A stretch of 64,000 nucleotides of DNA from Phaeosaccion multiseriatum (lineage: Eukaryota > Protista > Ochrophyta, other classes). Positions 1-64,000 of this stretch are shown here, piece by piece. The position numbers and the translations under genes were made by a program. The DNA is taken from contig OZ218958.1 of the NCBI GenBank assembly GCA_965112735.1, forward strand, positions 434,001 through 498,000, written 5' to 3'. The notes below the pieces were generated by a model. The model had not been told where the DNA came from and did no database searches. It saw only the letters and a program-made list of their open reading frames with translations. The number at the start of each line of letters is the position of its first letter. Position 1 is the first letter of the stretch.

Positions 1-1869
1 AAGGAAGGACGGAAGGAAGGAAGGAAGGAAGGAAGGAAGGAAGGAAGGAGGCTGGGAGGAAGCACATGTCAAGAGGGGTGGAGCAGAGCGCACCACCGTG
101 CTGCGGGGAAGCGCCCCATCGTTTCGTCGCTCCACGCCCTCCTGCGTTCTATCCGTAGCATAACCCTCTATCATCTCCCTCACCCCCTTCCTCCCTCCCT
201 CCCTTACCCCTCCCCTCCTCCCTCACCCCTTCATCCCTCCTCCCCCCTCACCTTCCATTGACGGCGACCATCCTGCCGCCCTCGACGAGCTCTGCCCTCC
301 TGTCCAGTGCCATCTCGATCGGCTTACCCCGCTCTCTCGCACTCGCTCACTCCCTCCCTCTGTATCGCCAAATCTCTTCCTCCCTCCCTCCCCTCCCTCA
401 CCGCAGCGGCTTGGCCGGAGTGCCGCTGTTGCCGCTGAGCTGTCACCGCCCCCCGCATCAGCAGCCCTTCCTCTCTGCAGCCCTCTGCCGCCCTTGCCCC
501 CTCTGCTGCTGCTGCTGGCGCTGCTGCTCATTCCGCCTCTCCACGGTGCGGGCGCTGCGAGCGCTGCCTGGCCTGCTGTCGAAGCAGAGCGGTGTACGCG
601 TCTGTGGCCCATGGACAGAGGGAGGGGGAGGGAGGAAAGGAGGGAGAGAGAGGGAGGGAGGGAGGGAAGAAAGGTGGGAGAGAGAGAGAGACGGGTGACG
701 AGAGCGAGAGAGAGAGGGAGAAGGAGGGAGAGGGAGGGAGAGAAAGCGAGAGAGAGTGATAAGAGAGAGCGAGAGCGACAGAGCGAGGGACAGAGAGAAA
801 GAAGGGCGAAGAGGACTCAATTGTTGATCATCCACCTTGGCGCCTTTGCGCCTTTGCCCCCCCAACATCCTGGTACCGACCCCCCTCCATCCCCACTCGG
901 CCTTGACAGCTTACGTCATGCTGTCATTCAGCCTTCAGCCCTCAGCTTTCATCTACAGCCACTTGCTTCCTTCCGTTCCTGCTGGACACGGTCAAAGTTG
1001 GGTATCGCGAGACCCATGCGCTGCAACAAGGCCGCGTGGGAGGAAGAGGAGAAGGAGGAGGAGGCACCCCTCACCCCTGCTTCCCCCATGGGCGCGCCTT
1101 CGACATTGACATCGGCATCGGCATCGGCATCGAGTTCGGTTTCGAGTTCGTCTACATGCTCTCCTCGCGACAGCATGCGGTTACCCACCCCCTCTCCTTC
1201 TCCCGCTGACGACGCGGAGCTCCTGTCTGCCCGGAGAATGAACGAGTTTGAGCGGCTGTGGGGGTGTGGGATATGGGGTATGGGAGGTGGGGTGGGCGGG
1301 GGAGGGGAAGGGAGTGGGCGAGTGGAGCTCTCCTGAAGAGGAGGTGAGGCTGTATCTAGCCGAAAGCAGGGGGCTCACAGCTTGGCTCGCTCACGAACCC
1401 CTCACGCAGTCGCCACCACTCACCTCAGTATTCGTGGTGCACCACGGGGCCAGGCCCTCGGAATCGGTCCAGGGGTGCTGGAAGAGCCGAGCCGTACCGG
1501 GGGAGGGAGGCTGATGCCCAGGCCCTGCAGGAGAAGGGAGGAGAAGCTGAAGGGCTCCGCTGGTCTCGCGGGAAGGAGATTCATCCATACAGCGGCTCCT
1601 GCTCCTGCTTGCCCTTCTCCTTTTCCTCCCACTGACCGTCCTCTGCTCTGCTTGCTCTCGCAGGAACTGCCCCCCCCCTGGGATCGGGATCTGTGAATCG
1701 GATCACCAAACCCAATGCCTTCAGAGGCCTCCATAACTAAACATATAGCGGGGAGGCCTGATAAGAAAGGCAGAGCGACCGATACTGCACAGGAGGCGCA
1801 GCAGGGAGAGGGCCTTCTGTAGCTCCCTTGTCAACACTACCGTCTCAAGGGAGGGGCCGCTTGCTCACC

Positions 1870-3549
1870 ATGGCGCAGCAGACAACGTTAACGCCCGAGG
1901 TACGACCTAGCGCCCACCTCTGAGACAGGTTTTCTTTGGAAAGCGTAGAGCAAGGCGAGGGTTCCTTCTGTGGATACGATAGCTGCGGTGGGAAGCTCAC
2001 GTGTCGACGGAACAGGCAGCTCTCCGTTGATCCCTTTTCATCCGGTGTATGCGCCTCTCCCCCCGCTTTTGAGAAAACAAATGGACTCTTGTGTTTCGAA
2101 GAGAGCAGAGCGAGGGAGGGTTTTGTGGTGGATAAGATGGCTGCGGTGGAATGCTCACGTATCGAAGCAGTGAGCAGCTTCCTGTTGATCCCTTACAGCC
2201 TATGTATATGCGTCTCTCCCCCCCATTCTCGTTTCCCTCAACAACACCAGGCGCGGCAGCTGGGGCAGGCCCTGGACAGATGGGAGAGCTTCCCCAATGT
2301 GGAAGCGCTGATTGTGAAGCTCATCGCCAAACATGGGAAAGCGAGTTTGGATCAGCCTATCGACGAAGAAGGATGTACCGCAATGCGTGTGGCTGCACAA
2401 CACGGTCGGCTGGATATCTTGGACCTTCTGCTGCGGGAAGGGGCCTCCTTCAGCACCAGACAGGGACCTCGCGGAACCACGCCGTTGATAGCCGCTAGCT
2501 TAATGGGACACGATCAGGTGGTGAGGCGGCTATTGGACATGGGAGCCCCTGTCGACCAAGCGGATGCCACAGGCGCTACTCCCTTGTTTTTCGCATCAGG
2601 AATGGGGCACTCCACGACAGTGCAGCAGCTGCTCTCGGCGCGTGCTAGTGTCGACTTGACAAAGGAAGACGGTTGGTTTGCCTCTCAGAACGGACATGGC
2701 TCTGTTGTAAGGCACCTCATCTCAGCCCAAGCGGATGTGGACAACGCAGATAATCGCGGGAGAACTCCGCTTCTGCAGGCATCGTTCTTTGGGCATGCGG
2801 GCATCGTACAGCAGCTCATCAGGGCCCACGCCAGCATCGACGAAGCTGACCTCGAAGGTGCTACCCCTCTTCACTTTGCCTGTCACGAAGGGCACGACGC
2901 CGTGGTGGAGAAGCTTCTCTCTGCGGGAGCACGTGTGGACAACGCAGATAATCGCGGGGCTACTCCGCTTCTGCAGGCATCGTTCAATGGGCATGCGGGC
3001 ATCGTACAGCAGCTCATCAGGGCCCACGCCAGCATCGACGAAGCTAACCTCCAAGGTGGTACCCCTCTTCACGGTGCCTGTCAGAAAGGGTATGACGCCG
3101 TGGTGGAGAAGCTTCTCTCTGCGGGAGCACGTGTGGACAAAAGGACCAACACTGGCGCTTCAGCCCTCTACCTGGCAGCGCACCATGGGCACGAGGCCGT
3201 CGTCGCTCGTCTCATCTCTGCGGGATCCCCCATCGATATCACGGAATCAGACGGTGCCACCCCTCTCCTTGCTGCCATCTCCAGAGACCACGGCACTGCG
3301 CGGCAGCTCCTCTCCGCCGGTGCTTCGGTGGACAAGGCCTTGGCTGGGGCACGGCGGTATCAGCTCGGCCGGGACATCGAGCAGCGACTTATGGAGGCGG
3401 CAGCAGCCTTCTTCCGGTCCCAAACCGCGCTGGACCTCATGCGCAGGACGGATCCGACCTTCGGCAAGGAGAGCGGAATCCTGCCGCTGGAGAGGCCCTG
3501 GAGTGTGGGGAGCGAGACGTGGGAGGGCATGGCGGAGGAGATGGGCTGA
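1870..3549 (+). CDS. Ankyrin-repeat protein copy 1 (intact); model join(1870..1899,2251..3549), ~10 ANK repeats
   Basis: Repeated G-x-TPL-xx-A-xxx-GH-xx-V-xx-LL motifs in ORF 1936..3549. Upstream mini-exon MAQQTTLTPE ends GAG|GTACGA and splices in phase 0 to caccag|GCG at 2251. The same exon/intron arrangement is conserved in all three copies. Confidence 0.85.
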
Positions 3550-4449
3550 GGGAGTAGGAGGGATGTGCGAGGTGGGGGCTGGTAGCTAGGGCAACGACGA
3601 CTTTGGCAACGAAAGAGTACCGCTCCAGCTTGCTCGCTTGCACCAGTCATGCAGCCCATGCGAGTGAGCCTGTACATCAGGATGCGATTTGAGAGAGAGA
3701 CTGCCCTCGGCCCACTGGCTTGGTGTAGGAGCGGTGAAGTGATTGCGATGCTCTGTCGCAAAGAGGAGTCGGAGAACAGGAGGTAGGGGGTCCGGGGGGG
3801 AGGGGAGTCACGTGTGTAGCTTACGGGACCAATGGATGCAGTGTATAGCTTGAGGGGGGGGGGGGGTGAGAGGGAAGTGAGCTCGTTTGAAGGGGGGAGA
3901 GTGTAATCCCGATGGATAGAGGCCGAGGGCTTCCTGGGTGGGGCATGCGGGCACAGCAAGTAGTCGTAGCTTATGAGAAGGGTATTGCCCTGCTAAACAC
4001 AGAGTGGTAACGGTGAAAGCCGGGTCCTTGGCGGGGGTTGTGCTCGTGTGGAGGCCTAAGGCAAGCTCCGCTGCACCCAGTGTATGCGTATTCAGTGACT
4101 GATGAAACACTTTACTATTTCCAAGATTACGTAATCTAACGAGATGAGCTGGTACTCAGTGACTTCCCCAGTGCTCTGCTACTTTTTGGTCTCTACCCCT
4201 TCGTCTTAAGAGAGCCCTGTCCTCGGCAATATCAAGTGAAGATCAGAAAGAAGCGTACGGGTGAGCCCTGTTTCCCAGCGGACGGAAGAGAGTAGCGGGG
4301 AGGCCGTGGATACGGAGTGCCGCAATTATATCCATCTGTGAATCGTGCTGCTTGCCTCTCGACCTTGGAGAAGTGGATACACTGCCTTTATGCTCTCTGG
4401 ACTTCGTTTATGGAATAGAGCTAGAAAGCGAATACGTGGGTGAGTGAGT

Positions 4450-7400
4450 GAGGATGGGTTCCTCGTCTACCTGCCCTGCCCGCCTCTTCCTCATCCTCTT
4501 CCTCATCCTCCTCATCCTACTCCTCCTCTTGCCCCTCCTCCTGCTACCCTCCCTCGTGGCGTCCCTCCCTCCTCTCCCCCACTACCTCCGCCTTCACCTC
4601 TCCCACCCGACTCACAGGGGCTGACTCCGGCCCAGCACCAACCCCGCTACCACCACCACTACCACCAATGATACCTCCTCCTTCTCTCCTGCCCGGCCCT
4701 GTGACGGGGCTTCCAATGGGCCTCTGCTGATACCCAAGTCCAATGCCTTGTCCTCCCCTCCCACCCCCTCTCCCCCTCCTGCTGTTGGTGATACTGAAGC
4801 CATTTGTGACGCCCCACTCCCCCTCCTCCTGAGTGTTGGAGCCATAGACAGAAACAGAGGCAGAGCTTCTCCCCCCCCCCCCCCAATGGCGAGATTGAGA
4901 ACGCTCCGATGACTCATGCTCCCCCCTCCCCCTGGCCCTCCACCCAGCGTATCCTCCTTCCGCCCCCTCCTCTCCGCACCGGGGGATCGCGAGGCCCGGA
5001 ACGATCGCAGACCGCTCCGCGCTGAGTCCAAGGGGGCTGGTCGAAGCTGTTGTACCGATCTGGAACGGTCCCTGTGCAAGGAAGGCACTCCGGTGGCGGC
5101 GGCGGGAGGACATTCTTCGATGATGCGTACTTGTTCTCTGGCAGCAGGGGAGAAAGGGGAAAACGGGTGGACAGAGGGGACGGGGAGGAGAGGGTGGAGA
5201 GGGTGGAGAGAGAGAAGAGAGGGGGGGGGAAGGTCGTCAGAGTGGACGCTAAGTCAATGAGTGGAAAGAAAGAAGGAAGGAAGGAAGCAAGGAAGGAAGG
5301 AAGGAAGGGAGGAAGGAAGGAAGGAAGGAAGGAAGGAAGGAAGGAAGGAAGGAAGGAAGGAAGGAAGGAAGGAAGGAAGGAAGGAAGGAAGGAGGGAGGG
5401 AGGGAGGGAGGGAGGGAGGGAGGGTGGAAGGAAGGAAGGAGGGAGGGAGGAAGCGTATGCCATGAGGGGTAGAGCATAGCGCACCACCGTGCTGTGGGGA
5501 GTCACCCCATCGTTTCGTCGGTCCATCTCCTCGTGCGTTGGATCCATAGCATAGCCTACCCTCTGCCATCTCCCTCACCCCCTCCCTCCCTCCCTCCCTC
5601 ACCCCTTCACCCCTCCTCCCCCCTCACCTTCCATTGACGGCGAACATCTTGCCGCCCTCAACGAGCTCTGCTCTCCTGTCCAGTGCCATCTGCATCTGCT
5701 TACCCCACTCGGCACATCGTCTCGAGATACAACAGTTGGTGGTTTAGCAGCAGCGGCCGTCACCGGCCTTGCTCCTCCTCTGGCTGTGCTGGATCCAACC
5801 AAGCCTGTCGCCGCGATGGCCGCTGCTCGCCGCTGCTGCTGCTTCTCCCGACGACTCCGAAGTTTGGCCTTTGGGACGAGAGATGGGGAGTAGAACGGAG
5901 GGGGACAGAGCCACGTAGAGCAGGGGATCGAGTAGACACGAATGTTGCGGCAGCGCAGCAGAGTAGTAGAGCACAAGTGGGACCGGGTACGGGGCGCGAG
6001 GGCATCAATCATACATTCAATACACACGTCGCTGTCTTCTCTGTTGCGAGACCGCACTGCCGTGCTGGCGGCGCTGCTACCCTTCTTCCTTCCTCCCCCC
6101 CCCCGCTCTCGCTACCTCACTTCCTTCCGCACTCATTCACTCCCTCGCGCTTTCACCCCCGCTCTCTCTACCTCACTCCCTCCGTCACTCTCGCACTCGC
6201 TCACTCCCTCCCTCTGTATCACCAACTCCCTCCCTCCCTCCCTCCCCTCCCTCACCGCAGAGGCTTGACCGGATTGCTGCTGTTGCTGCAGAACCGCCGC
6301 CGCCCCCCTCATCAGCAGCCCTCCCTCTCTGCCGCCCTAGCCCCCGCTGCGCTGCTGCTGCCGCTGCTCATTCCGCCTCTTCATGGCGCGGGCGCTGCGA
6401 GCGCTGCCTGGCCTGCTGTCGAAGCAGAGCGGTGTTCGCGTCTGTGGCCCACGGACAGAGAGAGGGGGAGGGAGGAAAGGAGGGAGAGAGAGGGAGAGGT
6501 AAAAGAGAGTCACAGCGATAGAGAGAGGGACAGAGAGAAAGAAGGGCGAAAAGGACTTAATTGTTGATCATCCAGTTTGGCGCCTTTGCGCCTTTGCCCC
6601 CCCAACATCCTGGTACCGACCCCCTTTCATCCCCACGCGGCCTTGACAGCTTACGTCATGCTGTAATTCAGCCTTCAGCCCTCAACTTTCATCTACAGAC
6701 ACTTGCTTCCTTCCGTACCTGCTCACCCTACCCCCCCTGGGTCTGCCCGGCGCCCCCCTCCATCGGAGGCCGAGCGCTGGCATGCCGAGTCGTCTGTCCC
6801 CGCCTAGAGTCCTCCCCTCTAGTCGCTCGGGTCCTCCGTCCTCCTGCGTAGTCCTTCTCCTCCTCACCCCTGAGCATCTCCAGCTCCCGCTGCAGGTCTT
6901 CATGCTGCTGCACACGGTCAAAGTTGGGTATCGCGATACCCATGCGCTGCAACAAGGCCGCGTGGGAGGCCGAGGAGAAGGAGGAGGAGGCACCCCTCAC
7001 CCCTGCTTCCCCCAGGGGTGCGCCTTCGACATTGACATTGACACCGGCATCGGCATCGAGTTCGGTTTCGAGTTCGTCTACATGCCCTCCTCGCGACGGC
7101 ATGCGGCTACCCACGCCGGCTCCTTCTCCCTTTCCTTCTCCCGCTGACGACGCGGAGCTCCTGTCTGCCCGGAGAATGAACGAGTTTGAGCGGCTGTGGG
7201 GGTGTGGGATATGGGGTATGGGGGGTGGGGTGGGCGGGGGAGGGGAAGCGAGTGGGCGAGTGGAGCTCTTCTTAAGAGGAACTGAGGCTGTAGCTAGCCG
7301 AAAGCAGGGGCCTCACAGCTTGGCTCGCTCACGCACCCCCCACGCACTCGCCACCACTCACCTCAGCATTCGTGGTGCTCCACGGGGCCAGGCCCTCGGA

Positions 7401-8308
7401 ATCGGTCCAGGGGTGCTGGAAGAGCAGAGCCGTAGCGGGGGAGGGAGTGCTGATGCCCAGGCCCTGCAAGAGAAGGGGGGAGAAGGTGAAGGACTCCGCT
7501 GGCTTCGCGGGGGGGAGAGGAGTCCATACAGCGGCTCCTGCTCCTGCTTGCCCTTCTCCTTCTCCTCCCACTGCTCCTGCTGCTCCTGCTTCTTGTGCTG
7601 CTAACTGCCGCGGATGCTGCTGGAGCTTCTGCTCGTCCGCTCCACCCTGCTCCTTCTCCTCCAGCGGTTGCTACTGCTGCTCCAAAGCCCCCCTTGTTCT
7701 GTGCCCCGCATCCTCTATTGACCCCTCCTTGTCCCTCGTCATTCTCGGATGTTCCCAGCGGCATCAAGGCTGGGGAAGTCGTGGTGCGAACTGGACTAGT
7801 GCGGAGGAGGGGCACAGTCTCTTGGTAGTCATCACAAAGACGGCATCCATTGCGGGCGATAGCCCCTTCACCCCCCCTGCCGGATGAGGAGCCGGGGCGC
7901 TCATGGGACGAGTCCGGTTGAGGCTTGGCCGTGAAGCCGCGTGGATGGAAGCCAAGAAGGAAAGGAGGTGGAAGTGACGGGCTGCGGAGATTTTGGGGGG
8001 GAAGAAGGCAGAGGGTTAGGCCGGTAAGTACCGCGAGTAGAAGCGGACATGATGCGAGGAGGGGAATGACCAGCCTCCAGCAAGTTCATAGAGCAAAGGA
8101 CGCACTAGCCTTTCCTTACCTTGTGAGACTCGTGGGAAAAGCTGGGTGGACCGGAGGAGAAACGTGTAGGAGCGGATGAGCCCATCACGCCCAGTAACAG
8201 CCCGGATGGAGAAGAGGCGGCAGGAGCAGCAGTAGGAGCCGCGTCGCAGCAGCAGCCACAAGAATGGGCTCCAAAGGCTGGGCCTTGCAAAGTGTCCTGG
8301 TCGATCAT
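4450..8308 (-). pseudogene. Degenerate multi-exon gene of unknown function, head-to-head with ankyrin copy 2 (paralogues at ~1..1630 and ~11220..15030)
   Basis: Conserved minus-strand coding-like blocks (AALLQRMGIAIPNFDRVQQHEDLQRELEMLRG; PPTVVSRDDV; ENKYASSKNVLPPPPPECLPC) end at GT donors (AAG|GTAAGG near 8120, CAG|GTACGG near 6719, |GTGAGG near 5628). Frames break differently in each copy. Confidence 0.45.
5273..5391. repeat. (AAGG)n microsatellite (also 1-48 and ~12015-12098)
   Basis: Direct reading of the tetranucleotide run. Confidence 0.95.
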
Positions 8309-8656
8309 TCTCGTCGTTGCCCTGAGCTGGCTGCGGGCTGCTTGATCGTGTGTCGCGTAGCCACTACACCTCCTCTGGCTGCGTGTTGCGTGTGCTGCCT
8401 ACGCCATCAGTGCCCCATGTCCCACGAGCGTATCTTTCTCTTCCAAGGTTTGGTGCAGAGCGAAAGGGAGAGAGGCCTCCCCTGGAGATCGGCATCTGTG
8501 ATTAGAGCATTCAAGCCCCCCAATGCCTCCAGAGGCCTCCAACAGCTTTATACACGGGCAGGGCCGTGACAGGCAGCACAACCGACTACTGCTCAGTAGC
8601 CCACTGTGGGCCCCTTGTCAGCACTACCGTCTCAAGAGCGGGGCCGCTTGCTCACC

Positions 8657-10137
8657 ATGGCACAGCAGGCAACTTTAACGCCCGAGGTACGACCTAGCGC
8701 CCTCTTGTAGGACGACTCACTGTGCTTCAGAGAGAAGAAGCGCAAGGAGAGAGGAGAGGATGGTAGACACGACAGATGCGGTAGAAAGCTCCCATATCGC
8801 TTCCGATGCAGTAACCAGCTTTCTGCTGGTCCCTGTACGTGTCTCTTCCCCGCGTTTGAAGCACAGTACGAGGCTGATGTGAATAAAAGCGAGGGGGGGC
8901 TTTGCGCGTACGATGGCTGCGGTGGGATGCGCACGTATCGAAGCAGTGAGCAGCTTCCTGTTGATCCCTTATAGCCTATGTTTATGCGTCTCTTCCCCCC
9001 ATTTCGCTCAACAACACCAGGCGCGGCAGCTGGGGCAGGCCCTGGACAGAGGAGACAGCTTCCCCACTGTGAAAGCGCTGATTCGGAAGCTCATCGCCAA
9101 ACGTGGTAAAGCAAGTTTGGATCAGCCTATCTACGAAGAAGGACATACCGCTATGCTTGTGGCTGCACAATACGGTCGGCTGGATGTCATGGACCTTCTG
9201 CTGCGGGAAGGGGCCTCTTTCAGCACCAGAGGGGGACCCGTTAGAAACACGCCATTGATAATAGCTAGCGCCCAGGGACACGATCAGGTGGTGAGGCGGC
9301 TGTTGGTTATGGGAGCCCCTGTCGACCAAGCGGATGCCAAAGGAGTTACTCCCTTGATTGTAGCGTCGGAAAGGGGGCACTCCACGACAGTGCAGCAGCT
9401 GCTCTCGGCGCGCGCTAGTGTCGACTTGGCCGACGAAAAGGGGCTTTCTCCGATTTGGATGGCCTCTCAGAACGGACATAGCTCTGTTGTAAGGCACCTC
9501 ATCTCAGCCAAAGCGGATGTGAACCACGCAGATAATCTCGGGAGAACTCCGCTTCATCAGGCATCGCTCAATGGGCATGCGGGCATCGTACAGCAGCTCA
9601 TCAGGGCCCACGCCATCATCGACAAAGCTAACGTCCACGGTGTCACTCCTCTTTCACCTTGCCTGTCAGGAAGGGCACGACGCCGTGGTGGGAAAGCTTC
9701 TCTCTGCGGGAGCACGTGTGGACAAAAGGACCAACACTGGCGCTTCACCCCTCTACCTTGCAGCGCACCAGGGGCAGGAGGCCATCGTCGCTCGTCTCAT
9801 CTCTGCGGGATCCCCCATCGATATCCCGGCATCAGACGGTGACACCCCTCTCTTTGTTGCCATCTTCAGAGACCACCACGGCACTGCGCGGCAGCTCCTC
9901 TCGGCCGATGCTTCGGTGGACAAGGCCTTGGCTTCGGCACGGCTGCTTAGTGTTGAGTCTGAGTTTGAGCAACGAATTATGGAGGCGGCAGCAGCCTTCT
10001 CCCGGTCCCAAACCGCGCTGGACCTCATGCGAAGGACGGATCCGACCTTCGGCAAGGAGAGCGGAATCCTGCCGCTGGAGAGGCCCTGGAGTGTGGGGAG
10101 CGAGACGTGGGAGAGCATGGCGGAGGAGATGGGCTGA
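8657..10137 (+). pseudogene. Ankyrin-repeat gene copy 2; join(8657..8686,9021..10137) with a +1 frameshift at ~9652-9654 (pseudogene or sequencing error)
   Basis: Paralogous to copy 1. 'cct ctt tca cct' has one extra T relative to 'cct ctt cac' in copy 1, which splits the ORF into 8913..9842 and 9571..10137. Confidence 0.8.
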
Positions 10138-11000
10138 GCGAGTAGGAGGGATGTGCGAGGTGGGGGCTGGTAGGGGCAACGACGACTTTGGCAACGAAAG
10201 AGTACCGCTCCAGCTTGCTCGCTGGCACCAGTCATGCAGCCCATGCGAGTGAGACTGTGCATCAGGATGCGATGCGAGAGAGAGACAGCCCACGGCACAC
10301 TGGCTTGGTGTAAGAGCGGTGAAGTGATTGCGATGCTCTGTCGCGGAGAGGAGGGAGTACAGCAGGAGGTAGGGGGTCCGGGGGGGAGGGGAGTCACGTG
10401 TGTAGCTTACGGGACCAATGGATGCAGTGTATAGCTTGAGGGGGGGGGGTGAGAGGGAAGGTCAGTGCGTTTGAAGGGGGGAGAGTGTAATCCCGATGGA
10501 TAGAGGCCGAGGGCTTCCTGGGTGGGGCATGCGGGCACAGCAAGTAGTCGCAGCTTAGAGAAGGGTATTGCCCTGCTAAACACAGAGTGGTAACGGTGAA
10601 AGCCAGGTCCTAGGCGGGGGTTGTGCTCGTGTGGAGGCCAAAGGCAAGCTCCCCCCAATCGAGTCTATGCGTACTCAGTGACTGACGAAACACTTTCCTT
10701 TTTCCAAGATTACGTAAACTAACGAGATGAGCTGGTACTCAGTGACTTCCCCAGTGCCCTGCTACTTTTTGGTCTCTACCCCTTCGTCTTAAGAGAGCCC
10801 TGTCCTCGGCAATATCGAGTGGGGATCAGAAAGAAGCATTCGGGTGAGCCATGTTTCCCAGCGGATGGAAGTGGGTACGGAGTGCCGAAATTGTATCCAT
10901 CTGTGAATCTTGCTGCTTGCCTCTCGACCTTGGAGAAGCATGTGTATTACATTTGCTCTCTGGACTTCGTTTATAGAATAGAGCTAGAAAGTGAATACGT

Positions 11001-11222
11001 GAGTGAGTGAGTGAGTGAGTGAGTGAGTGAGTGAGTGAGTGAGTGAGTGAGTGAGTGAGTGAGTGAGTGAGTGAGTGAGTGAGTGAGTGAGTGAGTGAGT
11101 GAGTGAGTGAGTGAGTGAGTGAGTGAGTGAGTGAGTGAGTGAGTGAGTGAGTGAGTGAGTGAGTGAGTGAGTGAGTGAGTGAGTGAGTGAGTGAGTGAGT
11201 GAGTGAGTGAGTGATTGAGTGA
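11001..11222. repeat. (GAGT)n microsatellite, ~220 bp
   Basis: Near-perfect run. The paralogous site at ~4437-4452 has only 2-3 units. Confidence 0.97.
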
Positions 11223-14200
11223 GGATGGATTCCTCGTCTACCTGCCCTGCTCGCCTCGTCCTCATCCTCTTCCTCCTACTCCTCCTCTTGCCCCTCCCCT
11301 CCCTCGCGGCGTCCCTCCCTCCTCTCCCCCACTACCCCCGCCTTCACCCCTCCCACCCGACTCACAGGGGCTGACGCCGGCCCAGCACCAACCCGACCAC
11401 TACCACCACTGATACCTCCTCCTTTCCTCTCCTGCCCGTCCCTGTGACGGGGCTTCCAATGGGCCTCTGCTGATACCCAAGCCCAATGCCTTGTCCTCCC
11501 CTCCCACCCCCTCTCCCCCTCCTGCTGTTGGTGATACTGAAGCCATTTGTGACGCCCCACTCCCCCTCCTCCTGAGTGTTGGAGCCATAGACAGAAACAG
11601 AGGCAGAGCTTCTCCCCCCCCCCCCCAATGGCGAGATTGAGAACGCTCCGATGGCTCATGCTCCCCCCTCCCCCTGGCCCTCCACCCAGCGTATCCTCCT
11701 TCCGCCCCCTCCCCTCCGCCCCGGGGGATCGCGAGGCCCGGAACGATCGCAGACCGCTCCGCGCTGAGTCCAAGGGGGTAGGGCGAAGCTGTTGTACCGA
11801 TCTGGAACGGTCTCTGTGCAAGGAAGGCACTCCGGTGGCGGCGGCGGGAGGAAATTCTTCGATGATGCGTACTTGTTCTCTGGCAGCAGAGGAGAAAGGG
11901 GGTAAAGGGTGGACAGAGGTAAGGGGGAGGAGAGGGTGGAGAGGGTGGAGAGAGAGAAGAGAGGGGGAGGAAAGGTCGTCAGGGTGGACGCTAAGTCAAT
12001 GAGTGGAAGGAAAGAAGGAAGGAAGGAAGGAAGGAAGGAAGGAAGGAAGGAAGGAAGGAAGGAAGGAAGGAAGGAAGGAAGGAAGGAAGGAAGGAAGGAG
12101 GTAGAGAGGAAGGAAGGAGGTAGAGAGGAAGCATATGTCGCGAGGGGTAGAGCAGAGCGCACCACCGTGCTGTGGGGAGTCACCCCATCGTTTCGTCGGT
12201 GCATCCCCTCGTGCGTTGGATCCATGGCATACTCTATCCTCTGCCATATCCCTCACCCCCCCCCTCCGTCACCCCTTCACCCCTCCTCCCCCCTCACCTT
12301 CCATTGACGGCGAACATCTTGCCGCCCTCGATGAGCTCTGCCCTCCTGTCCAGTGCCATCTCGATCTGCTTACCCCACTCCAGCACATCGTCTCGAGATA
12401 CAACAGTTGGTGGTACAGCAGCAACAGCCGTCACCGGCCTTGCTCCTCCTCTGGCCGTGCTGAATCCCACCACGTCTTCGCCGCGATGGCCGCTGCTCGC
12501 CGCTGCTGCTTCTTCTCCCGACGACTCCGAAGCTTGGCCTTTGCGATGAGAGATGGGGAGTAGAAAGGAGTGGGATAGAGCCGTGTAGAGCAGGATGGAG
12601 CAGACATGAATGGTGCGGCAGAGCAGCAGAGGAGCAGAGCACACGTGGGACCGGGTACGGGGTGCGAGGGCATCAATTACTCATTCAATACACACGTCGC
12701 TGTCTTCTCTGCTGCGAGACCTCACTGCCGTGCTGGCGACGCTGCTATCCTTCTTCCTTCCTCCCCCCCCCCGCTCTCGCTCCATCACTGCCTCCCGCAC
12801 CCATTCACTCCCACTCGCTCACACCCTCCCTCTATATCACCAACTCCCTCCCTCCCTCCCTCCCCTCCCTCACCGCAGAGGCTTGGCCGGATTGCCGCTG
12901 TTGCTGCAGAACCGCCGCCGCCCCCCGCATCAGCAGCCCTCCCTCTCTGCCGCCCTTGCCCCCTCTGCGCTGCTGCTGCCTCTGTTCGTTCCGCCTCTTC
13001 ATGGCGCGGGCGCTGAGAGCGCTGCCTGGCCTGCTGTCGAAGCAGAGCGGTGTTCGCGTCCGTGGCCCACGGACGGAGGGAGGGGAAGGGGGGAAAGGAG
13101 AGAGAGAGAGGGAGGGAGGAAAGATGGGAGAGAGAGGCAGGTGACGAGAGCGAGGGAGAGGGGAGAGAGAGGGAGAAGGAGGGAGAGAAAGCGAGAGAGG
13201 GAGAGATAAGAGAGAGCGAGAGCGAAGATAGAGGGGCAGAGAGAAAGAAGGACGAAAAGGACTCAATTGTTCATCATCCACCTTGGCGCCTTTGCGCCTT
13301 TGCCTACCTCCCGGTCTGAATTCAGAGGGTAGGTATCAGTCTAGCAAAAGCTCGACTTCTAACACCCCCAACATCCTGGTACCGACCCCCCTCCATCCCC
13401 ACTCGGCCTTGACAGCTGCCGTCATGCTATCATTCAGCCTTCAGCCCTCAACTTTCATCCACAGCCACTTGCTTCCTTCCGTACCTCCTCACCCTACCCC
13501 CCCTGGGTCTGCCCGGCGCCCCCCTCCATCGGAGGCCGAGCGCTGGCAGTCGCCAGGCCGAGTCGTCTGTCCCCGCCTAGAGCCCTCCCCTCTAGTCGCT
13601 CGGGTCCTCCCTCCTCCTGCGTAGTCCTTCTCCTCCTCCCCCTGAGCATCTCCAGCTCCCGCTGCAGGTCCTCATACTGCTGCACACGGCCAAAGTTGGG
13701 TATCGCGAGACCCATGCGCTGCAACAAGGCCGCGTGGGAGGACGAGGAGAAGGAGGAGGAGGCACCCCTCACCCCTGCTTCCTCCAGGGGCGCGCCTTCG
13801 ACATCGACATTGACATCGGCATCGGCATCGAGTTCGGTTTCGAGTTCGTCTGCAGGCTCTCCTCGCGACGGCATGAGCTCCTGTCTGCCCGGAGATTGAA
13901 CGAGTTTGAGCGGCTGTGGGGGTGTGGGATATGGGATATGGGAGGTGGGGTGGGCGGGGGAGGGGAAGGGAGTGGGCGAGTGGAGCTCTCCTGAAGAGGA
14001 GGTGAGGCTGTAGCTAGCCGAAAGCAGGGGGATCACAGCTTAGCTCGCTCACGCACCCCCCACGCACTCGCCACCACTCACCTCAGCATTCGTGGTGCTC
14101 CACGGGGCCAGGCCCACGGAATCGGTCCAGGGGTGCTGGAAGAGCAGAGCCGTACCGGGGGAGGGAGTGCTGATGCCCAGGCCCTGCAAGAGAATGAGGA

Positions 14201-15311
14201 CTCCGCTGGTCTCACGGGCGGGAGAGGAGTCCATACAGCGGCTCCTGCTCCTGCTTGCCCTTCTCCTTCTCCTCCCACTGCTCCTGCTGCTCCTGCTTCT
14301 TGCGCTGCTAACTGCCGCGGATGCTGCTGGAGCTTCTGCTCGTCCACTCCCCCCTGCTCTTTCTCCTCCAGCGGTTGCTACTGCTGCCCCAAAGCCCCCC
14401 TTGTTCTGTGCCCCGCATCCTCTATTGACCCGTCCTTCTCCCTCGTCATTCTCGGATGTTCCCAGCGGCATCAAGACTGGGGAAGTCGTGGTGCGAACTG
14501 GACACGTGCGGAGGAGGGGCACAGTCTCTTGGTAGTCATCACAAAGACGTCTTCCATTGCGGGCGATAGCCCCTTCACGCCCCCGGCCGGATGAGGAGCC
14601 GAGGCGCTCATGGGAGTCCGGTTGAGGCTTCGCCGTGAAGCCGTGTGGATGGAAGCCATGAAGGAAAGGAGGGGGAGGGGGTGGGGAGATTTTGGGGGGG
14701 AAGAAGGCAGAGAGGTTAGGCCGGTAAGTACCGCGAGTAGAAGCGGACATGATGCGAGGAGGGGAATGACAGCCTCCAGTAAGTGCATAGAGCAAAGGAC
14801 GCAGTACCTTGCCTAGCCTTTCCTCACCTTTTGAGACTCGTGGGAAAAGCTGGGTGGACCGGAGGAGAAACGTGGAGGAGCGGATGAGCCCATCACGCCT
14901 AGCAACAGCCCGGATGGAGAAGAAGCGGCAGGAGCAGCAGTAGGAGCCGCGTCGCAGCAGCAGCCACGAGAATGAGCTCCAAAGGCTGGGCCTTGCAAGT
15001 GTCCTGGTCGATCATTCTCGTCGTTGCCCTGAGCTGGCTGCGGTCTGCTTGATCGTGTGTCGCGTAGCCATTCCACCTCCTCTGGCTGCGTGTTGCGTGT
15101 GCTGCCTACGCCATCTCCAAGGTTAATTGAGGGGCCTCCCCCTGGAGATCGGGATCTGTGATTTGAGTATTCAAGCCCCCCAATGCCTCCAGAGGCCTCC
15201 AACAGCTTTATAACACGGGGAGGGCCGTGACAGGCAGCACAACCGACTACTGCGCCCACTGTGGGCCCCTTGTCAGCACTACCATCTCAAGGGCGGGGCC
15301 GCTTGCTCACC

Positions 15312-16020
15312 ATGGCGCAGCAGGCAACGTTAACGCCCGAGGTACGACCTAGCGCCCTCTTGTAGGACGACTCACTGTGCTTCAGAGAGAAGTGCAAGAC
15401 GAGAGGGGAGGATGGTAGACACGACAGATGCGGTAGGCAGCTCCCATAACGCTCCCGAGGCAGTGACGAGCTTTCTGCTGATCCCTGTACGTGTCTCTCC
15501 TCCGCTTTTGAAGCACAGTGAGAGGAGGACCGGTGTGAACAAAAGCGAGGGGGGGGCTTTGCGGATACGATCCCGGAGGTGGGATGCTAACGTATCGAAG
15601 CAGTCAGCACCTTCCTGCTGATCCCTTTTATCCGATGTATGTGCCGTCTCTTTCCCCCGACATCGTTTCCCTCAACAACGCCAGGCGCGGCAGCTGGGGC
15701 AGGCCCTGAAGAGCAAAAGCAGCTTCCCCAATGTGAGAGCGCTGATTGGGAAGCTCATCGCCAAACATGGGAAAGCAAGTTTGGATCAGCCTATCTACGA
15801 AGAAGGATATACCGCAATGGGCAGGGCTGCACAACACGGTCGGCTGGATGTCATGGACCTTCTGCTGCGGGAAGGGGCCTCCTTCAGCACCAGACAGGGA
15901 CCTCGCGGAAGCACGCCGTTGATAGCCGCTAGCTTAATGGGACACGATCAGGTGGTGAGGCGGCTGTTGGACATGGAGCCCCTGTCCACCAAGCGGTTGC
16001 CGGAGAATTTACTCCCTTGT
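15312..16020 (+). pseudogene. Ankyrin-repeat gene copy 3, truncated; join(15312..15341,15685..~16020)
   Basis: Same mini-exon and acceptor as copies 1 and 2. A 1-bp deletion at ~15975 (atggag vs atgggag), then homology ends at ~16020 after about two repeats. Confidence 0.85.
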
Positions 16021-16022
16021 TG

Positions 16023-16127
16023 TTGGGAGTGCGAGGACCGCTCTACCAAACCGACGAGGAGCGAGGACATCGCCGCTGAGCTGACGCGGCTTCTGATGGA
16101 GACCGGGCTGCCGGAATCGACGACTAT
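16023..16127 (+). repeat. Left copy of an imperfect ~90-100-bp direct repeat (right copy 19719..19809)
   Basis: 46-bp identical core cgccgctgagctgacgcggcttctgatggagaccgggctgccggaa at 16071-16116 and 19756-19801, with degenerate similarity on both sides. Confidence 0.9.
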
Positions 16128-17275
16128 CGCACTGCTCTGGACGAGACGGGCGTGTTTGTCTTTTTCTGCTCCTCGCAGGGAGACTGGCTGCACCAATTTG
16201 ATGAGAGGCGGAATTTCCTGACCCCGCCGCGTGGGCCCATGATGCCCGCACGGACGCTGTCCTCGCCGCCGCCTGCTTCATCCTCTGTTGGTCCCCTTCG
16301 ATCCTCCCAAGCGTACAGGACAGGGCCGCCCTTGGAAGGAAGTACGTCCGCGTTGGGACTGGAGTGCTCAGGAAGCACATGCTCCAACGCGGTCTTTGCT
16401 TGCTTGCTTGCGCCCTTCGGCAGTGAAGACTGCAGCAGCAGCTCCCTCATCCGTGAGTGGACCGATCCGTCACACGGTCGGTGCACGCCAACGGGCATCC
16501 GTGCAACTGCCAGGACTGACTCAAGGACTAGCAATCCTAGCAAGGTCACTGCTCTAAGGCTTGGAGCTCGACTGGCTCACTCATTGACTTGGTCACTAAC
16601 TGAGGCGTGGCTGGAGCCCAAGGCGGTGCGCCACTCGCTGCCCGCCCCCCCTTTGTGAAGTCGCCAATCAACTGCTCAGGGCTGGGGGCACCCCTGGGGA
16701 GAGGAAGGGACCACGCACGTAAGAGCGAGGGCGCATGCACGCGCGCTCGCACGAGAGGGCACAGGCAGAGGCGGGCAGATGTGTTGTTCGCTTTCCTTTG
16801 ACTTATTGTGGACATATGCACCTTGTGTGATGGTATGGCGAGGAGAGGCGCCCGAGTCGAAGGTGCACTCATGCTGCTGCTTCTCGGCCGCCGGTCAGTC
16901 ACTTCTACCTCTAACTTTAACTGTGAATACTGCTCAAGTACATTATATCAACTGTCAGACTGTAAGCTCCAACTTTACGTTAAGAAGGGGGGGCCTCTCA
17001 TCCACCTCGCGTGTGCTCTGTGCACGCCGATTAAAAGATCAGGCATGCAGCTTCCGCAGCCGCGGTCCGGTGGTCCGCCCTCTCTCGTCGCTTTCTATCG
17101 TCTCTAACTATATACCCACCCATCCACTCCTCTATCTCTCCATCTGTGCCTCTCTTTGTCTCCATCCATCTATGTATGTTTACCGTCCTTCCCCCTCAAA
17201 CTCCTCATCCTTCCCTTCCTCTCTCTAGCTCTACGCGCCTCTCCCACCATACCTCGATCTAACCCTGCCTCCTGC

Positions 17276-19115
17276 TCAATCTTGAGCAGGCGGGAGGCAC
17301 CCCTCCTCTGCGCTTCCCCAGCTGCAGCGGAAGGCGGAGGTACTCCAGCACTCACATGCAGCCCGTGTGGTGAAAGCCCCGCAGCTGCCGAGCCATCCCA
17401 GCGCAGGGCAGTCCAGCGTGCCCACCGGGGGCGGAGTGGGAGAGGAGGGAGGAGGGGTAGGGGGCGATGTAGGGGCACCGTCAGGCGGTGTGGGTGCGGG
17501 CGTGGGACTGCTACTTGAGTCTGCGCTGCGGCACCCGCCAGCGGCCCAGGAGCACTTGAAGGTGGAGGCCGCCCAGCACGAGCAGGAAGGAGCGTCGGTG
17601 AAGGCGGCGCAGTCGCCGCGCCAGCCCAGCTGCGAACAGTCTACCGCCGCCGGAGATGGAGCCGCGGTCGTGGTGGCATGGGCGGGAGTGGGACTGCTAC
17701 TCGAGTCTGCGCTGCGGCACCCGCCAGCGGCCCAGGAGCACTTGAAGGTGGAGGCCGCCCAGCACGAGCAGGAAGGAGCGTCGGTGAAGGCGGCGCAGTC
17801 GCAGCCCAGCTGCGAGCAGTCTACCGCCACCGAAGATGGAGCCGCGGTCGTGGTGGCAGGGGCGGGAGTAGGAGTGGAGGTTGGCGGAGACGTGGAAGGG
17901 GCCGGGGCCGGAGTAGGAGTGGACGTTGGCCCAGCCGTAGAAGGGGCCGGCGTTGGAGAGCCGGTGGACGATGAGCCGTCCGCGCAGGGGATGGAGGAGT
18001 AGACCCCCTCACCCCCGCAGAAGCGGCACACCTGATTGCCCCCTACCCCACAGCCCAGGCAGGCTGGGTCATCCTTCTCACATTCCGTGCAGGCCACGTC
18101 AAGGAGGCACGGCTGAGAGGACGAGCACATGGAGGAGCAGTAGTACGGGTCTTTGCAGAAGGAGACGAGTCTCTGATTGTTTACCCAACCTTCTAAGTAA
18201 GGGTCGTAGTACTCCAAGTCGTTGAAGTCAACAAGGAGGCACGGCGGATAGTTGGCGCAGATGGAGGAGCAGTAGTAGGGCGCTTCGCAGGAGGTGACGA
18301 CGCTCTCCACCACACCCATGTAAAAAGGGTCTATGTCGTCAATGCTGGCCAGGCGGGCGGTGTCGAAGGAAGGCACGCCGGGACCGATCACTGCGGAGGA
18401 GTGGCCGAGGGTATCGAAGGGAGGAGTAAGGGAGGGAGGGGGGGGGAGGAAGTTTCTTGCGATCACTCACTGGGCAGAACTCACCCACAAAGTAGGAGGA
18501 GTAGTCAGGCGTGCACAGGTGAAGGACTTCTCGGTCACACGTGCGGACGCAGGAGGTGACTCCCATGGCGATCGCGGCAAGGGTGCGTTCCATACGGTAA
18601 TAACCGCCGGAGGAGCAAACGGCTCCTCCGCGAGTTCCGGTCCACCGCACGCGGACATCACCATCCTCCCCTCCGGCTCCGTTGCCGCACTTGACGGAAA
18701 TGTCCACCGGCGCTGGGAAGCCAGCGTCCACCAGCAGTCGCGTTAGTTGAACATCGCTGTCCACCTCTCCCGTGCCCGTCTCTGCTGTCTTCCACGTGAA
18801 GGAGGTGAGGTCGAGTGCCCAAGGCTCAAGCTCGATTCTGCAGAAGTTGGCGCCTCTGCCGGTGGTGCCAGTAGTAGTAGTGGTGGTGGGGACGTCCAAG
18901 ATGACCTGAGCAGCCCGGACGAAGGCCGAGCAGCTGGACCCTGAGTAGTCGATGGAGAGCGCGTCCGCCACCTCGCATTCAACCTGCTGGGCGTCGCTCT
19001 CTTCAAGGCAGTCCACGGAGTCGTCGGGGAACGAGAACGTCAGTTCCACCCTGCTGCTGGCCACCACAGCAAGCCGCTGCAGCACCAGCAGCAGAATCGC
19101 TGCATTCATCATCAT
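17276..19115 (-). CDS. Secreted Cys-rich modular protein with Pro/Thr/Ser stalk; complement(join(17276..18390,18485..19115))
   Basis: Signal-peptide-like start MMMNAAILLLVLQRLAVVASS. A 94-bp phase-1 intron (G|GTGAGT ... tccgcag|TG) joins ORFs 18339..19157 and 17276..18466 in frame. Contains two PYYCSSxC repeats, a GCxxxGxxxCRFCG module, a PTPAP stalk and three 6-Cys modules. Confidence 0.8.
17500..17866. repeat. Intragenic tandem duplication (~180 bp x2) encoding the DCSQLG..CAAFTDAPSCSCWAASTFKCSWAAGGC module
   Basis: Near-identical DNA blocks start at ~17500 and ~17684. Confidence 0.9.
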
Positions 19116-19718
19116 CTTCTTTAGCTTCTTTCTCTCGTTGTATTTCGTTCTTTTCATTTTAAGGACTCTTTCCTGTCACTGCCTTACTATCGTTCCCACC
19201 CGCTCTTTGAGTATCTTTTGTGTATCTTTCGCGATCTTCCGACGACCCTTCCAGAGTCCCCAGTCGGCTGCTGCCGGCCGGCCCGATCGTCGTCGGGCGG
19301 GCATGTGGATCAAGGTCAGCTACCGGTAGTCGGCCCCTGATAAGGTTCTGAGGTTCTGGTTCCAGGTTCTGGGGAAACCATTGGAAAAAGGCAATGATGA
19401 GGGCCAAGGCTGCTCGTCTGCCAAGCATCGCCAGCGGGCCAGGTTCCAGAGGCCCTTCCCTTGTCAGGGGCCGACGGTAGGTCCCGGGCCGGCGGAGAGC
19501 TGGACTCCCCGCACCGCGACGATGAGCTAGAGTGCACCATTGTGGATGCCATCTCTTTGGACACATCTGCCACTGACCCGCCCAGAGAACTGCGAAGCCT
19601 AAGTTGTTGTTCGGGTGTACCCCCTCGTAGAGACGATCCCGACGAGCGACGTGGGGCTGGCTGTGCGAAGCAAGTGTTCTTCTTCCCCTGGGCCCCCTAC
19701 CGACGACAACCTCTTCAC

Positions 19719-19809
19719 TTGGGAGGGCCGCTATCAAACCGAGGAGGACATCGGCCGCCGCTGAGCTGACGCGGCTTCTGATGGAGACCGGGCTGCCGGA
19801 ACCGACTAT
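19719..19809 (+). repeat. Right copy of the direct repeat at 16023..16127
   Basis: Shares the 46-bp identical core with the left copy. Confidence 0.9.
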
Positions 19810-20295
19810 GGACCAGCTATCAGTATGCGCCAGCCGGCACGCTATCAGCTATTGATGGGTGCCAATGATGGCGCGCTTTTGGGCCCGAACAAGGGCCAAT
19901 GGCGCAGCTATCGGCGATAGAGTTTAACAGCGCATCAGGAGTCGATGATAAGAGCCTTCCCAGCCAACACAGAGAAGGTTCCATAAAGGCACACCATGCT
20001 GTCTTTGTCGCTGTTTCTCCCTTTGTCGCTGCCTCTTTCGACGGGCGCCCTTCTGATTTGCCTTGCTACCCTGCCCTGAGGAAGCTGGCTGCGCCTGATC
20101 GCGTTGTCCCTTTTTTGGCATTATCAGCCGTCTTATGCTTGAAGAACTTTCGGATGTCCATCGCCTCGTCTCTCTCTCACCCCTTTGCAGGGCTCGCATT
20201 GTCCACATGCAACAAGAATAAAGCTCGCGCAAAACCGTGGACTTGGACCTTTGTCTCCATAATCTTATTTCGCGATAGGCCTCGAAGAGAGGAAG

Positions 20296-20449
20296 TGTTG
20301 GGATATCTCCCTCTCTGGAGACTAGCGTCGTACTTGCACGGGTTGTGGGAAAGCGTCTTATTAACTCATTACCAAATCAAGGGAGTGATCGGATATGTAC
20401 CGGCGATATAGAGATCGATATCCAGTGTCGACATCGATTTATCTCAACA
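20296..20449. mobile_element. Solo LTR (154 bp) with 5-bp target-site duplication GGAAG
   Basis: GGAAG|TGTTGGGAT ... ATCTCAACA|GGAAG: TG..CA ends, an 8/9-bp terminal inverted repeat, and a perfect 5-bp TSD (20291-20295, 20450-20454). Confidence 0.85.
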
Positions 20450-20545
20450 GGAAGACTCAACCTCGTGTCGCCCTTACCTATATTCTCCTCGATGATGGCG
20501 ATCGCATAGCTCGTCGGGTATGTCGAGCATTCCCCCCAAGGCTCG

Positions 20546-20951
20546 ACCCTTGGACAAGGTTATCTGATTACAGGAGTTGGTTTATGACTGATTACGGCCG
20601 GCGCCAGCCGGCCTGATTACTGATTGTGGCGCCGGCCGGGCCTGATTACTGATTATGACCGGCGCCAGCCGGCCTGATTACTGATTATATGGCGCCAGCC
20701 GGCCTGATTAGCGCACACTGTAATCGGCCCTGGACAAGGTTATCTGATTACTGATTACGGCCGGCGCAGCCGGCCTGATTATGATTACAGCCGGCGCCAG
20801 CCAGCCGGGCCTGATTACTGATTACAGCCGGCGCCAGCCGGGCCTGATTACTGATTATGACCGGCGCCAGCCGGCCTGATTACTGATTATATGGCGCCAG
20901 CCGGCCTGATTAGCGCACACTGTACAGTAACCTTGTCCAGGGTGGACAAGG
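20546..20951. mobile_element. Inverted-repeat-bounded minisatellite (possible MITE/foldback-type element)
   Basis: ACCCT(T)GGACAAGGTTA at 20546 and CCCTGGACAAGGTTA at 20728; the reverse complement TAACCTTGTCCAGGGT lies at 20928-20943. The interior is ~30-bp units of ctgattactgatta + gccggcgccagccggc. No TSD found. Confidence 0.6.
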
Positions 20952-21323
20952 CCTTACGTAATCATCATGCCGCACGGCTATGCCAAAACCAAGTCAAATG
21001 CCAATCGCGCGTAATCCCCCGGTGGGACAGTGGCTTATGCCCCCTGAAGAGGTCTGTGATCCTGGACCATGCCCTTGTTTACAGCTGGCCGTGCTCTGGA
21101 GTTGTCGGAGAGTGAAAAAAAAAAAAAAAAAAGCGAAGGGAGAAAAGTCAATGAAAGCCCCGGGGGATCCCCCTTTCTCCTCCAACACAGAGAGAGAGAG
21201 GTGGGAAAAAGTGCGGGAGAAACAGAGAGAGGAGCGGGAGCCAGAGCCCCCAAACTGAAGGAGGGGTGGGAAGGACGAGTCCTTACGGGCATCGGGGGCG
21301 GTGGGGGGCTGGAGGGCTCTTGG

Positions 21324-24300
21324 ATGGCCTTCGTGCCCTCTGCAAGCCCGCGACTGGCAGCAGCGGCGCCGCTCCTCCAGAGGCAACCGCAGCAGCAGCT
21401 GCTGCAGCAGCGATATGGTGGACGCGTGGGAAGCGCACGCCACTACTCCCAGCCTTGTGGTGGGCTCAGTAATGCAGCTGCTTCCACTCTGGGAAGGAAG
21501 CGGCGGCGGCCCACCACAAGCAGCCGGAGCAGTGGTGAGGCTGGGAGCGGGAGGTGTCAGTGCACGTGGTGCAGGAGGCGGAGGCGAGGGCCGCGAGGAC
21601 CGAGCTTGTACGTGGATCACTCACAAGAGGAGGGTGGTGGAACAGAGGATGGTCGAGTGCCGCACTTGGCGTCCGGCGGAGGCAGTGCTGCGGCCTTCAA
21701 TGTGGGGGTAGTGGGAGGCTTCGAGAAGGGGAGGCAGCAGAGGGCAGATAGCGGGGAGGAAAGAGGCGGTAGGAGCGGGGGGGGGGGAGGGGCAAGTCTG
21801 CAACATCATGGCAACTACGCAGAGGAGAAGGAGGGCGGGGCGGAGAATCAGGAGGCCAAGCAGCAGGATGAAGGAAGGCCAGGGGCAAGCAGCAACAGAG
21901 CCAATGCCCACGCGCCAAGAAGGCGACAGCAGTGGCAAGAGAAGGATGCTGCGACGCAGTGCCAAATGAGCAAAAACATTGCATCCCTGGGCAGGAAGGG
22001 CCGGTGGAGGGAGGTAGGCAGCGTGCTCCAGAGGGCCAAGGCGAGAGGCGTGCAGCCCAACCTAGTGTGCTACTCGGCGGCCATCACCGCGGTGGGGCAG
22101 CGCTGCGGGAGGTGGAGGGAAGCACTCGGCCTGCTGGAGGAGCTCAAGCAGCACAGCAAGCAGCAGCAGCAGCGAGACGAAGTAGACGGCCGGTCAGGGT
22201 CAGGATCAGAGCCAAGTCTCCGGCCTGACGTGGTGTGCTACAATGCGGCCATTGGGTCCTGTGCGCGCGCCGGGGAGAGCGAGAAGGCATTCGAGCTGCT
22301 GTGGGAGATGAGGAGGGAAGGGCTGCTTCCCAACGTGATTAGCTACAACTCAGTGTTGGACGGGTGCGGCAAGGCCGGGGACTCGGCGCTGGCAGAGAGG
22401 GTCATACACGAGATGAAGAGCTACGGGGTGCGGGCAGACGAGAAGAGCTACAGCGCGTGGATCTCGGCCTGCGGGAAGGACGGGGCGGCATATCGGAGAG
22501 CCCTTGCCGTGATGACAGAGGCCCAGCTGGAGGGGGGTCTCCGGCTCGACGTGGTGACGTACAACTGCCTCATTACGGCGTGCGCAAAGTCGGGGGAATA
22601 CGACAAGGCGCTGGCAATGTTCAGGCAGATGCAGGCCTACGGTCTCCGCCCCAACGTGTACAGCTACAATGCCCTTCTCAAGGCGTGCGATCGGGCGGGC
22701 AACTACCGTCAGGTGCTGCTCATCTTTAGAGAGATGCGCAAGCTTGGGCCCAACGGCAGCGAGGAAGGCGGCGGGGGGGAGGGGGGCGGCGCGGTGCCCA
22801 CGGTAGTCACGTACAACACCGTTCTCGCGGCTTGCAGCAAGGCAAGGGAGCACAAGATGGCCGTGTTTTTGGTCAAGGACATGATTTCACAGGGCCTTGC
22901 CCCCACCGTCATCACCTACGGTACTTTAATCTCGGTCTTTGCCAACACGGGGCAGTGCGACGAAGCGCAGAGGGTGTTTGACGTGATGAAGGAAAGGCGC
23001 ATCCGCCCGAATGTGGTGTGCTACAGCTCACTCATCACCGCCTACGGCAGAGTGGGGCAACACGAAGACGCCCTCAGAGTGGTGCGGGACATGAAGCGCA
23101 ATGGCGTACTGCCCAACACTGTGTGTTACAATGCCCTCATTACCGCCTGTGGCAACGCGGGCGCCTATCGCCAGGCCATGGAGGTGTTTACAGAGATGGT
23201 AGGCGAGGGGTTCCAGCCAGACGTGGTGAGTTACAGCGCTCTCATGGCGGCGTGTGGCAAGGCGGGGGCCTACGACAAAGCTTTGGATATGCTTCGCCAG
23301 TTGGAGACTTTGGGGGGAGGAGGAGGCAGCCGGGGGGGGGTGCCAGTGAGCGACGGGGGCACTGCGCTTCGTTCTCGCGCGGTTCGGCCCACGGGGGCTG
23401 CTGCTACCGGGCAGGTTTCTGAGGGCGACGCGGTGGGGGAGGAGGAGGGGGGCGTGGGCGGTGGGCAGGAGCAAGAGGCAGACCAACAAGACGCAGGATG
23501 GCATGTCCTCCCGTCTGAGGAGGAGGTGGAGGAGGAGGAGGAGGAGGAGGAGGACGGTGTGCCGAGCAACGAGCAGTGGCAGCAGTGGCGGCCGCTGCCG
23601 AGCAAGAAGCCCACGCGGGAGTGGTTCTACAGCGCCGCAATCGACGCCCTCACCTGTTGTGGTAGGCTCTCCGCCGCTGATGCGCTCTATGCAGAGGCGG
23701 TCAGTGCGGGCGTCTTTGTGCATTGGGTGCGCCCGCCCTCACCCTCGGCAGGTGCGGCAGTTGGTGACACAGTCGTAGCAGCAGGAGGAGGAGTGGGAGA
23801 TGGCACAGGACTAGGTTACAATAGCGATATCAGTGGGCGAAAGAAGGTGAAGCAACGGCGGGGGAGTGCGAAGGGGATAGGGAAGAGGAGGAGAGGAAGG
23901 CCTCGGCTGCAGGTCATGGGCTTGCACGGATTCAGTGAGGGCACCCTGCAGGCAGCGCTGCGTCACGTCATTTCCGTGGAGGGAGTGACGGGCGAGGTGC
24001 ACGTGGTTACGACTCGCGGCAAGGGCAAGGGCGAGGGAGGCAAGGAGGAGGGCAGCAGCGGCTTGGCGGGAGAGTCAGGTGAGGGGATCGAATACTCCGG
24101 TTCGGTTGGGGGCACTGCGGCTTTGACGGAGGCGATGGCTGCTGGTGCTGTATCGCCAACTGCTGCTGATGGTGCTATGGACGGCGGCTGGAAGAGCGGG
24201 TCTGTGCAGACATACCAAACCGGAGACCTCCGCCTGCAAGAGGACGTGTGTGAGGCGGTGCTAGGCTATGTGAGCGGCCCTCTGGCCCTTCCCGCGGAGG

Positions 24301-24488
24301 TCAGGAAGGACAGAGTGGTGTTTCGAGTGGGCCCAGAGGAGGAGGCGGTGTTTCGAGTGGGCCCAGAGGAGGAGGCGGTGTGTCTGAGTCCTGACACCAA
24401 CGTGAGCTTCGTCGACCGCCCGGAGGAGGCATGGGCGCTGGCCTCTCGCTTGATGCGGGGGGGGGATCGCGCGGCCGAATCCGAGTAG
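21324..24488 (+). CDS. P-class pentatricopeptide-repeat protein with C-terminal SMR-like domain (PPR-SMR); start codon uncertain (ORF open from 21069)
   Basis: About 12-13 35-aa motifs, e.g. PDVVCYNAAIGSCARAGESEKAFELLWEMRREGL. C-terminal 'MGLHGFSEGTLQAALRHV...VHVVTTRGKG' resembles the SMR LDLHG...ITGxG pattern. Uninterrupted 3.4-kb ORF. Confidence 0.9.
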   Translation: MAFVPSASPRLAAAAPLLQRQPQQQLLQQRYGGRVGSARHYSQPCGGLSNAAASTLGRKRRRPTTSSRSSGEAGSGRCQCTWCRRRRRGPRGPSLYVDHSQEEGGGTEDGRVPHLASGGGSAAAFNVGVVGGFEKGRQQRADSGEERGGRSGGGGGASLQHHGNYAEEKEGGAENQEAKQQDEGRPGASSNRANAHAPRRRQQWQEKDAATQCQMSKNIASLGRKGRWREVGSVLQRAKARGVQPNLVCYSAAITAVGQRCGRWREALGLLEELKQHSKQQQQRDEVDGRSGSGSEPSLRPDVVCYNAAIGSCARAGESEKAFELLWEMRREGLLPNVISYNSVLDGCGKAGDSALAERVIHEMKSYGVRADEKSYSAWISACGKDGAAYRRALAVMTEAQLEGGLRLDVVTYNCLITACAKSGEYDKALAMFRQMQAYGLRPNVYSYNALLKACDRAGNYRQVLLIFREMRKLGPNGSEEGGGGEGGGAVPTVVTYNTVLAACSKAREHKMAVFLVKDMISQGLAPTVITYGTLISVFANTGQCDEAQRVFDVMKERRIRPNVVCYSSLITAYGRVGQHEDALRVVRDMKRNGVLPNTVCYNALITACGNAGAYRQAMEVFTEMVGEGFQPDVVSYSALMAACGKAGAYDKALDMLRQLETLGGGGGSRGGVPVSDGGTALRSRAVRPTGAAATGQVSEGDAVGEEEGGVGGGQEQEADQQDAGWHVLPSEEEVEEEEEEEEDGVPSNEQWQQWRPLPSKKPTREWFYSAAIDALTCCGRLSAADALYAEAVSAGVFVHWVRPPSPSAGAAVGDTVVAAGGGVGDGTGLGYNSDISGRKKVKQRRGSAKGIGKRRRGRPRLQVMGLHGFSEGTLQAALRHVISVEGVTGEVHVVTTRGKGKGEGGKEEGSSGLAGESGEGIEYSGSVGGTAALTEAMAAGAVSPTAADGAMDGGWKSGSVQTYQTGDLRLQEDVCEAVLGYVSGPLALPAEVRKDRVVFRVGPEEEAVFRVGPEEEAVCLSPDTNVSFVDRPEEAWALASRLMRGGDRAAESE

Positions 24489-25114
24489 AAGGAAAGAGGT
24501 GGGGGAAGAAGCTTCTGCGTTCACCTGAGGGGTGCAAGACTTCTTGGGAGCTGCATGCGTGCGTACGTGCGTGCATGTGTGTGCGTTGCCGGTTGCCGGG
24601 TGCAGCCCGAACAAGAAACAAGTGTTTCTTGGATGGAGTGGGTGCCCCCTCTCGCTCCCTGCCGGTGTCCGTCGAGCTGAGGCCTTTAGGGCCTTTGCCT
24701 TGGTGACGAAATAATACCACGTTCTTCGAATAAGAGTACAAGCCATCCTCATCTTGAGTACGAGTACTTGCCCAAGTTGTGTCGGTTACACAAATCATCG
24801 CTCCTCAACAGTCTCTAATTAATTTAATTAAAGTGCCGCGCGTCAACATCGGTACTATTCGTCGGGGTCCATGAACATAAAAGTGTACAGCTCCCCTTCC
24901 TGCTTTGCTCGTTCTGCCTCTCCTCCTCATCTTCCTTCTCGCCCTCCCTCACCCACGTTCGTTGCCCTTTCTCTTCTAACGCCTCCAGGCGTCCACCGCA
25001 ATATCCTAAAAGACAAAATCCCAAAAAACCTTGGCCCTTCCAACCCCCCCTCCCCCACCCCTCTTTCAACTCACTTAACCTAACCCACCACCCAACTACC
25101 GAAAACTAACCCAG

Positions 25115-28007
25115 TTAACTAATCACACACCCACGGCAGCACCCACCAGACCCCACCTGGGGCGGCCCGTCAGCATGAGCGCCCTTGGGAGACTTGCTGC
25201 CGCCCAAACCTCTGACCCCGCCTTCACTCCCCTTGCTCTCCCCTGCCTCCCCCGCCACCGCCAGCTGCCCCTCCAGAAAGTCAATCCTCTCCAAAGCTTC
25301 GTCCAGCTCCATTTGCAACTGTGCCTTGGGCTTCCCTGCCAGCCTCGCCGCCTTCTCATGCCCCGGGTAGATGGAGTGGGCTCCCATGAGGTAGGTCAGA
25401 GCCACCAGGTGGAGGTTGCAGAGAGGGAGGCGGTCTTCGTCTGGCTTGGTGAGCTCGCCGCAGGTCATGCTTGACTTGAGGAGCGTGACCGAAGGCTGCC
25501 ATTTGGTGGATGGTGGGTTTGGTTGGTTGGTCAGTTGGTTGGTTGGTTGGGTTGGGTTGATTCTTTGTTGCCGAGGAATGAGCAGTAGCTGGCAGACGAG
25601 GAGACAGTCGGGGCGCGCTTACCAGACTACAACTACTCACCGTCGAGAGGGTGTCGATCAGAGTCACGGAGTCCAACGTACCCCCCAGGAACTCAATCAA
25701 CATCCTATGGTCATGTAGGCTCAGCGTGGCGTCAATAAAGCCGTGTAGGCCCTGAGTGGGCTGCACCTCCTCCTCGGCGGCCTTGATGTGCTTCTCGAAC
25801 ACGGTCTGCACGATGAGCTTGGGGTCCGGCATGTGGGTACCCCAACCTACCATACGCATGCCGCCCTCCCAGAAGCCTAAATACACACACATGAACACAT
25901 GGAACACATGGAACACAAGGAGAAGTGAGACGAGCGTCTCTCAGCCCTTGCACGCAAAGCGCAAAAGCACAATTCCTACAAAAGCTCTCTCTCTCTGGTT
26001 TGGGTGAAAAACTGGTGAAAACCATTCCAATACATACACGCATATACACGGCATCCTCGAAGAGAATAGAGCACAAGCACAACTCACCGACTTCTTCGTC
26101 CACCTGCGGCGTAACCTGGGGCACCACGGAAAGCATAGCAGCGTGGAAACCCGCTTCCTGCGTCACCTCGCCGCTGGGGCCCTTGGCCGGGGCGGTGAGG
26201 ACCTGTGGGTACGCCGCGTTGCCCTGGAAGGTTACCACTGTGTACATGTCCAGCCCGACCAGCTAAGAGTTTGTGTCGAGTTTCAATGTGGGGGGTTGGG
26301 AGCGGATCGGGCGGGACATGAAGAACGAGGCGGAAAGAAAAACGGGGACAGAGGGATTGAGGGATCGGGGATGGTGTTCATAGGGTGAAGGAAGCTCCCA
26401 GGGATGATATCAAGTAGTCTTCATCCTCACCCCGCCGGCTCTTCCCCTCCCCTCGCACTACACACTGCACACTACACCCCAACCCAACCCACCGTACTTC
26501 ATGTCCCACCCACCACCCACCACATCCCACCCCCCTACACGCCCCATCCACTGCCATCCCACTTCCCTCCCTCACCTCGGCGATGGAGACCTCCATCTGG
26601 CACCATCCCCTCGTGAGGTACTCGTTGACGTCACTCATGCGCAAGTGCTTGCCATGCAGATCGAGGTGAGGGCGCACCGCCATGCCCTGCAGAGACTGGG
26701 CAGAGGGGTTGGCCAGCGTCAACACTGTCTCCTCCCCCTCCCCCTCCCCTTCGACCTTGACCTCCTCTCCTCGCGCCTCAGCGTCAGCAGCCATAAGCGC
26801 TGCCATCTCTGCGTGATCGGCCCTCATGGCAGCGTCCGTAGCCGCCCCTGCCTGCGCCAAGGCCAGGCGCGCCTCCTCTTCCGCCGCCTCTTCCTCGTCG
26901 TAGTCGCTCTCTTCCTCCTCCTGCTTCATATCTTCACCCTTCTTACCACGTGCAGCATTGGCGGCCGCCGCTCTCTTCATCTCCTGCTCTTTCTTAAGTA
27001 TCTTGGTCTGACTCCTCACGTCGGAGTTGACCTTCTTGCCGGCGAGGATGGTCTGCAACACGAGCAGTTGGTCATCCGACAGCACGGAGCCGAGGGCCAC
27101 TGACTTGGGTCGGGGAAGGGCCAGGAAGTGTGTGCAGCGCAGCATGGCGGGCAGGACATTGGCCATCACCTGTTCATCGGTATATAGGGAGGGAGAGAGG
27201 GAGGGACGGAGGGACGCCATGATCAGCGGACTTCGATGCACATGAAAAGAGACCATACTCGTGTTGACGAGGGGTGCCCATGCTCTCTCTTCATGCAGCC
27301 TAACGCAGCCAACTGTGTACGGTACGCGATTTGGCATGGCACGAACACAGCGGGCTCACCACAGAGGGAGGAATCAGGTGCACAAACAACCAGACACCCA
27401 ACCAGACTTGCCTGCGGGTAAGCTGGAGTGCCCTTGGTGCTGGTGTCGTGGCAGGTAACGTCGATCCAGAGGTAGTCCATCTCACCTCCGACTTTCTGTA
27501 ACCGGGGAAGGAAAAGGGGGGCAATGGGTCAGTAAAGCCGACCGCTGCTGAGGAGGCCCCATGCATGACATGTCCTGTATGCAGTCGTCTTCGATTCATC
27601 TTACGTATCTTCCGTATTCTATACACTCTTTATGGAATCGTACCTGCGTGGAGAAGAAGTGAAAGAGCCTCGAGTACTTGCTGTGGAAGTCGTCATCAGC
27701 ACAGTTCTCACTGTTCCAGCGGTGCGAGATGAACAGAATGTTGGACCCCACTGGCACCTCCGGCTCGGGCGTCAGCAGGCCCATGCGTTGGGCAGACGCA
27801 AACGAGAGCAGCTGTGTTGTGGTGCGTAGGGTGGGGTGGGGTGCGAAGGAGGGGGGCAAGGGGGGGAGGGAGCAGGGGAGAAGACCGAGTCAGTCGAGTT
27901 AGGAGCTGCTCAACTTGTTATCCCCCCCCAATACAAGTGGATAGGTTGGGCCCTCTCCGCCTTGGTTGAGTCATCCTTCTACCCACGCACCCACGCACCC
28001 ATCCAAC

Positions 28008-28038
<31 letters not shown>

Positions 28039-31000
28039 GTCCGTTGGCGCTATCCATAAAGTCCTTGCGGGAGATGAAGAAGCTCATCTCGGGCTTGAAA
28101 CCCCACAGCACAGGGTCCATCTCGTCCTGACACCACGTAAAAAGCATATAGATGGCAGCAGATGGATGGATGGCCGGACCGTCAGAGAGAGAAAGAGAGA
28201 GCAGAGAGGACGACCCAAATGACAATGAGAGAGAGAGAGCGATAGAGAGACATGAGACAGACAACCGGCGAGCAACAAGATGGACGGAGGACGAGGCACA
28301 CACACGTACAATGAATCTGTGGAAGCGCCGGTACCCTGCGTTGGCGTCCGCGGGGATGATGCGGTGGTGCGTTTGCTTCCGCCGAGGGCTAATGGGCGGC
28401 TCCCCAAACACAGCGTCCTCCCCCTCCAACTCCTCCTTCTCCTCCACCTGCAGGACATTTTATAGTTGATGGATGATAGGCAGGTACAAGTGCAAGTGGT
28501 GCAAGCAGTACGGAAAGAGATACCGTGAGACAGACCTTCTTGGGGGAAGGGGACACGGCGAATGCGAAAAGCGCCCCAGAACATGCACTTACAAGTACAA
28601 GGCACATATAGGCTCACCCACACACAACTCTCGACCCTCCATCCCTCCACCGATTCACATCCATCCATCCCTTCCCATCCACATCCCCCCCTCCAGGCTT
28701 CTCACCTTCTCTTCCTCCTCCTCCTCCTCCTCCTCCTCCTCCTCCTCCTCCTCCTCCCCCTCTTCCTCCTCCTCCTCCCCCTCCTTGGAATCCTGCTGGG
28801 CGGGTGACTTGAACACATCAAGCATGGCCTTGTCCGTCTTCTTGGAGTACGCATCGACGTTGTTGCGCTTGTTGGCAGCCAATTCGCTCTCGTACACGGC
28901 CGTGCTCGCCTTGCGGTCCTTGCCTGAGACCGCACGCAGCAGCGGTGGGAGAGGGGGGGGGAGGGTTGAGATGACAAAGCACCTACACATTCACAGCCCC
29001 CCTTTAAGATACCCAGATGTCCTCATACACCATTCGCCCCTCAACACCAGATCTTCTGGTCCGTCTTGACACGTGGAACCCCTACCCACCCACCCACCCA
29101 ACCATTGACTTACTACCCATAATCATCACCTGCAATGGGCTTAATGGAGATGGAGGTGTCCAAGATTCCCGTAAGGTACTGCACCACTCCCACGTGGGGC
29201 CCTCCTGCAAATGCCTCCATGAGGGGGGTGCGGTCGGCGGAGTTCTTGGCAAGGATGCGCTCACGAGGAGAGGTCGAGCACTCGGTCGTCAGCAGCATCT
29301 TCGCACAGGGCTGGAGAGGGGGGGGGGAGGGAGGAAGGGAGGGAGGGCGGCGAAGACGGAGGGGAAGGAAGCGAGAGTCAAGTCTCCTGATGCGCCTGAT
29401 GCGGCCTTCCTTCCGTCCTCCATCGCCTCTCACTCACGATACCCACCAACCCATTCACTCCTGACACACACCTACTCACTCCAACCCAACCACAGCCCCC
29501 CACCCACTCACCAGGTTTCCGTTCCTGCATGCGTGGTGCAGAGCGATGTCTCCTTGCGCGTCCCTGGCAAGGATGTTAGCGTCGGCCCCCAGCAACACCT
29601 CGAGTACTCCATCGGAGCCGCAGCTCGCAGCCACAGCGGCCGCTGAGCGACCCTGTCGGTCCTTGAGCTGCACGCACACACACACACACACACACACAAA
29701 GGGGATTAGAGGGAGGCATATGCAGATGTGTATGTATGACCACGAACAAGGGCATGGGGGGGGAGGGAGGAGGGAGTTGGTGGTGGTGAGAATGGGAGAG
29801 TTCGAATCACTTCGCACACACTTACCTCAACGTCAGCGCCAAAGGTGAGGAGCATCTTGGCCATCTCCCTGTACCCCCCATTGGCGGCCACATGCATGAG
29901 GCTAAAGTCCTCCGTGCCGTGTTGGTAGTCCAGGTGCGTAATGCACGACTCGAGGCAGTACAACACGTAGTGAGAGTCGCCCCGCCCCGCCGCTTCCCAC
30001 ACGGTTTCTGGGTTCTAGGGTGGGGATGGAGTATATGAGATAGGATGGGATGCGGTGGGTTGGGTGGGGTGGGGGTACGGTTGGGGTGGGGTTGGGTCGG
30101 GTTGGGTCGGGTGGGATCCTCCTCCTTCCACCCCTGCCTGCCTTCCTCTCTGCCCCCCCCCCTCTCTCTCACTCACTCACCGTAACTCCCTCTCCGAATA
30201 CGCCCCCCTTCTGCCTAAGGTAGGCAAGCACCTGGTACTTGTGATTGGACGTCTCCTCGGTGTGGTCCAGGCCCCTCTCCAGCGCGTAGTCCACGGCCGT
30301 CTTACGTCCTGACGCGCCGCCCATGAAGTTGATGCCTGAGGTGTCAGAGTGTGAAGGTTGTGTGTGTGTGTGGGTGAGCGTGTGGGTGTGTGTGAGCGTG
30401 TGGGTGTGTGTGAGCGTGTGGGTGTGGGTGTGTGTGGGTGGGTGTGAGCGTGCGCGTGGGTGTATGTATGTACATGTGGGTGTGTGCGTGTGTGTACACA
30501 TGGCCTCCCCCCCCCCTTGAGTGCTGAAACTGAAACTGAAGGCTTCTGTAACGTACGATGCCTCACCTTCCGCTCCGATGCCGATCTTCTCCACAAAGAG
30601 ACGCACGACGTTGAGCTGGATTGAGGGGAGAGGGGCAGTAAGTCAGCAAGGATGGCAGTAGGTTGCGTGGCTGTTGCTCAAAAGCGCTTCCCCCTCTACC
30701 CCACGGCGGGGACAGCAACAACACGTAACCGCATGTAAGAGAGACAGAGCGACCGATACACACCTGTCCCTCGAAGGCGGCGGTCTGGAAGGCGTTGCGG
30801 GGGTCCTTCTTGGGCCCCAGACACCACATACCCGCGCCTGTGAGACAGAAAGGCAGGAAAGTAAGACACAAGCGTACAGGAATATGGGCAGACAGGCAGG
30901 TAGAAAGACAGGCAGTTGGAGAGACCAGAGCGTCGGGAACGAAGGGGAGTGCGGGGGGGAAACAGTTCAGTGCAGGCAGGAGCGGTAGAAGGGTGTGATT

Positions 31001-31784
31001 GAAGCACCCTCTTACCCTCTCCTTTTGCTTACTGACTTACTCACCCTTGGTGATGAGCTCCTTGACCACCTCCTGGTGCCCGTTGGCGCAGGCGTGCATG
31101 AGGCCCGTCACGTCATCGAAGTCGCAACTGTCGATCTCGAAGTTGCGGGAGTTGATGATGGAGCGCACCACGGGCAGGTTTCCGGTCTTGCATGCGTTGA
31201 GGTAGTCCACGACCTGGTGGAGGAAGATGGAAGGGGGGGGGGGGGGGGGAGAGGTGGGGGGTGGGCAATGGGAATTGGAAGGGTAACCCAAAGCGAAAGC
31301 ATCCAGTACATGGGAGGAATGGGGGGCTAGGTGGGTCCATGGAGCAGGTGAAGGGAGCAAAGGGCTTTTTTTACGGCAATCAAGAAATCAAAGTGGGATG
31401 GAATGGAGAAGGGGGAGAGGACGTTGGGGAGGCGGCTGGGACAAAACACAAGACAGCACCAGTCTTGCCCATCGCTAGGGTACGAGGTACCACAAAGAAA
31501 ACTTAGATACACAATGCTGCACGCCGAAAGGAAGTGATTAGTCCCTTCACGTGTTTTTTGGCCAACCGCCATGCCTTGCCCCTGATATCGCATGGGGAGC
31601 TCCTCAGGGATGCAAGACGCACAATCCCACTGGACTGCGCCATCTTTCCCCCTCCCTCACTTCCTTCAGGGCACTACGCACAGAGCCAAAGCAAAGATAG
31701 AATCCCAAACCCCAAAGGTGGGGCCTCACTCACCTTGGCGTTCAGCGGCTCCGGCCCACGCCGCCTCTCCCTTCGAGGAGGCAT
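25115..31784 (-). CDS. Multi-exon (~17 exons) ankyrin-repeat + HET/TIR-like domain protein with C-terminal CCxxCVIS (CaaX) motif
   Basis: Exons join in frame at canonical sites, with one GC donor. Exon 1 31734..31784 is MPPRRERRRGPEPLNAK. ANK exons 29130..31213 include TGLMHACANGH, SLMHVAANGG and ALHHACRNGN. A poly-Glu linker follows, then ILFISHRW (~27730), YLWIDVTC (~27465) and YLTRGWCQME (~26600). The last exon ends GGCCRGCVIS* at 25115. Confidence 0.8.
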
Positions 31785-32245
31785 AGTGAAGGTGCTCCCA
31801 CTTCCCCCAACCAGCCAACGGGTGCGAAGCACACACCTGCACTATCCCAGGAGGTTGGCTGTTCCCGCCCTTCTCAAAAACCCTCCCTGGTCCTCCGAGA
31901 AGATCTTCCGAGTTGGAACAAAAAAAAAACGCACAGAGCACGGTACGAGAAAGCGCCGAGGTCAGCAGAGACCCAGCAGTACACACACGCAGCAAACCCC
32001 CTCCTCTCCGATCTTCACCTTGTCTCTCTGGATCCTCTCTGCCGTCCTCTGCCTGAAGAGAGGGAAAAAAACAATCAACCGTCCACACCGGGGAAAATTT
32101 AGGGTTGAGCTTGAGATTGCTGATTTTGCTCTTCCCTCCCTACACGACGACAAGGAAGAGCGGCTGGGAGAGGGAAAAGAGGGGAGAATAGCCGTGGAAA
32201 GCACCAGGAGACTGACACGCTGGAGACTGGGAGGCTGCGGTAACA
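31785..32245. promoter_or_regulatory. Short (~460 bp) intergenic region between divergent ATGs; probable bidirectional promoter
   Basis: Minus-strand ATG at 31784 and plus-strand ATG at 32246. Inferred from geometry only. Confidence 0.5.
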
Positions 32246-35200
32246 ATGCTGCCGTCCGCAGCGGCAGCACCGGCAGCGAATGGAGGCCCACACTGTCGTA
32301 CTAATGGCGCCCCTCTGCGAGTGTTGCTGCTGCTGCTCCTCGCTTCCATACACGCAGTCAACGCGTTCACGGTGAGACGGGTGCAAGAGTTGTCGATACA
32401 GACATTCTGGCTGTCACTCTTTCTCGTGCTTGGCTTCGGTGGGGCGCTTTTCGCTGCCTAATTGCAGCAAAAATAATCGCCACTACTCATCATGTGTGTG
32501 CTTGTTCTTCGTGTCTACCTGCCCTGACAGGGTTTTACCGGTGTCAAGGTGAACCTGCAGCACAATTCAAAGCCATACTCTACCGCAAGGTCATGGAGAG
32601 CAGCACTGCCTCCGACCGGGGGGAGCAAAGCCAGCCGCCGAGTAAGTGCAATTACAAAGAGAAGGGGGAGCAACAGCCCATTTAGCTGTCTTAACGGTTA
32701 ACCCCCTGATACACGCACTGCCCCCCCTATCCCTTCGTCACGTCCAAGCAGCAGCGCGTGTCGCCCCTCTCGATGGCCTCCGTAGCCTCGTACGAGAATG
32801 GAGATCAAGCGAGTGTCGCAACGAAGGAGGCTCCGGAGCAGCAGCAGACCACCACCAGTAGCAGCAACAGTATCGCCACCACCACCCTGGACAGCAAGCA
32901 GGCCCCCAAGACGGCCGCCACTGGCAGCGGCAAGTACAGACTGCTCAAGCCCAAGCTGGCGGGCTTCAGGGCGGTGACGGACATGTGGGACTTCCTCAGC
33001 GAGGAGGTTGGCGATCAGCCCTGCCTCCGTGACAGCCTGCACGGTACGATGATAATGGCCACGCACATAGGCAATTGATGAGGGACGGAAGAGGGGACGG
33101 AAGAGTATACGGGAGCGCCTCGAGAGGGAAGGATAGGGAGGGAGAGATGAAGGGGAAGGGTCGCCATGATGACCCACCTGCGTCGAAGGCAACTGATGGG
33201 AGGTGGAAGAGGGAACGGAGGGCAGATCTTTCCCGCCATGTCCACTGCAGCTTGCGATTTCAGTGTGTCAAAACTGATGTTAGTTGTGTGTGCCCCTGGT
33301 CGTGTTCCAAGCCTGCCCCTACTCCCCCCCCCCCCCCACCTCCTCCTCCTCCTCCTCCTCCTCCTCCTCTTCCCCAGGGGACGAAACGGTGGAAATGACG
33401 TACGACGAGGCCAAAGCCGGCGTGGAGAGCATGGCTGGAGCGATGCAGTCTCTGGGGGTCGGCAAGGGTGATTGCGTGTCTATATTTGCAGAGAACTCGT
33501 ATCGCTGGCTGCTGGCAGAACAGGGGATTATGAAGGCGGGCGCATGCAATGCCGTGAGAGGCATGGCAGCCCCCCTGGAGGAGCTACAGGTGAGGGAGGG
33601 ATGGAGAGAGGGGGGGCAGGGAGGGATGGAGGGAGAGTGGGTGAGGGATGGAAAGGAACGAGGGAGGAAGGAAGAGGGAAGCGCTTAGCAACCCCACATC
33701 TTACGCCCCCCCCCCGCCCCGTATGTTCATCCGCTCTCTCTTTCTCAATACCCTCTCTGTTTGTCACCCTCCCACGCTCCCTATGTACACCCCACTCACC
33801 CACTCACTTGCAGTATATTTACGACAACAGCCGGAGCAAGGGTGTGTTGGTGGAGAAGGGGAAGCTGCTCAAAGATCTGATGGGGAAGGGGGGGCTTAGT
33901 GGCGAGAATGGCCCTCCAGAGGTGAGTGAGTGAGGGAGGGAGCGGGTGAGTGAGTGGGCGAGTGACTGGGCGAGTGAGGGAATGTTTGGTAGGAGAGTGG
34001 GTGAGTGAGTGATTGAGCGAGCGCACCAGTGAGTCGTGACGCCCTTCCTTGAAAGCGATAGGCCGACCGATCCAGGCAACCCATGATTTGCTTTACCTTT
34101 GCCCTGTCACCTGCCCCTGCTTTGCTGTGCTCCCTCGTTACTTGCCAATGATGCATTCCCTCCCTCGCAGCACGTCAGGTCGCCAGTTCGCCCCTGACTC
34201 TGACTCTGACCCTGACCCTGACCTTGCTCGTGCTCCTCCCGTCTCCCCGCTGAACGTGGGCCCCTCCTGTGTCGCAGTTTTACATGATAATGTACGCCGA
34301 GGGGAAGAGTGGCGATGACTGGAGGAAAGAGTTAGGCCTACCTGAGGGGACGAAGGTGGGTCACTTCAATTGGGAGAGCAGACATATGCGGACAGTGGCG
34401 CTGGGGCTGGTGGGCGACTGTGGTTGCGGTGGCGCGTGTGTTGGGGGGGGGGGGGGGGTTGTGTCACATTGCATAGCCGCTATTGTTGCCTTTCCTCTCC
34501 TCCTCCTCCTCCTCCTCCTCCTCCTCCTCCCCTTCCAAAGCCGCTCATGTTCCTCTTTCTGGCTCTAGTGGCAAGGCACTGCTCTCCTCTGTCGGCGCGG
34601 CTGGTTGACCCCTCTGCCCCAGGGGATCCATAGCTATTCCCCTGAGCAGCCCCTTCTCCTTCTCTTCCCTCCCTCCCTCCCCTCCCTCTCTCCCTCCCTT
34701 CACCCTCCCCTCCCCTCCCTCCCTCTCATCTGTCTCCGAAGGTTGTGACTTTCAGAGAATGCCTTGACATGAAGCATGCATTCAGCCCTGTGGAGATGGA
34801 TCCGAGCATGACTGCGGCAGTGATTTACACATCGGGCACTACAAGTAAGCCCAAGGGGGTGGTGCTCAGACACAGCAACCTCCTACATCAGGTGCGCACA
34901 GAGGGGGATACATATAGAGAAGAGAGAGGGACAGACGGAGAGGCAGCACACAGCACACTCACCACCACCTGCGATGGTACGTCTCTCACCTCTGCATGCC
35001 TCTGGGCCTATATGCCTCTACTGCCTGCATGTCTCCAGATGAACGAGAACAGCTTCGACCGCAAGGGCCGACAGCTCAACGATCCGTGGGTGGGGGACAC
35101 ATTCCTCACCATCCTGCCGTGCTGGCACATCTTCGAGCGGACAGCCGAGTACTTTTGCCTCAGCAGGTGGGTACTGAAGCGAGAGAAGGAGAGGGAGAGA

Positions 35201-37643
35201 CATGCACAGAGGGAGAAGAGGGGAGAGAGATAGAGAGGTCGTACAATTCGCACCCCTCCTGACTGCCGCTCCCTCACTCCCTCTTTCTCTCTCTCTCTCT
35301 CTCTCTCTCGTCCCTCCTGGCCCCTCTTGCAGGGGAGTGAGTATGGTGTACAGCAGCATCCGCACCTTCAAGAAAGACCTTGTCGAGTACAAGCCGCACT
35401 TCCTGATCGCGGTGAGTGAGTTTCAGTTTGTCACTGAGCGTGAGTAAGTCAACGAGTCAGCGAGTGAGTGTGTATGTGAATTGAGTGCTTGTGTGCCTGT
35501 GTGTGATTGAGTGAATGCGCCGGTGAGTGAGGGAGGGAGGGAGGGAGGGAGGGAGTGCGTGAGTGATTAAAGGAATGAGTGAGTGCACCAGTTGAGTGAG
35601 CGAGGGAGGGACAAAGTCAGAGAGTGAGTGACTGTGTGAGGGAGAGAGCGAGTGTGTGCATGAGGGACGGATGGAGCAAGTTTGCTTCCATCACCCCTGC
35701 TGAAGAGTGCTCAATGATTGGGCGCAATGATCAGTTGCCGCCTCTCTCTCTTCTCCCGGTCTTCTCTCTCTATATACATCTCTCTCCTCCTCCTACTCCA
35801 GCCTCAGTTCATTTCTTCAAACGAAGAGCTAGTAGAACGTAGGCACACACCTCACCGCATGACCTCCTCCTCTTCCCCCACCCCGCCCCTCTCTCTGCCT
35901 GTCTCTGGACGGACACCTGCCTGCAGGTCCCTCGACTGTTCGAGACCATCTATAATGGCGTGCAGAACAACTTTAGAAGGCAACCCAAGAGCAAGCAAAA
36001 GGTGTGGCCTCGTGTGTAGAGCATTAGCAGCGTACGGGCAAGGTGCCACACTTTGATTGGGATGGCCTTTTCGGATGCGCGCATTTGGCCTCTCTGACTG
36101 TCGGTGTGTGCGTGAGCCCCTCAGCACATGATCCACTGCCGATGCCTGAAAGTACCCCCCTCACGCACCCGCCCGCCCTTTGCGCCCCCTCCCCCCCACC
36201 GCCCACATGCACACACGCCCCCACCCACTCACTTACCCACAACACACGTACGTACTTACCCACACACACGCACCACACGCGTATCCACACGCACCCACAC
36301 TCCCCCCCCCCTCGGTTACAGCTGGTGGCGGCGTTCACGGCGATTTCGATGCTGCATATTCGACTGAAGCGGTTATACACAGGCATGGTCATCGCCGAGG
36401 CGGTAAGAAGACACAGACAGCAGCAGCTGGTGATACGGCAGCAGCCCCAGCGCGGCACGTGAGCACAGGCTTCACCCGCTTCATACGCCCCACTCTGCTC
36501 TGCTCTCCTCTCCATGGAGTGCGAGCAGAGCAAACGCACTTCCACGTTTTCGACCTGCGCACCCCACCCCACCTCACCCTCACCCCACGTCAGTCTGCTG
36601 CTGGTGCTGCTGCCCTTCGCCTATGTTTACCGTCCCTCACCGTCCCTCACCCTCCCTCCTTCCTCTCCTACCCATGTTTTGTCTTTGGTGGGTTCCTCTG
36701 TGCGTTGCTCTTCCAACGCATATGGGTTGGTGGTGGTGGTGCTGCTGCTTGGGTCTCAGCCCCCCAACCCTGCGACGAAGGCGGGGGCCTTGGCGCTGGA
36801 CTTTCTCATGTACCCTTTGGTGGCTCTAGCGGACAAACTTGTGTGGTCCAAGGTCCGGGACGGCCTCGGGGGGAGGCTCAAGTGCATCGTCAGCGGCGGG
36901 TCGTCACTGGTAAGGAGGCATATGGGCAGGCAGACAGGCATATAGGCAGGCAGATAGATGCCTATGGGCATATGGGCAGTCAGGAGAGGAGGAGCAGCCG
37001 GGAGTTGGGGGGAGGAAGAAGGACTCCTCGTTCCTCTCCGCTTTTTCTTTTAATAGTCGTACACCTAACATTGCTGCTCCCCGTTCTCTGGGCCCCCGTA
37101 TCGTAACTCTGTGGCCCACGCAACACCTACGTAACACCTACGTAACGCCTACGTAACGCCTGCCTACGTAACGGAACAGGGCGTTGCGCTGGAAGACTTC
37201 TTCGAGATGACGCGACAGACGGTGCTCGTGGGATACGGCCTCACTGAGACCTCCCCTGTCATATGCAACAGGGTGCACGAGCACAACCTGAAGGTAAAGG
37301 GTGGTGGGCGGATGGGTGGGTCAGCGGGAGGGTGGGTAGGTCGGTGGGTAAATTAGTGAGTTGGTGGGACACACGAGAAGAGAAGAGGAGATGAGAGGGG
37401 TGCGGGTGGGCGGCTCGGACACAAAGAGAAGAGAGAGGAAAAGGGAGTACAGAGAGGGAATGTGAGGGGAAAGCTCAATCTGTTTTGCTGCCTTCCCTCC
37501 TGCTACTCTGTACATCGGTCCCTTGCACTCTGTGCATGTGTCCCTTTCTTGCCGCGGTCTCTGGTGCATGTCAATGCTCTTTCCTTGCACATCCCCCCGC
37601 CCGCCATTTTCCTCCTTACCCCCTCTCTCTCCCTCCCTCCCTC

Positions 37644-37701
<58 letters not shown>

Positions 37702-38474
37702 TCTCTCTCTCCCTCCCCTCCCGCCCCACTCCCCTCCCCTCCGTCCACGCGCTGGCTGGGCTGGCTATACCACCAACCGTACACCTGCACAGGGCTCAAT
37801 CGGCTTCCCTCCACCAGGCACGACATTGAAGATTGTGGACCCTGACACACATAAGCCCGTGACCATTGGTCAGGTGGGGCAGATCTGGGCCAAGGGGCCG
37901 CAGATCACGAGGGAGTACAACAGAGACGAGGCGGCCACAGAGGCTGCTTTCGACAAGTACGGTTTCTTTGACACAGGTTGGTGAGGAGTGGGGGGGGGGG
38001 GGGTGAGGGGCGTCATGGTGTCAGGTGTCAGGACAGAGGGGTGAGGGGTGAGGGGTCAGGTGTCAGGGGTGGAGGGTGAAAGGAAGGAGTGGGTGGGTAG
38101 GTGTGTGGGTGTGTGTGAGAGATCGAAGGAAGGGCTGTGTGTGTTTTGAGTGTAGATGGGTGGAGAGGGGCGTGTGGGAGGGTGAGGGAGGGGAGAAGAG
38201 TGAGGATGAGGATCACGACAGAGGTGCTGTCCCTGTCTCTCGAGGAGACTTTTGCTTGAGAGGCCTCCCAACGCACGAGATACGCGTACAAGGGGTGCGC
38301 AGATGTACAGCCTTGCATGACGCTCTCTGGGGGTGGGTATGTAGGGCAAGCTCTGTCCTCCATCCATCGCCCTGCTGACTTTTGATTCCTGCGCCCCACC
38401 TCTCCCATCCTGCTCCTCATCTCTGCCCTCCGCCCCTGTATCTCCCCCCCCTCGTCACGTTCCTCCTCCTCCTC

Positions 38475-38554
<80 letters not shown>

Positions 38555-38839
38555 GCTACTACTACTACTATTACTACTACTCCAACTACTACTACTACTT
38601 GTACTGCTGTGTGAAGGTGACTTGGGGCGAGTCAACGGCGCCACCGGAGACTTCATTCTGACGGGGCGGGCCAAAGACACCATTGTGCTGTCCAATGGGG
38701 AGAACATCGAGCCCCAGCCCATCGAAGACGTCATCGTGGGGGAGTGCAAGCTCGTCGACCAGGCCACTCTTGTGGGGCAGGTGAGTATGTGTGTGTGGGT
38801 GTGTGTGTGCGTGCGCGGGGGGGTGCACGTCAGTGATTG

Positions 38840-38877
<38 letters not shown>

Positions 38878-39028
38878 TGTAGAAGAGAGACGGAGTGACA
38901 GTGTGTGTGTGCGCGATGGAGGAGAGAGACGGAGTGTTGGGGGAAGGAGGAAGGCACGGCGCTGCGGCGTACAAGCACCCCCCCCTGGCAAGAACCCTTG
39001 CTTGTTCGTTGGTGCCGAAGAGAGTCTC

Positions 39029-39094
<66 letters not shown>

Positions 39095-39798
39095 GACACT
39101 CTAAGGCTGAGCGCAAGTAACTTGCAACCCTCTACCCTGCCCTCTGCGCTGCCTGGCTACCCCTCAGGACGAGCGCTCGCTGGGTGCCATTCTGACCCTG
39201 AACCCTCTGGAGCTGGCCGCGGCCGGATTAATCTCGGACGACGAGGGGCGCAAATTCTCGCGTCTGTTGGGGTCCACACCGCTGTCGACGGGCGTGGTCG
39301 GGTCAAGCGAAGAGATGGCGGAGGCCACAGAGCGGCTGTGTAACGACAAATCCATCAACGTGAGTGAAGGAGAGAGGGAGGGAGGAGGGAGGTTTCCCTG
39401 TTCAAGGGGCTCTTAGGGGCTCTTATCTTTCGCCGTGGTTGGTCGTGTCTTGTCTCTTTCCTCTTCTCGCTCCTGTCCTCCTCTCCCTCTGTCACCCCTC
39501 TCCTTCTTTCCACCCCACGCCCCCCTCTCTCTTCCGCCACATCCACTGCCATCTACTCACCATGCCAACACTCCCATCATCACACGCCTTCACACATCAT
39601 CGTCATCAGGCCGCCGTGAAGGCAAGTGTCAAGAAGGCCCTGGAGAACTTCCGTGCGTGGGAGCAAGTGCAGAGCGTGCACCTCATCCTGGAGCCGATGG
39701 GCATCACCAACGGGTTGCTCACGCAGACGCTCAAGGTGAAACGGCCGGTTGTTGCCACCCGCTTCGAGAAAGAGATTGCGGCCCTGTACAAAAAGTGA
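32246..39798 (+). CDS. Long-chain acyl-activating enzyme (AMP-binding family), AAE15/cyanobacterial Aas-like, with bipartite plastid presequence; multi-exon
   Basis: Motifs IYTSGTTSKPKGVVLRHSNLLHQ, LPCWHIFER, GYGLTETSPV, FDTGDLG (spliced), LTGRAKDTIVLSNGENIEPQPIED and LTQTLKVKR. Exon 1 32246..32371 ends LLLLLLASIHAVNA-FT, followed by a basic Ser/Thr-rich transit-like exon. Confidence 0.9.
38475..38598. repeat. (CTA)n intronic microsatellite; (CT)n at ~37650-37710 and (GT)n at ~39030-39092 in other introns of the same gene
   Basis: Direct reading. Confidence 0.95.
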
Positions 39799-39949
39799 AC
39801 ACAGAGCAGCATTGGCACTGATCGGGAGGCAGTGAGCAGCAGCAGTTGGGCGGGGGGCGGGGGCGAGGCGCACACGACAACGAGTATGATAGGAAGACCA
39901 TGGGGAGAGAGCACGGGTGAATGGAAACCTTAACTGCCACGCAAAGAGA

Positions 39950-39980
<31 letters not shown>

Positions 39981-40849
39981 GTCGTGGAGGCCAGAGAGGC
40001 GAGGAGCAGAAGGTTGCCGGGAAAGAAATTCTTTTGCTCCTGGCATACGAAGTTTTGACGGTACAAGGTATCGAGTATCAAGTTTACAGTAAAAGTCATA
40101 ATGAGGAGGAGGAAAAAAGGAGTATTATATGGTAACATGTTGAACTGAGTTACGAATTAAGACACCTCCGTTTTAGAGACACCCAAACGACACCCATCAA
40201 CTACTGTTTTAGGAAGTTTGAAAATGCGCATCGTGTTGCCCTCGTCGAGACAAGTCGAATGCCGGCATCTTGCCTCCGGCAACCCCTCTATCAAGTTCAG
40301 ATCTATGGCCCTGCAGCGTGTGGAGGCCTAAAATGCTGAAATTCCTGTTCTGCGGGTCTTACGTAATGGTGTCTTGCAGCCCGATCCCCGAGGGCCCTCC
40401 CTCCCCCCCCCTTCTTACAGTGTTGTTTAGTATCCTTGCCCCCCCCTGTTAAGCGGTCGAGCAGCTTTTGGGACGCGCGTAGGGGGAGTGCAACAAGACC
40501 CTCAGAATTGCCCTCCTCAAATCGCCTTTGAGGGTTCGGAGGTGAGCGAGCCCCCTTCCATGGAATGACGGGTGTTGAACTGAGGCTCAGGTGGGTAAGC
40601 TACATTTGTCTATTTAAAATTGTACATAGGACCGCTTCGTACAGGCGATAAACGCCGTCACTCTACTCATAAAAGAAGGGGGGTGCCTCACTGACTTCGC
40701 TCTGGGGGGTGTTTCGTGGTGACTCAAAATACGGCAGATGTTGATCCCAAGAAACTTAAGTGCTGAGAGCGGCTCTACTGCCACACTCCGCGATTAAAGA
40801 CGAAAGCCAGGAGCTCCTCCCCCTTCCGGTCAAGGGATTTGGTAGCTGC

Positions 40850-41503
40850 TTAGTTCCATGTGTAGGCCTGTCCGAGGATGTCGTTGATGATGTAGGGGCG
40901 TCCGTTGAGCTGCTCGTGGACCATGAGGGCGAGGATGCCCATCTGTGCGGCGCGGCCGTTGTTGAGCTCGATGGAGCGCTTGCGGCTCTGGGTCTCCTCG
41001 TCCCACGATGCCCAGGTGGAGTTCTCTCCGAACCTGTTCATGTCACCGGGGGTGGAGCCCTCCACCTGCTGCATGACGGCCAGCTCGAGGATGCCGATGA
41101 AGGCAACCAGCTGGGCAATACCGGCGGCGGGGATCTTAGAGAAGGCTGCCAGGCCGTTGGGCACGTCCGTGAACTTAATGTTCTCGGAGATGGACAGGTA
41201 TCCGGGCAGGCGCACGTTCTGCTGCACAAGGTGACCAGCGATGGCAAGCATGGAGATGCGTCCGTGCTTCACCTCGACGTATCGGAGTCGGTCGAATCGC
41301 TCCTGGTCGGCGTCGTTCAGGAGTCCGAGGGGGTCGAAGAATCCCAGAGGGGCCTGTGCTCCCTCGGCGTCCTCGAAGGCCATCTTCATGCTGCTGGAGC
41401 TCTTGGGGGCCTTGGCAACCGCGCTGCCGGTGAAGGCGGTGGGTGCCACGAAGGCGGAGGCGCACCCGAGGGTGGCCATGGCGGCGATGCAGGCGGTCTT
41501 CAT
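40850..41503 (-). CDS. Lhcf: Fucoxanthin-chlorophyll a/c-binding light-harvesting protein (FCP/Lhcf), copy 1, 217 aa
   Basis: Bipartite presequence MKTACIAAMATLGCASA-FVAP. LHC motifs PLGFFDPLG, EVKHGRISMLA, ELNNGRAAQMG. A 5'-UTR intron 41505..41671 ends one base before the ATG. Confidence 0.97.
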   Translation of the reverse strand: MKTACIAAMATLGCASAFVAPTAFTGSAVAKAPKSSSSMKMAFEDAEGAQAPLGFFDPLGLLNDADQERFDRLRYVEVKHGRISMLAIAGHLVQQNVRLPGYLSISENIKFTDVPNGLAAFSKIPAAGIAQLVAFIGILELAVMQQVEGSTPGDMNRFGENSTWASWDEETQSRKRSIELNNGRAAQMGILALMVHEQLNGRPYIINDILGQAYTWN

Positions 41504-41869
41504 GCTGCGGAGAGAAGAGAAGAAAGGGGTAGGGTGGGAAAACGGGAGGACGGGGTGAGAAGGGGAATGCAAATCGCTTGACAAAAATAATAGACCACTT
41601 GATCCTTCTTCCTCGCTGCTCGCCTTCCTCCCTGCCGCCCCTCCTCCTCTTCCCTGCAGTGCAGCACTCACTTGATGGTGGTAAAAAGTCTTCAAAAGAA
41701 AGAGAGGAGGAGATGTTTTTGGATTGTGATTAGTTCCCATTGGTTTCCTTCCCTCGCGACGTCAACCCCGTCAACCAAATTTGGGGATTACCCTCAAGCG
41801 CCGGAAACCCGCCCCGGAGGACAGGAAACTGGCACTGTTTTCGCTTCTCAACAACAAGTCTTGTACAAG

Positions 41870-44510
41870 GCCAGGATGGTGGGGAAAGGGCGGGGTCTTG
41901 GCCTCTCCCCACATGTGTAGTAACGTCTCTTCTCTTGCCTCTCCCCTCCCATCTCTCTCTCGCCCTTCCTTTCTCCTGCTGTCTCGACACAAGGGATTGA
42001 GAACGAGGAGGGGGAGAAAGTAGAAGGAGAGAAGGAGAAGCTTGCAGGGTTTTGCCGCGGGAGCGAGAGGCTTCGAAGAGCATTCTGTCAAATGGCCCAA
42101 GAGGTAAGCGTGGCGAGAGGCCGTCTATTGGTCGCGATTCGTCGTCCATTCTTCACAGGCTGGCGCACTGCTCTGGTTAGTCCTGCCACCGCTTGGTACC
42201 GTCCTACGTGCTGTCGTGGCGCTGCCGCGTGCGGTTGCTGTCTCGGCGTATCGTTTCCTCCTCCTTTGCCTCTCTCGCTCCTTTTTTGTCTTCTCTTCTC
42301 CTTGCCTCTCGATCTTCTTCTCCTATTCCCTTGCCTCCTTCCCTCCCTCTCCCTTGCCTTCTCCCTCTCCCTCCCCCTTCCTTCTCTTGTCCTTCTCTCT
42401 TGCCCCCTTCCTTCTCTTGTCCTTGGGTTCTGACTTCCTCCCCCCCTCCCTTGCTACCCTCGCTCCTTCTCCCTATCCCTTTCCTCCCCCTCCTCCCTCC
42501 TGTTCGTTCTGCCATCCGTTGGCATGGTACTGCGTTGATTCGGATCTGATACACTGGTGCTTGTGACAGGCTCTCTACAGGGATCTCGCCCCCCTACGGG
42601 CATCTCTAAAGGGCGAGCAGGAGGCCCTGCTTGCTCTCTTTTCTGGGCTTGGCTTCACCTGTCTCCCCCAGTGTGCTTCATTGGAGTGGACACACGAAGC
42701 GCCCTGCCGCTGTGCTTGGTGTCTTGCGAAGTCATGTGAGTACGTGTAGAGTCCCTCTGATCCATACCTACGATGTTCTGCTGCTACTACTACTACTACT
42801 AATACTACTGCTGCTTGTTGCCGTGGCTCTGCTCCATTTAGCATGCCTCTTCACGCTCTTGCGTCGAGAAGGACAGCAGCAGGGACAGCACGCAATGGGC
42901 ACGCCAAAGTCTGCCCCCAGATGACCTAATTCTTCAATTCTGCCCCCCACCCCCCCCGTGCGGTCTGGCTTCTGCTGTCTGGCCTCTGACCGTGTCCTGT
43001 TGTTGCCGCTTTCGTTCATCAGCAGAGCGCACTCGAGGTCCAGTGCAGAAGCAGCAGTTTCCTTGATGATCGTCAGTAGCAAGGGCAGCAGCAGGGGCAC
43101 CGCCGGCCGACCCATGGAGTGCCATCTGCTTCGAGGCTCGGAAAAGGCCGTGGTGTAGACTCCAGCTTCTGCAGCAGGGCCGTACAGACCAGCAGCACCA
43201 CTGCCTCCATAGAAGGAGAAGGGAGAAGAGTGTACACCAGCCCCGGCTCCAGTAGCAGCATGAGCTATAGTAGCAACAGCAGCAGCACCAGGAGCGACAG
43301 GGGCATCACTGGAGGGAGTAGGCGGGCAAGTGGGGTGGCGACTCCGCGGCAGCAGCCGCCGCAGTAGCGGCAAGATGGCGCTGGTCTGCGGTGGGAAGAA
43401 ACAGTAGAAACAGCGGCTGCAGCATTCAGTGCTAGTACCCAGAGAGGGGGTGGATGGGGGAGCCCGTTGGAAGGAGCCGAAGGAGTAGGCGAGCCTTCCT
43501 GAAGCGGCGGAGCAGCATTGTTGGAAAGCAGCTGTATCAGTAGCAGTAGGGCCGACTCTGCTGCCGCATCCTTCCGCTGCGGCAGCAGCTGGCACCAGCA
43601 ACGCACGGTGTGGGGCGCAGCTGGCACCAGCAACGCACGGTGTGGCTATCGGGCAAGTTTCTCAGGCCCAGGGAGTCCGAGGGAAAGTCGGTACGTGACG
43701 GCAAAGGGTGGCACGCTCAATACCATTCGCTCATGCTGCAACTTGTCGCCTTATGCTCTCGCCTGCATCTCCTTTACCGTGGACCTCTCGCACGTCACTC
43801 ACTTTCTCACTCACTCACGCACCGAGCCACCCACCCGCTCCCAATCACTCAAATCACTCACTCACTTACTCACTTCACTCACTCACTCACTCACTCACTC
43901 CCTCGCCCAGGCACATACTCACGCACTCACTCACTCACTCACTCATGCACTCACTCAATCTCGCACTCGCTCACTCACTCACTCACTCACTCAACTCACT
44001 CGTTCGCTCACTCACTCTCGCACTCACTCACTCACTCATTCACTCACTCACCCACTCACTCACTCACTCACTCACTCACTCATCACTCACTCGCTGACTC
44101 AACTCCTTAATCCTCACTCCAGTTCACCCCTTTACGCGCGCGCTCACCCACTGAGGCGCTTGCTCATTCACTCAAGTCACTCGCCCACTCACTCACACAT
44201 TCTTAATCACACCCCCTACTCACTCACGCACTCACCTCCCCCTCCCCCCCTCAAAACCGTATCCTCCTCGGCGACGCTCAGGGCACCAAGAAGGACGTCA
44301 AGTACCTGCGTGGTGTGATTCAATGCATGGCCCAGTGCGAGCAGCCCACTGGGAGGGCTCCCCGAGACTGGTCCGAGTGTCTAGGGAGGTGCCAGGCGGA
44401 AGCGTGCTTCAGCTACGAGCAGTGCACCTACGATACAAACCTCATTCGCACGTTTTTGTGGGCAGATGAGGGCATGAGAGAGACACAAAAGATAGGAGAG
44501 ATACAGTGAG
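41870..44510 (+). pseudogene. Decayed multi-exon gene in the FCP spacer (paralogous remnants in every spacer)
   Basis: Conserved plus-strand splice signals (AAGAG|GTAAGC...ttcacag|, GCAT|GTGAGT, GTCG|GTACGT, gacgctcag|) and a Cys-rich exon GTKKDVKYLRGVIQCMAQCEQ...CLGRCQAEACFSYEQC at 44282. That exon is disrupted differently at ~54033, ~58703 and ~63001. Confidence 0.45.
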
Positions 44511-45546
44511 TACAAATTGTACATTGACGAAGACTTTACAGACAGGGGTGTGTGACGACTGCCCAGGCGTCTGCGTGGTCAGCAAAGAGAGGGGTGAACG
44601 CCCACTCAGATGGGCGAAAGCTCTTCGCTTTCCTCACCTCCCCTCGCCTCCGTTAGCCTGGGCGTTGATGGAGGAGTGCCGGTGCAGCAGCAGCGGGAGG
44701 AGGACGTTGGTGGCGCATCTGCCAGTGAGAGGAAACGGCGGCAGCGACGGCAGAGGCAGTCTGTGAGGCAGGTTGAAGAGTACTATCAATTTGGCACTGG
44801 GGCGTGGGGCGACCTCGGTTTGGCAAGCCCAAGAGCCTTCCGCGCCTGGCTCGCGCAATAGGGTCTAGTCTTACGCGGGAGAGCGGGTGCGAGAAGTTTG
44901 AGCCAGCTTTTGGCTTAGAGGCGGGAGAGCCAGAGGCTGCAGAGGGACCGGCGGCAGGAGATTCGGAAGCAGCGTTGGAAGCAGCGTCGGAAGCAGCGAG
45001 AGAAAGAGGACAAAGAATGGGTGGGGGGTGATGTTCATCCGCAGACCGAGCGGCAGCACCGGCAGCAGCAGGAGGAGGAGAGGCGTCGGGAGAAGAAGCG
45101 GCAGCGGAAGAGCAGCTTCCAGAGTGAACGTCACCCCGCACCCCTTTATTGTCCTCCTTCTCTCGCTGCTTCCGCCGCTTCTTCTGCACCTCTCACCACG
45201 CACACGAGCAGACACACGGAGTCTGCTGGTGATGTATTAAGTCGAAACAGTGCGTACATAGATGGAGACTTCCATCCCCAGGCAGCGACAGAGAAGGTGC
45301 TCAATAGAAGGCCTTTGCGTACCACACACACAGAGTCTGTGTACTAAGACAGAGATAATGTGTACGTAAATGGAGGCAGCGACAGAGAGCGTTCAATACA
45401 ACTTGGAGTCACGAGAAAATATCTGTAAAGCCCTCATTCCTTTATTTACATATGGACAGTCGTCTCCCTTCAAGAGAGCGAAAGTAAAGTCTAGCTATAA
45501 CCAATGTCTAAGTTCCCTGGCAGCGTCACATACGACAACAAACTCC

Positions 45547-46200
45547 TTAGTTCCATGTGTAGGCCTGTCCGAGGATGTCGTTGATGATGTAGGGGCGTCC
45601 GTTGAGCTGCTCGTGGACCATGAGGGCGAGGATGCCCATCTGCGCGGCGCGGCCGTTGTTGAGCTCGATGGAGCGCTTGCGGCTCTGGGTCTCCTCGTCC
45701 CACGATGCCCAGGTGGAGTTCTCTCCGAACCTGTTCATGTCACCGGGGGTGGAGCCCTCCACCTGCTGCATGACGGCCAGCTCGAGGATGCCGATGAAGG
45801 CAACCAGCTGGGCAATGCCGGCGGCGGGGATCTTAGAGAAGGCTGCCAGGCCGTTGGGCACGTCCGTGAACTTAATGTTCTCGGAGATGGACAGGTATCC
45901 GGGCAGGCGCACGTTCTGCTGCACAAGGTGACCAGCGATGGCAAGCATGGAGATGCGTCCGTGCTTCACCTCGACGTATCGGAGTCGGTCGAATCGCTCC
46001 TGGTCGGCGTCGTTCAGGAGTCCGAGGGGGTCGAAGAATCCGAGAGGGGCCTGTGCTCCCTCAGCGTCCTCGAAGGCCATCTTCATGCTGCTGGAGCTCT
46101 TGGGGGCCTTGGCAACCGCGCTGCCGGTGAAGGCGGTGGGTGCCACGAAGGCGGAGGCGCACCCGAGGGTGGCCATGGCGGCGATGCAGGCGGTCTTCAT
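45547..46200 (-). CDS. Lhcf: FCP/Lhcf copy 2 (identical protein)
   Basis: Same 217-aa translation as copy 1. Confidence 0.97.
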   Translation of the reverse strand: MKTACIAAMATLGCASAFVAPTAFTGSAVAKAPKSSSSMKMAFEDAEGAQAPLGFFDPLGLLNDADQERFDRLRYVEVKHGRISMLAIAGHLVQQNVRLPGYLSISENIKFTDVPNGLAAFSKIPAAGIAQLVAFIGILELAVMQQVEGSTPGDMNRFGENSTWASWDEETQSRKRSIELNNGRAAQMGILALMVHEQLNGRPYIINDILGQAYTWN

Positions 46201-48057
46201 GCTGCGGAGAGAAGAGAAGAAAGGGGTAGGGTGGGGAAACGGGAGGACGGGGTGAGAAGGGGAATGCAAATCGCTTGACAAAATAAAAGACCACTTGATC
46301 CCTCTTCCTCGCTGCTCGCCTTCCTCCCTGCCTCCCCTCCCCCTCTTCCCTGCACTGCAGCACTCACTTGATGGTGGTAAAGATGTCTTAAAAAGAAGAG
46401 AGGAGGAGATGTGGATTTGATTGTGTTTACTGGTTTGGTTTTCCCTCGCTCGCGACGTCAAGCCCTGGTCAACCAACGGGGATTTCGCTCAAGCGCCGGA
46501 AACCCGCCCCGAAGACAGGAAACTGGCACTTTTTTCCCTTCTCCTCCTCTTTGGTGTCTTGTTGTCTTGTACAAGGCCAGGATGGTGGGGAAAGGGCGGG
46601 GTCTTGCCTCCCCACATGTGCAGTACCATCTCTTCTCTTGCCTCTCCCCTCCCATCTCTCGCTCGCCCTTCCTTTCTTCTGCCGTCTCGACGCAATGGAT
46701 TGAGAACGAGGAGGGGGAGAACAAGAACAGATTTTTAAAGGGCGCAAGAGGTAAGCGTAGCGAGAGGCCGTCTATTGGTCGCGATTCGTCGTCCATTGTT
46801 TGCAGGCTGGGGCACTGCTCTGGTTAGTGCTGCCACCGCTTGGTACCGTCCTACGTGCTGCCGCTGCCGCGTGCGGTTGCAGCCTGCCGGTGTACCGCTC
46901 AACATCTTCTCCCGTCCTCGCTGGCTGCGCAGATGCCAACGCTACGCTGCAGTACCTTCACCATCTTGTCTTTTGTGCTTCCTTCTGACGTGCATTTACA
47001 CTCGCGCGCTTCTTTGTTATTGGTTGAAGGCCTAACCCTCCCCTCCGGCTCTTCATGGGCTTGTTTACTTTTTGGCCCCTTCTGCTGCTTTTGTCGGCCT
47101 TCACCAGATGTTTGCCACGGGGAGAGTAGATGGAGGAGAAGAGCGTAGGAGGAGAGACAAACGGAATGGAGAAGCTCAGGTACGCAGCCATCTCGCCCCC
47201 CCTCTCCCTCCTCATTGCTTCTCCTCTGCGTCCCCTCTCTGTTCTCTCTTTCTTTCTTCCCCTCCGGCCTCCTTGTTCCTTCTTCCCTGCCGCCCTACCT
47301 CCTTTCCTCTCCCTCGCCTTCCAACCCCTTTCCTCCCCTCTGCTTCACCTTCCGACCTCCTTCTCTCTCTCACTCTCCCTGGTCTCATCCTGCTTTCCCC
47401 TCCTTCTCTTCGTCTTACCGCCTGACCTCCTTCTCCCTTCTCTTCTCATTGCCTCTCGACCTCCTTCCCCCCTCTCGTTGCCGCCCGGCATCCTTACTGC
47501 TCTTCGCATTCCCTCCCGACCTCCTTCTCCTCCTTTGTCTTCTCTCCCTCTTCCTTTTTTTTATTTTTTCCTATTCCCTTGCCTCCTTCCCTCCCTCTCC
47601 CTTGCCTTCTCCCTCCCTCTTTCCTTTTCTTCTCCTTCTCTCTTGCCTCCTTTCTTCTATTGTCCTTGCGTTCTGACCCCCCCCCCCCCCTCCCTTGCTA
47701 CCCTCGCTCCTCCTCCCTAACCCTTGCCTCCTCCTCCCCCACCTCCTCCGTTGTCTTCGGACCTCCTGTTCGTTCTGCCATCCGATTGGCATGGTACTGC
47801 ATTCATTCGGATCTGATACACTGAAACTGGTGCTTGTGACAGGCCCTCTACAGGGATCTCGCCCTCTGTGGGGATCTCTAAAGGATGAGCAGGAGGCCCT
47901 GCTTGCTCTCTTTTCTTAGCTTGGCTTCACCTGCCTGCCCCAGCGTGCTTCATTGGAGTGGACATATGAAGCGCCCTGCCGCTGTACTTGGTGTTTTGCG
48001 ACGTGCATGTGAGTACGTGTAGAGTCCCTCTGATTCATACCTACGATGCTCTGCTGC

Positions 48058-48088
<31 letters not shown>

Positions 48089-48469
48089 TCTTCTTGCCGT
48101 GGCTCTGCTCCATTAAAGAGGCCTCTTCACGCTCTTGTATCGAGAAGGAGAGCAGCAGGGACAGCACGCAATGGGCACGCCAAAGTCTGCCCCCAGATGA
48201 CCTAATTCTTCAATTCTGCCCCCCCCCCCCCCCGTGCGGTCTGGCTTCTGCTGTCTGGCCTCTGACCGTGTCCTGTTGTTGCCGCTTTCGTTCATCAGCA
48301 AAGCGCACTCGCGGTCCAGTGCAGAAGCAGCAGTTTCCTTGATGATCATCAGTAGCAAGGGCAGCAGCAGGGGCACCGCCGGCCGACCCATGGAGTGCCA
48401 TCTGCTTCGAGGCTCGGAAAAGGCTGTTGTAGAGGCTTCAGCTGCTGCAGCAGGGCCGACACACCGGCA

Positions 48470-49241
48470 GGTGGGCCTCTCCACGAGCTGACTCTGGCCA
48501 GTCTTCCGCTCCCAGGGCACCACAACACGCACATCTACCGGTGGGTGGATAGGCGCACCAAGATGGGGTGGGCTAGAGTGGGGGTGGGAAAGGGGATGGA
48601 GTCATTTCGGGGGGCGTGGAACGATCTCAAGGTCACGGTGCTTCAACCGGGAAAGGAGAGTGGAGGTCACGAGGTGAAGGTGATGCTGGCAGACAACGGC
48701 ACGGAGTTGATCATGCCCAAGGGGACCAAAGTCAAGCTCAACGCAGAGGGCATCAGGACGACACTCACGGACCCTGAGTGTCAGGCGCAGAACGGCTTAA
48801 ATGAGACGCGCCATCCGTTTCAGCACTGTATGGCGCGCCTCATGTAAGCCGTTCTGAATGCCGTTCTGCGCCTGACACTCAGGGTCCGTGAGCGTCGTCC
48901 TGATGGGAGCCAAGGAGCACAACTGGGGAGCTCATCCGGAGCTGGGACGAGGAGCACCACGCAGCACTCGCTGACATGCCGTCTCTTCCCTACTCGGCCC
49001 ACTGTTCCTGATGCCAGGCCTGAGAGAGAGCGAGGTACCGATACCGCGCACTCTGGCCCAGGCACAAGCGGGAGAGTACGCAGAGGAATGGGCAGAGCAG
49101 TACTGGGCGGAGCTAAACGCATTCGTATGGGAGGAGGTAGACTCTGAGGAGGGCATGAATGTGCTGCAGGCCGTCATGCTCTTCAGAGCCAAGGTGACAG
49201 GGGGGATAGTGGACAGGCTCAAGTGTCGAATTCCATCGTAA
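48470..49241 (+). mobile_element. Ty1/copia retrotransposon relic: integrase-core fragment followed by RT (RVT_2) N-terminal fragment
   Basis: WVDRRTK...KVMLADNGTEL...GIRTTLTDPECQAQNGLNE fits the rve D-D-E pattern. IPRTLAQAQ..EEWAEQYWAELNAFVWEEVD..GMNVLQAVMLFRAK..GIVDRLKCRI fits the start of copia RT. INT-before-RT order is characteristic of copia. Confidence 0.8.
48751..48905. repeat. 46-bp inverted repeat at the INT/RT junction of the copia relic
   Basis: 48751-48796 and 48860-48905 are reverse complements with one mismatch. A further 12-bp inverted copy lies at 48845-48856. Confidence 0.9.
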
Positions 49242-50090
49242 CAAGAGGTGCACAAGAAGTGTCGGAAGCAGCGAGAGAAGGAGGAAACAAGGGGTGCGGG
49301 GTGATTTTCATCCGCAGACCGTACTAAGATCAAAACAGTGTGTACATAGATGGAGACTGCGTCCAAAGATGACCTTCGCTCAAAAGAGACACGCGAGAGT
49401 ACTTGTAAAAGCCCTCACTCCTTTACTTACGTAAGAGCTCACTCACCTCCGAGACACCTTAAAGGCGATTGGCGTAGTGCAGTGTCACTAATGTTACCAA
49501 AGATTCGGAGGGTCTTGTTGCATTCGCCTTACCCATCCTTACCTGGGACGCGTAACCAACAACACCCGGCGATAGATGCACTTTAAGGGGGGGTGAGGGC
49601 CCTCTGGGCTGCAAGTCACCCTTATGTAAGACCCGCATGGCCCTTACGTACGGAACAGGAGTTTCAGTTTGTTTGGCCTCCACACGCTGCAGGGCAGGTT
49701 GCGCTTGTTCAACCTCACTATGTTCAACCTCGCTAAAACAAGGGCAACACGACACGCATGTTCAACCTCGCTAAAACAGTTTGGGGTGGTTAGTATCCCT
49801 AAAGGGGGTGCCTTTGGAGGTGAGTGCCTCTCATGGTGAAAGCTACATTTGTGTATTTAAAATTGTACATAGGACCGCTTCGTACAGGCGATAAACGCCG
49901 TCACTCTACTCGCAAAAGAAGGGGGTGCCTCACTGACTTCGTTCTGGGGGGTGTTTCGTGGTGACTCAAAATACGGCAGATGTTGATCCCAAGAAACTTA
50001 GTGCTGAGAGCGGCTCTACTGCCACACTCCGCGATTATAGACGAAAGCCAGGAGCTCCTCCCCCTTCCGGTCAAGGGATTTGGTAGCTGC

Positions 50091-50744
50091 TTAGTTCCAT
50101 GTGTAGGCCTGTCCGAGGATGTCGTTGATGATGTAGGGGCGTCCGTTGAGCTGCTCGTGGACCATGAGGGCGAGGATGCCCATCTGCGCGGCGCGGCCGT
50201 TGTTGAGCTCGATGGAGCGCTTGCGGCTCTGGGTCTCCTCGTCCCACGATGCCCAGGTGGAGTTCTCTCCGAACCTGTTCATGTCACCGGGGGTGGAGCC
50301 CTCCACCTGCTGCATGACGGCCAGCTCGAGGATGCCGATGAAGGCAACCAGCTGGGCAATGCCGGCGGCGGGGATCTTAGAGAAGGCTGCCAGGCCGTTG
50401 GGCACGTCCGTGAACTTAATGTTCTCGGAGATGGACAGGTATCCGGGCAGGCGCACGTTCTGCTGCACAAGGTGACCAGCGATGGCAAGCATGGAGATGC
50501 GTCCGTGCTTCACCTCGACGTATCGGAGTCGGTCGAATCGCTCCTGGTCGGCGTCGTTCAGGAGTCCGAGGGGGTCGAAGAATCCCAGAGGGGCTTGTGC
50601 TCCCTCAGCGTCCTCGAAGGCCATCTTCATGCTGCTGGAGCTCTTGGGGGCCTTGGCAACCGCGCTGCCGGTGAAGGCGGTGGGTGCCACGAAGGCGGAG
50701 GCGCACCCGAGGGTGGCCATGGCGGCGATGCAGGCGGTCTTCAT
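50091..50744 (-). CDS. Lhcf: FCP/Lhcf copy 3 (identical protein)
   Basis: Same 217-aa translation. Confidence 0.97.
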   Translation of the reverse strand: MKTACIAAMATLGCASAFVAPTAFTGSAVAKAPKSSSSMKMAFEDAEGAQAPLGFFDPLGLLNDADQERFDRLRYVEVKHGRISMLAIAGHLVQQNVRLPGYLSISENIKFTDVPNGLAAFSKIPAAGIAQLVAFIGILELAVMQQVEGSTPGDMNRFGENSTWASWDEETQSRKRSIELNNGRAAQMGILALMVHEQLNGRPYIINDILGQAYTWN

Positions 50745-52651
50745 GCTGCGGAGAGAAGAGAAGAAAGGGGTAGGGTGGGAAAACGGGAGGACGGGGTGAG
50801 AAGGGGAATGCAAATCGCTTGACAAAAATAATAGACCACTTGATCCTTCTTCCTCGCTGCTCGCCTTCCTCCCTGCCTCCCCTCCCCCTCTTCCCTGCAC
50901 TGCAGCACTCACTTGATGGTGGTAAAGATGTCTTAAAAAGAAAGAGAGGAGGAGATGTGGATTTGGTTGTGGTTAGTGGTTCCCATTGGTTTGGTTCCCT
51001 CGCGACGTCAAGCCCTGGTCAACCAACTCGGGATATCGCTCAAGCGCCGGAAACCCGCCCCGAAGTGACAGGAAACTGGCACTGTTTTCGCTTCGCAACA
51101 GGTCTTGTACAAGGCCAGGATGGTGGGGAAAGGGCGGGGTCTTGGCCTCCCCACATGTATAGTACCATCTCTTCTCTTGCCTCTCCCCTCCCATCTCTCA
51201 CTCGCCCTTCCTTTCTTCTGCCGTCTCGACGCAATGGATTGAGAACGAGGAGGGGGAGAACAAGAACAGATTTTTAAAGGGCGCAAGAGGTAAGCGTAGC
51301 GAGAGGCCGTCTATTGGTCGCGATTCGTCGTCCATTGTTTGCAGGCTGGGGCACTGCTCTGGTTAGTGCTGCCACCGCTTGGTACCGTCCTACGTGCTGC
51401 CGCTGCCGCGTGCGGTTGCAGCCTGCCGGTGTACCGCTCAACATCTTCTCCCGTCCTCGCTGGCTGCGCAGATGCCAACGCTACGCTGCAGTACCTTCAG
51501 CGACTTGTCTTTTGTGCTTCCTTCTGACGTGCATTTAACACTCGCGCGCGCTTCTTTGTTATTGGCTGAAGGGCTAACCCTCCCTTGCTGCTCTTCATGG
51601 GTTTTTTGCCTCTTATTCCTCTCTTCTGCTGCTCTTCCCTGTTTGTGTCGGCCTTCACCAGATCTTTTCCACGGGGGAGAGTAGATGGAGGGGAAGAGCG
51701 TAGGAGGAGAGACAAACGGAATGGAGAAGCTCAGGTACGCAGCCATCTCGCCCCCCCTCTCCCTCCTCGTTGATTCTCCTCTGCCTCCCCTCTCTGTTGT
51801 CCCTTCCGCTCCGGCCTCCTTGTTCCTTCTCCCCTGCCACCCTACCTCCTTCCCTCTCCCTCGCCTTTCAACACCTTTCCTCCCCTCTGCTTCACCTTCC
51901 GACCTCCTTCTCCCTTCTCTTCACCTCCCGACCTTCTCTCTCTCACTCTCCCTGGTCTCATCCTGCTTTCCCCTCCTTCTCTTCGTCTTACCGCCTGACC
52001 TCCTTCTCCCTTCTCTTCTCATTGCCTCTCGACCTCCTTCCCCCCTCTCGTTGCCGCCCGACATCCTTACTGCTCTTCCCATTCCCTCCCGACCTCCTTC
52101 TCCTCCTCCTTCGCCTCTCTCTCCGCTCCGCTTTTTGTCTTCTCTCCCTCTTCCCTCTCCATCTTCATCTCCTATTCCCTTGCCTCCTTCGCTCCCTCTC
52201 CCTTGCCTTCTCCCTCCCTCCCTCCTTCCTTTTCTTCTCCTTCTCTCTGGCCTCCTTTCTTCTATTGTCCTTGCGTTCTGATCCCCCCCCCCCCCTCCCT
52301 TGCTACCCTCGCTCCTCCTTCCTATCCCTTGCCTCCTCCCCCACCTCCTCCGTTGTCTTCGCACCTCCTGTTCGTTCTGCCATCCGATTGGCATGGTACT
52401 ACGTTCATTCGGATCTGATACACTGAAACTGGTGCTTGTGACAGGCCCTCTACAGGGATCTCGCCCTCTACGGGCATCTCCAAAGGATGAGCAGGAGGCC
52501 CTGCTTGCTCTCTTTTCTTAGCTTGGCTTCACCTGCCTGCCTCAGCGTGCTTCATTGGAGTGGACATATGAAGCGCCCTGCCGCTGTGCTTGGTGTCTTG
52601 CGACGTGCATGTGAGTACGTGTAGAGTCCCTCTGATTCATACCTACGATGC

Positions 52652-52696
<45 letters not shown>

Positions 52697-54655
52697 TTTT
52701 CTTGCCGTGGCTCTGCTCCATTAAAGAGGCCTCTTCACGCTCTTGTGTCGAGAAGGAGAGCAGCAGGGACAGCACGCGTCTTCCATCAGATGACCTAATT
52801 CTTCAATTCTGCCCGCCCCCCCCCCCCCCGTGCGGTCTGGCTTCTGCTGTCTGGCCTCTGACCATGTCCTGTTGTTGCCGCTTTCGTTCATCAGCAGAGC
52901 GCACTCGAGGTCCAGTGCAGAAGCAGCAGTTTCCTTGATGATCATCAGTAGCAAGGGCAGCAGCAGGGGCACCGCCGGCCGACCCATGGAGTGCCATCTT
53001 CTTCGAGGCTCGGAAAAGGCCGTTGTAGAGGCTTCAGCTTCTGCAGCAGGGCCGTACAGACCAGCAGCACCACTGCCTCCACAGAAGGAGAAGGGAGAAG
53101 AGTTTACACCAGCGCCGGCTCCAGTAGCAGCATGAGCTATAGTAGCAACAGCAACAGCGCCAGGAGCGACAGGGGCATCACTGGAGGGAGTAGGCGGGCA
53201 AGTGGGGTGGCGACTCCGCGGCAGCAGCCGCCGCAGTAGCGGCAAGATGGCGCTGGTATGCGGTGGGAAGCAACAGTAGAAACAGCGGTAGCAGCATTCA
53301 GCGCTAGTACCCAGGGGCCCAGGGGGGTGGGTGGATGGGTGAGCCCGTTGGAAGGAGCCGAAGGAGTAGGCGAGCCTTCCTGAAGCGCGGAGCAGCATTG
53401 TTGGAAAGCAGCTGCATCAGCTGTAGCGGGGCCGACTCTGCTGCCGCATCCTTCCGCTGTGGCAGCAGCTGGCACCAGCAACGCACGGTGTGGCTATCGG
53501 GCAAGTCTCTCACGCCCAGGGAGTCCGAGGTAAGGTCGGTACGTGACGGCGAAGGGTGGCACGCTCAATACCATTCGCTCATGCTGCAACTTGTCACCTT
53601 ATGCTCTCGCCTGCATCTCCTTTACCGTGCACCTCTCGCACGTCACTCACTTTCTCACTCACTCACGCACCGAGCCACCCACCCACTCACGCACCCTCTC
53701 GCTCACTCACCCAGTCACGTACTCACTTACTCACTTACTCACTTCACTCCCTCACTCCCTCACTCCCTCACTCACTCACTCAGTCACTCGCTCACCCCGT
53801 CTCATACTCACGCACCACTCACCCACTCATGCACTCACTCGCTCACTCACTCACTCACTCAACTCACTCACTCAACTCCTCCATCCTCACTCCAGTTCCC
53901 CCCTTTACGCGCACACTCATCCACTCAGGCGCTTGCTTGCTCACTCACTCCCTCTCCCACTCACAACTCCTACTCACTCACGCACTCACCTCCCCCCCCC
54001 CCTCACCATCTTATCCTCTTTGGCGACGCTCAGGGCACCTAGAAGGACGTCAAGTACCTGCGTGGGGTGATTCAAAGCATGGCCCAGTGCGAGCAGCCCA
54101 CGGGGGGGGGTTCCCCCGAGACCGCTCCGAGTGTCTAGGGAGGTGCCAGGCGGAGGCGTGCTTCAGCTACGAGCAATGACACAAGAGAGTGGAGAGATCC
54201 TGAGGGTCCTATTGCACAAGTTGCACACTGACGAGGATTTTACAGACAGGGGTGTGTTTACCACACACCCGAGCAGACACACGGAGTACAGAGAAAAAGA
54301 CAGTGTGTACATAGATGGGAGACTTTTATCCCCAGGCAGCGACAGAGAGGCTGTTCAATAGAAGACCCTTGCGTACCACACACACGAGCAAACACTAGGA
54401 GTCTGCTAAGGTAGAGACAGTGTGTACATAAATGGAGACTTTACCCCCGGGCAGCGACAGAGAGGGTGGAAAACGCACTAGTGTACTACTCAATACAAGA
54501 CCTCTGCTCAAAAGAGACACGAGAAATATCTGTAAAGCCCTCATTCCTTTATTTACATGTGGACAGTCGTCTCCCTTCAAGAGAGCGAAAGTAAAAAGTC
54601 TAGCTATAACCAATGTCTAAGTTCCCTGGCAGCGTCACAAACGACAACAAACTCC

Positions 54656-55309
54656 TTAGTTCCATGTGTAGGCCTGTCCGAGGATGTCGTTGATGATGTA
54701 GGGGCGTCCGTTAAGCTGCTCGTGGACCATGAGGGCGAGGATGCCCATCTGTGCGGCGCGGCCGTTGTTGAGCTCGATGGAGCGCTTGCGGCTCTGGGTC
54801 TCCTCGTCCCACGATGCCCAGGTGGAGTTCTCTCCGAACCTGTTCATGTCACCGGGGGTGGAGCCCTCCACCTGCTGCATGACGGCCAGCTCGAGGATGC
54901 CGATGAAGGCAACCAGCTGGGCAATGCCGGCGGCGGGGATCTTAGAGAAGGCTGCCAGGCCGTTGGGCACGTCCGTGAACTTAATGTTCTCGGAGATGGA
55001 CAGGTATCCGGGCAGGCGCACGTTCTGCTGCACAAGGTGACCAGCGATGGCAAGCATGGAGATGCGGCCGTGCTTCACCTCGACGTATCGGAGTCGGTCG
55101 AATCGCTCCTGGTCGGCGTCGTTCAGGAGTCCGAGGGGGTCGAAGAATCCCAGAGGGGCCTGTGCTCCCTCGGCGTCCTCGAAGGCCATCTTCATGCTGC
55201 TGGAGCTCTTGGGGGCCTTGGCAACCGCGCTGCCGGTGAAGGCGGTGGGTGCCACGAAGGCGGAGGCGCACCCGAGGGTGGCCATGGCGGCGATGCAGGC
55301 GGTCTTCAT
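54656..55309 (-). CDS. Lhcf: FCP/Lhcf copy 4 (identical protein)
   Basis: Same 217-aa translation. Confidence 0.97.
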   Translation of the reverse strand: MKTACIAAMATLGCASAFVAPTAFTGSAVAKAPKSSSSMKMAFEDAEGAQAPLGFFDPLGLLNDADQERFDRLRYVEVKHGRISMLAIAGHLVQQNVRLPGYLSISENIKFTDVPNGLAAFSKIPAAGIAQLVAFIGILELAVMQQVEGSTPGDMNRFGENSTWASWDEETQSRKRSIELNNGRAAQMGILALMVHEQLNGRPYIINDILGQAYTWN

Positions 55310-57944
55310 GCTGCGGAGAGAAGAGAAGAAAGGGGTAGGGTGGGAAAACGGGAGGACTGGGTGAGAAAGGGGGATGCAAATCGCTTGACAAAATAAAAGA
55401 CCACTTGATCCTTCTTCCTCGCTGCTCGCCCTTCCTCCCTGCCGCCCCTCCCCCTCTTCCCTGCACTGCAGCACTCACTTGATGGTGGTAAAGATGTCTT
55501 AAAAAGAAAGAGAGGAGGTGGATTTGATTGTGGTTAGTGGTTCCCATTGGTTTGGTTCCCTCGCGACGTCAAGCCCTGGTCAACCAACTCGGGATATCGC
55601 TCAAGCGCCGGAAACCCGCCCCGAAGTGACAGGAAACTGGCACTGTTTTCGCTTCGCAACAGGTCTTATACAAGGCCAGGATGGTGGGGAAAGGGCGGGG
55701 TCTTGGCCTCCCCACATGTATAGTACCATCTCTTCTCTTGCCTCTCCCCTCCCATCTCTCACTCGCCCTTCCTTTCTCCTGCCGTCTCGACGCAATGGAT
55801 TGAGAACGAGGAGGGGGAGCAAGTAGAAGGAGGGACGGACAAGTCGGCACGGGGCGAGGCAGCGGGAGCTAGAGGCTTCGAAGAGGATTCTTTCAAAGGG
55901 CGCAAGAGGTAAGCGTGGCGAGAGGCTGTCTATTGGTCGCGATTCGTCGTCCATTCTTCACAGGCTGGGGCACTGCTCTGGTTAGTGCTGCCACCGCTTG
56001 GTACTGTCCTACGTGCTGTGTTGTCGATGCCGCGTGCGGTTGCTGCCTACCGGTGTACCGCTCAAGATCTGCTACCGTCCTCGCTGGATGCGCGGATGCC
56101 GAGGATACGCTGCAGTACCTTCAGCGTCTTGTCTTTTGTGCTTCCTTCTGACGTGCATTTACACTCGCGCGCGCTTCTTTGCTATTGGTTGAAGGCCCAA
56201 CCCTCACTTGCGGCTCCTCATGGGCTTGTTTGCGTTTGGTCTTCCTCTCTTCGTCTGCTCTTCGCTGTTTGTGTCGGCGTTCAGCAGGTCTTCCGCCATT
56301 CCGCCACGGGGGAGAGTAGATGGAGGGGAAGAGCGTAGGAGGAAAAACAAAAGGAATGGAGAAGCTCAGGTATGCAGGCATCTCGCCCCCCCCTCCCTCC
56401 TCGTTGATTCTCCTCTGCCCCCTCTCTCCGTTCTCTCTCTCCCTTCCCCTCTGGCCTCCTTGTTCCTTCTCCCCTGCCGCCCTACCTCCTTCTCTCTCCC
56501 TCCCTTCCCTCCTCTTTCCTTCCCTCTGCTTCACCTCCCGATCTCCTTCTCCCGTCCCCAGACGGATCTTCTTGTGCCTGGTTTTGCCTCTGAGCCTCCT
56601 TCTCCCGCACCTTGTGACCTTCTTCTCCCTTACCTTCTGACCTCCTTCTCCCTCTCCGTTGCCTCGCTCTGCCATCTCCCTTGTCCTTCGACCTCCGCCC
56701 GTCTCCCTCGCCTTCCGACCCCCCCCCCCCTCTCCCATCAAACAGCATCGCATTTCGTTGACTTGGGTCTATTGTGTTGAAACGGATGCTTGTAACATGC
56801 CCTCTACAGGGATCTCGCCCTCTAGGGGCATCTCTAGAGGATGAGCAACAGGCTGTGCTTGCTTTTTACTCTTCGGTGCCAACCGCTGCTTCACCTTGAT
56901 CGACCTAGCCTGCTTCGTTGGAGTAGACAGATTAAGCGCACTGCCGTGGTGCTCGGCATCCTGCGACGTGCATGTAAGTAAGCACAGCGCTCTGCCTACA
57001 ATGGTAGTGCTTCTGCTGCTCTGTTTTTGCTGCTGCTACTGCTGCTGCAGCTGCTTCTTTGCCGTGGCTCTGCTCCACTAAAGATGCCTCTTCATCCTCT
57101 TGTGTGTCGAGATGTAGGGCAGCAGCGAACAGCGACATCACGGAATAGGCACACTTACGTCTTCCGCAGTGGATGACGCCATTCATCCCTTCTCCTCCCC
57201 TTCCCCTGCCGTCCGGCATCTGCTGCCTGGCACCTGAATGTGTCCTGCTGCTGCACAGGCTGCTGCGTGTGACTGCCTTCAGCTCATTAGTAGAGTGCAC
57301 TTGGGTTCCAGTGCAGTATCGCAGCTCCCTCTCCCAGCAATAGCAGCAGGAACAGTCGTAGGACCAGCGCTGTCCGGTCCATGGAGTGTCATCTGCGGCC
57401 CGTGCTCAGGAGAGCCGTTCTAGAGGCCTCAGCTGCTGCATCATGGCCGCTCCGGCCAGTAGCACCACTGCCTCCACAGAAGGAGAAGGGAGGATAGTGT
57501 ACGCCCGTGCCAGCTCCAGTTGCTGCGTGAGCTGCAGTAGCAGTAGCAGCGGCGGCGGCAGGGGCATCATCGGAGTGGGTAGGGGGCAGCACCTGCAGCA
57601 GCCAGCAAGCAAGCATAAGCATGAGTAGTGGTCGTAGCAGCGCTAGTGGACGAGGCTTCTTGAAGCGGGCGGGGCAGCATTGTGTAGCTGCAGCAGCGGC
57701 AGCAGTTGTAGCAGGCCCGTTCATTCTCCTTGGGACCCTAGGAGGGCCCATTCATTCTCCTTGCGACCACAGGAGGGCCCAGGTGTCGCTTTCGGGCGAG
57801 TCCCTCAGGCTCAAGGGGGCATAGGACAAGTCGGTACGTGATGGCGAAGCATGGCACACTTAAGTATACCTTTCCCTCGACCTTCTTTTATCCTCTCCCC
57901 TGCCTCTCCCCTACGTTGTGCCTCTCTCACCTCATTCACTTCCC

Positions 57945-58660
57945 CACTCACTCACTCACTCACTCACGCTCCCTCGCGTCCCTCACTAACATACTGATTT
58001 TACTCACTCACCCACTCACGCACGCATGCATCCATCCACGCAGGCCCCCGCTTACTCACTCACTCACTCACTCGCTCACTCACTCTCACACACTCACTCC
58101 CCTGCTCACTCACGCACGTACTCTCGCACTCACTCCCTGACTCACTTCCGCATGCACACGCCCACTCACTCCTTCACTCACTCATGCATGCGCCCACTCA
58201 GTCGCTCACTCATGCATGCGCCCACTCAGTCGCTCACTCAGTCGCTCACTCACTCGCTCACGTACGCACCTACTTAGTCTCTTGTTCACTCGCTCACTCA
58301 CCTCGTCCCCCTACTCACTCACTCACTCAATCCCTCAAGCACTCCCTCCCCTACTCACTCACTCCCTCACTCCCTCACGCAACCACTCACTCACTCACTC
58401 ACTCACTCACTCACTCACTCATTCCTCACCCACTCACTCCTCACTTCACTCATCACTCTCTCACTCCAATTAACTTATTCCCTCCCTCACCCACCTCAGT
58501 CACTCCCACACTCACTCCCACACTCCCTCCCTTCCTCCCTCACTCTTCTCACGTACTCACTCACTCTCACTCTCATTCACTCATTCACTCGCACGCACCC
58601 ACGCACGCCCACTCACGCACGCGCCCACTCAGCTCAGTCGCTCGCTCACTCTCTCACACC
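57945..58660. repeat. Degenerate (ACTC)n tract (paralogues ~43795-44235, ~53640-53990, ~62700-62900)
   Basis: Direct reading. Confidence 0.9.
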
Positions 58661-59267
58661 CTCATTCCCTCACCACCACCTGCCCCTCCTCGGCGACGCT
58701 CAGGGCACCAAGAAGGACGTCAAGTACCTGCGTGGGGTGATTCAGAGCATGTCCCAATGCGAGCAGCCCACTGGGAGGGCTCCCCGAGACCGCTCCGAGT
58801 GTCTAGGAAGGTGCCAGGCGGAGGCTTCAGCTACGAGCAATGCAACCACAATACACACCTCATTCGCGTGTTTTTTTCGCCTGTTTTTGTAGGCAGATGA
58901 GGGCCCGAGAGGAGAGACACATCGAGAGGAAGAGAGAGGAGAGGCGTCTACAGTAGACACAGATATCCTTTCAGAATAGATGCGTACCCCGAGTAGAGCC
59001 TGAGAGTGTGCGTTCATGGCAACGTGTACTTGTTCATCACCGTCGAACAGAAGACCCTCACGCCACAGCAAGAACAGGCTCACCACCGTCGAACGGAAGA
59101 CCTCACGCCACGGGAAAAAACAGGAAGACAAAATTTTGTTTTGTAAAGCCCTCATTCCTCTATTTACATGTGGACAGTCGTCTCCCTTCAAGAGAGCGAA
59201 AGTAAAAAGTCTTAACTATACTCTATGTCTAAGTTCCCTGGCAGCGTCACAAACGACAACAAACTCC

Positions 59268-59921
59268 TTAGTTCCATGTGTAGGCCTGTCCGAGGATGTC
59301 GTTGATGATGTAGGGGCGTCCGTTGAGCTGCTCGTGGACCATGAGGGCGAGGATGCCCATCTGTGCGGCGCGGCCGTTGTTGAGCTCGATGGAGCGCTTG
59401 CGGCTCTGGGTCTCCTCGTCCCACGATGCCCAGGTGGAGTTCTCTCCGAACCTGTTCATGTCACCGGGGGTGGAGCCCTCCACCTGCTGCATGACGGCCA
59501 GCTCGAGGATGCCGATGAAGGCAACCAGCTGGGCAATACCGGCGGCGGGGATCTTAGAGAAGGCTGCCAGGCCGTTGGGCACGTCCGTGAACTTAATGTT
59601 CTCGGAGATGGACAGGTATCCGGGCAGGCGCACGTTCTGCTGCACAAGGTGACCAGCGATGGCAAGCATGGAGATGCGGCCGTGCTTCACCTCGACGTAT
59701 CGGAGTCGGTCGAATCGCTCCTGGTCGGCGTCGTTCAGGAGTCCGAGGGGGTCGAAGAATCCCAGAGGGGCCTGTGCTCCCTCGGCGTCCTCGAAGGCCA
59801 TCTTCATGCTGCTGGAGCTCTTGGGGGCCTTGGCAACCGCGCTGCCGGTGAAGGCGGTGGGTGCCACGAAGGCGGAGGCGCACCCGAGGGTGGCCATGGC
59901 GGCGATGCAGGCGGTCTTCAT
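59268..59921 (-). CDS. Lhcf: FCP/Lhcf copy 5 (identical protein)
   Basis: Same 217-aa translation. Confidence 0.97.
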   Translation of the reverse strand: MKTACIAAMATLGCASAFVAPTAFTGSAVAKAPKSSSSMKMAFEDAEGAQAPLGFFDPLGLLNDADQERFDRLRYVEVKHGRISMLAIAGHLVQQNVRLPGYLSISENIKFTDVPNGLAAFSKIPAAGIAQLVAFIGILELAVMQQVEGSTPGDMNRFGENSTWASWDEETQSRKRSIELNNGRAAQMGILALMVHEQLNGRPYIINDILGQAYTWN

Positions 59922-62900
59922 GCTGCGGAGAGAAGAGAAGAAAGGGGTAGGGTGGGAAAACGGGAGGACGGGGTGAGAAGGGGAATGCAAATCGCTTGAC
60001 AAAATATAAGACCACTTGATCCTTCTTCCTCGCTGCTCGTCCTTCCTCCTTGCCGTCCCTCCTCCTCTTCCCTGCAGTGCAGCACTCACTTGATGGTGGT
60101 AAAAAGTCTTAGAAAGAAAGAGAGGAGGAGATGTTTTTGGATTGTGATTGGTTCCCATTGGTTTCCTTCCCTCGCGACGTCAACCCCGTCAACCAAATTT
60201 GGGGATTACCCTCAAGCGCCGGAAACCCGCCCCGAAGTGACAGGAAACTGGCACTGTTTTCGCTTCTCACAGCAAGTCTTGTACTTGTACAAGGCCAGGA
60301 TGGTGGGGAAAGGGCGGGGTCTTGGCCTCCCCACATGTGTGGTACAGTCTCTTCTCTTGCCTCTCCCCTCCCATCTCTCACTCGCCTTTCCTTTTTCCTG
60401 CTGTCTCGACGCAATGGATTGAGAACGAGGAGGGGGAGGAAGGAGAAGGAGAGAGGTTTGCAAGGGGCGATGCAGCGAGCGAGAGGCTTCGAAGGGCATT
60501 CTGTCAAAGGGCGCAGGAGGTAAGCGTGGCGAAAGACCTTCTATTGGTCGCGATTCATCCAGGCTGGGTCACTGCTCTGGTTTAGTGCTGCCAACGCTTG
60601 GTAACCATCCTACGTGCTGTGGTACCGCTGCCGCGTGCGGTTGCTGCCTGCCGGTGTGCCGCTCAAGATCTGCTACCGTCCTCGCTGGATGCGCGGATGC
60701 CAACGCTACGCTGCAGTACCTTCAGCGTCTTGTCTTTTGTGCTTCCTTCTGACCTACATGTACACTCGCGCGGGCTCCTTTGCAATTGGTTGAAGGCCCA
60801 ACCCTCACTTGCGGCTCCTCATGGGCTTGTTTGCGTTTGGTCTTCCTCTCTTCGTCTGCTCTTCGCTGTTTGTGTCGGCCACCAGCAGATATTACGCCAC
60901 GGGGAAGAGTGTATAGAGGAGCAGAACGTTGGAGGAAAGAAAAAAGGAATGGAGAAGCTCAGGTATGCAGTCATCTCGCCCCCCCTCTCCCTCCTCATTG
61001 CTTTTCCTCTGCCTCCCCTCTCTGTTCTCTCTTTCTTTCTTCCCCTCCGGCCTTCATGTTCCTTCTCCCCTGCCGCCGTACCCCCTTTCCTCTCCCTCGC
61101 CTTCCACCCCCTTTCCTCCCCCCTGCTTCACCTCCTGACCTCCTTCTCCCTTCTCTTTGCCGCCCGGCCTCACTCTCTCTCTCTGCTCTTTTCCTCCTTT
61201 CCCTTCCTTCCATTCGCCTTACCGCCCGACTTCCTTCCTTCTCTTCTCATTCTCATTGCCTCTCGACCTCCTTCCCCCCACTCCCTTCCTTGCTTCCCTC
61301 CCTTTCCCTTGCCTTCTCCCTTTCTCCCTTTCTCCCTCTCCCTCCTCCTTCCTTCTCTTCTCCCCCACCTTCTGTCCTCCTTCTCCCTCTCCCTTGCCTC
61401 CGTCTCCCTTCTCCCTTCTCCTTCGACTCCCTCGCCTTCCGACCCCCCGTCCCCCTCTCCCGTAAACGGCACCGCATTTCGTTGACTTGGGTTATGTTGA
61501 AACGGATGCTTGTGACAGGCCCTCTACGGGGATATGGCCCCCTACGGGTATCTCTAAAGGACCCGTCCTCGCGGCCGTCACCCATGTCGACACCAGCCTC
61601 GTGGACGCCCTGTTTCTCTCTTTTCGGGGGCTTGGTGCACATTGGTGCTGTACCCCGCTTTGGCCCAACCGGCTTCATAGGAGTGGATGTATGAAGAGCA
61701 CTGCCGATATGCTTGGTGTCGTGCGATGTGCATGTGAGTGCGCGCGTGCTGTAGAGTCCCTCTGATTGATGCCTACAATGCTGCTGCTGTTGATTTTCCA
61801 TTGCCGTGGCTCTGCTCCACTTGAAGAGGTGCTCTTTCTATTTTGGTGTCAATTGAGAAGCTGCATCCTTCCTTCGCTTTCCCCTTGACTCCCATAGCCT
61901 CTTCTTGCTCTCGTGTGTCGATACGTAGAGCAACAGCGAACAGTGACATCATGCTATGGGCACACCAACGTCGTCCCCCAGATGACCTAATTCTTCAATT
62001 CTGCCCGCCCCCCCCCCCCCCCGTGTGGTCTGGCTTCTGCTGTCTGGCCTCTGACCGTGTCCTGTTGTTGCTGCTTTCGTTCATCAGCAGAGTGCACTCG
62101 AGGTCCAGTGCAGAAGCAGCAGTTTCCTTGATGATCATCAGTAGCAAGAGCAGTGAGAACTGCCGGCCGACCCATGGAGTGCCATCTGCTTCGAGGCTCG
62201 GTAAAGGCCATGGTGGAGGCTTGAGCTGCTGCAGCAGGGCCGTACAGACCAGCAGCACCACTGCCTCCACAGAAAAAGAAGGGAGAAGAGTTTATCATAT
62301 CAGCGCCGGCTCCAGTAGCAGCGTGAGCTATAGTAGCGACAGCAGAAGACCGCAAGCGAAAGGGGAATGAAGGAGGGGAATCAGGCGGCAACAGCTGCAG
62401 CAGCGGCGGCATGAGAGCGTTGATCTGCAGTGCGAAGCAAGATTAGAAGCAGGGACAGCAGCATCAGCAGCAGCGAGATCGACTCTGCTGCTGTATCCCT
62501 CCTCTGCCGCAGCAGCTGACGCCAGCAAGGAGGGTGAGCGCCGCACGGTGTGGCTCTTGGGCAAGTCCGTCAGGCTCAAGGGGTCCGAGGAAAAGTGGGT
62601 ACGTGATCGGCGAAAGGGGGCTCGCTTCTTACCTTCGCTCGTGCTGCAACTTGTCACCTTCTGCCCTCACCATCTCCTCTACCGCTGCACCTCTCTCTCT
62701 CACTCACTTCAATTTCACTCACGCACACTCCCACCCAAGCACCCACCCGCTCACTCACGCACTCTCTCAATCAGTCAGTGAGTGACTCACTCACCCATTC
62801 ACCTACGCAGTCGCTCAGTCACTCATTCAAACCCCAACAGCCCACTCAACTCACGAACGAACGAGCGAACGACGCACGCACCCACTCAGTCGCTCGTCAT

Positions 62901-63613
62901 CCACTCAAATCGCTTGCTCACCAGCTCATTTAACGTACTCACCCCCCCCCTTCCCACCTCCCTCTCTCACCACCACCTGCCCATCCTCGGCGACGCTCAG
63001 GGCACCAAAATAGACGTCAAGTACCTGCGTGGGGTGAGCCAATGCATGGGCCCAGAACGAGCAGCCCACTGGGAGGGTTCCCCGAGACCGCTCCGAGTGT
63101 TTGCGGAAGGTGCCAGGCGGAGGCGTGCTTCAGCTACGAGCAATGCAACTACGATACAGACCTCACTCGCGTGTTGACTGGGAGATGAGGGCATGAGATA
63201 AAAGAGAGAGAGACATAGAGAGGAAGAGAGAGGAGGCGTAGGCACACAGAGGATGTTGTACCCCGAGCAAGACCAGGAGTGCGTACCATGAATAGACGGA
63301 GACTCTGTACCGACTTGTGCTTGTGTGGAGACTTGTACCCCGAGTAACTGAGATTGTGGTCTCAGGACAAACGTGTACGTCTACGTTTCCATCACCACAG
63401 AAGACCCTCGCTGTCTCACGCCAGAAACGGAAGACACGAGTTTGTTTTGTAAAAGCCCTCATTCCTTTATTTACATATGGACAGTCGTCTCCCTTCAAGA
63501 GAGCGAAAGTAAGTCTAGCTATAGTCGTCTCCCTTCAAGAGAGCGAAAGTAAAAAGTCTAGCTATACTCTATGTCTAAGTTCCCTGGCAGCGTCACATAC
63601 GACAACGAACTCC

Positions 63614-64000
63614 TTAGTTCCATGTGTAGGCCTGTCCGAGGATGTCGTTGATAATGTAGGGGCGTCCGTTGAGCTGCTCGTGGACCATGAGGGCGAGGAT
63701 GCCCATCTGTGCGGCGCGGCCGTTGTTGAGCTCGATAGAGCGCTTGCGGCTCTGGGTCTCCTCGTCCCACGATGCCCAGGTGGAGTTCTCTCCGAACCTG
63801 TTCATGTCACCGGGGGTGGAGCCCTCCACCTGCTGCATGACGGCCAGCTCGAGGATGCCGATGAAGGCAACCAGCTGGGCAATACCGGCGGCGGGGATCT
63901 TAGAGAAGGCTGCCAGGCCGTTGGGCACGTCCGTGAACTTAATGTTCTCGGAGATGGACAGGTATCCGGGCAGGCGCACGTTCTGCTGCACAAGGTGACC
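63614..64000 (-). CDS. Lhcf: FCP/Lhcf copy 6, 5' part beyond the window edge
   Basis: The C-terminal ~128 aa are identical to the other copies. Confidence 0.95.
   Translation of the reverse strand, partial: GHLVQQNVRLPGYLSISENIKFTDVPNGLAAFSKIPAAGIAQLVAFIGILELAVMQQVEGSTPGDMNRFGENSTWASWDEETQSRKRSIELNNGRAAQMGILALMVHEQLNGRPYIINDILGQAYTWN

Follow-up and report, generated by a model that had tools for sequence, protein, structure and literature searches.

Fungal NLR receptors carry internal repeats of nearly identical DNA that are polymorphic in number and undergo concerted evolution both within and between paralogues (PMC4986451, 2014; Chevanne et al. 2010, PMC2873952). In their ankyrin repeats, positive selection falls on a few codons, whose residues line the concave binding side of the solenoid (PMC4986451). 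Among the algae, the candidate receptors of the LRR-ROCO and NB-ARC-TPR types in Ectocarpus reportedly have one repeat per exon and evolve by exon shuffling; variation in repeat number and signs of positive selection are also reported for them, and they have been proposed to constitute a recognition repertoire (Zambounis et al. 2012, PMC3341825). A designed counterpart is provided by the DARPin libraries, in which variable surface positions of the hairpin and the inner helix are set into a fixed framework (PMC8683736). Here we describe an in-frame duplication of two ankyrin repeats in a gene of the ochrophyte alga Phaeosaccion multiseriatum, along with the large family of paralogues to which this gene belongs. 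Of the known systems, the fungal NLR repeats come closest to this family. The repeats of TAL effectors and other arrays under concerted evolution likewise consist of nearly identical repeat DNA, with differences in a few specificity codons and changes in number that come about by recombination.

A family of ankyrin repeat proteins with a constant tail

The window, that is, the whole stretch of 64,000 nucleotides analysed here, belongs to contig 9 of an assembly that totals 67 Mb over 22 contigs and that also served as the genome searched. The features discussed below are collected in Table 1. The first of the ankyrin genes in the window, copy 1, is probably a gene with eukaryotic features, composed of a short exon 1, a GT..AG intron, and an exon 2 that holds the ankyrin repeats. 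The donor GTACGA following the ATG of exon 1 is present in 21 of the 22 aligned paralogues, the same alignment shows conservation of the CAG acceptor and of the TGA stop, and the exon 1 sequences of copies 1 and 2 differ mostly by silent changes. The intron contains an imperfect duplication of 130 bp (1935-2064 versus 2094-2223, 76% identity), and like segments are seen in the introns of other copies.

Table 1. Positions of the ankyrin gene copies and of their parts in the window
Feature	Positions	Strand	Remarks
Copy 1, exon 1 (predicted)	1870..1899	+	ATG plus 9 codons; ATG in 22/22 aligned paralogues
Copy 1, intron	1900..2250	+	GT..AG; donor and acceptor conserved among aligned paralogues
Copy 1, exon 2	2251..3549	+	432 codons plus TGA; helical N-terminal cap, 10 ankyrin repeats, conserved helical tail
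Site of in-frame 4-codon deletion	2673..2674	+	In copy 1 only; four extra residues in 22/22 other aligned paralogues
9-bp direct repeat	2736..2744, 2934-2942, 3132-3140	+	Read from the sequence
Unit A	2737..2934	+	Two ankyrin repeats; exon-2 product residues 163-228
Unit B	2935..3132	+	Tandem copy of unit A; residues 229-294; more derived copy
Constant C-terminal tail	3331..3546	+	72 residues; nearly invariant in paralogue alignment
Copy 2	8657..10137	+	Single unit at 9519-9717; frameshifted by an additional T within the run 9652-9654
Copy 3	15259..16024	+	5' fragment only: upstream flank, exon 1, intron, first repeats; 80% identity

All protein analyses were carried out on the exon-2 product (432 residues) alone. 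In Pfam, this product matches Ank_2 (2.5e-58, 195 bits against a cut-off of 27.3) and Ank (3.4e-57, 188 bits against a cut-off of 21.1, in 7 stretches); only ankyrin families were recovered over its 432 residues, with no NACHT, NB-ARC, or effector domain. An AlphaFold2 model, built from an input alignment of 23 paralogues, has a mean pLDDT of 86.2 and a pTM of 0.79; in it, ten ankyrin helix pairs stand between a helical cap at the N-terminus and a helical tail at the C-terminus. The best matches of the model in Foldseek are to AnkB R13-24 (TM 0.77-0.81, rmsd 2.6 Å), and DARPins are also among them. Judged both by the family thresholds and by the modelled solenoid fold, copy 1 thus encodes a predicted ankyrin repeat protein (clan Ank: PF00023, PF12796). 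Its frame is open through all 432 codons. The four-codon deletion peculiar to copy 1 falls where the inner helix of the fourth ankyrin repeat begins, and the model confidence is lower there (pLDDT of about 70 for residues 131-140).

When units A and B of this gene (described below) were used to search the genome at the DNA level, at least 56 matches were found on six contigs. With the constant tail as query, 245 candidates gave at least 150 matches, which are spread over many contigs as tandem arrays, and the exon-2 frame is intact in 25 of the first 30 loci. In the model, the tail begins as a long helix and finishes with a stretch of low confidence. Outside this genome, a search of 5.8 billion proteins, in the length range that it allows, detected no relative of the tail, and the search with the whole protein returned generic ankyrin proteins only, at identities of 35% or less. 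Together, these searches suggest that the ankyrin and constant-tail genes form a very large, lineage-specific, and mostly intact family disposed in tandem arrays.

A typical member of the family has a short exon 1, one intron, and an exon 2 with about eight or more ankyrin repeats and the 72-residue tail. The exon-2 products, which usually have 369-374 residues, also come in sizes of 432, 437, 469-471, 503-504, 536, 570, and 636 residues. These sizes step by 33 or 66 residues, which is to say by one or two repeats, indicating that change in repeat number is routine in the family. One such case is offered by four paralogues on contig 15 (L010, L014, L019, and L022), which share a 99-residue insertion of three repeats after repeat 3; its last repeat is a hybrid between two of the types, and its copies differ mainly at binding-face positions. 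Marked by this hybrid repeat, the insertion records an independent unequal-crossover event at another site. The paralogues on contig 2 have longer repeat arrays, with 85-88% DNA identity.

The other copies in the window are both broken. In copy 2, the open reading frame at 8913..9842 stops early and the tail is readable in another frame; it could be a young pseudogene, or the frameshift could be a homopolymer error of the assembly. In a blastn search with window positions 1801-3700 as the query, copy 3 matched only 1817-2591 (query bases 17-791), and no further part of the gene was found after it. Long (GGAA)n microsatellites at 1-49, 5263-5453, and 12005-12118 border tandem units of 5-7 kb that carry the ankyrin genes, and the spacers between these genes contain long purine-rich or pyrimidine-rich tracts of low complexity. 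Downstream of the ankyrin array are further tandem repeats, at 17496-17873 (186 bp x 2.1) and at 20587-20912 (33 bp x 10).

The tandem units of copy 1 and the placement of their differences

Tandem Repeats Finder reports a 198-bp period at 2736-3140 in exon 2 of copy 1, with 2.0 copies, 93% matches, and no indels. In a codon-by-codon comparison, this array resolves into units A and B, two tandem copies of an in-frame 66-codon unit that corresponds to two ankyrin repeats. The array is made up of 2 x 198 + 9 bp, and the same 9-bp direct repeat stands at the start of A, at the junction of A with B, and at the end of B, an arrangement consistent with slippage, or with unequal exchange, that kept in phase with the repeats. 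The two units are identical at 57 of 66 residues (86%), over a block of 132 residues; elsewhere in copy 1, repeats of one type agree at no more than 13 of 33 residues.

Units A and B differ at 14 bases, which are distributed over nine of the 66 codons. An initial annotation of this region had described the tandem copies, the presence of a single unit in copy 2, and nine amino acid replacements unaccompanied by any purely synonymous codon change, and had placed these at or beside the variable positions of ankyrin repeats. Each of these observations is borne out, and the pairwise alignment returns exactly the same list of replacements from A to B: R to A at codon 9 (AGA/GCT), F to N at codon 18 (TTT/AAT), D to N at codon 38, E to Q at codon 40, A to G at codon 42, F to G at codon 47 (TTT/GGT), H to Q at codon 50, E to K at codon 51, and H to Y at codon 53 (CAC/TAT). 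All nine changed codons are thus non-synonymous, and four of them differ at two or three bases. The base changes comprise five transitions and nine transversions, with every class of change represented, and an A is found in either copy at only six of the 14 differences.

The absence of synonymous codon changes nevertheless says little by itself. The codons that differ at several bases hold about 1.7 synonymous steps. By the Nei-Gojobori method, there are 1.67 synonymous steps over 48.5 sites versus 12.33 non-synonymous steps over 149.5 sites. For the A/B pair alone, the resulting omega of about 2.5 is not a significant excess of dN over dS (one-sided Fisher p=0.28), and we therefore do not take it as evidence of selection on the pair.

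The placement of the changes is more informative. In the AlphaFold2 model, in which units A and B are predicted with a pLDDT of 93-97, the changed residues (171, 180, 200, 202, 204, 209, 212, 213, and 215) either directly precede the inner helices 173-180 and 206-213 or form part of them, except residue 215, which is in the turn that follows 206-213; all nine thus occupy loops, inner helices, or a turn, and none falls in the outer helices 183-191 and 216-224. From 29 other paralogous units, with A and B left aside, 14 of the 66 codons were defined as hypervariable, and seven of the nine changed codons are among these 14 (hypergeometric p=1.3e-4). The packing of the 14 differences into nine codons is likewise greater than in simulation (p=2.5e-4).

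Origin and divergence of the duplicated unit

The explanation that we favour, with a probability of about 0.75, is an in-frame duplication of the unit followed by the selection and exchange that operate throughout the family, with no need for special mutation machinery. Under this explanation, a two-repeat unit of 198 bp in copy 1 was duplicated in frame, which raised the number of repeats from the usual eight to ten; the event was most likely an unequal crossing-over, or a slippage during replication, that respected the period of the repeats. The two copies would then have diverged under diversifying selection on codons whose residues form the concave binding face, in the hairpin loops and inner helices, and recombination or gene conversion of short tracts among paralogues would have shuffled codon variants while keeping the framework uniform, silent sites included. 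Several observations count against it: the non-significant test on the A/B pair, the two usually conserved positions altered in unit B (D38N and H53Y, the latter an H in 42 of 45 units), the unique deletion of four codons, the failure to find a donor for the whole variable block of B, and the raised silent-type diversity at hypervariable codons (both described below).

Evidence for such a regime comes from the family as a whole. Across 31 units, many framework codons of the 198-bp unit are represented by one codon only, as against up to ten at the hypervariable ones. In a comparison of 20 close paralogues (190 pairs, 68 hypervariable codons), hypervariable dN reaches 0.53 versus a framework dS of 0.089, an intron divergence of 0.185, and a 3'UTR divergence of 0.08; hypervariable dN exceeds intron divergence in all 190 pairs, and the binding-face codons diverge three to six times as much as introns and silent sites. 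The transition/transversion ratio is 1.9 at framework third positions and 0.52 in the hypervariable codons, and the 5:9 proportion between A and B agrees with the latter. Strong positive selection combined with variation in repeat number, as proposed in the initial annotation, is thus supported for the family, with its steps of 33 or 66 residues and its three- to six-fold rates, and not for the A/B pair taken alone, which offers too few sites for a dN above dS to become apparent.

Within hypervariable codons, diversity is highest at the first position (0.53) and lower at the second (0.33) and third (0.29), and at codon 47 the third base remains T through nine amino acids, as expected from selection on amino acids. 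Diversity of the silent type is about 2.3 times higher at hypervariable than at framework codons. We read this as a sign of older allelic lineages held by selection. A mutational contribution, in the form of a modestly higher local mutation rate, could also produce the excess and keeps a small probability.

Paralogues also recombine. In a four-gamete, PHI-like test, incompatibility rises from 0.31 to 0.44 across 500 bp (permutation p<=0.0005), and the lower frequency of incompatibilities between near sites indicates the exchange of short tracts among paralogues. A particular instance is seen in the upstream neighbour of copy 1 (L018, G000:C9:429648-432853). The two genes have three differences in the first 500 bp, and their upstream flank, exon 1, and intron (window 1800-2300) are 99.4-100% identical, the intron itself being at 99.4%. 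Their coding regions, on the other hand, show about 100 differences, including ten purely silent codons, with 86-90% identity over the coding sequence that precedes the unit and the unit itself, and 95.6% over the part that follows toward the tail. A sharp mosaic boundary of this kind near the start of exon 2 would be expected after a recent conversion or crossover. Nor is the pattern seen between A and B exceptional in this family, given that 13 other pairs of units, each from different genes, combine zero silent framework differences with 5-12 hypervariable ones.

The relationship between the two units can be followed in their framework codons. A and B are sisters in trees built from all sites (ultrafast bootstrap 96, SH-aLRT 85) and from framework codons only (96 and 76), and in the latter the terminal branch of unit A has zero length, with unit B as the derived copy. 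They have in common every silent framework variant, the rare E36, and seven of the 14 hypervariable codons. In a comparison with 45 other units, made after 20 further family loci had been added, it emerged that, of the 18 states shown by A and B at their nine changed codons, 15 occur elsewhere in the family. The three unique states (TTT at codon 18 in A; GGT at codon 42 and TAT at codon 53 in B) remained unique once these loci were sampled. AGA and GCT at codon 9 are both common alleles, found in 13 and 14 of the 45 units, respectively, and their three-base difference is accordingly more likely to have been imported by exchange than to have arisen by three new mutations. The nine changes probably divide, then, between new mutation, represented by the three unique states, and imported variants such as AGA/GCT.

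A genome search for a donor of the variable 66-bp block of unit B gave unit A as the best non-self match (86%), all others being at 82% or less; for the corresponding block of unit A, the best match outside itself is 91%, in one paralogue. With these values, an origin of B by one long conversion event, with a surviving paralogue as the donor, is rejected. Conversion from other paralogues, which the initial annotation had suggested along with a genome search for donor repeats, is supported as a process of the family, and paralogues do carry most of the codon states concerned; it is not demonstrated for the A/B pair, for whose B block no whole donor was found.

Some of the same evidence would also suit an unequal crossover that joined templates already diverged, whether alleles or very recent paralogues, so that the nine differences would predate the duplication. 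Recombination among paralogues is active, AGA and GCT are both old and common family alleles, and in the second repeat, unit A is nearer to L008 and L016 (82 of 87 bases each) than to B (78 of 87). Under the favoured explanation, the last of these would point to extra change on B. Previously diverged templates are an unlikely source of the two units, as A and B remain sisters on framework codons only, share their silent framework variants, E36, and half of their hypervariable codons, and as the variable block of B is present in no sampled paralogue; templates that were alleles retain some probability.

Relaxed constraint could account for part of the A/B divergence if copy 1 were a decaying gene. 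As a full account, in which copy 1 drifts toward a pseudogene and the lack of silent changes is an accident of sampling, it is quite improbable. It would agree with a dN/dS for the whole unit that does not differ significantly from 1, with the four-codon deletion and the two conserved positions altered in B, and with the broken state of the neighbouring copies 2 and 3; moreover, with a silent codon share in the family of 15-30%, none in nine has a probability of about 0.04-0.23. Uniform drift, however, predicts neither the concentration of the changes on the binding face nor their clustering within codons, and the 432-codon frame is intact and the duplicated region is modelled with high confidence.

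The juxtaposition of intact and broken genes in the array raises the very doubtful prospect of a cassette system, in which conversion of short tracts, possibly somatic or induced, would move binding-face codons among copies. If this were true, units A and B would represent an intermediate stage, caught in the sequence, of a process resembling the diversification of antibodies by gene conversion in birds. More generally, a programmed or targeted diversification, by somatic or germline mutation or by cassette conversion at binding-face codons with the broken neighbours as possible donors, could be invoked for the multi-base changes in four of the nine codons, the raised silent-type diversity of hypervariable codons, the short conversion tracts, and the broken copies that adjoin intact ones. 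Targeted diversification was among the proposals of the initial annotation, and we consider it highly improbable: the 14 changes show no bias for adenine or any other single base, the first and second codon positions vary most, with the third base T constant at codon 47, the genome holds no donor for the B block, and fixed germline differences among many paralogues suffice to explain the pattern. We know of no programmed diversification mechanism for ankyrin genes. A DGR-like, adenine-biased templated hypermutation was considered separately and rejected, because so few of the differences involve A and all classes of change are present.

An assembly artefact, with the sequences of two haplotypes or of a pair of paralogous units mistakenly placed one after the other, is scarcely credible. 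Repeat-rich arrays are hard to assemble and copy 2 probably contains a homopolymer error, but the addition in copy 1 measures precisely one period, keeps the frame, and has clean ends; size differences in whole steps of 33 or 66 residues are seen among many paralogues; and A and B are 7% different, between flanks that are single-copy and continuous.

Comparison with known repeat protein systems

An analogy may be drawn at several levels between the copy 1 family and the repeat arrays of fungal NLRs. Variation in repeat number, exchange among paralogues, and diversifying selection at codons of the binding surface are found in both. The polymorphism in repeat number by which such arrays are recognised is seen here between paralogues, whose exon-2 products range over 369-636 residues. 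The degree of internal identity used for the NLR repeats, at least 85% over at least 100 residues, is reached in copy 1 by the A/B block only; in this family, high identity is instead found between equivalent repeats of different genes. The architectures also differ. Copy 1 has neither a NOD nor an N-terminal effector domain, for which its ten-codon exon 1 would be too small, and given the lack of NACHT, NB-ARC, and effector domains, it is not an NLR. What is constant in the present family is a 72-residue tail without known relatives, and the host is not a fungus.

The nearest algal precedent is offered by the Ectocarpus receptors, which reportedly also form a large family of repeat proteins with variable repeat number and signs of positive selection. 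They would differ from the present family both in the repeats concerned, LRR or TPR there and ankyrin repeats here, and in the means by which these are varied: all repeats of the copy 1 family are encoded in one exon, and their change proceeds through in-frame unequal exchange and divergence at the level of codons.

In terms of the surface involved, the copy 1 family resembles DARPins: variation is confined to the same surface over a fixed framework, in a natural family rather than in a designed one. The classic DARPin library of Binz et al. 2003 was reportedly randomised at positions 2, 3, 5, 13, 14, and 33. Six of the nine A/B changes presumably fall on such positions (3, 5, 13, and 14), and the other three would be beside them (1, 10, and 16). 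The variable set of the family differs from that of the designed libraries in that it also includes repeat positions 1, 9, 10, and 32. TAL effector repeats, the further case of concerted evolution mentioned at the outset, have a fold and a ligand unlike those of the ankyrin family.

Viewed against these systems, the duplication itself is a small and ordinary product of a known evolutionary regime acting in a lineage-specific family. Its significance is that the A/B pair provides a dated snapshot of how a new binding surface is built: a pair of repeats is inserted, probably through unequal exchange, and its binding face changes as the scaffold stays identical. We infer that the family constitutes a repertoire of binding proteins, whose constant tail would link them to a shared partner. 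It is a good candidate for an algal recognition repertoire and a natural source of ankyrin binders. The process at work would be the same as in the immune-type receptors of fungi, here in a distant eukaryote and in a protein without any known signalling domain.

Follow-up and report, generated by a model that had tools for sequence, protein, structure and literature searches.

A gene of 17 exons lies on the minus strand of the 64-kb window (the whole stretch of DNA that was analysed), and its independent rebuild from 31784 to 25115 gave a coding sequence of 3,108 nt that encodes 1,035 aa with no internal stops (Table 1). The predicted 17-exon splicing of this ankyrin/HET-like gene, which was drawn from the sequence, involves 16 introns of 145–520 nt, 15 of them GT-AG and one GC-AG (intron 13, donor CAG/GCAAGT, directly after exon 13), with AG at all acceptors and phases that are consistent throughout. 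With the neighbouring 1,139-aa PPR ORF as training set, codon-usage log-odds were above zero in the reading frame of exons 2–17 and below zero in their other frames, as well as in all 16 introns, and the in-frame GC3 of exons 2–17 ranged from 0.71 to 0.93; exon 1, with only 51 nt, is too small for codon bias to be judged. The runs that contain the locus are four DNA runs of the one source sample; their contigs match positions 25100–27978 with no differences, and the single indel found in them, at 30092, falls within intron 5. "Joints" in these contigs were considered as splice junctions and rejected, all of them lying on low-complexity tracts with sides of 20–26 letters. At E 1e-3, no part of the gene had a paralogue elsewhere in the 64 kb, and the gene therefore stands outside the ankyrin gene cluster at 1.9–16 kb. 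Positions 31784..25115 are best read as a genuine nuclear gene of a stramenopile related to brown algae, and the elements described in the initial annotation were all recovered on the minus strand where it had placed them, in the order that it had given for the motifs after splicing.

Table 1. Features of the ankyrin/HET-like gene, in window coordinates (a slash within a sequence marks the boundary of an exon or stretch).
Feature	Position	Strand	Residues (aa)	Content and basis
Whole coding region, 17 exons	25115..31784	-	1,035 in total	Splice phases, codon bias, DNA contigs
Exon 1	31734..31784	-		ATG at 31784 and 17 codons; donor AAG/GTGAGT, phase 0 into exon 2; least certain exon
Exons 2–8	29130..31213	-	18–342	About 8–9 ankyrin repeats (repeat count by eye)
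Exons 2, 3, 4	31213–31045, 30837–30764, 30615–30567	-		Ankyrin part
Exons 5, 6	30335–30181, 30014–29826	-		Ankyrin part
Exons 7, 8	29667–29512, 29310–29130	-		Ankyrin part
Exon 9	28706..28923	-	389–414 (poly-Glu)	Linker with poly-Glu tract (translation)
Exons 10, 11	28037..28447 (28447–28310, 28126–28037)	-		Acidic/basic linker before the HET-like domain; in-frame codon bias
Exon 12	27644..27811	-		Candidate HET block 1, ILFISHRW; lines up with LSHCWG in the HET profile
FISHRW	27733..27716	-	517–522	Within block 1
Exon 13	27412..27495	-		Candidate HET block 2; aligned to YLWIDSLC of HET
YLWIDVTC	27474..27451	-	554–561	Within block 2
Exon 14	26576..27169	-		Helix/strand after block 2, insertion, candidate HET block 3
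Ala/Glu-rich in-frame stretch	26687..27019	-	625–735 (111 aa)	333 nt; bounds GAC/GTGAGG and CTGCAG/GGC
YLTRGWCQME	26620..26591	-	758–767	Within block 3
Exons 15, 16	25641..26262 (26262–26088, 25876–25641)	-	773–909	Codon bias
Exon 17	25115..25495	-		Heptad-like stretch, Gly/Ser-rich tail, CC-x-G-CVIS, stop; confirmed by DNA contigs
Heptad-like stretch		-	966–991	Translation
GGCCRGCVIS, then TAA	25147..25115	-		C-terminus
CaaX codons, CVIS	25129..25118	-		Canonical CaaX box
Stop codon	25117..25115	-

The N-terminal ankyrin repeats are borne out by Pfam, the ankyrin families of which exceed their own cut-offs on exons 2, 6, and 7 (Ank_2 with 30.1 bits against a cut-off of 27.3, Ank with 23.4 against 21.1, Ank_3 with 23.4 against 22.3, and Ank_4 with 23.0–24.6 against 22.7), with a weak match on exon 8, and the poly-Glu linker that had been described after them was found in exon 9. 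The claim that the protein has no NACHT or NB-ARC ATPase also stands, as neither gave a Pfam match on any exon piece, and no further coding was found on the minus strand upstream of exon 1. The HET-like domain spans exons 12–15, whilst the region of exons 15 and 16 (aa 773–909) had no Pfam match to any family. Exon 17 stays in frame directly to CVIS and the stop, with two extra Cys at −7 and −8 from the end of the protein, so that the terminal GGCCRGCVIS reported at first is upheld by translation and DNA contigs alike. The coiled-coil-like stretch that had been noted before it is present in the form of a heptad-like run, read from the translation alone.

The motifs FISHRW, YLWIDxxC, and YLTRGWCQME do follow one another in the translation of the rebuilt gene, and the long acidic insertion reported before the last of them is there as well. 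Block 1 reads I-S-H-R-W-N and so keeps the two residues, Ser and Trp, that do not vary in the reference HET alignment, with Asn in place of the Gly, and the form L-S-H-R-W-G was found in 5 of the 70 reference HET domains. Block 2 reads Y-L-W-I-D-V-T-C and then H-D-T, compared with I-[ND]-Q in HET, and the Ile and Gln after the Cys, which are invariant in both reference HET alignments, are absent here. In block 3, R-G-W-C-Q-M-E was aligned to R-G-W-x-x-Q-E of HET by both hhalign and hmmsearch, with Arg, Trp, and Glu at invariant positions and Gln off by one; the W-E-C motif that follows this block in HET is missing.

The Ala/Glu-rich stretch in exon 14 is an insertion or an optional intron. Its length is a multiple of 3, its GC3 is 0.71 compared with 0.86 in the flanks, and through the hhalign alignment it maps to a variable, low-confidence loop of the predicted fungal HET model. 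With this stretch the spacing from block 2 to block 3 is 205 aa, and without it 94 aa, compared with 97 aa in fungal HET. The minimal triad S..W / WID..C / R.W...E, in this order and spacing, has a chance expectation of 3e-8 per protein of the same composition, or about 6e-4 per 20,000 proteins; 78 of 120 fungal HET proteins match it, whilst none of the window's 1,463 six-frame segments does.

When the spliced core (insertion removed) was compared with 70 metagenomic HET domains using hhalign, the alignment covered 158 columns (template 2–182 of 186) and brought each of the three blocks into register (P 7e-4), and the score of 27.1 was reached by none of 250 shuffles, the maximum of which was 22.5. 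The register was kept with the WID block masked, and 7 of 200 shuffles reached the score of this masked alignment. In hmmsearch, the HMM of the 70 metagenomic sequences gave the core 8.8 bits, first among 3,000 shuffles, and the HMM of 120 fungal sequences gave 1.5 bits, about 11th of 3,000; the best-scoring HET profile was, however, collected by the YLWID pattern and favours block 2. The earliest HET profiles, made from 12 and 120 sequences of Helotiales type, could not tell the core from its shuffles, and the profile of the L-S-H-C-W-G subfamily outperformed them. All of these HMM scores (1.5–8.8 bits) are far under the Pfam gathering threshold of 22.5 bits; none of the exon pieces matched PF06985 in Pfam, even with E relaxed to 10, and in a blind exon-level HET scan that covered every six-frame segment in the window the signal was within noise. 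A HET pattern scan of prokaryotic genomes found genes that are fungal contamination, which could still serve as HET references.

In the ESM Atlas, the nearest named cluster to exon 12 was PF06985 (0.78), as were all three of the nearest named clusters to exon 13 (0.80–0.82), scores that are leads only by the calibration of the ESM Atlas itself, and the piece with block 3 returned no usable match. TIR families had no Pfam match on the exon pieces, and the Glu is present in W-C-Q-M-E. Canonical HET, as seen in a predicted fungal model, folds like NDT and TIR domains; a Foldseek search of the PDB with this model gave nothing significant, and an ESM Atlas shape search with it returned fungal HET only. 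Exon 14 had no homologues among 1.84 billion representative proteins, and exon 12 had no candidate in a word-indexed set of 5.8 billion clusters, within the length limits of that set, and 600 pattern matches in JGI metagenomes, none of them confirmed by tblastn. Sequence searches of the PDB with exon 12 and with a HET profile found nothing.

The predicted HET identity of the middle domain is thus partly supported, since the order and spacing of the blocks, hhalign, and the ESM Atlas agree with this earlier reading, but the HMM scores far below the Pfam cut-off and the lack of any homologue do not. The middle domain is a putative, highly diverged member of the fold group that comprises HET, TIR, and nucleoside-deoxyribosyltransferase.

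Doubly lipidated CaaX proteins such as H-Ras end in Cys-aliphatic-aliphatic-Ser and have upstream cysteines, and are farnesylated and then palmitoylated. The algal protein shares with them the terminal CaaX box and nearby cysteines, as read from its predicted C-terminus, but it is not a GTPase. Fungal HET proteins (PF06985; Podospora HET-E/D/R, Neurospora TOL, PIN-C, HET-6) have the blocks [AL]-S-[HY]-x-W, L-W-I-D-x-x-C, and R-G-W-x-x-x-E in the order found here, with the same spacing once the insertion is removed and the same hydrophobic helix/strand pattern after block 2. In contrast to these, the algal protein has sub-cut-off scores, lacks I-N/D-Q after the Cys and W-E-C, and carries a 111-aa acidic insertion, many introns, and a CaaX lipid-anchor signal in a stramenopile host. 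Fungal NLRs of the type HET-NACHT-(WD40/ANK/TPR) also join a HET-type effector and a repeat sensor in one chain, whereas the algal protein has no NACHT/NB-ARC, the reverse order (repeats N-terminal, HET-like domain central), and an added, predicted membrane anchor. Unlike TIR-domain NAD+ hydrolases (SARM1, plant TNL TIRs, bacterial ThsB/AbTir/SpbK), the algal exon pieces have no TIR profile match.

HET-type domains have been found in stramenopile and other algae, as is proposed here, with Pfam-annotated homologues outside fungi in Ectocarpus, Thalassiosira, Emiliania, Salpingoeca, and Physcomitrella (Dyrka et al., 2014, PMC4986451). The presence of HET in the stramenopile lineage is therefore to be expected, but those homologues are recognised by the Pfam model and the present domain is not, either in exon pieces or by proxy profiles. 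Of the novelty first claimed for the architecture, then, "HET in algae" is not new, because stramenopile HET domains were already reported (Dyrka et al., 2014), whilst an ankyrin-HET protein that has a CaaX anchor and lacks an NLR core seems to be so.

As a whole, the protein is best explained as a membrane-tethered sensor-effector with an ankyrin part and a divergent HET-like part, a reading that we hold tentatively and place a little short of an even chance. A more doubtful explanation, although one to be taken seriously, is that a true HET/TIR relative serves membrane or trafficking regulation without a role in immunity or death, its domain being an interaction or small-molecule module, perhaps catalytically inert, and CaaX and ankyrin placing a scaffold on an endomembrane. 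Of the functional signals in the protein, the predicted membrane anchor is the clearest, and it would suit such a role, as would the loss of the C-I-N/D-Q part of block 2, the absence of the W-E-C motif, and the minute fraction of fungal HET genes that take part in incompatibility (PMC10197012). The DNA contigs showed no allelic variation either, but they come from one sample with rare variants dropped, and therefore give little information on polymorphism. Against this explanation, the algal domain retains every one of the residues Ser, Trp, Asp, Cys, Arg, Trp, and Glu at the positions that two HET subfamilies share without change, which speaks for an active or interaction site under conservation, and ankyrin is a typical sensor module.

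It is improbable that the motifs are a chance or convergent resemblance and that aa ~500 to ~830 form a lineage-specific domain unrelated to HET/TIR. No profile match was significant by family standards, the first HET profile put the core only about 11th among the shuffles, the ESM Atlas scores are leads, and no intermediate sequences emerged from the 1.84-billion, 5.8-billion-cluster, and JGI metagenome searches, which speaks for such a resemblance; the expectation for the triad, however, is very low, the full-length hhalign register is the same with and without block 2, exons 12 and 13 point separately to PF06985, and the spacing without the insertion matches that of fungal HET. Least probable of all is a wrong gene model, in which the ankyrin and HET-like parts are separate genes, or the gene is an untranscribed pseudogene, or the true C-terminus is not the CaaX exon. 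The splicing does come from sequence, with exon 1 lacking codon-bias support, a GC-AG intron, and perhaps a further intron inside exon 14, but the 16 introns are of similar size, have good consensus sites, and keep the phase unbroken, the whole coding length is free of in-frame stops, codon bias is positive in exons 2–17 and negative in every intron, no alternative ATG-led start was found for the HET-like part, and the last exon runs in frame to CVIS and the stop.

HET is among the commonest fungal cell-death domains, and its link to TIR is only inferred. To our knowledge, the biochemistry and structure of HET are unsolved, and we know of no death role for most fungal HET genes. HET suffices for fungal cell death and is proposed to be related to TIR (PMC4986451, PMC10197012, PMC12881547), and no HET domain has a demonstrated enzymatic activity (PMC12881547). 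A function can only be inferred for the algal protein. As a membrane-tethered sensor-effector, it would be a putative cytosolic protein with its C-terminus tethered to a membrane, on which farnesylation and palmitoylation may keep it, and its ankyrin array may bind either a protein ligand or a host protein that it guards. Ligand binding or clustering would activate the HET-like domain, which may then signal or kill, as HET domains do in fungi, with possible cleavage of a nucleotide (NAD+) via the conserved Glu of RGWCQME. The protein would act as a single-chain sensor-effector without an NLR-type ATPase, and may belong to a set of HET-like fusions specific to its lineage.

More broadly, it is conceivable, if unlikely, that brown-alga-related stramenopiles have Pfam-invisible death or signalling effectors of HET/TIR type without an NLR ATPase, sited at membranes by lipid anchors or MORN and swapping ankyrin, LRR, and DENN sensors, which would be an independent, modular innate-immune repertoire with an effector that splits NAD+ in the manner of TIRs from plants and bacteria. 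As a HET-like protein that carries a predicted lipid anchor and its own ankyrin sensor but lacks an NLR core, the algal protein would be a compact, testable candidate, and bears on whether HET-type domains work at membranes and share TIR chemistry. Standard domain scans overlook this HET-like branch in intron-rich algal genomes. Brown algae and their relatives show HR-like, or hypersensitive-like, cell death against oomycetes, for which no executioner is known (PMC12396294), and a hidden HET/TIR family, if true, would supply the missing executioners of this response.

The minus strand of the window between 31784 and 25115 (eukaryotic sequence, G+C content ~58%) consists of a series of short open segments, which were joined by hand from the raw sequence and then checked by script. 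The resulting ANK-HET-like gene has 17 exons and introns of 145–520 nt. All acceptors are AGs that follow a pyrimidine-rich tract; of the donors, 15 are GT, chiefly as GTGAG or GTAAG, and one is GC. The coding sequence of 3,108 nt (1,035 codons) runs in unbroken phase to a TAA. The ends of this model are exactly those proposed in the initial annotation. With a codon table trained on the adjacent single-exon PPR gene (21069–24488, plus strand), exons 2–17 scored positively in their own frame, where GC3 was 0.71–0.93, and negatively in both others, and all 16 introns scored negatively. Exon 1, too short for this score, is the sole ATG-led piece that fits; no other coding was found upstream of it on the minus strand, and the next gene upstream runs in the opposite direction from ~32.7 kb. 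Contigs of four DNA runs from one sample reproduced 25100–27978, spanning the whole HET-like and CaaX part, with no differences, and their only indel against the window lies in intron 5; the sequence is therefore sound. This indel, a one-base deletion at 30092 in one contig of each run, falls in a C-rich tract and reflects either an allele or an error in homopolymer length. The splicing is strongly inferred from the sequence. The initial observation is confirmed.

The PPR gene (1,139 aa, pentatricopeptide-repeat, with acidic and Gly-rich inserts) ends ~630 bp beyond the ANK-HET-like stop codon, in convergent orientation. The start of a divergent gene lies at 32710–33685 (plus strand), its second piece resembling an AMP-binding (acyl-CoA synthetase-type) enzyme, and this gene shares an intergenic region of ~0.9 kb with exon 1. 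Several introns (at 27980–28045, 29670–29705, 30350–30500 and elsewhere) contain microsatellites of (CA)n or (CACACCCA)n type; the ORF list shows them as runs of Thr-His, and the short-read contigs break exactly at these points. Depth spikes at 28300–28499 and in other bins, which shows that these low-complexity tracts are repeated genome-wide.

Exons 2, 6 and 7 gave Pfam ankyrin matches above the cut-offs of the models, exon 8 gave a weak one, and eight or nine repeats can be counted by eye over residues 18–342. A poly-Glu tract is present in exon 9, and the last exon ends in G-G-C-C-R-G-C-V-I-S-stop, of which C-V-I-S makes a textbook CaaX box. Ser at X marks a farnesyltransferase substrate, and two Cys just upstream form the usual palmitoylation pattern. 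Neither NACHT nor NB-ARC was found by Pfam on the pieces of the gene or on the strand upstream of exon 1. The ankyrin repeats, poly-Glu tract, CaaX box and absence of NACHT/NB-ARC, all as initially described, are certain.

Coordinates of features of the ANK-HET-like gene and its predicted protein (nucleotide positions in the window)
Feature	Position	Strand	Residues	Description
Intron 13	27170–27411	minus		GC-AG, donor CAG|GCAAGT (usual GC form); sole non-GT donor of 16 introns
Insertion	26687–27019	minus		Inside exon 14; 111 aa, 333 nt (multiple of 3), in frame
FISHRW (block 1)			517–522	
YLWIDVTC (block 2)			554–561	
YLTRGWCQME (block 3)			758–767	
Poly-Glu tract			389–414	Exon 9

The initial annotation had also read the ordered motifs FISHRW, YLWIDxxC and YLTRGWCQME, with a long insertion before the last, as a domain invisible in the ORF track. 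Each of these points holds in the spliced model: the three blocks occupy separate exons in three frames, so that the ORF track and Pfam, which gave no match to the blocks on unspliced pieces, are blind to the domain. The bare triad (S..W, WID..C, R.W...E; residues invariant in both HET subfamilies, with order and spacing required) has a chance expectation of 3e-8 per protein of this composition, and the minimal pattern is matched by 78 of 120 fungal HET proteins. Three of the protein's eight Trp fall in the blocks. The Ala/Glu-rich insertion is bordered by GAC|GTGAGG and CTGCAG|GGC, with consensus GT...AG, and has a GC3 of 0.71 against 0.86 in its flanks; without it, blocks 2 and 3 lie 94 aa apart, compared with 97 aa in the fungal alignment, and its site maps by hhalign to a loop that, in the fungal HET model, is variable and of low confidence. 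It may represent a plain insertion in a loop, or else an in-frame intron whose removal is optional (exitron).

Reference HET domains (PF06985) were collected by degenerate DNA patterns. L-W-I-D-x-L-C-I-[ND]-Q gave 19 loci in prokaryotic genomes, the better ones scoring 50–117 bits against PF06985, and also yielded the 120 fungal HET proteins. The prokaryotic-genome HET genes proved to be fungal contamination of a MAG, the GTDB representative 'Deltaproteobacteria bacterium isolate CPC1' (contigs NYXK01...), which holds many bona fide PF06985 genes; since loci L001, L003, L008, L011, L012, L015, L016, L018 and L019 are up to 94–95% identical to proteins of the Helotiales fungi Cadophora and Leptodontidium, the bin contains fungal contigs and its HET genes are not bacterial. 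Y-L-W-I-D-S-L-C-I gave 120 loci in metagenomes, of which 70 have a HET domain that is complete and free of introns, for the most part of L-S-H-C-W-G type, with some of L-S-H-R-W-G type.

Against the Helotiales-type HMM, the spliced core (residues 491–832) aligned only through blocks 2 and 3, colinearly, at 1.5 bits, and ranked about 11th among 3,000 shuffles, while the L-S-H-C-W-G-type HMM gave 8.8 bits, first of 3,000. With hhalign, the core aligned to the latter type over 158 columns (template 2–182 of 186), each of the three blocks falling in register (P 7e-4, probability 26%, score 27.1 against a maximum of 22.5 in 250 shuffles). As this profile was chosen through Y-L-W-I-D, which favours block 2, the alignment was repeated with block 2 masked, giving the same register and a score of 18.2, reached by 7 of 200 shuffles. 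In the ESM Atlas, the cluster nearest to exon 12 was PF06985 (0.78), its ten best named matches all belonging to that family or clan, and the three clusters nearest to exon 13 were also PF06985 (0.80–0.82), scores that are leads only by the tool's own calibration; the block 3 piece had no match there.

These lines of evidence are weak singly, but largely independent and in the same direction, and the middle domain is very probably a true, highly divergent HET-superfamily domain. By the family score standard, however, it is not a HET member, as proxy profiles gave at most 8.8 bits against the 22.5 of PF06985. The initial interpretation is partly supported. At the invariant positions, Ser, Trp, Asp, Cys, Arg, Trp and Glu are all retained, suggesting that an active or interaction site has been preserved.

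A canonical HET domain, not the algal protein, folded with a 60-sequence alignment at a mean pLDDT of 82, and Foldseek of this model against the PDB found nothing significant, an outcome that would be consistent with the remote HET-TIR homology proposed previously (Dyrka et al., 2014; PMC4986451). In reviews as of 2025, the structure and activity of HET are still given as not determined. HET homologues have been reported in stramenopiles, haptophytes, choanoflagellates, green algae and bryophytes, with Ectocarpus, Thalassiosira and Emiliania proteins named (Dyrka et al., 2014; PMC4986451), so HET in algae is not new. In the open-access literature, neither an ankyrin-HET-CaaX protein nor a HET with a lipid anchor was found. 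No relatives of the gene were found in any collection searched, and no paralogue within the 64-kb window.

The architecture is the established part of the proposal. The main rival to an immune function is that the HET-like protein serves a non-immune role. In the proposed working, the ankyrin array would bind a protein and the lipid tail would tether the whole to a membrane; the HET-like domain would act as the output module, whose effect may be to kill the cell, to give a nucleotide signal, or to serve a purpose outside defence.
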